Shown here: piece by piece, positions 1-64,000 of the stretch | How positions within the stretch are numbered: the first letter of the stretch is position 1 | Layout of the letters: each line of letters opens with the position of its first letter | Source of the DNA: Macrostomum hystrix | Taxonomy: Eukaryota; Animalia; Platyhelminthes | Assembly: GCA_950097015.1 (NCBI GenBank) | Contig: CATNEN010000034.1 | Location: 620,001-684,000 of the forward strand | DNA: 64,000 bases | Direction of reading: 5' to 3' | Position numbers and translations under genes: made by a program | The notes under the pieces: generated by a model | The model's input: the letters and a program-made list of their open reading frames with translations, nothing else | Database searches by the model: none | Told to the model about the DNA's origin: nothing

Positions 1-3000
1 GCGACCGGGTCCTAGCCCAGTACAAAGCTGGCCAAGCCCAGATTCTTGTTGCCACCGACGTAGCTTCTCGCGGTCTAGGTATAGCACAGGTTGCAGCTGT
101 GTCTGCTTTATTGTCTATCTGTTTAGTGGTATGGGAAATGCTTGCTGCAAGGTGTGCTCTAGTCTACTGAGAATGAGATATAAGGTGTGCTCTAGTCTAC
201 TGAGAATGAGATATAAGGTTTGCTCTAGTCTACTGAGAATGAGATATAAGGTTTGCTCTAGTCTACTGAGAATGAGATATAAGGTGTGCTCTAGTCTACT
301 GAGAATGAGATATAAGGTTTGCTCTAGTCTACTGAGAATGAGATATAAGGTTTGCTCTAGTCTACTGAGAATGAGATATAAGGTTTGCTCTAGTCTACTG
401 AGAATGAGATAAGGTGTGCTCTAGTCTACTGAGAATGAGATATAAGGTTTGCTCTAGTCTACTGAGAATGAGATAAGGTGTGCTCTAGTCTACTGAGAAT
501 GAGATATAAGGTTTGCTCTAGTCTACTGAGAATGAGATATAAGGTGTGCTCTAGTCTACTGAGAATGAGATAAGTTGTGCTCTAGTCTACTGAGAATGAG
601 ATATAAGGTTTGCTCTAGTCTACTGATAATGAGATAAGTTGAGCTCTAGTCTACTGAGAATGAGATAAGTTGAGCTCTAGTCTACTGAGTATAGTACAAA
701 GTTATTATACTGTACGGCCTTGAGTCAGCAATTTTTATATTGGCAAAGTCGAAAAACTACTACTCTGACTTTCTGATGTGCTACAGATTTAGTTAGTTCT
801 GCATTTAATTTACTGGCAATTTTTTATTCTTGATTCTCATTACAAAATACTTAATTATGGAATTGTCTTTATAAAGGTAAGGCTGTCGAAGTTTAACCAT
901 TGCACTACTCAAAGTCTAATTTGGGTTGCTAAATTGCAACACTCTTCCTCTTGTTTGGTGAGCGAAGCGATTGCGCCGCGGCCTAGTAGGCTATTATTGA
1001 CTCAAATAGTAACTATGAGAAAAGAGCTTCGTTTAAAAAGGCTCACCATCGCGGTCTTCAACCTAGTCAATCATCAATGAAAAATTAGATATGAAACTCC
1101 CAATCTCTTTTTCGGCTATAGTTCTTGCTCTCAAACGTGTTTGCTTGCGCGCGTCGTGGCAGTGGTCGCACCTGCAACAGGGACAGTGTACATCGGCGGG
1201 CAGCTGGACAGGCTCTCTCTCCATCACTCCTATCTGTCCACTGTCGGCCTTATCGGGTCTCCGCAGTGACCTGTCTCTGTTGCGCCTGCGTTGTGTACTT
1301 CCATTCAGAGTCCCCGTCGCCCTATTTCGTTTTACAAACAAAACGCTAATCCGCATTAGCTAAGCTGTGTGCTGGCCAATGTGAATAACAGTGAGTGACG
1401 ATGGACTCAAGCACGCGCTTGTGTACACAGCTAGCCAATCGCGGGCCTGCAGTGACCGCTGTCGCAGCCGCAGCAGGAGCCGCCGCCGCCACAGTGTGAA
1501 CACTTGATTTTGGGCCTCGTCAAGTAAGTCTACTCTTGCGGCAATTCATTTTGAGCATTCTGTATTGCTTCTTAGTTAAATTAAGACGAGTATTAAAAAA
1601 ACTATCATACTCTGTTTCAAATTGAACAATAAATAATTAACATAATTCAATAAAGGCACAAATTTTATTGACAGCGAATTTAAACATTAAATTGCCTTCT
1701 TAAGCCAGTGAGTGAATGCGCCGCTTACTTGCTGTTGCTTCTGTTCAGGCACTTTCTATGAGCATGTCTGTAGAAATTCATAATTTAGCTTAAAAACTCG
1801 TTCTAAAAGCAAATAAAAATGATCTAGATGAAGCAATCGATGCTCAAATATTGCCGCCTAAGGCCCCAGGTGCATTGTGGCGACGCCAGCACAGACGGCT
1901 CATGCAAACCATTATTCTACTCATTATCACATGTTCCGTGCTATCCTATGGGTTCTAAGATTCTTATCTCACTCTCTTGGGATAAAAAAGAGAATCACTT
2001 CAGGTATCCTCTCTCCACTAGCAGAATCCCATCTCTACCCCAATCACTTTGAGAAGCTCTCCACGAGAATCCCATCTCTATCCACATCCCTTTGAGAAAC
2101 TCTCCACGAGAATCCCAACTCTACCCCAATCACTTTGAGAAGCTCTCCACGAGAATCCCATCTCTACCCCAATCACTTTGAGAAGCTCTCCACGAGAATC
2201 CCATCTCTACCCCAATCACTTTGAGAAGCTCTCCACGAGAATCCCATCTCTACCCCAATCACTTTGAGAAGCTCTCCACGAGAATCCCATCTCTATCCAC
2301 ATCCCTTTGAGAAGCTCTCCAAGAGAATCCCATCTCTATCCACATCCCTATGAGAAGCTCTCCATGAGAATCCCATCTCTATCCACATCCCTTTGAGAAG
2401 CTCTCCACGAGAATCCCATCTTGATCCACATCCGTTTGAGAAGCCTCCACGAGAATCCCATCTCTACCCCAATCACTTTGAGAAGCTCTCCACGAGAATC
2501 CCATCTCTACCCACATCCCTTTGAGAAGCTCTCCACGAGAATCCCATCTCTATCCACATCCCTTTGAGAAGCTCTCCACGAGAATCCCATCTCTATCCAC
2601 ATCCCTTTGAGAAGCTCTCCAAGAAAATCCCATCTCTATCCACATCCCTTTGAGAAGCTCTCCAAGAAAATCTCATCTCTATCCACATCCCTTTGAGAAG
2701 CTCTCCAAGAGAATCCCTTTCAGGCTCGCACTTGTTGATCACAGTTCTTGATTTTGTAAATACATGCCTCGTACTTTGCAGCAGCAAGTCGCGGCAATAT
2801 CGCTCGTATTAAGCTTAGAAAGCAGCTTAGTGCAAAAAAATCTTCCATCTTTGGTCGCTTACGCTTACCATTAATATCTAGTTAAGATGGAGAGGAAGAT
2901 TTTTAAAGCATTACTAAATAACTTACTGAACAAAAGATACGGAGCTAGAAATCCCGTCCCTGTGAGCTCGACTAAATTATATAAGCTATGCTCCATCCCC

Positions 3001-4273
3001 TTGCAGACATTGACGATATTGCCGCTGTAGTAAATGTGGACTTTCCAAACCAGCTGGAGGACTACATTCACAGGATTGGGCGCACAGCCCGCAGCCACAA
3101 GAGCGGCACATCTTATAGCTTTATCACTACTAAGAACATGAAGCTGGCTAAGGAACTTGTTAGCATACTCACACAGGCTAAGCAGGAAGTTAATCCAAAA
3201 CTATACAATCTGTGCGGCGCCAGCCAGGACTTCATGAGGAGTAAGATTCCTTGCCACGTTCTCTTATTATGACGCACCTACCTCCCCAAGATTTTACCCA
3301 CTTCCCCTGGTCCTTTGATATCCGCTTCCACTGATCCTTTGATATCCGCTTCCACTGATCCTTTGATATCCGCTTCCACTGATCCTTTGATATCCGCTTC
3401 CACTGATCCTTTGATATCCGCTTCCACTGATCCTTTGATATCCGCTTCCACTGATCCTTTGATATCCGCTTCCACTGATCCTTTGATATCCGCTTCCACT
3501 GATCCTTTGATATCCGCTTCCACTGATCCTTTGATATCCGCTTCCACTGATCCTTTGATATCCGCTTCCTGATCCTTTGATATCCGCTTCCACTGATCCT
3601 TTGATATCCGCTTCCACTGATCCTTTGATATCCGCTTCCCCTGATCCTTTGATATCCGCTTCCACTGATCCTTTGATATCCGTTTCCACTGATCCATGAA
3701 TTTTAACTTGTATCAATACTTTCACGTTGCGCGAATTCAGCCAGAGGTATTCAGGGACGCCGTTTCGGTGCTGGCGTTCGACAAGACGGCGGCGGCTACC
3801 GGGGCGGCGCAAGCGCTGGCGGTGGTAGCGGTGGTTACGGAAGCTACGGCGGTCGCTCGGCCCCAGCTGCGGCTGCTTCCGCCGCCCCCGCAGCCGCGGC
3901 CGCCTCTGGTGCCAGCTACAGCAGCTACGGCGCCCAGTCGCACTATTCGAACGGTTCCGCCTCAGCGTCTTACACTGCCCAGCCGGCGCCTCCGCCGCAG
4001 CCATTGATGCGCGGCCTCGGCTCAGCAGCCGCAGCGTCGGCAACATCAGCCGCTGTCGCCGCCGCCGCAGCGGCGATTGAGCGTCGCAATCAGCAGCAGC
4101 AGGGCAACGGAGCGAATGGCAGCAATCAGGCCCAGAGTTCCATTGGGCCTCAGCTGCCGCAGTCAACGTCTAACAACGGCGCTGGCGGCTATCAGCAGGC
4201 TGCTAGCGCTGGTTGGGGTGTCGCAGCTGCCGCCGCGCCTCAGACCTGGACTGGGCAGCGTTGGAATAGCTAA
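1..4273 (+). CDS. DDX5: DEAD-box RNA helicase, DDX5/DDX17/Dbp2 (p68) subfamily, 3' part; exons <1-78, 3007-3240, 3741-4273
   Basis: Exon <1-78 reads DRVLAQYKAGQAQILVATDVASRGL (motif V). GT at 79 and cag acceptor at 3005-3006 join in phase 1 to DIDDIAAVVNVDFPNQLEDYIHRIGRTARS (motif VI) ...KELVSILTQAKQEVNPKL. Donor GTAAGA at 3241, acceptor ttcag ending 3740, then a Gly/Arg/Tyr- and Ala/Gln-rich tail ending in TAA at 4271-4273. DDX5 versus DDX17 cannot be resolved from recall. Confidence 0.9.
149..690. repeat. 33/31-bp minisatellite (gtgtgctctagtctactgagaatgagatataag), DDX5 intron
   Basis: ~16-17 tandem copies visible directly. Confidence 0.95.
2008..2718. repeat. 43-bp minisatellite (ctctccacgagaatcccatctctaccccaatcactttgagaag), DDX5 intron
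   Basis: Period of 43 measured at 2057/2100/2143; two interleaved unit variants. Confidence 0.95.
3311..3695. repeat. 24-bp minisatellite (cctttgatatccgcttccactgat), DDX5 last intron
   Basis: ~16 near-perfect copies. Confidence 0.95.
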
Positions 4274-5399
4274 GAAGCTTATTTGGCGCCCCTAAGTGAG
4301 GCTTGCACAGCAACAGACTGAATATTTCCTCGTGGTTTTTACTGTTAATATAACCTAGAATACCGTGAGAATGTGTTTTGAAAACCTGGAAAGATAGCCT
4401 ACTCCATTTGGCCCGAGTGTGCATTCAGTCTCATTCGGATGGCAATTTACGCTTCTATTACTCGTACTATTTGCTGTTTATTCTTCATTAAGTTAAGATC
4501 TGATACGCAACGATCTAATTAAATTCCCAATATTAAACTGTGTCGTGTCTTTTAAGAAACTGTGTCATGCAAGCTAGTGGTTTTCGGTAACGTAGTAAAA
4601 GTATTTTTTAAGAAACTGGGGCTCTTTGGTCATTAGTTTTAGTCTAAATCAATCTTCTTAATGATCTCCAATTCGAAATGTACTAAGATTTCGCTGGGAG
4701 AAACCTAGCTAGCTAGCATATTGTAATATTATTAATAACCTATAGTTTCTGTAACAGTTACTGCTTTGGTCTGTCCAGCACGTTTTCTTTAACTATTATT
4801 GTCTCTTCTCACTGCTTTTTTATTGGCCACCCTAAACAGTTTCGTTTTATATTTTTATCGATAAAGTTTTGTAATAATTTTGGTAAAACAAGCCTCAAAT
4901 AACACCAACTTAATTACTTGTCTTTACTTTTCGCTTTTTAGTTGCTCCTTATTCCGATGTCTCTATTTATTATTTGTCTGTAAACTATTAGTTCCCACAC
5001 TAATAAGCTATTAATAGTTAGCCATGTTGTCTTCGCTGTTGCAGTCGCCGTCGTCCGTAAGCTAAACGAATGGAAGGAGTGAAGCTGACGATTAACCTAA
5101 TAAGTCGCCGTATTGGTTAAATACAAAGGCAATAAATTGCTAAATAAAATATTAATGTCCAGTTAACACCTGTTCGTTGTAAATCTGTTCTTTTGCTCTG
5201 TTACTTTCTGGAATTCTGTCTCTATGTATGAATTTAGTATAAAGGACTAGCAAATTCACCCCCCCCGCGTTCTAGGCAGCATAAAGGAATCAATTACTTA
5301 TCTAATGCTATTCGATTTCAGCCTAGCCCAGAACAGCTAGGGGCCTCGCAAGCTCCTTTGCGCTAGTCAACAACACTAGGCTACAGTCGTCCTTAGTAA

Positions 5400-8394
<2,995 letters not shown>

Positions 8395-9281
8395 ATGTAA
8401 CCATGGCAGCGCAGCAGTCTGGCTTGAACATATCCTTAAAGCTTTTAGAAATGTTCTAAGAAGAAAATGTTCTCTTCTTGACTCAATCGCTAGTGCTTGT
8501 TATCTTAGACACAATCGAATAGAATACCATTATTTTTTATAATTATAGTTGCACTAAACTTGTTTCAATCTGCATAGCAACTGTGTTGTTTACCTTGGAT
8601 ACGAATTAACCATGTCTGTAGCCAACTCAACTACTAAAAGTAGCTTAATGCCAATTAATTTTCAAAAATTCATGCAACTTCCCCCTTCATCTCAGCTAAA
8701 CATTCCTGTCTTTGCAAGCTAAGCATCACGAAGACAAAAGTGGCCCACTTGCTTATAAGTAATAATCTTTGTTGTATTGTCTACTGGCAGTAGTACCATT
8801 AAATATTGTCTAGTGCAGCTATTTAATTTGCAGTCTTTTACTGCTATCACTTTTTCTACTAATATAAATGCATGCATATATACCAGTGTTGCCCTCTACA
8901 ATTGTTCATATATATATATATTGTTATCTGTGCGCTGACATTGTCAGCAAAGGCCTTTTTTGGCTGGCTTTGTTTAAATGTGGTTCTCTATGTTGTAAAA
9001 TCTATATTGTCCCGTTATTTTGTTTTCCAATTAGCTAATTATACCAACTACTATTATCCAGTGATTTTCTCTCCATTTTTTATCTAACCCTGTCCAATGA
9101 AGCATCCGGTTGTGCTGTTGCAGCACTCGTGTCTCACATTTTCAAGCCCAGTTTAATTTTTGCCTACCTCCTTTTTCCATTGCTACTTTTTTCCGTCTAA
9201 TCTCATACTACTGCCGGGCTGTTTGGGAAAGTAGTGAGTTATGGACTGAAATGTAAAACTTGTTATTTCGGTACTCTAGTG

Positions 9282-10098
9282 CAGGGGTCGGCAAACTCCG
9301 GCCCGCGGGCCAGATGCGGCCCTCGAAGCTCCCAAATCCGGCACGTTTCCCCTTCTGACATCTACAGTGTCCTGTTTCATCTCTCTCGTGTCTAATCTCT
9401 CCCGTGTCTCATCTCTCCCGTGTCTCATCTCTCCTGTGTCTCATCTCTCCCGTGTCTCATCTCTCCCTTGTCTCATCTCTCCCGTGTCTCATCTCTCCCT
9501 TGTCTCATCTCTCCCGTGTCTCATCTCTCCCGTGTCTCATCTCTCCCGTGTCTCATCTCTCCCGTGTCTCATCTCTCCCGTGTCTCATCTCTCCCTTGTC
9601 TCATCTCTCCCGTGTCTCATCTCTCCCGTGTCTTATCTCTCCTGTGTCTCATCTCTCCCGTGTCTAATCTCTCCCGTGTCTAATCTCTCCTGTGTCTCAT
9701 CTCTCCCGTGTCTCATCTCTGCACTGTCTCATCTCTCCCGTGTCTCATCTCTCCCGTGTCTCATCTCTCCTGTGTCTCATCTCTCCCGTGTCTAATCTCT
9801 CCTGTGTCTCATCGCTCTCGTGTCTAATCTCTCCTGTGTCTCATCGCTCTCGTGTCTAATCTCTCCTGTGTCTCATCTCTCCCGTGTCTAATCTCTCCTG
9901 TGTCTCATCTCTCCCGTGTCTAATCTCTCCTGTGTCTCATCGCTCCTGTGTCTAATCTCTCCTGTGTCTAATCTCTCCCGTGTCTCATCTCTCGTGTCTC
10001 ATCTCCCCCCTATCTCATATTTATACAGTCAATGCGGCCCGCTGTCGTCTTTTAGGTTCTCTCTTTGGCCCGCCAGCAAATAAGTTTGCCTACCCCTG
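9282..10098. mobile_element. Non-autonomous hAT (Charlie/SPIN-like) DNA transposon / MITE, 817 bp, with internal minisatellite
   Basis: TIRs CAGGGGTCGGCAAACT (9282) and AGTTTGCCTACCCCTG (ends 10098), 15/16 match. Identical 8-bp TSD CTCTAGTG at 9274-9281 and 10099-10106. Subterminal GGCCC motifs. No transposase ORF. Confidence 0.9.
9367..10008. repeat. 15-bp minisatellite (tgtctcatctctccc) inside the hAT MITE
   Basis: ~40 copies between the MITE arms. Confidence 0.95.
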
Positions 10099-10466
10099 CT
10101 CTAGTGCAGCATATTCACACCGGTGCAAGTAGCTGGCCATGCAATCTGTTCACTGTTTAAACTCACTTTGATTTTGCTTTGTTAATTCGGTTTGTTTACT
10201 TGTTTCTTGTCGAGCTTATTGTCGCACACTGATCGTGTACAAACAAGTGTAAATGTGTTACTGTGGGGTCATTGTTTCGTCGTGTATAAATGAATGTTTT
10301 TACACACAGCAGGTCAATTCAATCTCAGCTTTTTGTGCAAATTATATCCTACACTGGTGCGCTGTCAGTGTGCAATTTGAAATTTTACTATATTTGCTTT
10401 ACAGAAATTAGTTTTAAATGATTGTTTTCCATTGTGTTTCATATTTTCTTATCCATCTTTAAATAG

Positions 10467-10800
10467 GGGGTTGTAACCTAGTGCTTAGAGCGTCGGACTC
10501 ACGATTTGAAGGTCGTGGGTTCGATTCCCGACTCCACTGGGTCTGGAACAATTTGAGTCCTGTAGCAAGACACTGAACTCTGCATTGCATCAGTTCACCC
10601 AGCTGTTAAATGGGTACAAGCATCAGGTGGGGAAATTGAGGGTGGGTGTGGCGTCCCCCAGTCCATGGACTGAACAGCCGTACGGCAGCCTTCAGATGCG
10701 CCGCGCAATAGCTGCGGCTGTGCTGTCGGCTGCACATCTGGCACTGCTCAAGTGTCTAGCTCAAGGACAGAGCTTTGCTTGGGCTGACATTAACTGATGC
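10467..10800 (+). mobile_element. tRNA-derived CORE-type SINE, near full length
   Basis: Head with A box (TAACCTAGTGC) and B box (GGTTCGATTCC). Central GAGTCCTGTAGCAAGACACTGAACTCTGCATTGCATCAGTTCACCCAGCTGTTAAATGGG aligns by eye with the recalled MIR/CORE domain. Colinear with the copy at 44791. Confidence 0.8.
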
Positions 10801-11990
10801 GCTACTCAAAGCAGAAACTGCAGTTATAAAGGCTTGCGAAAAAGCAAACAAATTTGATCCTCATTTTTCGAGCCATTTAACCAACTAACAAGCCCTTATC
10901 CCGCCCATCCACGCAGCTAGAGCAACTCAGAGTTTGAGCACATAAACAGATTTATGTGTCCGATCTCCGATCAGAAGCAGGCCAAAAATGCCAGCCCATC
11001 TAGCAGGGGGAGAAAGTATTGATTCTAGATTTATTTAGTCGGCATCTGGAACACGATCGCATTAAGGAGCGCTTGGAAGCCAAACTTGCTGACAAATAAA
11101 TATGGATGCCTTCGGACACAGAGTCTTCGTGGAAATTCATAAAACTTTAGCCATATCTTGAGTTTGCTCTCAGATGGCGCAGCTGCTCCTCCTATCTCAG
11201 CTTTTCTCTGTCTCTTTCGTGATCGGGGCCCAGTTGTCAGCGGTTATTTATGACTGTGGAATTGGCCTCCAGGGTGCTTCCATTAGGTCCGCTGCTTGTG
11301 GGAGGCCTTTTAGCTGCTCCCGCCCCTGAGAATCCCCCAGCCGAGATGGGAAGTGACAGTTGCAAGCCTTCGGTAAATCACTTGAAGTGGGGTGGGGCTG
11401 GGAGAGTGCTCAGGGGGGACGCAAGTTTTATTGCTTGCCTGAGAAGCCCCGGCCTTTAGTTTCAATTAAATTGTCTCAGAGGCCTCGTTGCCATCATTTC
11501 AACTAATTTGGCAGCACAAGCTGGCTAATGACTCCCTGCCAACATCAAAAGGCTGCTTTGAGCTGGCCTTCTGTTTCAGATCCATTAAGAGCTCGCCCGT
11601 CTATCTCATTCTCCTTCTCCCAACCCCAAGGGTGGCCTGCTCGAGTGGAGGCAAAGGGGAGGTGGCGGGGTGGCTGCTTTTTCTGAGAAGTGCCCGAGAG
11701 GCAACCGAGCGGGGTGAATGGCGACCGCAGGAGCATCGGGAAGAGGAGGCCGGCTTGTCTGTTTTGCTTTTCAGCAGCCGCTCAACGGCAGGGTTAGGGA
11801 TGATTTCCCGACGCATGATTCCCCATTTCTGGGCCACCTATGTGGGCTGCAACAGGCTCGTCAGCCAGAAACTCGGTGCAATGAGACTTAACTAGCAGCA
11901 ATTCCTCTCGGCGGCTAAATCAAGTCATAAATTCACCTTTTCCTGTCCATCAATAACTGCAACCAAACTTTGTGGGTCTTCCCGAATGTA

Positions 11991-12205
11991 GGATTAGCAA
12001 TCCATCCACTAATCCGTAGGTGGGATTAGCAATCCATCCACTAATCCATAGGTAGGATTAGCAATCCATCCACTAATCCGTAGGTTGGATTAGCAATTTA
12101 TCCACTAATCCGTAGGTGGGATTAGCAATCCATCGACTAATCCGTAGGTTGGATTAGCAATCCATCCACTAATCCGTAGGTTGGATTAGCAATCCATTCC
12201 CTAAT
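11991..12205. repeat. 32-bp minisatellite with internal inverted repeat (ggattagcaatccatccactaatccgtaggtg)
   Basis: Period of 32 (11991, 12023, 12055, 12087); ~6 copies. Confidence 0.9.
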
Positions 12206-12447
12206 ACATATTTTGAATTAGCAACACTTTCAAAGTGCTTTCCATGTTTCATTCTATCCAATATTTTCCATTTTCCACCACGCTCCTGAGTGTAGGCGAT
12301 ATATATCTATTTTAAGGCTTAAACGAAACCGAAAACACGTTGGGCGCAAGGATTAAGGTGATTAGGCACTAGCGCTGTAATTAGTGCTCTGTCTGGCCTA
12401 ATCAATGGGTTTAAGGTGCGTTTTCACACCTTTGCTGCAGTTAGGGT

Positions 12448-13825
12448 TCCTAACAGCTTGGTGGGTTTCCTGACAGTTTATTGGATTTCCTGACAGCTTG
12501 GTGGATCTCCTAACAGTTTGGTGGGTTTCCTGACAGTTTGGTAGGTTTCCTGACAGTTTGGTGGGTTGCCTGACAGTTTGGTGGGTTGCCTGAAAGTTTG
12601 GTGGGTTGCCTGACAGTTTGGTGGGTTGCCTGAAAGTTTGGTGGGTTGCCTGACATTTTGGTGGGTTGCCTGAGAGTTTGGTGGGTTGCCTGACATTTTG
12701 GTGGGTTGCCTGACAGTTTGGTGGGTTGCCTGACAGTTTGGTGGGTTGCCTGACAGTTTGGTGGGTTGCCTGAGAGTTTGGTGGGTTTCCTGACAGTTTG
12801 GTGGCTTTACTGACAGTTTTGTGGGTTTCCTGACAGTTTGGTGGCTTTACTGACAGTTTTGTGGGTTTCCTGACAGTTTGGTGGGTTGCCTGACAGTTTG
12901 GTAGGTTGCCTGAAAGTTTGGTGGGTTGCCTGACATTTTGGTGGGTTGCCTGAGAGTTTGGTGGGTTGCCTGACATTTTGGTGGGTTGCCTGACAGTTTG
13001 GTGGGTTGCCTGACATTTTGGTGGGTTGCCTGAGAGTTTGGTGGGTTGCCTGACATTTTGGTGGGTTGCCTGACAGTTTGGTGGGTTGCCTGACAGTTTG
13101 GTGGGTTGCCTGACAGTTTGGTGGGTTGCCTGACAGTTTGGTGGGTTGCCTGAAAGTTTGGTGGGTTGCCTGACATTTTGGTGGGTTGCCTGAGAGTTTG
13201 GTGGGTTTCCTGACAGTTTGGTGGGTTTCCTGACAGTTTGGTGGGTTGCCTGACAGTTTGGTGGGTTTCCTAACAGTTTGGTAGGTTTCCTGACAGTTTG
13301 GTGGGTTTCCTAACAGTTTGTTGGGTTTCCTGACAGTTTGTTGGGTTTCCTGACAGTTTGGTGGGTTGCCTGAAAGTTTGTTGGGTTTCCTGACAGTTTG
13401 GTGGGTTGCCTGACAGTTTGTTGGGTTTCCTGACAGTTTGGTGGGTTGCCTGAGAGTTTGTTGGGTTTCCTGACAGTTTATTGGATTTTCTGACAGCTTG
13501 GTGGATCTCCTGACAGTTTGGTGGGTTTACTGACAGTTTGGTAGGTTTCCTGACAGTTTGTTTGGTTTACTGACGGTTTGGTAGGTTTCCTGACAGTTTT
13601 GGTGGGTTGCCTGACAGTTTGGTGGGTTTACTGACAGTTTGGTGGGTTTACTGACAGTTTGGTGGGTTTACTGACAGTTTGGTGGGTTTACTGACAGTTT
13701 GGTGGGTTTACTGACAGTTTGGTAGGTTTCCTGACAGTTTGGTATTTTTCCTGGCAGTTTGGTGGGTTTCCTGACAGTTTGGTGGGTTTCCTGACAGTTT
13801 GGTAGGTTTCCTGACAGTTTGGTGG
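12448..13825. repeat. 20-bp minisatellite (ctgacagtttggtgggttgc)
   Basis: ~68 copies with variants. Confidence 0.95.
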
Positions 13826-14708
13826 TCCATGGTCCATTGTTTGCCTGACAACCTAGTCAGCATCGGCACTTCCCTTCGAGAGTCTGACAGAATTCTACAC
13901 AATATTCGACTCGGCAAAAAGAACTTGCTTATTGTTTTGCACGGTTACTCGCATCATTTGTTGAGAAGTTGGCTATTAAAATTCTTTGTAAGCATTCTTT
14001 ATAAACTAAATTAGACAATAATTAAAGTTTTTTTCAATAAAAAGCTAATAAAAATGTTGTATCCTAGCTACTATGCGCAAAAAAATCGCCCTAGTACACC
14101 AAACGTGTAATTACTACTTAGCAGTTTCTTGTCACAATCAAACAGCATATTGAATTCAACTGCCAAAGTTTCGATTATTTGAGTTAAAGTCGAGAAAAAC
14201 TCTTTCTTTGAAAACTTGCCGCCAAGAACAATGCTATTGTAGGGGCCATTGTACAAGCAGCGCGGGTTGCCTCGACTCAGACAGGTGGGCTTTTGACTGC
14301 GTGTGGGATGTGGAAATCGAAAATTGACAGGTAGCTCGTAGTTAGTTGTTGTGGAGTATGCAATAATTGAAGGAAGAAATGCTTGCGTGAGTCTAGACTC
14401 AGTTCCATATCTACTCGATTCTCTTTGCCGGCAATCGGTTTGAATTCCCAAAAAGTGGGCGTGTCAGCCTCGATTCATTTTGGTCCATTGTTAGGCTAAT
14501 GAAGTCCCTCTGCCACTTACAGGTGTAACCGCTTTCAAATGCAGTCGGATATCTAGACTTGCCGGTTGCTGTGCTAACAATCACAATTAGAATTTGTTTG
14601 AGAAACTTGAGCTCAAACTCTGGCTTGAATATTTATTTTTGATTCCTCATCCCGGATCACCGATTGCCCGATTCCCAGATCTTGAATTGCCGCTTCCAAA
14701 ACCCCGTT

Positions 14709-15625
14709 CCCACACTCCCGATCCCCATTCCCCGATCCCACACTCTCGATCCCCAATCCCCTATCCCACACTCCCGATCCCCAATCCCCTATCCTACACT
14801 CCCGATCCCCAATCCCCTATCTTACACTCCCGATCCCCAATCCCCTATCCTACACTCCCGATCCCCAATCTCCTATCCTACACTCCCGATCCCACACTCC
14901 CCAATCCCACACTCCCGATCCCCAATCCCGAATCCCCTATCCTACACTCCCGATCCCACACTCCCGATCCCCAATCCCCTATCCTACACTCCCGATCCCC
15001 AATCTCCTATCCTACATTCCCGATCCCACACTCCCCGATCCCACACTCCCGATCCCCAATCCCGAATCCCCTATCCTACACTCCCGATCCCACACTCCCG
15101 ATCCCCAATCCCCTATCCTACACTCCCGATCCCACACTCCCGATCCCCAATCCCCTATCCTACACTCCCGATCCCACACTCCCGATCCCAAATCCCCTAT
15201 CCTACACTCCCAATCCCACACTCCCGATCCCCAATCCCCTATCCTACACTCCCGATCCCACACTCCTGATCCCCAATCCCCTATCCTACACTCCCGATCC
15301 CACACTCCCGATCCCCAATCCCCTATCCTACACTCCGATCCCCAATTCCCTATCCTACACTCCCGATCCCACACTCCCGATCCCCAATCCCCTATCCTAC
15401 ACTCCCGATCCCCAATCCCCTATCCTACACTCCCGATCCCCAATCCCCTATCCTACACTCCCGATCCCACACTCCTGATCCCCAATCCCCTATCCTACAC
15501 TCCCGATCCCACACTCCCGATCCCCAATCCCCTATCCTACACTCCTGATCCCCAATCCCCTATCCTACACTCCCGATCCCACACTCCTGATCCCCAATCC
15601 CTATCCTACACTCCCGATCCCCAAT
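14709..15625. repeat. C-rich 14/28-bp minisatellite (ccgatccccaatcccctatcctacactc)
   Basis: Tandem mix of 28-bp and 14-bp (ccgatcccacactc) units. Confidence 0.95.
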
Positions 15626-16485
15626 GACAGATCCCCAATGACAGCATACGAGAAGGTAGATCGTCAGGAAGTTATCTGACCTGAAGCGCTGAGTTTCACT
15701 GCTTGGTCTCCAGCTTTCACTCAAGCGAACTCAAAACGCCCCGTGCTCACGCTGAGCATATGTGCCGCCGCAGGCACACACTGGCAGTGAGAGGATATTG
15801 CTCATTAGCGAATCGCTCTCGGAGGTTGACACAAGGCAAATGTGGAATGTGACTTTGTTCCAATCCACGCAAATTTATCCGAGTTTGGCCTTTATCTAAT
15901 CGCCACTATTTGTTGCAACAAGCTCATCAACTCGACTGCCATGCATTATGAATGGCGCGTCACTAACATTGTTGTATAGGCTCCCTCTTGTTTCCAAGCC
16001 GTTTGGTAGAAAAGTGGGCGGAACCTTGGTCCCTTACTCTTAAAATGATATCTTAACCATCTGACAGACAGAGCTCGCTATTGGGCAAGTCAAATTTCTC
16101 CAGTTAAAAACTTTTCCAGAACTATATAGGGACCATCTGACTTTGTCTAACAATAATCTACCGATTTGTGTCATAGACAAATTTGGCACCGGCCAGCTGT
16201 GCTAGTGCTTCCACACCAATGGGCACGGGGTCCTGTGTACACTAGACATGCAGTCATTGTTGAGTATAGCTGTCACGGAATAATAAGGGGGGATAATATA
16301 GGGGTGAATGTTGTCTTGCTACTAACCAGACACAAAATAGTCTGCCTGGTCTGACCAGTTTGTGTTCCGCTTCGAAAGCTAAATCAAAACACTGACAAAC
16401 AAGCCGATTAGGCATTTTAAATCCTTCAGAATCCTTTAAACAATTGTAGCATGCTCTAAGACTGAACTATCTACCAGGGACATCT

Positions 16486-16979
16486 GTGCTTGATCTATTA
16501 GTGGAGTGATACACCAGTGCTTGATCAATTCAGTGGGAGTGATACACCAGTGCTTGATCAATTCAGCGGGAGTGATACACCAGTGCTTGATCAATTCAGC
16601 GGGAGTGATATACCAGTGCTTGATCAATTCAGCGGGAGTGATACACCAGTGCTTGATCAATTCAGCGGGAGTGATATACCAGTGCTTGATCAATTCAGCG
16701 GGAGTGATATACCAGTGCTTGATCAATTCAGCGGGAGTGATATACCAGTGCTTGATCAATTCGGCGGGAGTGATACACCAGTGCTTGGTCAATTCAGTGG
16801 GAGTGATACACCAGTGCTTGATCAATTCAGCGGCAGTGATATACCAGTGCTTGATCAATTCAGTGGGAGTGATACACCAGTGCTTGATCAATTCAGCGGG
16901 AGTGATATACCAGTGCTTGATCAATTCAGTGGGAGTGATACACCAGTGCTTGATCAATTCAGCGGGAGTGATATACCAG
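16486..16979. repeat. 33-bp minisatellite (ttgatcaattcagcgggagtgatataccagtgc)
   Basis: ~15 copies. Confidence 0.95.
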
Positions 16980-17642
16980 CGGGATTTTGATCAAATATTT
17001 TTAATAGGATTAAGATGCCATTGGATAAGTGTAGATAATGTTTGTAGGTTACAAAGTATTTATTGTTTTATATTTATCATTTAGCTTTTCTTTTCTAATA
17101 TCCACCTTTACTAAATCTTTTTTTTACTAATTTCGTGTGATTTTATTTTATAAATCAATTAAGCGAAGTTGTACGCATGGCAACACGCCTGCACATTTAC
17201 CAAAATGCTTTGGTCCCATTAAACTTAATAAGCACAAAAACTATAATTGAATTTTTGCACATAATAATTGCCAATGCAACCTGTAGGGCTGGCTAACAAG
17301 TACTAATGGGCCAACTCAAACTAAGGCAAGACAATTTGCACCACACCCTCACTCCTAGGTCGATCGCACATTGTGTTTGTACACAGAGAACTTGTTGATT
17401 CCATTGCTCATTTCCACCCTGTTATCACCTCATTGCTGGGGGGGATCATGCCCGCTTTTACACTGCCGACTATACAATTCCGAGTGCAAGCAGATAATTG
17501 AATTAATAAAATCAAATAATGCTGGAGCAGGTTCTTGCCTCATTCAAGAAACACCAACTTCCACGTGTAAATAGTCCTGCTAAAAGATGGCCTTCTTAGG
17601 CCGTCTCTAGTTTTTACTAACAGTCGTATCATGATGGGGATA

Positions 17643-18017
17643 TCAGCAGTCGTGACATCATTACACTAGGGTGTAAGCAGTCGTGTCATCATTACACTAG
17701 GGTGTAAGCAGTCGTGTCATCATTACACTAGGGTGTCAGCAGTCGTGTCATCATTACACTAGGGTGCCAGCAGTCGTGTCATCATTACACTAGGGTGTCA
17801 GCAGTCGTGTCATCATTACACTCGGGTGTCAGCAGTCGTGTCATCATTACACTAGGGTGTCAGCAGTCGTATCATCATTACACTAGGGTGTCAGCAGTCG
17901 TGTCATCATTACACTAGGGTGCCAGCAGTCGTGCCATCATTACACTAGGGTGTCAGCAGTCGTGTCATCATTACACTAGGGTGTCAGCAGTCGTGTCATC
18001 ATTACACTAGGGTGTCA
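17643..18017. repeat. 31-bp minisatellite (cagcagtcgtgtcatcattacactagggtgt)
   Basis: ~12 copies, ending ~470 bp upstream of the Hmx ATG. Confidence 0.95.
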
Positions 18018-18269
18018 AGATGTCAGAAAAAGATTGAAAATTGTGGAAAAGGTGGTTTTTGACAAAAATTAACCCAGGGCCCACATATTTGTTATTCTTA
18101 TCTTCGAAAGCGAAATGATTTTTATCTGCACAGCTTGTCCTGCCTTGTCTAGCTCTTTGTCCAGTCAGACAGATACAATTTCAGTTTCCTTTCAGTGTTA
18201 AAGCAGCTCATTAAAGACTGAGCAAACTGCTCATTTGTTCCGAGCGATTTCGGATAAAGTATCGTCGCC

Positions 18270-18400
18270 CGCACCACTGACTGGGCCAGCCAATGGCAGC
18301 CCGACTTGGCGGGCAGTGGAGGGGTGGCGGGCAGGTGGGAGCACGGGGCGGGAGGTGGGGCGTTGATAAATTCGCGGCGCTCTGGAGAACAGGCCAGAAG
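18270..18400 (+). promoter_or_regulatory. Candidate Hmx core promoter
   Basis: CCAAT box (cagccaatgg, ~18286), several GC boxes (ggggcggg) and a GATAAA element ~120 nt upstream of the Hmx ATG. Confidence 0.4.
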
Positions 18401-18488
18401 AGAAAATAAATTAGTGGAAGCCTCCTGAGCAAACGGACCCAGAACCTGACCGAACTTAGAGTTCAGTTTAAGCCAAGCAAACAAAAGC

Positions 18489-19057
18489 ATGACCACGAAC
18501 CAGACTCAGGAGTCCGGAGTGGAGCCCGCACCGGAGGACGCCAGTCGAGGACTAACCAACCTGACACCATCGCCGCCTCCACCACCACCGCCGCCGCCAC
18601 CGGCGTCCTCGTCAAAAGGTAAAAGGGCGGCTTCGGCCAGCAGCCGCACCGGGTTCAGCATCAGCAGCATCTTGCGAATGCCCGCCAACAAGAGGCCGCG
18701 TGCCTCTGACGGCAGCGACGTCACTGACGATGCGATGGCTCAGCCTTCAATGCAGCCGCAGCCGCAGCCGCAGCTGCAGCCGCTACCGCCGCCGCAGATG
18801 TCGTCGCCGCCAGTCTCGATGCCGTTGGACCTAAGCGATCCACGCTCCCACCTGGCCGCTAGTTTGGCCGCTGCAGCAGCCGCGGCAGCCGCCGCAGCCG
18901 CTCAGGGCGTCGGCAGCCAGCCGTTCCCGGTGCTGGCGTTTCCGCCGAACCACCCGCTGCTGCACCAGGCCTACATGGACATGCAGGCTAAAGCGGCCGC
19001 TGCGGCTGCTCTCTGCCAACCGTGCTGGTTCCCGACATCGCAGGCTCTGCCACAGTC

Positions 19058-19092
<35 letters not shown>

Positions 19093-21525
19093 CGGCGCTG
19101 CCGCCTCACAGCGCTGCCGCGGCGGCATTCCTACGCCAGTGCTTCGCCGAGGCGGGCGGAATGGGATTCGGCAATGTCGCACCTGGCAGCGTGGGCGGCA
19201 TTGTCAGTGGCGGGTCCCAGGTGGTCGTCGGTGGATTCGTCGGCGCCGGCGCTGGGGGCATGAAAACGCAGCGTGAGTGCTCGCAACAGTTTTTTGTTTA
19301 TTTCCTTTTTAATTTTTTTCTTACAATTCGATGTTAAACAAGTTTATTGATAACAAATTCTCGAAAATGTTCGCACATTGCCATTCCGATGGTACAAAAG
19401 CTGATAAGACACAAGGTAGTTTGAGTTTGCCCGAGTATCTTTGTTGGGTTTGTATAAGCTTGCTCTGCATCGCATGTTTAGCGACTTTTAGCGTGTCATT
19501 TTTGCTCACTTTTATCATGGCTAACTATAATAATTGCGGGATCTTTCGGGGCAAAGACAATAGAATCCTAGTTGCGCAATTTTTAGTGACTCCTGTCGGT
19601 CCCAAACACCCAATGCTGGAGGGTTGATTTTTTCACCTTCTCACATTGCTACATGCTCACAGTTTTCAACGTTGATGGGACCCCCCTTAATTTCAGTTAA
19701 TTTTCGAGCCCAATGCTCATGCAATTAGTCTTTTTTTAGCTTCCGACATTGCTAGCGGGGAGTAAAACAAATCTATATTTTAATTTATGAGTGGCTACAC
19801 AAGCGATCCTGCGAATGCCCCGAAGGGCTCTGTCGTTTGCTTATAAAAAAGCACAACTCGCGGATAGGCGTGCTTGTTGTTTCAAGCTCATTCGATCGAG
19901 TCAACGAGAGCTGCGCTTTTTTTGTTATAACACAGACACACGCTAAATAGGGGGTCCCGTGTTCCATCTGTCTCTTAGTAATATAGTAACCAGCTTTATA
20001 ATTATTATCAAAACTAAACATTTATAGAGTTTAAAGACAGCTAGATGAGTTCACTGATAAAAATCTTCGGTGAGTCGGCAGTGTCGTGCCAGTTCGCTGA
20101 GTTGATTTTCTAGGCAGTCTTCAGGGATACCAACTAACGACCTGGGAGAGAAAAAAGAAACAGAAAAAGCGTCACCGTTCTGAGTAGGCTGATTTCCTGG
20201 AAAAGCAGAGGCTTCCCCACAATGATTTTTGATCATTGGCAAACCCGATCGATTGAGCAAGCTGAAGGAAGGGGGCGTGGCCCTTTTTAACAAGGAGGAG
20301 CTGTCAGAAAGATTTGTTATGTTAAATCAAAATCACCACCAGCAATTAAGGTATTACAAACTTTTCACTTGGACTCAGGAGAGTCGAGCTCCGCCCACAC
20401 CTACTCAAACATTCTCTAATCTCATCGACTCAAACTCTTCGTTTCAATAGGCTAGATTTTAATCAAACAGAGCTTCAGTTTGACTCCGAAAGGTATAAAA
20501 TCAAAGCCCTAAATAATACAGAACAATCCTTGCCAAATATTTTCGCAACAGGCCAGCAACAGCAGCAGCAGCAGCACCTACAGCAGGCCTCCATTGCCGC
20601 AGGTTTTCGTCCGACTGGCCAGGCAGGAAAATCTCGCCGAGCAGCAACAGCAGCTGCGAACGCGTCCACCGCTGCCGACGCACACGAAGCTGACGACCTA
20701 GCCGCCGATGGAGCAGCCGGAGTGTCCAGCTGCTCAGATCCAGCCATCGTCAGCGCCGACCCAGCCACCACCGGCATGGGCGTCGGCCAAGACGACGAAT
20801 ATGACAACGATGAAGATGCCGCGGCCGCCATGATGGATGACGACGTCGACATGGACGACGAAGACGACGACGGCAGCGGTGCAGGCGGCGGCCTTGACGA
20901 CTCGAAAGACGAAGACACCGACGGTCGGGACGGTTCAGCGCCGTCCGGACTCGGCTCGTTGAAGCGCAAGAAGAAGACTAGGACGGTGTTCTCTCGCTCG
21001 CAGGTGTTCCAGCTGGAGTCGACCTTCGACATGAAGCGCTACCTGTCCAGCTCGGAGCGGGCCGGCCTGGCCCACGCGTTGCAGCTCACCGAGACCCAGG
21101 TGAAAATCTGGTTCCAGAATCGGCGCAACAAATGGAAGCGGCAGTTGGCGGCGGAAATCGAAGCTGCCAATCTGGCCGCCGCCAATCTGGTGGCCGCCAA
21201 CCGCATGGTCCGCGTGCCCATCCTCTACCACGACCAGAAGGCGCCAAGTCCCAGCGGCTCGGATGCCGAGTCAACAGCTGGCAGCAACGGAAATGCCGGC
21301 TCAGGCGGCGGCAACGCTGGTGGCAACGGTGGCAACGGTGGCAGCGGCGGCGTCAGCACCGGGAACGGCGGCGGCAACAATGACAGCGCCACTTCAGCGA
21401 CTAAGACGGCGGCGTTCGTCACTGCCGGTCAAGCTTTCTCCGGCGCCTTCCCGAATCCGCTTTACCTGACTGCGACGGGTTTCGGCTCGCCAATCAGGTC
21501 CGGCGGCCTCCCCGGCATGGTTTGA
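18489..21525 (+). CDS. Hmx: Hmx/NK5 homeobox transcription factor; exons 18489-19272, 20552-21525 (585 aa)
   Basis: Homeodomain [60 protein letters not shown] (20965-21144) is followed by the HMX-specific motifs LAAEIEAAN and VRVPILYH. An eh1 motif FSISSIL lies at 18654-18674. Donor GTGAGT at 19273 and acceptor AG at 20550-20551 are phase 1; total 1758 nt is in frame. Confidence 0.95.
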
Positions 21526-21628
21526 TTGGACGGCTAAGATAGTTTCGATGTACACCACTCTGCTGGGCATCCTGCACTGCATTCTCAAACCCTTTGATTC
21601 ATCTACGACATGCCTGCTCCGTACTATC

Positions 21629-21800
21629 ACACCCACCCCAAGATTCTCTAGCCCCCTGCTCTGTACAAGCTACAAGCGCACCCACCCCAAGATTCTCTAA
21701 CCCCTTCTCCGTACAAGCGCACCCACCCCAAGATTCTCTAACCCCTTCTCCGTACAAGCACCCACCCCAAGATTTTCATACCCAATGCTCTGTACAAACA
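21629..21800. repeat. ~41-bp short tandem repeat just 3' of the Hmx stop codon
   Basis: cacccaccccaagattctctaaccccttctccgtacaag, ~4 copies. Confidence 0.8.
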
Positions 21801-22564
21801 CACGTTTCGCACAGTGTAGCCATTGTATGCAAGCTGAGAAAATGAAAATCAAATGAATTGGAAAATCAATCAATGTTTCATTCGCGCGCAAAAGTGAAGT
21901 AAAAATGACAATGTTTTCCTTTGTTTTTTTTAAGGCATGCTTTCTGTTTCAAATTCTTGCTTTTTAAACTATGTATTTGATAAGCTTTAATGAGATTTAG
22001 TGTCATTGTGGTTCTATAGCTGACAATAAAAAACAATAGACAAATTTTTGATGCCCTCTGCAGTCACCACCGACCTGTACCTGCGCAGTACTATTGCACC
22101 TGCTTAATTTTGCGTTCTTCGTAAATCGATTCTATGATATTGCTCGATGCTTTTTTAACTTGAAAAGTTAAAACAAATAAAATATTTGTCACAATTTTCA
22201 ACCATAGGGTGTATCTTCTTCATCACTGACTGTACATTCAAGCATGCGAACACCAACTGATGCCAGTGTTGTGCTCACCGTGTTGTCATTTTTCAGCAGA
22301 CGACAATAAATCCGCATATATCCGCGTACATATAATTATTTAGAGTACAATGCTCCAGCCATAAAGTCGAAATATTAATATGATTAACTTCTTTTTACTT
22401 CTCGAATTTTCAATATGCTGAATCTGTACATCCATTCCTGTTTGGTAGATGTTTCACTAAATAAATATATTTGCAGTCAAAACGACAGTGCGTATATAGT
22501 CCGTAAGATATACTATTAAATTATTGTGTGCTCCTGTTGATCTCTGTATGATTGATTACTTGCA

Positions 22565-22779
<215 letters not shown>

Positions 22780-23384
22780 CTTAACTCTTTAAGTAAGTAG
22801 CTGTGTTTGAGATGATGCGGGAATAGGAGACAGTTTTGCTTGGCTGAAGTATTTCTTTAAGTCGAGGCCATCCCACCCGGGTATTCCAGATCCCAATCAT
22901 TATTAGCACGCTGCTGCAGTGGTTCAGATGGGAGAACACTTGCGCGGTCAGTTTCCCCACAATGAGCGAGTCCACAGCCGTGAGGATAATTGGGATTTAA
23001 AATCTTAACGAGAATGGGAATAAATTGCCCCGAGGGTAAGACACCCGAAGGAGTGGCTTTGATAAGGATCAATTTTTGAGAGCTGGGATTCTGACGAGCT
23101 TCACAATTAGTTTAGTCACACTTCTCGCTGCCTCTTCCTCATATTTCTCTTTTCTCTTTTTTCTTTACCCTTCCCCTGATTTTTCTCCATAAATGCTTAT
23201 CTGTCCTCTAGTCTCTAAACTTGTCTGTATTATTTTATCTCCAAATCGGAACATTGCACCAAGGTTCCTGAGCTCGAATCCGCGACGAGGCCCAGTTAAG
23301 TTTGGGCCGCAGCCGCGGAGAGAAGGCTTGGTGGCTTGTCGTACAAACTCATGTCAGGAAGTCAAGGCAGATTTGCACACCTGA

Positions 23385-23898
23385 TTGAGTGTGTGCTCAG
23401 TGTTTGAGTGTGTGCTCAGGGTTTGAGTGTGTGCTCAGGGTTTGAGTGTGTGCTCAGGGTTTGAGTGTGTGCTCAGGGTTTGAGTGTGTGCTCAGGGTTT
23501 GAGTGTGTGCTCAGGGTTTGAGTGTGTGCTCAGGGTTTGAGTGTGTGCTCAGGGTTTGAGTGTGTGCTCAGGGTTTGAGTGTGTGCTCAGGGTTTGAGTG
23601 TGTGCTCAGGGTTTGAGTGTGTGCTCAGGGTTTGAGTGTGTGCTCAGGGTTTGAGTGTGTGCTCAGGGTTTGAGTGTGTGCTCAGGGTTTGAGTGTGTGC
23701 TCAGGGTTTGAGTGTGTGCTCAGGGTTTGAGTGTGTGCTCAGGGTTTGAGTGTGTGCTCAGGGTTTGAGTGTGTGCTCAGGGTTTGAGTGTGTGCTCAGG
23801 GTTTGAGTGTGTGCTCAGGGTTTGAGTGTGTGCTCAGGGTTTGAGTGTGTGCTCAGGGTTTGAGTGTGTGCTCAGGGTTTGAGTGTGTGCTCAGGGTT
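23385..23898. repeat. 19-bp minisatellite (tttgagtgtgtgctcaggg)
   Basis: ~27 essentially perfect copies; TGAG..CTCA mini-palindrome in each unit. Confidence 0.97.
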
Positions 23899-23910
23899 CC
23901 GTCAGTCACA

Positions 23911-24035
23911 GATGTTGTAGTCCAGTGATTAGGGCTTCGGACTTTCGAGCTGGAGGTCATGAGTTCGAATATCATGCTGTGGAGGAAAATTTATAGCGAT
24001 TTGGACGGTCTGCACTGTCCATGGACTGAACTGAT
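23911..24035 (+). mobile_element. SINE copy with internal deletion (tRNA head + 3' motif)
   Basis: gatgttgtagtccagtgattaggg...gagttcgaat head is followed shortly by gtccatggactgaac, a motif shared with the 10467 and 44791 copies. The CORE part is missing. Confidence 0.55.
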
Positions 24036-24746
24036 GTACATATGTACAGGGTTAAGGTTAAGGCTGTGTACCAACTGCATTGGCTAGGTGAAATCTCTCT
24101 ATTTCTCTTCTTTCAGGGTCAGTGAAATTGGTAGTAATTGCCTCTGAAAAGTTTATACGACTTTCTCAAAAACTTTTTCTAGATTTGCTTCATTTGAATT
24201 TTCGCGTAAATTATTGCTTCTGCTGTTAGTCTTTCCAAATCGATTCGCTTTGTCCTAGGCCTTTAAGATCAATGCTAGTTGCCAGGTGGGAAAACAGAAT
24301 ATTTATTTTCCTTCAATCCCATTCGCATGGCAAACTGCTCAGATCACTAGCCTTCTAAATGAGGATAATTAAGGAGTGATGAAAAACGAGAATCACCCAA
24401 GTCTCTGTTGCCTTTTTTCCTACAATCGGATAGATCCTCTTAATGAGGCATCAAACGGATTCGCCAACTGCTCTGGAGGGGGTTGGCGCGCTAATCCTCG
24501 ATCCACCTCGAACCCTGAGCCCCGGCAACAACCTAATACTCGCTGATGTGTGAGCAGCAAACTACTCGAGGTCTGTTTCATCGCTACAAACTGATCTCAG
24601 GCCTAACTCCTATCCTAATCTGCCTTTGCCAACGACCTACGTTCCTCACCAATATCGCTCTTAATGAGTTCCGCGTTCTCAACTCAAAACTCAAGCTTAG
24701 GATGTTGCTGTTAGCGAGATAATTAATTTATATTGGAGTGTTATGC

Positions 24747-24955
24747 CTACGGAATCTCTAGATCTGTGTCTACGGAATCTCTAGATCTGTGTCTACGGAA
24801 TCTCTAGATCTGTGTCTACGGAATCTCTAGATCTGTGTCTACGGAATCTCTAGATCTGTGTCTACGGAATCTCTAGATCTGTGTCTACGGAATCTCTAGA
24901 TCTGTGTCTACGGAATCTCTAGATCTGTGTCTACGGAATCTCTAGATCTGTGTCT
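24747..24955. repeat. 23-bp minisatellite (ctacggaatctctagatctgtgt)
   Basis: 9 perfect copies, with degenerate TCTAGA-rich sequence continuing to ~25150. Confidence 0.95.
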
Positions 24956-25953
24956 GATGAATATCTCATTATGTTTTTAAAGAATTTCTAGAATCTCTAG
25001 ATCTCAGGTTAAGTGTCTGAAGAGTGTCTAGATGATTCTGTAGAATGCGTAGATCGAGTATCTAAAGAATCCCTAGAATGTCTAGTTCTGTATTAGAAAA
25101 ATCTACAGATAAGTGTCTGAAGATCTATAGATTCTGTTTGAGATTTCAAGATGATCATTTAGAAATATCAGATATCCTGAAGGGCTGAGCAGACACAATC
25201 AAATCATTATTAATGGCATTGACAAATTTAAAATTCCCCATAAACTTGGCTTCCACTGACTGTGTATAGTCGAGCTTACAAGACAGTATTCCAACCGCTT
25301 CATCATGAAGAAAAAAAAGCTTGAAACAAAACCCGGACACGTGGCCGTCATCGTCAGGACAGGATGGGCAGAAAAAAACTATGCCGGCATGGATCTGCAC
25401 CGAGTGCAAAACGATGCAGATAAGGCTGACATGCGACCCGAGCTGTCTTCAGGAGTTGGGAATTAAAGAAATCCCTTTTCACCAACCCCAACCTCCATTC
25501 ACTAGCAAACTGACTGTGTCACACACGATTCTCCATTATGCCCAACTTAAAGAGGCTAAGTTTAATCGCAATTGTCATTAGTGGATTTGGCTAAAAGCAA
25601 GTTGAGACTATTGAATGAGCTGTTTTGCGCAATGCACCGCTTTTCAATTGCTTTTGTAAGGCCTGTCTGGCTTGACTGTCTGAAGGAATCTCATGTTCCC
25701 TTGTCTCATGGGGTTTGTTATGATACACGCTTTGAATTGTTCTTACAAATTTTTGGCCAAAAGCCACGACACACTCGCGACGTGAAGATTTAGAGAGATA
25801 GAACAACCGATCATGTTGCCACTGACATTGCGGGGGGGGCAGCGGCGTCGGCGGCAGATGGACTGGCTAAGTACTTGGGCCTAGAAAACACAACCTCATA
25901 GATATCCTCTGAAATATCCTCTGAAAGGATCTAGAAAGTTACGAGTATTAGAA

Positions 25954-26851
25954 AGATCTAGAAAGTTATTAGGATCAGATCTAGAAAGTTATTAGGATCA
26001 GATCTAGAAAGTTATTAGGATCAGATCTAGAAAGTTATTAGGATCAGATCTAGAAAGTTATTAGGATCAGATCTAGAAAGTTATTAGGATCAGATCTAGA
26101 AAGTTATTAGGATCAGATCTAGAAAGTTATTAGGATCAGATCTAGAAAGTTATTAGGATCAGATCTAGAAAGTTATTAGGATCAGATCTAGAAAGTTATT
26201 AGGATCAGATCTAGAAAGTTATTAGGATCAGATCTAGAAAGTTATTAGGATCAGATCTAGAAAGTTATTAGGATCAGATCTAGAAAGTTATTAGGATCAG
26301 ATCTAGAAAGTTATTAGGATCAGATCTAGAAAGTTATTAGGATCAGATCTAGAAAGTTATTAGGATCAGATCTAGAAAGTTATTAGGATCAGATCTAGAA
26401 AGTTATTAGGATCAGATCTAGAAAGTTATTAGGATCAGATCTAGAAAGTTATTAGGATCAGATCTAGAAAGTTATTAGGATCAGATCTAGAAAGTTATTA
26501 GGATCAGATCTAGAAAGTTATTAGGATCAGATCTAGAAAGTTATTAGGATCAGATCTAGAAAGTTATTAGGATCAGATCTAGAAAGTTATTAGGATCAGA
26601 TCTAGAAAGTTATTAGGATCAGATCTAGAAAGTTATTAGGATCAGATCTAGAAAGTTATTAGGATCAGATCTAGAAAGTTATTAGGATCAGATCTAGAAA
26701 GTTATTAGGATCAGATCTAGAAAGTTATTAGGATCAGATCTAGAAAGTTATTAGGATCAGATCTAGAAAGTTATTAGGATCAGATCTAGAAAGTTATTAG
26801 GATCAGATCTAGAAAGTTATTAGGATCAGATCTAGAAAGTTATTAGGATCA
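25954..26851. repeat. 23-bp minisatellite (gatctagaaagttattaggatca)
   Basis: ~39 perfect copies. Confidence 0.98.
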
Positions 26852-27943
26852 GTTTTACGGCAGATGTCTGAGCAACTTCCCCGCAGTCTAAATGGATTGC
26901 TGAGTGATGGCAATTTGACTCCCAGCAATGTTGGATGAAGAAATTGCATGCCCCCAGACAATTGCAGTTTAGGTCTTCGTGCAAATCTCAATGCGGCCAT
27001 TCTGTTTTACCGGAGAGACAATTTGAGCACGAAAAAAAATTGCTCATGCAGTGTCTCATTACGCATCTGCGGATAAGCGTAGATGATAAAGGATTGATGA
27101 CTCTATATTTCATGTCCCAGTTCAATTACGAGTCTTTGATTTTCCCTTTTAACGATTCCTGCTTCAAGATCTGCTTGCTGTGTGTGTGTGTTTCGTTGAA
27201 AATCTGAGATTCCTATGCTTCCTGCTCAATGAGTTTTGAGAAGCGAAGAGGATTATTATCAGCATTTTAGCTGATAATTTGACCAGCTAATGTCACAAGC
27301 CGCCGTGCGAGAGGCTGGCGCTGCCAAAATTACTTTCTAGAATGAGAATAGAGAAGGTGTGCGTTTCGCAAGGAAGTCAGGTTGAATGGGCTGATGAAAG
27401 GAAACACGAGGGAGAAATGATGATTGAGCCGCTGGTTATTACGACAGGAATAGTCGAGTTTAGCATGCCAGAATCGAGAAATCCTCTGGCGGGCCTTCCG
27501 GAGTAGAGTCAGCCTCACCCCTCCCATCCAAACTCTCATCGCCCTGAGCTTATGATTGTAGTCTATTAGCCATCATTTCTGCTGATTTGATGAGGCCCGC
27601 GCCTCATGTCGGGAAACACGGCGTGTTATCCCCTCCTCCACCCCTCTCCGCTTTCTCCCGTCCTTCATCTAACGTTTGTTTCCATGAAAAATCGGCACGA
27701 GCTGCTGCTGTATGGCGCCATGGGGGTTCATCTCACAATTAATCACTTGGCGAGCACGGCTTAATCCTAATCCGCTACACACTCCTTATTCTCTTCGTTC
27801 AATTAGTTTGCACTGCCTTTTTACAGGTGTGCTGCCTCTGTTGCCGCTGTTAATAGGAAATTTATGGGTGGGCCATGGCAACAAAATGATTATCGCGATA
27901 AGGCGCAACCACTGCGAAAAGGCGGCACTTGTTGAGAAGGCTG

Positions 27944-28636
27944 CACTGTTCTGTCACTCCACTGTTCTGTCACTCCACTGTTCTGTCACTCCACTGTTCT
28001 GTCACTCCACTGTTCTGTCACTCCACTATTCTGTCACTCCACTGTTCTGTCACTCCACTGTTCTGTCACTCCACTGTTCTGTCACTCCACTGTTCTGTCA
28101 CTCCACTGTTCTGTCACTCCACTGTTCTGTCACTCCACTGTTCTGTCACTCCACTGTTCTGTCACTCCACTGTTCTATCACTCCACTGTTCTGTCACTCC
28201 ACTGTTCTGTCACTCCACTGTTCTGTCACTCCACTGTTCTGTCACTCCACTGTTCTGTCACTCCACTGTTCTGTCACTCCACTGTTCTGTCACCCACTGT
28301 TCTGTCACTCCACTGTTCTGTCACTCCACTGTTCTGTCACTCCACTGTTCTGTCACTCCACTGTTCTGTCACTCCACTGTTCTGTCACCCACTGTTCTGT
28401 CACTCCACTGTTCTGTCACTCCACTGTTCTGTCACTCCACTGTTCTGTCACTCAACAGTCACTCCACTGTTCTGTCACTCCACTGTTCTGTCACTCCACT
28501 GTTCTGTCACTCCACTGTTCTGTCACTCAACAGTCACTCCACTGTTCTGTCACTCCACTGTTCTGTCACTCCACTATTCTGTCACTCCACTGTTCTGTAA
28601 CTCCTCTGTTCTGTCACTCCGCTGTTCCGTCACTCT
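27944..28636. repeat. 16-bp minisatellite (ctgttctgtcactcca)
   Basis: ~43 copies. Confidence 0.97.
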
Positions 28637-29371
28637 CCATCAACTCATACAGCACAATGGACCATTGCAATGTGCTCGCTTCAGTTGCAATCAAACTGTA
28701 ATCCGCTACGCGGTTTATAAAATCACAGTCATTGGAGATCACGACCAGCGCAGCAGGATGCCCTTGGGTAATTAATGCGAGCAGGGTGGCACCAGCAAAC
28801 CGATACAACAAAACTTCAGAGATATGAAGAGGCTGCAAAGGAGACACAGATGAAAACGATGGGCTGCAGGACACAAAAGGGACTGACGGCACGAGCTGCA
28901 GTCACGGAAGCCACAAGCTGCTGTGTTCGATTCCTTGCTCATAATCGAATATCTCCCTTTCATTCTCCTAGGCCGTCTGTATCGATGCGCATTTGTCACG
29001 CCTTCTCACCTCTGCCACAATGCAGCTCCAGTTTCCCCATGTCTCTATGAGTTGCTCTGATTTCATAACTCACACAAAGCAGTCAGGGGAGATTTGAACA
29101 GCGGATAAATACCTCGGGGGCAGTCGAGTTCCCACTACAAATGGGATCAAGTTCCCGCCTCCCCTACAAACTCATTGCCACTGTCGTCTGATCTATTCGA
29201 AAATTCGTTTATTCCCATATTTTTAAGGTAGTCACGCGATGAAATCCTTAGCAAGCTTTTTGCGCATTGAGGTGGAGTTGCTGAAGTGGCTGAGAAGTAG
29301 CGAATCGGTGAAACATCCCAGCAACTGCACCCCGTAATGAACCATTAAACCTATTGATCTGGGCAAGCCTA

Positions 29372-29871
29372 GGTGTCTAGACCTGAGCCTAATGGTGTCT
29401 AGACCTGAGCCTAATGGTGGCTAGATCTGAACAGAATGGTGTCTAGACCTGAGCCTAATGGTGTCTAGACCTGAGCCTAATGGTGGCTAGATCTGAACAG
29501 AATGGTGTCTAGACCTGAGCCTAATGGTGTCTAGATCTGAGCCTAATGGTGTCTAGATCTGAGCCCAATGGTGTCTAGATCTGAACCTAATGGTGTCTAG
29601 ATCTGAACCTAATGGTGTCTAGATCTGAAACTAATCGTGTCTAGATCTGAAACTAATCGTGTCTAGATCTGAAACTAATCGTGTCTAGATCTGAAACTAA
29701 TCGTGTCTAGATCTGAAACTAATCATGTCTAGATCTGAAACTAATCGTGTCTAGATCTGAAACTAATCGTGTCTAGATCTGAAACAAATCGTGTCTAGAT
29801 CTGAAACAAATCGTGTCTAGATCTGAAACTAATCGTGTCTAGATCTGAAACTAATCGTGTCTAGATCTGAA
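29372..29871. repeat. 22-bp minisatellite (gtgtctagatctgagcctaatg grading to gtgtctagatctgaaactaatc)
   Basis: ~23 copies with a 5'-to-3' variant gradient. Confidence 0.95.
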
Positions 29872-30911
29872 TATCAGAATATTAGAAATATTGGATAGCT
29901 CCATCAAATAGGAAAATCCTAACGATTTTCCAATTCCCTAACTATTCCTAATGGAGTAACAAATAATCCATACATTTTCCCACAATACCTGACAAAAGTC
30001 GAGAATTCATGAGAAATTCTAAAATCCTAGAAAGAATAATTTTCCCAAAATATTATTTTTGCATTTGGGGATTTCTTTTTGCCTGGGGAAAACCAGAAAT
30101 TCTGGAGTTTCTTTCTGACAACTCGCGTCGGCCACTCCCCTGAAGCGCGGGGAAATTAAAATAGGCGAGATGTGTGTCTCAAAGGTAGAATTCTGAGAAC
30201 CTGCAGATCCCAAGTCTGTAAAAGCCTGACTTTTTGGGCTCAAAGAAAAGGACTGAAGAAAAGGTGAGTGGATAATTTGTGAAATTGAAGAAATTACTTA
30301 GAGAAATTAGGCAACGCTTATAGAGGGGGGGTTTAAAAGACCTTTGAAGATTTTGAGAAAACGGAAGACCTTCGGAGACTAACCTGGGCCCAAGAAAATA
30401 ATAACACGGCCAGGGCTGATTGAAAATAGCGGCCATTGAAACTGAAAATTAAAGAACCGATCTAGAAAATTTCTAAGAATTGAGAAAGAAGCAGACAGGA
30501 AGTTGCAGAGATTGAAAGCTGATTGCGGCTGGGGTGGGGTTGGGGGTGATTGGATTTGTGTCGACTGCGAGTCAGTTAGCAACAATCTGCTAATGACTAG
30601 AAGCAGCCTCTCTAATTTCTGCTTTCGGCTTTTTTCTCATCTTCTTCTTTATCGCTAGGGAGGGGAGAGGAAGAGGGAAGCGGCACTTTGCTGGGTCTCC
30701 AGTTGTTTGTTATGACTTTTAAGAGGCCACAAAATCATCGTCAACATTTTTTTTGCTTAATCGAATCAATTTTTTTCTCTAGCCATGTTACTATAGAGAT
30801 TAAATCACAATTTGGGATCGGTAGTAGCGACTCATATTTTTCCTGTTGCATAATAGTCTATGGCCAGGTTTTTCTTATTCCGTGCTCAACCTGCAACCTG
30901 CAACTAGAGCC

Positions 30912-31759
30912 AGCCACTCTAACAGCCTGTCACTCTAATAGACTGTCACTCTAATAGACTGTCACTCTTATAGCCTGTCACTCTAACAGCATGTCACTAT
31001 AACAGCATGTCACTCTAATAGCCTGTCACTCTAACAGCCTGTCACTCTAATAGACTGTCACTCTAATAGACTGTCACTCTTATAGCCTGTCACTCTAACA
31101 GCATGTCACTATAACAGCATGTCACTCTAATAGCCTGTCACTCTAACAGCCTGTCACTCTAATAGCCTGTCACTCTAACAGCCTGTCACTCTAATAGACT
31201 GTCACTCTAATAGACTGTCACTCTAATAGCCTGTCACTCTAACAGCAAGTCACTATAACAGCATGTCACTCTAATAGCCTGTCACTCTAATAGCTTGTCA
31301 CTCTAATAGCCTGTCACTCTAATAACCTGTCACTCTAACAGCCTGTCACTCTAATAGCTTGTCACTCTAATAGCCTGTCACTCTAATAGCCTGTCACTCT
31401 AATAGCCTGTCACTATAACACCCTGTCACTCTAATAGCCTGTCACTCTAATAGCCTGTCACTCTAATAGCCTGTCACTCTAATAGCCTGTCACTATAACA
31501 CCCTGTCACTCTAATAGCCTGTCACTCTAATAGCCTGTCACTCTAATAGCCTGTCACTCTAATAGCCTGTCACTCTAATAGCCTGTCACTCTAATAGCCT
31601 GTCACTCTAATAGCCTGTCACTCTAATAGCCTGTCACTCTAATAGCCTGTCACTCTAATAGCCTGTCACTCTAATAGCCTGTCACTATAACACCCTGTCA
31701 CTCTAATAGCCTGTCACTCTAATAGCCTGTCACTCTAACAGCCTGTCACTCTAACAGCC
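30912..31759. repeat. 16-bp minisatellite (gcctgtcactctaata)
   Basis: ~53 copies. Confidence 0.97.
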
Positions 31760-32662
31760 CAAACCTGTCTAGTCAATCAAATTGGAGTCGAGAGCAGCTC
31801 AGCAATTCCAGCTGCTTAGCAATGAGAACCAAATGAAAGCCGATCCATCAATCGCAATCGGGTGACGTCAAAGTCCGCTGGATAAAATTTCTTCTGGGAA
31901 GCAACAATTGAGCCCAGCCAGCAACCAACTCAAGCCAAAGACGCCTTGTTCCCTTAATCGAAGAATTCTTGTTGCACAGATTTTTAATGGCTCCCCAATT
32001 ATGTCTGCTTATCTCTGCTTTTAGACAGAACAAGACGACAAGCAGGCAGCAATTCTAAGGCGAGGAAATGGGCGGCGACAGAGGCGCGAAAACCCCTCCG
32101 CTTTTAAAAGCTGTAATTTTGCAAGACCACCAGACGAAGTGGACTGACGAGGTGAAACGCCCTGTCCTGAGACAGACTATGGGACTATTAGGCCCAGAAG
32201 GAGCTGGCGGAGGTGGGTTGAGTCCGCCTAGTCTCGTATTTCCATGGCCCGAGATTGAGAAGCCCCACTTGTTGCTCGCTTGTGCAGCCAACCCCAACCC
32301 CCCGGAGCGCTTTGGAAGCATTTTAGCGAGACAAATTAATAGTCAACACGCTGCGGCCACTGTCACTGGGCTTCAAATTCTTCACTTCCTTCCTCAAGTT
32401 GCCTTCCTGCTGGTCTGCGGCGGACGGCACCTTGCATTCGTTGAAGATTTGAGTTCAAAGGCTGGGTTCTGTAATAGCTTAAATAATAGGCCAGGCTAAT
32501 ATGACTCTGCCGCTTCAGCAAGCATCACTGCCTGGACGATGCCTTCCGCTTGGGACAATTTGCTACACTGATTTCTGCTCAACCCCATTCTATGTTGTGC
32601 TTATGTCTTGGACACCGACACCTGCACACTCAGTCACTGCTGCGTTTAGTCCCTTCATAGCC

Positions 32663-32894
32663 CTGTCACTCCTTCTGTCTGGATGTCACTCCTTCTGTCT
32701 GGATGTCACTCCTTCTGTCTGGATGTCACTCCTTCTGTCTGGATGTCACTCCTTCTGTCTGGATGTCACTCCTTCTGTCTGGATGTCACTCCTTCTGTCT
32801 GGATGTCACTCCTTCTGTCTGGATGTCACTCCTTCTGTCTGGATGTCACTCCTTCTGTCTGGATGTCACTCCTTCTGTCTGGATGTCACTCCTT
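32663..32894. repeat. 20-bp minisatellite (gtcactccttctgtctggat)
   Basis: ~11 perfect copies. Confidence 0.95.
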
Positions 32895-33015
32895 ACAATC
32901 ACTATCACTCGTTCACTCAATCACTCCTTTACTATGTCACTTTTTTACTCTGTCACTCCATCATTCTGTCACTTCCTTACCTTACCTGTCACTCTTTCAC
33001 TCTGTAACTCCGTTA

Positions 33016-33505
33016 CTCTGTCACTCCTTCACTCTGTCACTCCTTCACTCTGTCACTCCTTCACTCTGTCACTCCTTCACTCTGTCACTCCTTCACTCTG
33101 TCACTCCTTCACTCTGTCACTCCTTCGCTCTGTCACTCCTTCACTCTGTCACTCCTTCACTCTGTCACTCCTTCACTCTGTCACTCCTTCACTCTGTCAC
33201 TCCTTCACTCTGTCACTCCTTCACTCTGTCACTCCTTCACTCTGTCACTCCTTCACTCTGTCACTCCTTCACTCTGTCACTCCTTCACTCTGTCACTCCT
33301 TCACTCTGTCACTCCTTCACTCTGTCACTCCTTCACTCTGTCACTCCTTCGCTCTGTCACTCCTTCACTCTGTCACTCCTTCACACTGTCACTCCTTCAC
33401 TCTGTCACTCCTTCACACTGTCACTCCTTCACTCTGTCACTCCTTCACTCTGTCACTCCTTCACTCTGTCACTCCTTCACTCTGTCACTCCTTCACTCTG
33501 TCACT
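33016..33505. repeat. 16-bp minisatellite (ctctgtcactccttca)
   Basis: ~30 copies, with degenerate flanks from 32900 to 33545. Confidence 0.95.
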
Positions 33506-34433
33506 TCCTTACCTTACCTGTCACTGTTTTACTCTGTCACTCCATCCCTCTTTCGCTCCTTAACTTGTTTGTGTCAATATAAATAAATAAAAATATTGTG
33601 CAGAATTTTGGATGAATGATGCTCATATTTTGTTTATTTGAGTAATCTGGCCTGAATGCTGTGCCATGATGCCATGATAAAACACGATCAGTATTTATCA
33701 AACACGACTTATCCATTGATCAACGTTGCATTTTCCAGTCATATAAATGAAGACCCAAAACAGGCATTCTCTCAAAACCCAATTCGTCAGGTTTTTAAGT
33801 CGCATTTATTAGCCATAAAATAGGTGTGACGCAATGTGTCAAGTCTAAAATGATGAAGCTGATTCGGCTAGTTGATTTTTCCAGTACATAAGAGGGATGA
33901 AAATGTGTCATAATTGATACGACCAAGCACCTGTGGGAGAGAGAGATTTGAAGCATTCAGAGGAAGGCGCTAACTTCTTATAGAACAGAGAAAAATAATC
34001 GGAAGAGACCTGGTTGACAAGAGAGAGAGCTGCACAGTTAATCCCTTAATGACAACGGCGAGATTGGGTGGGTCCGGCGGGGTGGCGCTGTCTCAATCAC
34101 GGCAATTTTCTCATCCGCCTTCCTGAATTAGATGGCGGCTTGAAAGGAAAGATAAAACGCAGGTTAGGGGATAAGAAAACAAGCATTTGGGCTGAGTGAC
34201 CGGGTGCGAGGGGATTAGTTCCCCAGACCCACACTCGTCCAGTGGAAACCGCCCGGGCTTGCAAAATCAATATTTTCAGCTATGGCCTCTCCCAAATTGT
34301 TAATTTGTGCAGCCTGGGCGCTAATTCTGCCCGACTGGCGGAAATTATTAATTAGCGCGCTAACAACTGCGGCTCAACTATATGGGAACAACTGGCAACT
34401 GTCCTGCGTTCTTTGCTTAAGAATAAACTAAAC

Positions 34434-35908
34434 CTCTCCCTGTCTCATCTCTCACCTGTCTCATCTCTCACCTGTCTCATCTCTCACCTGTCTCATCTCT
34501 AACCTGTCTCATCTCTAACCTGTCTCATCTCTCACCTGTCTCATCTCTCACCTGTCTCATCTCTCACCTGTCTCATCTCTCACCTGTCTCATCTCTCACC
34601 TGTCTCATCTCTCACCTGTCTCATCTCTCACCTGTCTCATCTCTCACCTGTCTCATCTCTAACCTGTCTCATCTCTCACCTGTCTCATCTCTCACCTGTC
34701 TCATCTCTCACCTGTCTCATCTCTCACCTGTCTCATCTCTCACCTGTCTCATATCTCACCTGTCTCATCTCTCACCTGTCTAATCTCTCACCTGTCTCAT
34801 CTCTCACCTGTCTCATCTCTCACCTGTCTCAACTCTCACCTGTCTCATCTCTCACCTGTCTAATCTCTCACCTGTCTCATCTCTCACCTGTCTCATCTCT
34901 CACCTGTCTCATCTCTCACCTGTCTCATCCCTCACCTGTCTCATCTCTAACCTGTCTTATATCTCACCTGTCTCATCTCTCACCTGTCTCATCTCTAACC
35001 TGTCTCATATCTCACCTGTATCATCTCTCACCTGTCTCATCTCTCACCTGTCTCATCTCTCACCTGTCTCATCTCTCACCTGTCTCATCTCTCACCTGTC
35101 TCATCTCTCACCTGTCTCATCTCTCACCTGTCTCATATCTCACCTGTCTCATCTCTCACCTGTCTCATCTCTCACCTGTCTCATCTCTCACCTGTCTCAT
35201 CTCTCACCTGTCTCATCTCTCACCTGTCTCATCTCTCACCTGTCTCATCTCTCACCTGTCTCATCTCTCACCTGTCTCATCTCTCACCTGTCTCATCTCT
35301 CACCTGTCTCATCTCTCACCTGTCTCATCTCTCACCTGTCTCATCTCTCACCTGTCTCATCTCTCACCTGTCTCATCTCTCACCTGTCTCATCTCTCACC
35401 TGTCTCATCTCTCACCTGTCTCATCTCTCACCTGTCTCATCTCTCACCTGTCTCATCTCTCATCTGTCTCATCTCTAACCTGTCTCATCTCTCACCTGTC
35501 TCAACTCTCACCTGTCTCATCTCTCACCTGTCTAATCTCTCACCTGTCTCATCTCTCACCTGTCTCATCTCTCACCTGTCTCATCTCTCACCTGTCTCAT
35601 CCCTCACCTGTCTCATCTCTAACCTGTCTCATATCTCACCTGTCTCATCTCTCACCTGTCTCATCTCTAACCTGTCTCATATCTCACCTGTATCATCTCT
35701 CACCTGTCTCATCTCTCACCTGTCTCATCTCTCACCTGTCTCATCTCTCACCTGTCTCATATCTCACCTGTCTCATCTCTCACCTGTCTCATCTCTAACC
35801 TGTCTCATATCTCACCTGTCTCATCTCTCACCTGTCTCATCTCTCACCTGTCTCATCTCTCACCTGTCTCATATCTCACCTGTCTCATCTCTCACCTGTC
35901 TCATCTCT
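34434..35908. repeat. 16-bp minisatellite (cctgtctcatctctca)
   Basis: ~92 copies. Confidence 0.98.
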
Positions 35909-37904
35909 GCCCTATCGATCCGGCCCACTGTTGGTTTCTCTTTTTGTCCACAAGATACATAAGATTATGTGATTTTGGATTCCACGTGTAAGGTGACGAA
36001 ACATCACAAGGACGAATAAAAATAATTTTCGTTGCATGCATAGTTTTTATACAAAATTTATTTAAAACTCGAATGTCTGATGCAGAGCAAAGCAAAATTT
36101 TATATATTGAAACATCGCTTTTACGGCTAAGGTGCTTAGCTCAGCCTGTCATGCTTATTATCCGCTAATGACCACCTTGTAAGCCCGCTAACTTGTCCAC
36201 TTCGCCAAACAAAAGCGCCATGATTACAGTGCCGAAGATTAAAAAAATGCATCCTTTGTTAGTTTTTTGACCAGTTAAGCTAAATTACATAGTCAGACAG
36301 TGGCCTTGGCTTCGTTAAGAATTCAGTCAGACTCTCGCAGGTGAATCGTTGAAGCTGAAGCGATTGAGAAATTGGCCAAATGCGTTGGGCGAATGGATTC
36401 TAAGAAAACTCAGAGTTTTAGCGAGGCACTGAAGGCGTCAAATGACAGGCCATAGTAGGAGTTAATTTACAGAGGCCTATACTCGAACAGGGGTGGCGCA
36501 GCTGGTCTTGCTAGGGTTGCGATCTGCGAAAGTGATTTGCTTCTACAAACAAGCAGTTACGGGCAGGCAGTCAGTCAGCTTTAAGGCTGGACTACCGAGT
36601 TTTTGGGCGAGGGATGCCAATTTAATCTGGAATTGTTGCTAATTCAGCAAATTACAGATCGAATACTTAAGTATAGAGAGACCCTGAACCAGCTAGCCAG
36701 CCAGGTGTCCCAGAGCCCCGCCCACCAGGACTCATCTGCTCAGCTGCAGCCCATAATGCAAGCTCATACTGAGTCACTCAGGAGAAGCCCGCACGTTGCT
36801 TGAGTGTCCGCCCTGTACCCAGTATCCACTTCCCATCCATCGTCTTGAGCGATACGCTTGCCTTTAGCCCCTCATTTTACATATCCCATATCTCCTTTCC
36901 CATGCTTCGTCTTTTTAACAAAGTCATCAATCGTTTGAGTGGTTTAGCTTTCAATTATCCCCGGATTCCCTCTCTCCCCAACAACTCATCTCTTAATGCT
37001 TAAAGGCCTCCCTACCTACAGCAATATTCGCTTGGGCATGGCAGGTGGCAACTATTAGGAGACAGTGGGACTCACATCACACATGTTTAGCTTCTTTCTT
37101 CCTCCCCTCCCCTGATCCAGATCCCGTCCCCGTCCTCTCTTCACGGAGCTTCAGTCGCTTAAGTCAAATGATCTGTGAGGAGGGAAGGAAGGAAGCCTCA
37201 AGAAGCATTCTACTTAATCTGGGGATGATTAACTCCTAATCATCAGCCTTTGAAGAGTTAGAATAGCCCCACCCCCTGCTCTACCTTGAGATGATGGCGC
37301 TCAAATATTTAAATGAGCCTAATTCGAAATGCAAAATCAACATAATGAAAGCTAGCGCGAACTAAAGGAAACTCACTGATGTGACAGGGCAATACGAGAA
37401 CGCCTGAGCTTCCGAATCTATCATTTTCTGTTTTTAATTAAAAAGCTGCAAATTGCTTCGGCGACTTGTGTTCGAAGCTCTTTTATAAAGTAATGCAAAA
37501 TCACAAGGAAAATTGCTCAATCTAGCTGGTTGAAAATGTGACTCGAGATTTAGAATTTATTGACGTTCGAATAGTTCTCCAGGTGATGTGGACTTATTTT
37601 TGTGTCCACTTTCAATATCATGGCAGGTATCGTCACTTTGCTCTACTTAAAGAGCTATGATACGGTTTTTTGTTCTAAATTTATCAAAAAACGAGGTAAA
37701 TGACGATTAAAATAAATATGTTTCGAATGGTAACAACATATTTTAATCTAGAAGTACAAAATTACGTGTATGCGTAACAATGCACGTATACCTAGGCCAG
37801 AAGTAGTTTTGCATGACAAAAATATTTTTTTGCACTTTGTTGCACAAAGGTGCTACCTTTTTATATTAAGTGAATATTTAATGGATTAAGTTATACATTA
37901 CACC

Positions 37905-38832
37905 AATATAACAATAGTAGTAATAGTAAGGCTAAAAATTTACTTCAAATCAAGTCATATTCGATATTGAAGCATATTGTGATATTGTTAGGCATATAAA
38001 AAAACACGTTTCTTTACTCTTTCTAGGGCAGCTGTTAAGTTTTCTCTGTACTTTGCTAGCTTTCCTGTTAGCTCTGTAAAGGCTTTTGTCTTCTGCTGTG
38101 AGACTACGAAAGTTCTTTACGATGAATGAAATGTCTCCAACGAAATTTTCTCTGTTTTCATAAGTGGTTTTCGGGCGAACAGAACGCATCGTTTCGCAGG
38201 CCAGTCTGTGATTTCCAAAATGAAAATTTGACAGTATGCGCCTGTCTTCCGGGTTCGAAACATTTGATAGATATTTTTCACGGCAGAAATCTCGTGAAAC
38301 TGCAGTAGAAATGGCTGAGTTTGGCAGAACTTTGCATCCTCTGTCTCCAGTGTTCTAGGAAATCGCATTGAAATTTTCGCTGGAAATAAGCTTTGATATA
38401 ATGTATGGAGTCTTGGCGATGAGATAGAGATGACCAGAACTGGAAGCTTCTTTTCTGTATATCCTACAATAGAGGTAGTGTACCTAGTTCTGATCGGGCC
38501 CCATTGCTGTCAGTCAGTATATTTTGACTGAGTTGTAGTATTGCCTTGCAGTTCCTAAAGTTAATTCTCTTTATTAAGCCTAGATCTCAGGGTCCTAAGT
38601 TCCAGGAAACAAAGGTTCCCCAGGCCTCTGAGGCATATAGAACTATGCTTTCTACGAGTATCATGGCTGTACAGAACACGTTAGCTGCTTAAATTTGACT
38701 GTTCGAAATACTGACAAATTCCTAACAAACATTATTTAGTATAGCCACACTTTTTGCTAACTTCAATTGCGTGGGTATCGACTGCCCCTTCGAGTTCATG
38801 TGAAATCCTAGGTACTTTACTGAGCTCGTACT
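37905..38832 (-). mobile_element. Decayed 5'-truncated non-LTR retrotransposon ORF2 3' end (RTEX-like)
   Basis: Minus-strand translation with stops and frameshifts: SVKYLG...SIVLYASEAWG...ARSELGTLPLL*DIQKRSFQFWSSL...DFLEHWRQRMQSSAKL...EKYLSNV...RRILSNFHFGNHRLACET. This is the post-RT/C-terminal signature of RTEX/L2-like LINEs. Clade assignment is from recall. Confidence 0.75.
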
Positions 38833-40446
38833 CAAAATACGAAAATTTTATAATCAAGCAAAGGTTGTAAAATGAATTACGATTATTTGAGGATGAAAAA
38901 CAGTATAATTAAAATATAATTTTGAAATTTCTAAACGCAAGGAAAAGGTCACGAAATATATATTAAATATCGAAATAATCGAATCATAGTATTACCATTT
39001 ATTCTGAGCCGTCAAATTTCCTTTTCAGATTTTACTTTAGAGTAAAAAGGTAGGATGTTGATACCAAGGAATACTAAAATAGATCCTAACTATGCAAACC
39101 ATTAGCATAAATAATTTCAGATTAAGTTATGAATCACTATATGCTAAACTAAACTAACTACTAGAGAAACTTGATACTTGCACCTTTAGCGATGGAATTA
39201 TTAAGGCTTTTGCGTTAAATGCACTGCACACTAACGAAAGCAAAGTAAATCGTTTTAAGATTTCAAACACAAGGCTATTTTAGCTCTATGCACGGTAAAT
39301 TTTAAAGGCAAACGCTGGAAAAAGATAGTTATCTAAGGATAAATTTCATAAAAATGAAATCATTTTGATATTTATTCCAAATTAGTTTACTTTCTCAGAA
39401 TTAATTATCGTGCCGTAAATTGAAGCATATCTGTCTTCTCTGTCTATTACATTTCTATAGAACGCAAGTACGTACAAAATGTGATCTTCTGATTTATGAA
39501 TAATAAAATGAATCAGAAATATTTCTTTAGCAATCTAAAAATATTAAAAAACAACCACTAAAACATGTAATTTTAATTGCTTTTGTTATTTAAAAAAACC
39601 TGCTGAAAAACCAGCACTATATAGTGTTTTGCTCTTTTATACAACTTTGATTTGTGATTACGTAACTTAATGGAACTAATAAACTTAGCTGAATCAACTC
39701 AAAACTTTTTAAATACATATATATAATATTTTAGACTGTGATGTGCTTTCAATAAGTTTCATAATTTGAAAGATCAAAGTTTGAAAGCAAGAAAAAATTA
39801 TCACAAAATTTTACATGGTTATAGTTTTTGATTATTCAAAAAAGTACAAAACAGCCAAAAAAGTTACTATAACTGTTGGTTGATTTTTTAAACTAGCCTT
39901 TTTATAGATTACTCTTTCTTAAAGCTATATTTTAAAATAGTTATTTTGTATTATGAAACAATAGGATATTTAAACTTTGGACAAACTCTACATGTATAAA
40001 TAAAATTAGCTATGTGCAGAACAGAACTTTACAAATCTAAATAAAAATGTTGTTTTGCACATTAACATTTCTTGATTTTAAGAGTCAAACATTTTATATA
40101 TATGGATAAAGTGTCTATATAAGCGCTGGAGATTGTTTGCAAATATTAAAAAGGGCACAATATAAGAAGCAAAATAATTCGAAAAACTAACTAAAGTATG
40201 GAGAATTAAAAATAATTTTTTGTTCTATTTCTTGCAAAAAAGTTGTCGCAATAGCTCGTATATCATTGGCTATAGTGTCTTGACAGATTAAATATAATTT
40301 CTTTTAACAGAAAGTGTCAAAGATATCAAGTAGTGAAAATAAAAAAAAGTCTGCTTAAAAATAGCTTTACAAATTCTAATGACCATGGATATTGCCTAGT
40401 TCCTTAAATTCAAACTGCAGCTCTTTGAGTCAGTCTACAAAAGAAG

Positions 40447-43400
40447 ATGGAGAATGGGGTGCCAGTGCAGACATTCAGCAGCAATGATTACAAGCCGCAG
40501 TACCAGGGTGTGTTCTCTGAGAACAAGTCCAGCGACTTCCTGCTCAAAGTGCTCTTCATTCTGGCTCTGTTCCTGGCCCTTCTTTTCCTAACCGCCTGGT
40601 ATATAACTCGAAAGAATGTCCGCGTTCCCATGGCAACAGTGTGTCGAGTTACTCCAACTAGCCTTATGCTGCGTGAATACCTAATGCAGTTCACCGATCC
40701 CTTCGTGCTGGTAGAATTCAATAAGCGACGCGACTGGCTGTTCGTCATTAGCCAGGCCGATGTGATCTACAGTTCCGCTTTCACCTCCAAGCTGATCTAT
40801 GCCAGGCCACACCTTGCTTTCGGTGAGAGGCAATGAGACTGACTGGCTTGGGGATGTGTGAGACTGGCTTGGGGATGTGTGAGACTGGCTTGGGGATGTG
40901 TGAGACTGGCTTGGTAATTTGTGAGACTGGCTTGGGGATGTGTGAGACTGGCTTGGTAATTTGTGAGACTGGCTTGGTAATTTGTGAGACTGGCTTGGTA
41001 ATTTGTGAGACTGGCTTGGTAATTTGTGAGACTGGCTTGGGGATGTGTGAGACTGGCTTGGGGAAGTGTGAGACTGCAATTGATATAAGCATTCGAACGA
41101 GGACATTTGAATGCTTCTGTAACCAGGTATCTGGGCCCATTATAAGTTCTCCCACGAACCCACCAGACGACTGGAAGGCCACCACGGTGTACTCGCTGAA
41201 TTACGAGGAGGTGCGCGTTGTCAGCCTGCTATCCAGATTCTCCGTTGATGACCTGCTGCATTCCCATGCACTGATGGGTGACTGCGTCGACGACGCTCTG
41301 GCCGGCTTGGGCGAACGGCTACGCGGCGACGGCGAGGATCGAAACGGCGAGACCGACGCCGTTATCGACGAGGCGACAGTGATAGGCATTGTTCGCGCTT
41401 ACATTCTGGACGCGGTGTTCGGCTGGGCCGACCTCTGCGACGATTTGCAGCCGCAGTTGGACAGCATCCTGGACAAGTACCTGGCCTTCTTCCGCTCCGC
41501 CCACCTGCTTAACCCCAACTGCGATGGACCTCGCATGCACCGTCTGCAGGAGGACCTGCACGGAGAGATCCGGGTTAGTAGGGCTTGATTTTTAACCTTG
41601 ATTTTTAAGCTCACTCCGTTCACCTCTGCTAAACTTTACCCCACCTGTCTTCTCTGCTAAACTCTACCCCACCTGTCTCCTCTGCTAAACTCTACCCCAC
41701 CTGTCTTCTCTGCTAAACTCTACCCCACCTGTCTTCTCTGCTAAACTCTACCCCACCTGTCTTCTCTGCTAAACTCTACCCCACCTGTCTCTGCTAAACT
41801 CTACCCCACCTGTCTCCTCTGCTAAACTCTACCCCACCTGTCTTCTCTGCTAAACTCTACCCCACCTGTCTCCTCTGCTAAACTCTACCCCACCTGTCTT
41901 CTCTGCTAAACTCTACCCCACCTGTCTCTGCTAAACTCTACCCCACCTGTCTCCTCTGCTAAACTCTACCCCACCTGTCTCCTCTGCTAAACTCTACCCC
42001 ACCTGTCTTCTCTGCTAAACTCTACCCCACCTGTCTTCTCTGCTAAACTCTACCCCACCTGTCTTCTCTGCTAAACTCTACCCCACCTGTCTTCTCTGCT
42101 AAACTCTACCCCACCTGTCTCTGCTAAACTCTACCCCACCTGTCTCCTCTGCTAAACTCTACCCCACCTGTCTTCTCTGCTAAACTCTACCCCACCTGTC
42201 TCTGCTAAACTCTACCCCACCATTCTTTGCTAAACTCTACTACACCTGTCTCCTCTGCTAAACTCTACCCCACCTGTCTCCTCTGCTAAACTCTACCCCA
42301 TATGTCTTCTGTGCTAAACTCTACCCCACCTGTCTTCTCTGTTAAACTCTACCCCACCTGTCTCTGCTAAACTCTACCCCACCATTCTTTGCTAAACTCT
42401 ACCACACCTGTCTCCTCTGCTATACTCTACCCCTCCTGTCTCCTCTGCTAGACTCTACCCCACCTTTCTCTACTAAACTCTACCCCACCTGTCTCCTCTC
42501 CCAGAATCTCTACCCCACCTTTCCATCTCTCTATAACCGATGTTTGTCATTATTTGCGTTTTATTTCAACTTGCTAATTAACCTCGATTATTCGGCAGGA
42601 CTTTCTGGACCACTTCATGAGCGACACGCACAACAACCTGGTCGACCGGCCAGTCGCCAGCTTCGTTGAGCGCTTCATCAAAGAGAAGATGTCATTCGAC
42701 CAGTGCGGCATCACCGACACGGACTTTATCACGGCTAATCACATGCTGCAGGAGGCTCTGGACTTTGCCAGCCTGGTTCTGGCCATTGTGCCCGACCTTG
42801 TTTACGCCACGCTGAAGCGCGTGGCGGCTGCGCCGGACGAGTTTTTTGCGGCTGTCAACGTGGCCGACAATGACAGCGTGGAGGCCGCGCTGGAGGAGGT
42901 CTGGGAGGGGGGACCAACGAGTAATTTTTATATGCGAGCTCTAGAAATCTGACTGATTGGTCGTGAGTTCGAATCCCAGCTTGAGAAATTCACTTAATTC
43001 CCAGGTGATTCAGTTCACCCTGTTGTAAAATGGGTATCAGCATCAACTGCAATGGATATAGTTGGGTGGGTGTGGCTGCCAAGTCCATTTACAATTCCAG
43101 GGTGTTGGTTTAAGTATAAGCACCTAACGAGTACATGTCAATAAGATAAGCAAACTAGTCGGATGTACATTGGGGGAGAGAGTGAAAGGAGTGAGTGTGG
43201 CTCGCCAGCCAATAGCAAGAGAGAGGGGGGATTTCAATTGAAATTGACCGGAAGTCCTTTAAATAAACGATTAGGAAATGAAGTGTAGTCACAATCGACA
43301 TCAATGTCTCGCTCTCCCAAACAAACTCCAATTCCCAAATTACAGGCCAATAATAGATGATTTATCGATGAAAATAATCCAAGGTTATCCAAAATTCCAA

Positions 43401-43920
43401 TCAAGATCGAAATCGATCCATGAAATCCTTAATTCCATTTGTGGCAGGTGAAACTTGTCGAGATCCAGACAATCCAAAAATCCCAGCCGCAGAATTTAAT
43501 AATCGAACTCTTTCCAAGGTGATTCGCGTCGAGGACATCGGCAGCGACACGGTGGTGTTCCTCAGCACAGCCGAGTTGGTGTGCGCCGGCTGCCTCCTAC
43601 CAATGGGCTCCTGCGTGGCCGTGAATCTGCACGCTGTGAACCGCGATCAGCTGACCTTTCATTCGTCCGGTCAGCTGGTGTGGGACCGGTTCGCCAGGCC
43701 GGGCCAGCAGCAGCAGCCGGGTGATGCTGGCGCCGCCTCTCCGCTGCAGGCCGCCCACGCCAAGTCGCCTTTCTACCGATTCGCCCTGTCGTTGGCCTCA
43801 GCCATGGTTCAGGGAGTACTGCTCAGATACCAGCTGAGGCCGGGTAAAAATGCGGCCCGAATTGCCTACAATGCCAGGCCGGAGGAAGAGACGGATAAAA
43901 CTATTAGTTGTGAGGCCTGA
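40447..43920 (+). CDS. Cytochrome P450-fold protein lacking the axial Cys; exons 40447-40822, 41167-41573, 42599-42898, 43519-43920 (494 aa)
   Basis: N-terminal TM anchor [23 protein letters not shown]-helix VEAALEE|VIR gives ExxR across the exon 3/4 junction. [18 protein letters not shown] resembles IPKGT.V.VN.WAVHRD, and WDRF occupies the PERF position. The Cys-pocket region reads [15 protein letters not shown]. Splice phases are consistent (1,0,0) and the total is 1485 nt. The exon 3/4 junction has alternatives (see findings). Confidence 0.8.
40835..41076. repeat. 21-bp minisatellite (gagactggcttggggatgtgt), P450 intron 1
   Basis: ~11 copies, starting 12 nt after the donor. Confidence 0.95.
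41623..42520. repeat. 28/25-bp minisatellite (ctctgctaaactctaccccacctgtctt), P450 intron 2
   Basis: ~32 copies. Confidence 0.95.
42945..43090 (+). mobile_element. Diverged SINE fragment in P450 intron 3
   Basis: B box gagttcgaatccc, CORE remnant cacttaa...cagttcaccctgttgtaaaatgggta, and gggtgtggc...gtccat as in the other copies. Confidence 0.6.
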
Positions 43921-44790
43921 ATTCTAAAAAAAACAGTTTTTTTGTTATGCTACTGTCAGTAGAGTGAAGGCATGATAACATTCACTTCTTTGTTCACCGT
44001 AGTTAAATAGCCCGCATTGTCAAGCCAAGCTGCTGCCTGCGATTCCGTTATAAAATTGTCCTTAGCTTTTTGCCTAGTCACTTCCATGTCGTTATGTGTG
44101 TAATTTCTTACTGTTATTTGTTATTTTACACGAATTTAAGTTGTTTTCATTGCTCGCGTTTCTTTAATATTTATCAAATAATGTTATTAGCTCGATTTGA
44201 CTAAATCCTAGCCTAGCTAACCTCAGTATAAATATTTACTTTGTTACTTGGGTATATTTGTTTGTTTGTTGTCTAGCGTTTATCCAGCTTTTAGACATAG
44301 TTTGTGTCGACTGCGCGTTAGATCGCCAGTCATTCAGTTTCGTTTTTCACTTTTTTCACTTTACGTTTTCATGCATGAGTGTTCACTTGTAAAAGCTTGC
44401 TTTTTGTGTCATGCTTCATTTTAAGCATCTATCTAGTCTTGCTGGTTATCAACTGTAGCTTTGAAGTGCATGCTAGTCAAATTAATTATTCTTTTTTTTT
44501 ATTGTGCAATGTTTTTTTAATATAAGCGTGGTAAAAATAAAAGTATCATTTTTATTATACACCTGAGTGCTCTAAAATGGATCGACTTTAAACTGGCTTT
44601 TGTTTTTTCTTTAGTTGAATAATATAAGTAAATTTGTTTATCTGCATTGAAAGAACTGCTCCAGCCATTTCTGCATGGTGACATTACTTAACGACAAGCT
44701 TAAGAACGCGCTACCGGGCTAAAACAGGGAATATCAATGGGAGAACCGGGCCTCATCCCTCCGTATAACTACCCCATCTCTGATGATATT

Positions 44791-45109
44791 AAGGGGATTG
44801 TAGACTAGTGGGTTAGAGTGTTGGACTTACGACTTGAAGGTCGGGGGTTCGATTCCCGACTCCACTGGAACAATTTATGTTCTTTAGCAAGACACTTAAC
44901 TCTGCATTGCTTCAGTTCACTCAGCTATTAAATTGGTAGCAGCATTAGCTGGGTAATTAGCTGCGTAATTGAGTGTGGGTGTGGCGTCCCCCCAGTCCAT
45001 GGACTGAATAGCCGTACGCAGCCTTCAGATGCGCCGCACAATAGCTGCGGCTGTGCTGTCGGCTGCACATCTGGGCTGATTAGTGCAGGTGTAATCAATT
45101 AAACTATTT
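44791..45109 (+). mobile_element. Full-length CORE-type SINE with 12-bp TSD
   Basis: tRNA head, CORE and 3' region colinear with the 10467 copy. Direct repeat TCTGATGATATT at 44779-44790 and 45110-45121. Confidence 0.85.
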
Positions 45110-45994
45110 TCTGATGATATTGGTAGCGTGAAGTGGGTGAATTAGACACTTAAGGAAAGCAAAAAAGTCTTCCAAAAAGGAGGGGGTTGGGTGAAATTTG
45201 ACAAGCATAAAACCCCAAAAATATAATTTATTTTATTTTATTATTTTCTTTTTTTCCGGGACGGAGGGGGTTTGAAAGTTCAAGTTCCTGCAGGTGTTTC
45301 CTCCTGCAGCGAGAGGAAAGTGATATGAGAAGAGCAAGTAAGAATCCTAAAAAGTTATACCCGTTAAGGTCGCGGTTACTTCATTTTCTTGAGAATCTAG
45401 AGATAATCTAGAGATATCTAGAATCTAGAATCTAGAGATATCTGGATAATCTAGAAAATTTATGTGAAATTTTAGGACGCAGAACAAATGCACGAGAAAC
45501 AGAGCTACAAGTCTATATTTTTCGTTTTTCAAATATTCATGTTTACTTTTTCAGTAAAATTGTCAAGTCATGAGTGATCTCACTGCACGCAGCACAATTC
45601 GAAATACTGCACTTGCGTAACGAGCATTAATCAAAGAAAAAGTAAAATGTGGAGCAAAATTTTTGATCGGCCATATAAACGAGTAGATAAAAAAGTTTTT
45701 TTAATATGAATCTTAATCTTGTTTGCAGCCTTCAAATGTGGCAAGGTTTTTCGGGTTTGATTTAACTCACTAAAAATAGTATAAATTGACGTGTCGCGGA
45801 CCGCTTCTCACGGGCGCCAAATTAATTTTTGTTGTTTGCTCCCAGAAGTTAACACTCTATTTTAGGAAATGCATTGTGTCTTCTTATATATTGTAATTAG
45901 TTAGCATTTTTGTTAATATCAGTGAATTATAAGACAATATGATTGAAATTATCGATTGTAATAATGTAATTAGAAATTGTCTACAATTAATATA

Positions 45995-48900
45995 ATGTCT
46001 GTAAATATGAGACGTAGCATAAAACCACATGGAGGTGAGTAGTATATTACGCAAACAATCCGTTTTTTCATAAACACCCTAACTTTCTAGACTTTTAAAA
46101 AACATAACAGAATGTATGTCTGAATGCTGAACTGACAAATTTTAACATAAATTTAATGGTGTATACTTAATTATTTTAAGATCGCTATCTATACTGGGTT
46201 TTAAAACCTAGCCTCCTAGTCCTAGCAAGGCCTAGCTATAGCATAGCCATATGCCCACTCTTGGCTTTACAAAAGAATTAACTAAAATCCCATACCCTTC
46301 CAGTTTTTTTAGTTGCAAATGTGTAATGTTCTTCATTAGTTCCAAAAAGAATTTAAATTATTATTTTTATGTAATAGCAAAATAATTTTTTTCATTTCAT
46401 AATTTTTGTTGCATAATAATTTTAATATTAACAACATAACTAACTATTATAATTATATATGCTTTTAGAATGATAGTTAAATAAATTAGAGGACAAGAAA
46501 AACTAAAACTTTAAGAAAAACAAGAGGCTACAAAAACATTCTCCATAGTATTTATATTTTCTACTACTAATAGTATTTTTAAGCAAAATTCTAGTAATAT
46601 TTTAAAGCTAAACTATTTAATAAATTACAATCAAATCAGATTAATAAAACTAACAACTAACAGCTAAGGCATCAAGTATAGTCTCAGTATCACAAACTAT
46701 GGCTAGGCTTAGAAATCATAAAAATTTTGTATACTAACATACAGTTCTTTTTCTCCTTACTTGAAATTGACTAGTATATTTTTTCTGAGAACTCCAAAGA
46801 GGCCTATATTTAGTTAAGTATAAAACAGAAATTGAAATAGCTTAGATTATGATAAATATAACAATTAATTTTTCAACATTTTAAACTTTTTATACAGTCT
46901 TGGCTTAAATCTTTAATCTTGGCTTGGCTCAAAACTTTAATCCCTCATAGTATAGCAAGACTTGCTTATGAGGGTCATAGTCAATTACAACTGGCCATAT
47001 ATGCAATAGTTAATGGGGTAGTATTGTTGTAGCCTAGACATGTCATTGCCATTATAGGGGTCCAGATGTATACAAGCATGTAAAAATGATTAACTAATAT
47101 TTATATATTTTTTAATATTATTAAGCAAAATGATATTCTAAAGCAAATAATAGTCTGGTTAGTGCATTTTTTGAAAGCTTAAAGTTTTTAATGCAAAAAA
47201 TTACCACTTAACTGTGTACTAAACTTTACTAAAATAGCTATAAGCTATATCCCTTAAAATTAATTTATGTAGCATAAATTCATATTTAAATCTAAACATT
47301 TCAATATGCCAGATCTGACCACATTTCAACTATTAAACCAAGTTTGTAAGCTAAAACTATTTTGTGTTTATATAATTTCTTATGTTTATGTGAGTGACCA
47401 ATTTAGTTTTTTTCTGTAGTTCTTAAAATTAGATTTCATTGTCGAAAACTCCATCAAGTCACTGTATGAATAGCTTTTATTTACTAAACAAAGTCGAGTT
47501 GTTAATGGGTATAGCTAAGATGGTAAAAAGACCTATGTATCTAATCAACTAGACTTTAGAACTTATTTTTTTAAAGTATAAAATGCTTAGTACCTTGTTA
47601 GCCATGTTGGCCAAAATGTGTCCTCTTTTTTATATTATTCAAATCTAGATAAAAAGTGATATAGCTCAAATGTTGATCATTTCTAATGTCAAACTAATGT
47701 TTTTTTTCAAAACATTAGGTGGCTCCAGCGGGGGCAGCTTTCACGCACTTGGCAACAAAAGTACCACAGTTGGAGGAGCTGGCACAGCAGCTGCCACTGG
47801 CGCCGCAGTTTCGCATTCGCCGCTTGGTGGCGTTGGTGTCGCCGTTGCCATGCCTTTGCCGGCACAGCCTATGCCGACGCCGACGCCTCATCTGACTGGT
47901 CAGCGTCGCCCAGGTGTGAAAGAAGCTGGCTTCGAAGCCAACGCCTGGCCAATAGATCCAACCAATCTGGTCCGCTCCGTTGAAGAGCTGGAATCCCGAG
48001 GCAATTCGGAGGGTCGCACCCAAGCCGAGATGCACCTGTGCGGTGCTTTAGTCCAGCTGAGATCTTGCAAGGCCCGCCTACCGCCAATCCTGGCTGTCAG
48101 TCTGGCCTACCTGGCCAAGTCCAGGCCGGCCAGTTTCACCCGGCCCTCAGTGTTTGAAGGCCTCTGCTCGTTTCTGCGCAAACGCGATCAAGTGTCCCGG
48201 CCGGCTGCCATGCTCTGCGTTGGCCTGCTGTCCGCTGCGCTGCGCGATCTGGATGCCTGGCCGGAGCCCATTCTTAGAGCCTACGTTGAGGATTCAATAG
48301 GCGAGCGCTACTGGGTTGACCGCAGCGACTGTCGCTGGATTGTGCGCAATCTTGAAGCCTCGTTTCCTAATACTACGCCGGCTGATGCCCTGTTCGCCTT
48401 TGGCAATCGTTCTCGACTGGATCAGGTTGCACTTCCTGGCGCCGCTTCAGTTGGCGCGGCCGCCAGCGATGAAGACTCTGCGCAAAGCGGCAGCGGCTTC
48501 CTGGACGGCCAGGCTCAGCAGCAGCCGCCGATTCTGCCGCGCTACGCCAAGAAGCCGCCCTGGCTGGAGGAGCTGGTCGTCTGCTGCGTTAAAGACGCGC
48601 TCCAGAAACGCGGCCAGGCCACTTCTAGCGAGGCCGGCCAGAGAGCGGTCATCCGGCTCATGACTGTGGCTTCCGGCTATTCAGAGATTCGACTCATGGC
48701 TGCCAGCAGGCTGGAGATGTGGCTGCAGCTGGCCAAATTGCAGGTTAGTAGAGAACTCTCTTATGCTAAAAGTCAATTTAAATTTATCTATTTTGTTGAT
48801 CTATTGATCTGTTGATTCTATTGACATGATTCAAATTAATTCTGTTGATCTAGTTGATAATTATGTTGATCTGATTGATAATTACGAGTATATTGATCTG

Positions 48901-51900
48901 ATTGAAAATTATTTTGATCTGATTGAAAATTATTTTGATCTGATTGATAATTGTGTTGATCTGATTGATAATTATGCTGATCTGATTGATAATTATGCTG
49001 ATCTGATTGATAATTATGTTCATCTGATTGATAATTATGTTCATCTGATTGATAATTCTTTTGATCTGATTGATAATTGTGCTGATCTGATAGATGATTC
49101 TTTTGATCTGATTGATAATTATGTTGATCTGATTTATAATTATCTTGATCTGATTGATAATTATGTTCATCTGATTGATAATTCTTTTGATCTGATTGAT
49201 AATTGTGCTGATCTGATAGATGATTCTTTTGATCTGATTGATAATTATGTTGATCTGATTGATAATTATCTTGATCTGATTGATAATTATGTTCATCTGA
49301 TTGATAATTCTTTTGATCTGATTGATAATTGTGCTGATCTGATAGATGATTATTTTGTTCTGATTGATAATTATGTTGATCTGATTGATAATTATCTTGA
49401 TCTGATTGATAATTATGTTGATCTGATTGATAATTCTATCGATCTGATTGATAGTTATGCTGTTTTTATTGATAATTCTATCGATCTGATTGATAGTTAT
49501 GCTGATTTTATTGATAATTCTATCGATCTGATTGCTGGTATACACCGATCCGATTCGGCACAAATCCGCAGGCGGAGGCCATGGACCTGCTCACAGCTGT
49601 GTGCTGCAACTGCTCAGCATTGGCCGGCTCGCGCGACTGCGATGTTGTCGCCCGCCTGGTTGACAAGCTGCGCTTCAAATCGCACAAGACAGTGTTTGCC
49701 CACTATCTGCACTGCCTGAAACTGTTGGCATCTAAGCACGCTGACAACCTGCGTGCCATCTTAGCCACTGTTGTATCTAACGAGCTCAGCTCCGGTGTTC
49801 GCAATCCAAACAATGCGGCTGTACTGGCCGCTCTGCACAGCCACACTCCGAAGGAGGCCTGCCGTGCCCTGGCCGCTATATTCAGAGACCTACTAGTCCA
49901 GGACACCGGTCGGCACCAGCTCCGTTGTTTGCTGCGCGATCTCTATCGACATTTGAAGGCCGATCTGAGCCTGCCAGCTTTTGCTAAAGCTCTACTGTTG
50001 CCGCCTGACTCGCGAGTTGCTTCCCTGCCTGTGGAGCATAGGAGACAGTGAGTTTATGCCAGTATCTTGTTCCCTATGAGGTTCGGGGCTATTGGTAGAT
50101 TTTAAACATTAACTCGATCTCCATAATACAGATACGCTGAGAGCCAGCTGGACCTGCTCTGTGTCTGCCAGATGGTCAGCGCCGCCCAACCCTCAGTGCG
50201 CGAAGCCGTAGCCCGACGCCGCGATGTCGGCGAGCCGCCCGCCCTGACACGCCACTACGCCACCGTGGCAAAGCTTCATCGCCTTGCCCTGCACTGGCTA
50301 GCTGTAGGCCTGCCACACCTCCTGCCTAGAGACCAGCTGCCGCCGCCTCTGCTTGGCCTGTTCTCCAGGCGAGCCTGCTTTCTGCCCGTGCCGGATCCCG
50401 CACCGCCGGAGACGCCGCCAGCTAGTTGGGATCATCCTGCTGATCATTGGCCGCCGGAGCAGGACCGTCAGCTGGTGCTGCGATTGTGCTCCGAGGTACC
50501 GCTGCACAGCGAGACTATAGCCTCCGCCCTCCGGCTCGGTTTCGACGGCTTGCTCCAGCCGACATTCGATGCACTTAATTTAGCCTCCGAGCTGGTGTTC
50601 CGCTCAGCTGCTGCCCTGCTAGGCCCCGACGCCTGTCCTGCTCCGGCCGGCCCGGACGTTGCCCAGCGGCTGTTTGACGCGTGCGCCTATCGACCGTCGG
50701 ATGAACGGCTGCCGACCGCTGCGGGGCTGGCCGCATCCAATCCTTCAGGCTTTGCCGCCGCGCAAGCCTATTGGTCGGCTTCGCTAGCTTTGGTCTTCTT
50801 GGCTGCATTTAATCCTACTACGGTTGGGCGACTCGTTTGGGACAAGTGAGTTTTTTTGTTTTTTACTTTTTTGGTTTGTTGTGCATCTTTAAAGTCGGTT
50901 TCAGGTTCCTGGAATTATTTAGGAATCCTTAAAGTTGGGGTCAGACGACTTTTAAGTAGTTTTTAGTTACCTGAAGTTATTTTTGGGATAATGATACGGT
51001 TTCAGATGCCTGAAGTTATTTTGGGGGTAATGAATTCAGTTTCAGATGCCTGAAGTTATTTTGGGGGTAATGAATTCGGTTTCAGATGCCTGAAGTTATT
51101 TTGGGGGTAATGAATTCGGTTTCAGATGCCTGAAGTTATTTTGGGGGTAATGAATTCGGTTTCAGATGCCTGAAGTTATTTTGGGGGTAATAAATGGGGG
51201 TAAAAAATACGGTTTCAGATGCCTGAAGTTATTTTTGGGTGTAATGAATTCGGTTTCAGATGCCTGAAGTTATTTTTGGGGTAATAAATACGGTTTCAGA
51301 TGCCTGAAGTTATTTTTGGGGTAATAAATACGGTTTCAGATGCCTGAAGTTATTTTGGGGGTAATAAATATGGTTTCAGATACCTTAAGTTATTTTGGGT
51401 GTAATGAATTCGGTTTCAGATGCCTGAAATTATTTTGGGGGTAATAAATACGGTTTCAGATGCCTGAAGTTATTTTGTGGGTAATAAATACGGTTTCAGA
51501 TGCCTGAAGTTATTTTGGGGGTAATAAATACGGTTTCAGATACCTTAAGTTATTTTGGGTGTAATGAATTCGGTTTCAGATGCCTGAAATTATTTTTGGG
51601 TGTAATGAATTCGGTTTCAGATGCCTGAAATTATTTTTAGGTGTAATGAATTCGGTTTCAGATGCCTGAAATTATTTTTGGGTCTAATGAATTCGGTTTC
51701 AGATGCCTGAAATTATTTTGGGTGTAATGAATTCGGTTTCAGATGCCTGAACTTATTTTGGGTGTAATGAATTCGGTTTCAGATGCCTGAAGTTATTTTG
51801 GGTGTAATAAATACGGTTTCAGATGCCTGAAGTTATTTTGGGTGTAATGAATTCGGTTTCAGATGCCTGAAGTTATTTTGGGTGTAATGACGGTTTCAGA

Positions 51901-54900
51901 TGCCTGAAGTTATTTTTGGGTGTAATGAATTCGGTTTCAGATGCCTGAAGTTATTTTTGGGGTAATAAATACGGTTTCAGATGCCTGAAGTTATTTTGTG
52001 GGTAATAAATACGGTTTCAGATGCCTGAAGTTATTTTGTGGGTAATAAATACGGTTTCAGATGCCTGAAGTTATTTTGGGGGTAATAAATACGGTTTCAG
52101 ATACCTTAAGTTATTTTGGGTGTAATGAATTCGGTTTCAGATGCCTGAAAATATTTTTGTGTCTAATGAATTCGGTTTCAGATGCCTGAAGTTATTTTGG
52201 GTGTAATGAATTCGGTTTCAGATGCCTGAAATTATTTTTGGGTGTAATGAATTCGGTTTCAGATGCCTGAAGTTATTTTGGGTGTAATGAATTCGGTTTC
52301 AGATGCCTGAAGTTATTTTTGGGTGTAATGAATTCGGTTTCAGATGCCTGAAGTTATTTTGGGTGTAATGAATTCGGTTTCAGATGCCTGAAGTTATTTT
52401 GGATGTAATGAATTCGGTTTCAGGTGCCTGAAGTTATTTTGGGTGTAATGAATTTGGTTTCAGATGCCTGAAGTTATTTTTGGGTGTAATGAATTCGGTT
52501 TCAGATGCCTGAAGTTATTTTTGGGTGTAATGAATTCGGTTTCAGATGCCTGAAGTTATTTTTGGGTGTAATGACGGTTTCAGATGCCTGAAGTTATTTT
52601 TGGGTGTAATGAATTCGGTTTCAGATGCCTGAAGTTATTTTTGGGTGTAATGAATTCGGTTTCAGATGCCTGAAGTTATTTTTGGGTGTAATGAATTCGG
52701 TTTCAGATGCCTGAAGTTATTTTTGGGTGTAATGACGGTTTCAGATGCCTGAAGTTATTTTTGGGTGTAATGAATTCGGTTTCAGATGCCTGGAGTTATT
52801 TTTGGGTGTAATGAATTCGGTTTCAGATGCCTGGAGTTATTTTTGGGTGTAATGAATTCGTTTTCAGATGCCTGAAGTTATTAAAAACCTTTTATAACCT
52901 TCAGGTACCCAACTGTTCGCTGCCTGCTGGAGATGGTCATGACCTGCATGTACGAGTTCCCCTGCCAGTCCCTGCTCCATCGTGAGGGCCTCAGCTCCGA
53001 TGCTGTTCGAATGCGCGAACTGAGAGCTTCGGAAGCGGAGAAAACTCGAGTAGTGAGGCTGGAGATGCAGCTGGCTGGTACGGACATTACCGAGGCCAAC
53101 TCCCGCCTGCTGGGCTGGCTCATGGACAGCGCACCCTGCGGCCCGCCTAGGCAGCCGCCGGGTTGGGCCATTGCCCAGTTGCGCACACTCAACACTCAGT
53201 ATGGCATAGGGCTGCGATTGTGCCGCTCTCGGAATCCGGACTTCCTGTTGGATCTCATACAGGTGAGGCAGACTATAAACTACTCAATTCTTTTAACAGC
53301 GGAAAGATGCGTGTAGCCATTACAAATGCCCACATTTATATTTTTTTTGTCTCCCAAAAATAATGAACCAATCGCCATGAAAATCCAAAAGAATCACAAA
53401 CATGCATCACAAAGATGCATCGAGACAGTCACTGAAGCATCGAGACAGTCACTGAAGCATCGATACAGTCACTGAAGCATCGAGACAGTCACTGAAGCAT
53501 CGAGACAGTCACTGAAGCATCGATACAGTCACTGAAGCATCGAGACAGTCACTGATGCATCGAGACAGTCACTGAAGCATCGAGACAGTCACTGAAGCAT
53601 CGAGACAGTCACTGAAGCATCGAGACAGTCACTGATGCATCGAGACAGTCACTGAAGCATCGAGACAGTCACTGAAGCATCGAGACAGTCACTGAAGCAT
53701 CGAGACAGTCACTGATGCATCGAGACAGTCACTGAAGCATCGAGACAGTCACTGAAGCATCGAGACAGTCACTGAAGCATCGAGACAGTCACTGAAGCAT
53801 CGAGACAGTCACTGACGCATCGAGACAGTCACTGAAGCATCGAGACAGTCACTGAAGCATCGAGACAGTCACTGAAGCATCGAGATGTTCAACTATTCTT
53901 TTCGGGGTGTCATTGTAAACCAAAATTGAATCGCCATTCGATTATTCCGAGCAATGTTAGCTGTACTTGCCACCAGGGTGGTCTTTGACAAGAATCGCTG
54001 AATATCTTGACGATGCTGACGTCGGACGCGAAGTCGGCAGTGGATATTTGAAATACCCTCGTGTTCTTTCCCCAGGAAGCTAAATATCGTGGTATTCCGA
54101 TTCCATTTCAATAGAGATGAATTTCCTACTCACTATTCACAGTAGCATATATTGCTCTCATTCGCAGGTGTTCAGCCGCGCCGGCGCCAGTCAGCAGTGG
54201 CTAGTGCGTCTAGTTGACAACCTTGGCAATCAGAGCCTGTCAATCTTGCCAGTTCAGTGCCTAGCCGAGATTCTATTGGCCCACGTTGGGCACAACACCG
54301 AGCGGCGTCAGCAGCTGCTGGCCAGGCTCACCGCTCTAGTCAACAGTCCGGGCGACTCTGCCGACGACGATCTGATGGATGTGCGCCAACTGCTGGCTTA
54401 CTTCATGGCCCGACTGCGCGCCAGATCGGCTTGCATTCGCACCACCGCCGCCGACTGTCTGGCGCTCATTCTGGCGCCGACTAATTCTGGCCCTGATGAT
54501 AGCACGCCGAACAGTCACTGGCTTCTGGAGCGGCTGCCGGGACTGCCGCTTTTTCCCAGACTGCTGGCCTTCCTAGCCGGCCAGCTCGTCGAATGCCTGG
54601 CCGAGGAGACCTGTCCACGCGCACTGGGCGCCTACATTGCCTTCCTGACGCGTCATCTGCTCGACAGTCGGCTAGCTGGCGACGTTGACAACAAGCTCGG
54701 CCGAGCCTACCTGGACAACCTGGCCAGGCTGGTGCTGCGACGGCCGCTCACCGTCAGCCGGCTGGCCGCCTCGCATCGAGCCGCCGCTCTGCTGGCTTTG
54801 CGCGCTTTCGCAGTCAGCTTAGACCGACCGACACTGCTAAGCATTGAAGCGGTGGCTGGCGATGATGCCGACGCTGACGGCTCGCCTCTGATGGTCCGTC

Positions 54901-57900
54901 TGGCTGGGCACAAAGGCGAGCAGCCGACTGCCGTGTCACCTCGCCTGCTGCTTAGCCACCTGCTGATGCTGTCACTGGACCTGGGCCCTGAGGCTGAGCA
55001 GCATCGAGCTCGCCTTATCTCCGCATGGCTGAAGCCCGACGGCAGCTTGGCCGACGGCTGCGACAGCCTGTCAATGCCGGAGCCGGTGCTGGTCCGCCTG
55101 GCTCGCAGTCCGGACAGGCGCCTGGCCACTCTAGCCGCGTCCCGCACTGGCGCGCCCCTGCTAGTCCGCCTTCTGGCTAACGTCAGCGAGGCCTGGCCTG
55201 CTGGCTCCGTGTCCGCAGTGCTGGCAAGGCTGGAACAGCTAGTCGGCCAGCTAGGCGATCCAGCCAAGTGGGCCGTCGGCCACGCCACTCCGGTGCCCTG
55301 GTTGCGACTGCTGCATTGCGCCAGACGGCTTGGCCTCGGCGACAACGAGCCCGGCGTTCGGCTGCTGGCAAAACTAGCCGATGGCAACGAAGCCATGCAA
55401 GTCGACGGAGAAGTTCAATGCGACAGCGTCGAGCAATCGACTGGATGTCGACTGTTCGGAGGCGGCCAGACGGCTTCAATTGGCGGTGGGGTGCCCGATC
55501 GTCATCGCGTTGATGGTGCGGCCTCATCTGATGTCAAGCCCGAGGAGCTGGTTAAACTGCTCGGCGAAGGCCGTCGCGGTCGCAGTCGGCTTCGTCGTTT
55601 TCTGCATCGCGTTAGCTCCGATTCCGCTTTTGCCTCGGCCTGTCGCGAGCTGCTCCGTGAGCGGCTGTTAAAGGCGTCACCAACTTCATCGGCTGCCTTC
55701 GCCGACTCCCTAGCTAGGCAGCAGTGGCTGGCCGGCCCGCTGTTCGCCAAGCTGTTCCCGCCGCACAGTGTTGCCCTCGCCGACTCGACTAGTAGTCGCC
55801 TAGCCAAGGACATCGCCAATCGCCTGCCAGCTGGCAGTGCGGCCCGACGGACTCTCCTTAGCCTGCTGCCGCCCAAAGCGCCAGCGTCAACTTTGGCGAA
55901 GCTTCCTTCGATTGTTGATCCGTCCATGCAGTCCTTGGACGACCTTCGTCGAGCTTGTCTGACCAGCTCTGGCCACGGCAGCGGTGGCGAAATTGTCAAC
56001 GGAGCCGCCCTGGACTACCTCTGCCTGGCTGACCCAGCCTTCCCGCCGGCTAGCGAAGTCTTTCAACAGCGAAGAGTATCTCATCAGCGCGACGAGTTCT
56101 CGGCTGCCGATGCTGGCGCCAGTCGCTACCTGGCCGCCCTGCTGCTTCACCGCTCCGACCTGGCCGACCTGCCTCGGACCGTTCGCCAAGTCCTGGCTGA
56201 CGATGCCAGCTTCGGCTCAGTTGACCCCGGCCTCCTGTTAGACACATACCAAGCCTGCCAGCGACATCCGAAACTGCTCCTGCCCGGCGACCACGGAAGC
56301 AAGGCGTTGACGCAGACGCCGCCAATGCGAGCTACAACGGCTGAGGTACTCCGATTGGCTCAGCTGGCAGTTCGCGAGGCCGACAGCAACGCCTCCGGGC
56401 GCCTCCTGGACAGTCGGGCCGATCTAATCTGCGCCCAATTGTCCGATGAGTCCGCCGTAGAACATGTCGACATTGCGTCGCTGCTCTATTCAGGATCAGC
56501 TTCGGCGCTGGACGGTGGAACCGCCGACGACCGGCGCGTCAGTGCGCGCGCTCTGATTCACTGGCTCAGAACAGCGGGCAAGACCTCCGCCGGCGCGCGC
56601 CGTCTCCGTCTGGCTCTCTACTGCCGCCTGCCCATGCTGGGACCACCGCCGTCACCGTCGCTAGAGTCTGACTTCGAAGTCGAGGAGGCGCAGCTGCAGC
56701 CTGGAGATCCTGTGCTGGCGTACGGTCACCGTGTGCTGGCTGGCATGGCGAGCCACTGCGAGTCCGCTCAGTCCATCAGCGCCACCGCCTGTCGAGTCCT
56801 GGCGGCCAGGCATCCCCGCCTGCTGGTTCCAATGCTGCCCGCTGCGGCAGCCCTGCTTAGCGGCCGCTGCCTACTGCCGTTCGCTGAGTTTCGCTGGCAG
56901 GGACCGATGGCAATGTTTGTCTATTTGGTCCAGGTGTGTACTCATTCAGTACTCCATTGAGTTTTCTCTAAGACGTCAACCTATAGGATGACACCTAATC
57001 TGTTAGTTTAGAAAACGACACTTCAATCTAGAAAATCTAGCAGTACACTGTCCTAAAAATCATACTTAGAACTTCTACTAACCCAATTGCAGGTCCTGGA
57101 GCACCTGGGTCCCGGCCTCTACCTGTCCGACTCAGTTAGGCCCGCTGTGGACGCCATCCTTACAAGCTACGCCCGGGCCCTCCACCGCTACCGTGACAAC
57201 GCCAGAAACATTGTCATTCAACTGGGCGCCAAGCTCACCCAGCTGCTCCGCGCCTATGCGACCGCGTCGCCTGCGCCAGCTCGCCGACTGCTCGTCCGAC
57301 TGCGGCCGCTGCTGGCCTCGCTGCCGTCCGATCTGACCGACTCGCTGCCCGACTTGGCTGCTCTGCTAGCCGGCGTCGCCGAATCGGGCGAGGTCAGCTC
57401 CGTTTGCGCCGCCGCATCTGTCCCGTCTTCCGTCGCCGCCGGCCGACTAGCTCCGTCAACTGTGGCCGCCTACCGGAAGCGGCTGCGCCAGCTCGACAGC
57501 CTGGCCGACCTGACCGACGCTCTGCGCGAACTAGACGACAAAAGCCGTCGCCGGCCAGACCAATTGGACAATTTTATTGGCGACATTGAGTGCCTATTAG
57601 GCGTGGCCTGTCCAGAGATTCGAGCCCCCGCCCTAGCCCTGCTGCTTCGCCAGGCTCGGCTGGACTCTCCAGTCGACAGCGGCGTCGGCGACTCTTTTGA
57701 TCCTGCGCTGCGCCTGCTGCAGCCGGGCGCCGAGCCGGGAGCCCAGGCCCAGCTGCTCGCCTGCCTACCCGAATTGGCCTCCGTATGGCCCGAACGGGCG
57801 CCCATCCTGCTGACCGCCGTTGCCCGTCTGGCCGCCGGCGGGGTGCCCGACGCTACCAGAGCCTACGGCGCCGCCCTTGACCAGCTGAATCTGGAATCGC

Positions 57901-58064
57901 TGCTGCCCGGAGCTGTTGTCGCCACTGATGCCGCAGCGGACGCGCCAGCTAGTTCAGCAACCGCTGAATCAGTCGACGATTCATCAGCCACCACCGCCGC
58001 CGCCGCCGCCGCCGCTGCTATTTCTGCCGCGGCTTTAGATGCTACTGTGAAAGCAGAAGTCTGA
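45995..58064 (+). CDS. INTS1: Integrator complex subunit 1; exons 45995-46034, 47719-48743, 49572-50047, 50132-50845, 52905-53262, 54168-56933, 57093-58064 (2116 aa)
   Basis: Recalled INTS1 motifs: GSFHALGNK, LCGALVQL, SLAYLAK, WPEPILRAYVEDSIGERYWVD, RLEMWLQ, NELSSGVRNPNN, YPTVRCLLEMVMT, SRNPDFLLDLIQ, LPVQCLAEILL, RHPRLLV. All six introns are GT-AG with matching phases; 6351 nt = 2117 codons. Exon 1 (MSVNMRRSIKPHG, donor GTGAGT at 46035) is the least certain. Confidence 0.9.
48845..49533. repeat. 21-bp minisatellite (tgatctgattgataattatgt), INTS1 intron 2
   Basis: ~33 copies, degenerate from ~48795. Confidence 0.95.
50970..52882. repeat. ~40-bp minisatellite (ttcggtttcagatgcctgaagttattttgggtgtaatgaa), INTS1 intron 4
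   Basis: ~45-50 copies with length variants. Confidence 0.97.
53415..53885. repeat. 20-bp minisatellite (gcatcgagacagtcactgaa), INTS1 intron 5
   Basis: ~23 copies. Confidence 0.97.
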
Positions 58065-59384
58065 AGCTTGCTACTACGATGTGGATTTTCTTTCTGTTTG
58101 CTTGTGTAACTCAAAAGGCAGCTAGCAATGTCCTAATTTACTGTTTCGTACGTCAACATTCACCTGGTGAAAACTGTTTAGGAAATTCTAACATTGGTAC
58201 AAATCTGCTAGTTAATCTCGTTATTCGTCTGGCCTCTCCAAGTTTCATTATTTATCAACAGTTTTTTTGAACAACTTTTAAGCTGCTGCTTAAAATTCTA
58301 AGGTTGCTAAGCGGTTGCTACCCTATTGTTCAACTTGTCCCTGCTTGTCTCTGTAGCTCCGGCCGGTTCGCAGTCTTTCCAAGTGCCAGTTTTCGCTGTT
58401 TGATTTGTTTGCTAGCTAATTATATACTTATCTCAATGCTATTTCTTATGTAGTCCGCCTGTTCATTTGCTTATCAGCTACTGTTAGTAGGTAGAAGTGC
58501 CTAATACTCTACCGGCTCCTGTTATTCTATTTAGTTACTTATGCGCGTGCTTCTCTGTCTATTTAAATCCGTTTTCTCCCGGTCCGTTTGCTGTTGAATT
58601 TTTTCCGCAGTTCTCCCCTTAATTAAACTGTAGTAAAATTAGTAATTTTAATTCTGTCTTACACTGCCTGTTCTCATCGATAATATATTTCTAAGTTGGC
58701 CAGCTTGTTTGCGACTCATCACTAGCTGTAACGGAGAGTTGTCGCCTATATAGCCAACAACAGAAGCAGACTAAATTGCTGAACAAACCTTTAAAATGCC
58801 TCTTCCGTCATTCGTCATGTTTAACTCATTTTTTCACATCAGCCTACTTCTAGTAGGTTACTCCGGGTTTTGTTGTGTTTCAGTCACAGCAGCACAGCAA
58901 AACTGGCCCACCAAATGCAGTCCTAGCTGATTTACTACTTCATTTTATTTTCTGGCTGCTGCTTCCGGTATATCAGCTGAAAGAAATCAACTGGCACATT
59001 GATTGGTGTTGAGGTATCTTAGCAAGAGGGCAATTAAATCACTAGGCTAAACATATCGTGTTGAAATCTGCTATTTTGCCTGCAGAAAAATATTCAGCTA
59101 TAAACCAGTTCGCTTATTGCTCAAAGACTTGAAGATTTAAGCAAAAAAATACTGAAAAATGGAAGAGGAAAGATAAAATTGCTGCTTTTTTATCCTACTT
59201 TTCGCCTACAAAATGGACTCCGAGCTAAGAAAGGAATTTCATTTTGCCCAGTGGGATATTAAAATAAGAGACAACGGGCTACTTTTATTCTCTCTTCCGG
59301 CCCACTGATTTGCGCGATTTGGGATCTGCTCAATCGGCTGCGACTCCTCCCTTCAGTAGGACTTTGTGCTGAAGCCAATCTGAG

Positions 59385-60031
59385 ATGCTACCTCCATTGT
59401 GTCAGCTGTGCTGCCTCCATTGTGTCAGCTGTGCTGCCTCCATTGTGTCAGCTGTGCTGCCTCCATTGTGTCAGCTGTGCTACCTCCATTGTGTCAGCTG
59501 TGCTACCTCTATTGTGTCAGCTGTGCTACCTCCATTGTGTCAGCTGTGCTACCTCTATTGTGTCAGCTGTGCTACCTCCATTGTGTCAGTTGTGCTACCT
59601 CCTTTGTGTCAGCTGTGCTGCCTCCATTGTTTCAGCTGTGTCAGCTGTGTCAGCTGTGTCAGCTGTGTCAGCTGTGTCAGCTGTGTCAGCTGTGCTGCCT
59701 CCATTGTGTCAGTTGTGCTACCTCCATTGTGTCAGTTGTGCTACCTCCATTGTGTCAGCTGTGCTGCCTCAACTGTGTCAGCTGTGCTGCCTCCATTGTG
59801 TCAGCTGTGCTGCCTCCATTGTGTCAGCTGTGCTACCTCCATTGTGTCAGCTGTGCTACCTCCATTGTGTCAGCTGTGCTGCCTCCATTGTGTCAGCTGT
59901 GCTGCCTCCATTGTGTCAGCTGTGCTGCCTCCATTGTGTCAGCTGTGATGCCTCCATTGTGTCAGCTGTGCTGCCTCCATTGTGTCAGCTGTGCTGCCTC
60001 CATTGTGTCAGCTGTGTCAGCTGTGTCAGCT
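59385..60031. repeat. 23-bp minisatellite (cctccattgtgtcagctgtgctg) with 9-bp sub-run (tcagctgtg)
   Basis: Tandem copies with an internal 9-bp expansion at ~59630-59695. Confidence 0.95.
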
Positions 60032-61137
60032 ACATGCTCCCTCTACTCTCTTACATGCTGCATCCGATTGTAATTAATGAAGTTGGATAAAATGAAGTGT
60101 TTGACAATTTTTTACACGTTCGTGTGCCCATGATGCACAGCGCTGTTACTAATGGGAAATAGAAAGATCGACGAATCCCCTTTATCTTCATCAGCATCCC
60201 CCTGAATGCGCCTCGTTTCCCTTTCCTTTCCCCGCCTCTTCGCCTACAGAGGCGGCGCCCGCCCCCTAAACTGCCGATGGCTCCCTCCAATGGGAGGCCC
60301 TCCGCGCCCCGCCCGCCGGTGCCTGATATCCCCGCCAGAATTATCCCCTATCCGCTATTCTCGCAGCCAATTTTCACACTGCTCAAACTGCTCTCCCCCG
60401 CTCAGTGCGGTGGGGTGGAGGTGCGGGAAGACCCACACGGTTGGATGAGGATCAGAGACTCATGGGGGAGGGAGGACCCGCTCGAGTCGAGACTGCGGAA
60501 AACAAAAGGCCGAATCGGGGCTGGCAAAAAGCTCCCACCTTTTCTGCTCGTTGCTCCTTAATTGCGATATCGCCTATAGGAGATTTCTCTTCTGAATTTG
60601 CTGAAGCGCGGCTCTAAGGCGCCTGAACAAACCGAGAGCAGGTTGAGCAACTCTGCCCAGTCACTCCGCCAACGTCTATATCGTCTATATAGTATTTTGC
60701 GGATACCAAACTCAACTGAGTACCTCTGCCAACCCGACTGGCTCAAATCTATAATTGAGATTTATTTAAAGATCCTAGTTTGTTGGGTCCAATAATAGGA
60801 GTTTTCATAGCACTCTATTCCCTGCTAGATTTACGAATTGGCTGTGCTCACGCCAAGTGTGTGTATAGATCATGTCCGGCCACGGCACCGACTGTCACAG
60901 ACTGGGCAGGTAAGAACGAAAATAATTTCTCTATATTTATTGATTGCTATAATTTCTTCATTAAACAGTATTGCTTCGAGTGGACAGGTGCATAGCATCG
61001 ATAAGCAAGCGGACAGTGAGTCAAGGACATGTAGAGAGAAATAATTGTCTACCTGTCCACTCCCCTCTACATCTCTCTGTGTGTCTACCTGTCTACTCTA
61101 TGACCGCTACTCGGTTATTTGTAGAGACGGAGAAGAG

Positions 61138-61776
61138 AGGACAGGTAGACAGAGACAGGAGAGGAGTGGTCAGGTAGACGGAGACAGGAGAGGAGTGGAC
61201 AGGTAGACGGAGACAGGAGAGGAGTGGACAGGTAGACGGAGACAGGAGAGGAGTGGACAGGTAGACGGAGACAGGAGAGGAGTGGACAGGTAGACGGAGA
61301 CAGGAGAGGAGTGGACATGTAGACGGAGACAGGAGAGGAGTGGACATGTAGACGGAGACAGGAGAGGAGTGGACAGGTAGACGGAGACAGGGAGAGGAGT
61401 GGACAGGTAGACGGAGACAGGGAGAGGAGTGGACAGGTAGACGGAGACAGGGAGAGGAGTGGACAGGTAGACGGAGACAGGAGAGGAGTGGACAGGTAGA
61501 CGGAGACAGGAGAGGAGTGGACAGGTAGACGGAGACAGGAGAGGAGTGGACAGGTAGACGGAGACAGGAGAGGAGTGGACAGGTAGACGGAGACAGGAGA
61601 GGAGTGGACAGGTAGACGGAGACAGGAGAGGAGTGGACAGGTAGACGGAGACAGGGAGAGGAGTGGACAGGCAGACAGGGAGAGGAGTGGACAGGTAGAC
61701 AGAGACAGGAGAGGAGTGGACAGGTAGACGGAGACAGGGAGAGGAGTGGACAGGCAGACAGGGAGAGGAGTGGACG
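61138..61776. repeat. 29/30-bp purine-rich minisatellite (aggtagacggagacaggagaggagtggac)
   Basis: ~22 copies. Confidence 0.95.
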
Positions 61777-63937
61777 GGCAGCTAGAGACGAAGATTAAGT
61801 AGACAGACACGGTAAGAGAAGAGCTGATAGCTGATAGGTAGGGAAGAGTGCAGTTGTAGCCGGTATGCTGTGCCCACACCTAGTCATTGTCATTGTTAGC
61901 ATTAGGCACCTAAAATTCTGATTGCTTATCGCCTGACAAAGAGAAGTGTTAAAAAGGTATATAAACAGGTGCCTAAATGCGTTTCGGTATTCTAATATCT
62001 TGAGTAAACAAATCATTTAAGAATTTGCAAGCTGGGTCAGTTCCTTATATTATTCTGAAGGGGATTCTAATTGTAGGGCTCGACTATATGAAATCCGCAG
62101 CAAATGTGAACAAAGACAGAATTAGCGATTAAAAAATGACGTCACTTTAGTGTAGTAAGGGCGTGATTTACTATTTTTTTTATCACCAGTTGAATAGGGA
62201 GCCCACTTCTTTGCCTTCTCTTATCTTCGCATTAATCAGATGCAACTTATGTGCACAGATACCAGTTTCATATTGACACCTGATCCGAGGTGCATACGTT
62301 TATCTGCATACTGAATTAATGAAGCTCCACGATTTTCTCTTCTCAAATTATATATTGCCGGGTGCCCCGGATACAAGTGGAGATAATTCAAGTTTTCTAT
62401 AAAACTATTTCAGCCCGACCTCCGTATATTTGTTCCGTTGTTGATCTCAACTTTCCCGACATGCACCCCAAATGTGGCTTCTTAGCTCCCAAAAATAGAG
62501 GCAAACAGATCGACTGACTGTTTTGTCTACTTTGCCTGCAACTGACAGTCTCCATATAGTCCACAGACCGGATGTGGGGTAGTTAGTGTGCTTAAAGGGG
62601 ATGAAAATGAATTCACAACGCGCGCGCACACTGACAGTCAATACGCAAGCTATAGAAGGCAGAAACCAAATCGAAATAGTAGAAAAAAAGCTGTGAAAAA
62701 AGTAGTGAAACGAACAGCAGATGTCGCTTCTTTTTTGCCTGCATATTTGAGTCAACTAATATTTGAGCGGCGAGCAGTCACCAGTTGCTAATGCAATGAA
62801 AACTGCGTCAGGTGCAGTGGCATAAGCAGTAGTCTTCATCTGCCGCGCGTAGGTCCCAACAGCGTCAGCCAATGTTCTACTAATGACCAATGACCAGCAA
62901 TAGCGATAATTGTTGTTAAAATGGGGCGACTTTTGACAGCCAACTAACTGCCCCAGATAAGAATCTGTTCTGTTTACGGATAATTTATCCAACTGAATCC
63001 TATAAACAGAGTTCTTTGAATGATCGCTTTCACAATTCAAGCAATTAGCCTCTTGGGATGAGGGAGAGAATGGGATCAGTCCGTTGTTGCAGTTATCCTC
63101 AGGGGAGTGCTCAGTTAACTATTCTCCCCTCGCGGAGTCATGCAGAATTTGAGCAATAATATAAATCGGTCCTGGCTTTATTCAATGCTTTATAGTCACT
63201 CGCACACAAACACACGCACAGTGAGTTGAGTTCTCATAAAGCTGCTGCCGCCGCGGTCGCGACGTCAAGTTTAAACACGATGACTTCGCGATTCGGTTGG
63301 GGGTAGGGCAGTGAGATGGTTGAAAGGCTTGGCTGGAGCAACAGGCCGCTGCGGAGGTGGGGTTGGCTGCCAGATAATTGGCCGGATAATTGGACCGCTG
63401 GACCTCATCCATCAGCGGGCCTTTCGTGCCTTCTGTCTTCTGGTATCGAGTCAGAAATTCAACGAGAGGAGAGGGAAAAGGGGAGAGATCGAGCCAGCCA
63501 GTGTCCCAAAATTTACGACTCAAGAGCCGAACAAAAGCAGCTATAGTTGAGCAGTTAAGTTTCAGTTTTTTTCTTCTTTAGAAAATGAGGCTGCTGCAAA
63601 ACTCCCATGAAAAATAGACAGGGCTATATAAAGTTGGGAGCCTGATCTGGACACACCAATTATCCCCCCCGCATGAGACTGTTCCCAAATTCCCAGAGTT
63701 TTTTGTGGCAGCAATTTATATTAAGACTTTAAGCTACGGACCGCAGAGAGCCACAGAAATATATTAGATAAGGCAAGAATGTGAGGTTCTCTATCCAAAT
63801 ATTCCAGGCTTTATCTACAAGTCTTGGACCCCTGAATGTAGAACCTGAAGAGTCAACACCCGGCCTAACCAGCAATTTCCAGTAAATACTGAACTGCCTG
63901 TCTCACATTTACACTGGGCAGATGAGCTATCAAACAA

Positions 63938-63993
63938 GGGGTTGTAGCCTAGTGGTTAGAAGGTCGGTGGTTCGATTCTTGACTCCACTGGAA
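63938..63993 (+). mobile_element. SINE tRNA-head remnant
   Basis: ggggttgtagcctagtggttaga-aggtcggtggttcgattcttgactccactggaac matches the family head, with a deletion between the A and B boxes. At the window edge. Confidence 0.6.
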
Positions 63994-64000
63994 CTATCTC

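Follow-up and report, generated by a model that had tools for sequence, protein, structure and literature searches.

The flatworm Macrostomum hystrix carries a strongly conserved, apparently expressed gene whose product is a cytochrome P450 homologue with serine in place of the heme-ligating cysteine. This gene occupies positions 40447-43920 (+) of the window, the whole stretch of 64,000 nucleotides analysed here, and its four exons encode a product of 494 amino acids. The axial cysteine has long been treated as the one invariant residue of P450s, and its position is taken here by Ser444, whose codon TCG (43765..43767, +) is found in the window sequence, in assembled contigs from public runs and in the orthologous gene of Macrostomum lignano. 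Given the pattern of residues kept and lost, our leading interpretation is that the protein is probably an ER-anchored, heme-free pseudoenzyme built on the P450 fold, serving as a binder or a regulator.

When GT/AG combinations were enumerated around the four long plus-strand open reading frames, the 494-residue frame was the only open model with strong splice sites, recovering the full-length gene put forward in a preliminary description of this DNA. Exon 1 (40447..40822, +; codons 1-125 plus one base) is 86% identical to the M. lignano protein. It begins with an N-terminal tail of about 30 amino acids, followed by the transmembrane anchor that the same description had recognized (22 residues encoded at about 40537-40602, residues about 31-52; AF2 places a helix at 29-55 with a pLDDT of about 85) and then by the basic stretch TRKNVR. 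Exon 2 (41167..41573, +; codons 126-261) contains the C-helix region with a conserved Arg149. The junction between these two exons (40822/41167) was defined by reading frame and orthologue only: the acceptor at 41167 is the sole one that keeps the frame open with the donor at 40823, and the resulting AF/DDW joint agrees with the M. lignano protein P0001 (...HLAF/DDWK...). Exon 3 (42599..42898, +; codons 262-361) encodes the remnant of the I helix and the J helix, its last residue being Glu361 of the ExxR motif, and exon 4 (43519..43920, +; codons 362-494 plus the stop) supplies K-helix Arg364, the beta1-4/beta2 region, the meander, the former heme loop, the L helix and the C terminus. Introns 1 and 2 are largely tandem repeat, with 11 copies of a 21-bp unit at 40841..41076 in the former and about 33 copies of a 28-bp unit (137-bp higher-order) at 41624..42520, filling most of the latter; the introns of the M. 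lignano orthologue are similar in size (434, 1197 and 890 nt).

The locus is present in four public runs. Contigs from three of them (X2, X3 and X4, all of one study) were placed on 42545-44100, a segment clear of the intronic repeats. In X3 and X4, contigs join 42896/8 to 43517/9 at GT..AG borders, removing the 620 nt of intron 3 (42899..43518, +), which is retained in X2. A loose end before 42598 in the contigs marks the end of exon 2, and the exon 2/3 and 3/4 junctions are thereby both seen in spliced contigs. The layout of one contig, 1742 nt long, fits the entire mRNA and includes about 46 nt of 5' UTR. Because the contigs are spliced, RNA is the likely source of the runs, and the gene is apparently expressed; a processed DNA copy, rather than RNA, is formally still a conceivable origin of these contigs. 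Across the three runs, the contigs contain no letters other than TCG at the Ser codon. Within the exons, the one difference is T>C at 43905, the third position of codon 490, which, together with small indels at 43932-43936 just past the stop, separates X2 and X3 from the window and X4; these differences are probably allelic variants.

The relationship of the protein to P450s is, by sequence comparison, real but remote and weak. P0001, with 81% full-length identity to the window protein, scored 23.7 bits on PF00067 (E 2.4e-5; cut-off 22.8), aligning residues 219-430 to profile positions 158-390. All 67 matches at E<=10 in a phmmer search of all PDB chains were P450s, in register on the K helix, beta1-4/beta2 and meander, and a profile version of the search gave the same picture. 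Language-model features from the ESM-Atlas also placed P450s in 40 of the 40 nearest clusters. For alignment we assembled a comparison set of 120 prokaryotic loci, fetched with a degenerate DNA pattern for PFGxGxRxCxGxxLA, from which 80 complete P450 open reading frames were obtained; as that pattern governed the retrieval, the loop columns of the comparison set are bound to be invariant. An HMM of the 80 bacterial P450s matched the window protein at 313-426 and P0001 at 300-431, and hhalign aligned 216 columns from the E helix to PERF (E 6e-5, probability 64%). The homology signal ends exactly at the heme loop.

Structure prediction was in keeping with these matches. With only the window exons as its alignment, P0001 was modelled by AF2 at a pLDDT of 34; with a P450-seeded alignment the pLDDT was 64 and the pTM 0.65, with values of 70-85 over most of the C-terminal half. 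In the seeded model, Ser449 (P0001 numbering) is directly followed by a long helix, just as Cys is followed by the L helix in P450s. When this model was compared with the PDB by Foldseek, the 50 matches listed were all P450s, among at least 500 with E<=0.001, the best being CYP3A5 (TM about 0.6), and a shape search of the Atlas returned P450s as 40 of 40 neighbours. Because the alignment had been seeded with P450s, the AF2 and Foldseek results represent consistency rather than independent proof.

Compared with microsomal P450s (PF00067), the flatworm protein has a similar length of about 490 amino acids and the same order of an N-terminal transmembrane helix followed by basic residues. It is alignable from the E helix through the meander, with the Glu-Arg-Arg triad, the C-helix Arg and the register of the L helix (FA at +5/+6, LL.Y.L) in place. 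It differs in lacking the axial Cys, the AGx(D/E)TT of the I helix, the beta1-4 Arg and the PP after ExxR, in having an FxxGxRxCxG signature reduced to its Pro, in carrying about 30 extra residues before the transmembrane helix and in a Pfam score that, for the orthologue, lies barely at the threshold.

The 15-residue former heme-ligand loop (residues 436-450; 43741..43785, +), the start of a 34-residue peptide encoded at 43741-43842 (+), was aligned to PFGxGxRxCxGxxFA. Three methods agreed in placing Ser444 on the axial Cys, bearing out the central claim of the preliminary description. These were a global hhalign comparison with the 80 bacterial P450s, in which a 16-residue segment lay on lPFGgGpRxCIGxxFA; a MAFFT alignment with 40 bacterial P450s, in which P441, S449 and A455 of P0001 fell on the P, C and A columns; and a phmmer search with exon 4 alone, which aligned KSP with KCP of PDB 3dbg. 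The register is also set by flanks that lie outside the selection pattern: PERF on the upstream side, FA and LL.Y.L on the downstream side. Of the loop consensus, Pro(-8), Phe(+5) and Ala(+6) alone are kept. Besides the change of Cys to Ser, Phe(-7) is replaced by Leu, Gly(-6) by Gln, Gly(-4) by Ala, Arg(-2) by Ala and Gly(+2) by Phe, so that the Gly and Arg residues of this loop are gone, in line with what had been claimed, and the signature FxxGxRxCxG with its Cys thiolate is absent from the 11 residues that now stand in its place. The former loop retains Lys(-1) and Ser(0) together with His(-3), the His441 pointed out in the earlier reading.

We looked for a cysteine-containing loop elsewhere at the locus. 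Downstream of residue 393, no Cys is conserved between the window protein and that of M. lignano. In the plus frames of 38000-47600 no peptide fits G...C.G, and the rest of the window lacks the two stricter motifs F..G...C.G and G.[RH].C.G, bar one low-complexity match on the minus strand. Scans around the gene for alternative exons, tRNAs and Rfam families were negative. It is very improbable that the resemblance to P450s is a chance motif, that the Ser is an assembly error or that an alternative exon supplies the Cys loop. What speaks for such readings is that the four exon peptides, searched singly against Pfam, gave no P450 match at E<=1 and that exon 4 alone reached an E of only about 0.8 against the PDB; all three are contradicted, the first by the consistent full-length evidence (Pfam, ESM, PDB, HMM and hhalign), the second by the TCG codon in both contigs and orthologue and the third by the motif scans.

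Over the protein as a whole, the residues that are kept are those that lock the fold; the residues that are lost are those that, in P450s, hold the propionates of the heme, lie against the heme or pass protons to bound O2. ExxR is present as E361-R364, spanning the exon 3/4 junction, and the PERF/meander motif as WDRF (416-419; 43681..43692, +), both as the first reading of the sequence had them. Arg418 of WDRF completes the Glu-Arg-Arg triad, and the columns of E361, R364 and R418 are E, R and R in all 40 bacterial P450s, with the PDB alignments in agreement. Arg149, in a column that is R in 39 of these 40, is retained in the C helix, where the Arg of canonical P450s contacts heme. By contrast, the oxygen-activation motif (A/G)Gx(D/E)T(T/S) of the I helix is absent: hmmsearch, hhalign and MAFFT all aligned (A/G)GxETT to TANHML (306-311; 42731..42748, +), with Gly, acid and Thr all replaced (T-A-N-H-M-L). 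The Pro after ExxR is replaced by Asp. The beta1-4 Arg, which anchors a heme propionate in canonical P450s and occupies a column that is R in 36 of the 40 bacterial sequences, is Phe375 (43558..43560, +).

To examine conservation, we analysed the orthologue and its gene. Searched exhaustively with HMMER, 1.84 billion representative proteins yielded a single match to exon 4, P0001, which is M. lignano PAA76028.1 (Mlig016456g1), annotated, like the other copies in that species, only as 'hypothetical protein'; a word-index search with the full orthologue returned its own cluster only. The window protein has no entry of its own in this collection, which, with a dS of about 1.1, points to a Macrostomum-type species other than M. 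lignano. Two more M. lignano gene copies fall in the 90% cluster of P0001, giving three in total. The M. lignano gene (contig NIVC01000847.1) has the same four exons with identical intron positions. Both distinct full-length proteins encoded by the three copies keep the 11-residue loop with its Ser, and the codon is again TCG in the copy examined as DNA, so the Ser is conserved in the second flatworm. By the Nei-Gojobori method, 480 aligned codons gave pN 0.099, pS 0.583, dN 0.107, dS 1.13 and dN/dS 0.095, the ratio being approximate because dS is close to saturation. All four exons had values between 0.05 and 0.13, and codons 440-470, which cover the former heme loop and the L helix, gave 0.052. 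Over the 17 codons 436-452 there are seven synonymous differences from M. lignano and two amino-acid changes, one of them within the loop, which is otherwise identical between the species (A/V). The contrast between pN and pS, as read from these sequences, is unambiguous and indicates a maintained gene rather than a recent pseudogene.

A P450 pseudogene, in decay or inactivated not long ago but still transcribed, would account for the loss of catalytic residues and for the retention of intron 3 in one run. This reading has very little chance of being right and is contradicted by the frame, intact in two species at a dS of about 1.1, by the dN/dS given above, by the identical intron positions and by the three intact M. 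lignano copies. The preliminary description had proposed a maintained Cys-less P450 homologue, either a pseudoenzyme or an alternatively ligated hemoprotein, and had listed what would overturn it. Each item proved otherwise: P450 matches were found with PF00067 (on the orthologue) and in the 67 PDB and 40 ESM comparisons; contigs and orthologue have Ser, not Cys; the motif scan revealed no last exon with a Cys loop; and a dN/dS near 1 without expression is at odds with the observed ratio and the spliced contigs. The proposal is thus supported.

Because the gene is spliced, apparently expressed and strongly conserved despite the loss of heme residues, its product probably has a job other than that of an oxygenase. 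The protein would descend from a microsomal-type cytochrome P450 and would have become incapable of heme-thiolate monooxygenase activity. Fixed in the ER membrane by its N-terminal signal-anchor helix, it would expose the P450-fold domain to the cytosol. With the Glu and Arg of ExxR, the Arg of PERF and the C-helix Arg kept to lock the fold, and with the heme-binding and O2-activating residues replaced, a heme-free pseudoenzyme with the P450 fold is the most likely outcome. Strong purifying selection may then reflect a non-redox role such as the binding of a hydrophobic ligand or, alternatively, the allosteric regulation or scaffolding of a partner protein of the ER, comparable to EryCII and its glycosyltransferase. 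Homology, substitutions, splicing, conservation and selection were observed directly in this analysis; ER topology, absence of heme and a role as binder or regulator are what we infer from them.

The main rival to heme loss is a natural non-thiolate hemoprotein that binds heme through Ser444 (as an alkoxide), His441 or Lys443 and works as a sensor, a heme carrier or an isomerase- or peroxidase-like catalyst. It keeps this standing because the remodelled loop is highly conserved and retains His, Lys and Ser, although we think it rather unlikely. The 11-residue loop is almost invariant at a near-saturated dS and belongs to the most conserved segments of the protein, so that its His(-3), Lys(-1) and Ser(0) could contact a cofactor; C-helix Arg149 is retained; and a bacterial precedent exists in P450-G9, a native Ser-ligated P450 with a solved structure (10.1101/2024.12.22.630014), whose chain 9cjg_A is among the weak PDB matches of the flatworm protein (E 0.43). 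Against these points, Ala and Phe stand in place of two of the three Arg residues that canonically anchor the propionates. Phe also replaces Gly(+2), the residue that allows the L helix close to the heme; Gly(-4), Gly(-6) and Phe(-7) have disappeared, and the heme-packing Gly of the I helix is Ala. We favour a pseudoenzyme over alternative ligation because nearly all heme-contact residues are lost, and the extent of this loss makes the absence of heme likely. In its boldest form, which we hold to be a shade less probable still, the rival would be the first animal non-thiolate P450 hemoprotein, ER-anchored, with its proximal pocket remodelled throughout and the heme bound via Ser444 (or His441/Lys443). 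If true, it would have chemistry or sensing unlike any characterized eukaryotic P450.

Several Cys and His residues are common to both species, including a cluster of Cys383, Cys386 and Cys393 near the former substrate site. A new, heme-independent catalysis on the P450 fold, for example through this cluster, would be in keeping with those residues and with purifying selection over the whole length; no catalytic motif is recognizable, however, and Pfam gave no family match besides P450, and we consider the idea improbable and purely speculative.

P450 homologues without the axial Cys are known from microbes, which justifies the caution on novelty voiced in the preliminary description: they have been published for bacteria (10.1101/2024.12.22.630014; PMC3391682) and oomycetes (PMC5919972). 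EryCII/DesVIII has a P450 fold without Cys and heme, proven by structure, and serves as the activating partner of a glycosyltransferase (PMC3391682). Such PDGAFs (EryCII-DesVIII-AknT) resemble the flatworm protein in being P450 homologues without the Cys ligand and offer a model for its possible mode of action. They differ from it in being bacterial and soluble, in being encoded beside a glycosyltransferase in antibiotic clusters and in having an extra A'' helix and no C helix, whereas the flatworm gene is that of an animal, has introns and has INTS1, homeobox and MBT genes as neighbours; we found no specific sequence relationship between the two.

A recent survey reported 301 PDGAFs and 880 ncCYPs in 20 bacterial families (A-T), with Ser at the axial position in ncCYP families G, R and T, and described P450-G9 (PDB 9CJG) as a bacterial protein with a native Ser-alkoxide-ligated heme (10.1101/2024.12.22.630014). 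What defines the ncCYPs of that survey (Nguy et al. 2024), a non-Cys residue aligned to the axial position, also holds for the flatworm protein with its Ser444. The 880 ncCYPs all come from bacteria, many of them from biosynthetic clusters, whereas the flatworm protein is membrane-anchored and from an animal. P450-G9, compared at the axial ligand, binds heme via its Ser; the flatworm protein, by contrast, lacks most other heme contacts.

Among eukaryotes, some oomycete proteins of CYP5619D have no CXG cysteine (PMC5919972). Like the flatworm protein, these members of the P450 family are eukaryotic, have a degenerate heme motif and lack the Cys, but they are domains of peroxidase/dioxygenase fusion proteins from an unrelated lineage. 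In animals, the paper on the Capitella CYPome states that exceptions to the invariant Cys exist and gives CYP20A1 an I helix reading AGFHTT together with the loop PFGFGKRKCLG, ESLR and FDPER (PMC4229089). CYP20A1, brought up for comparison by the preliminary description, is, like the flatworm gene, a single-copy orphan with an atypical I helix, and motif comparison puts His at the acid position in both Capitella AGFHTT and flatworm TANHML; unlike the flatworm protein, the Capitella protein has a canonical heme loop. A full-text literature search, with partial coverage of reviews, returned no report of a Cys-less P450 in an animal.

A Cys-less, membrane-anchored P450 homologue in an animal would extend a microbial phenomenon to Metazoa. 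Genes of this kind will escape standard CYPome surveys, which screen by Pfam score or by the Cys motif. RNAi, in situ hybridisation and transgenesis are established in the model flatworm M. lignano, which also has the gene, so that its function could be tested there.

The P450-like gene is solitary, with no other P450 within the 64-kb window, and its neighbours are Integrator subunit 1 (INTS1), homeobox and MBT-repeat genes. INTS1 lies immediately downstream as a multi-exon gene (47670-58064, +) whose open reading frames carry the RP2B-binding, INTS2-binding, R3 and R4 domains. A homeodomain frame lies at 20530-21525 (+; E 1.5e-21) and an MBT-repeat frame at 6398-7234 (+; E 7e-29).

Two short segments near the gene resemble sequences found elsewhere. 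Within intron 3, about 65 nt at 43161-43227 match other contigs of the same runs with 5-6 mismatches, one of them a contig of 995 nt from run X3 with a depth of about 296 and unrelated flanks. This segment, present once in the window, probably belongs to a dispersed repeat or an abundant transcript. A weak Rfam match to the tRNA clan (tmRNA model; 14 bits, E 0.017) lies at 44794-44867 (+), downstream of the gene by about 900 nt; ARAGORN called no tRNA at this position, and the segment may be the head of a tRNA-derived SINE.
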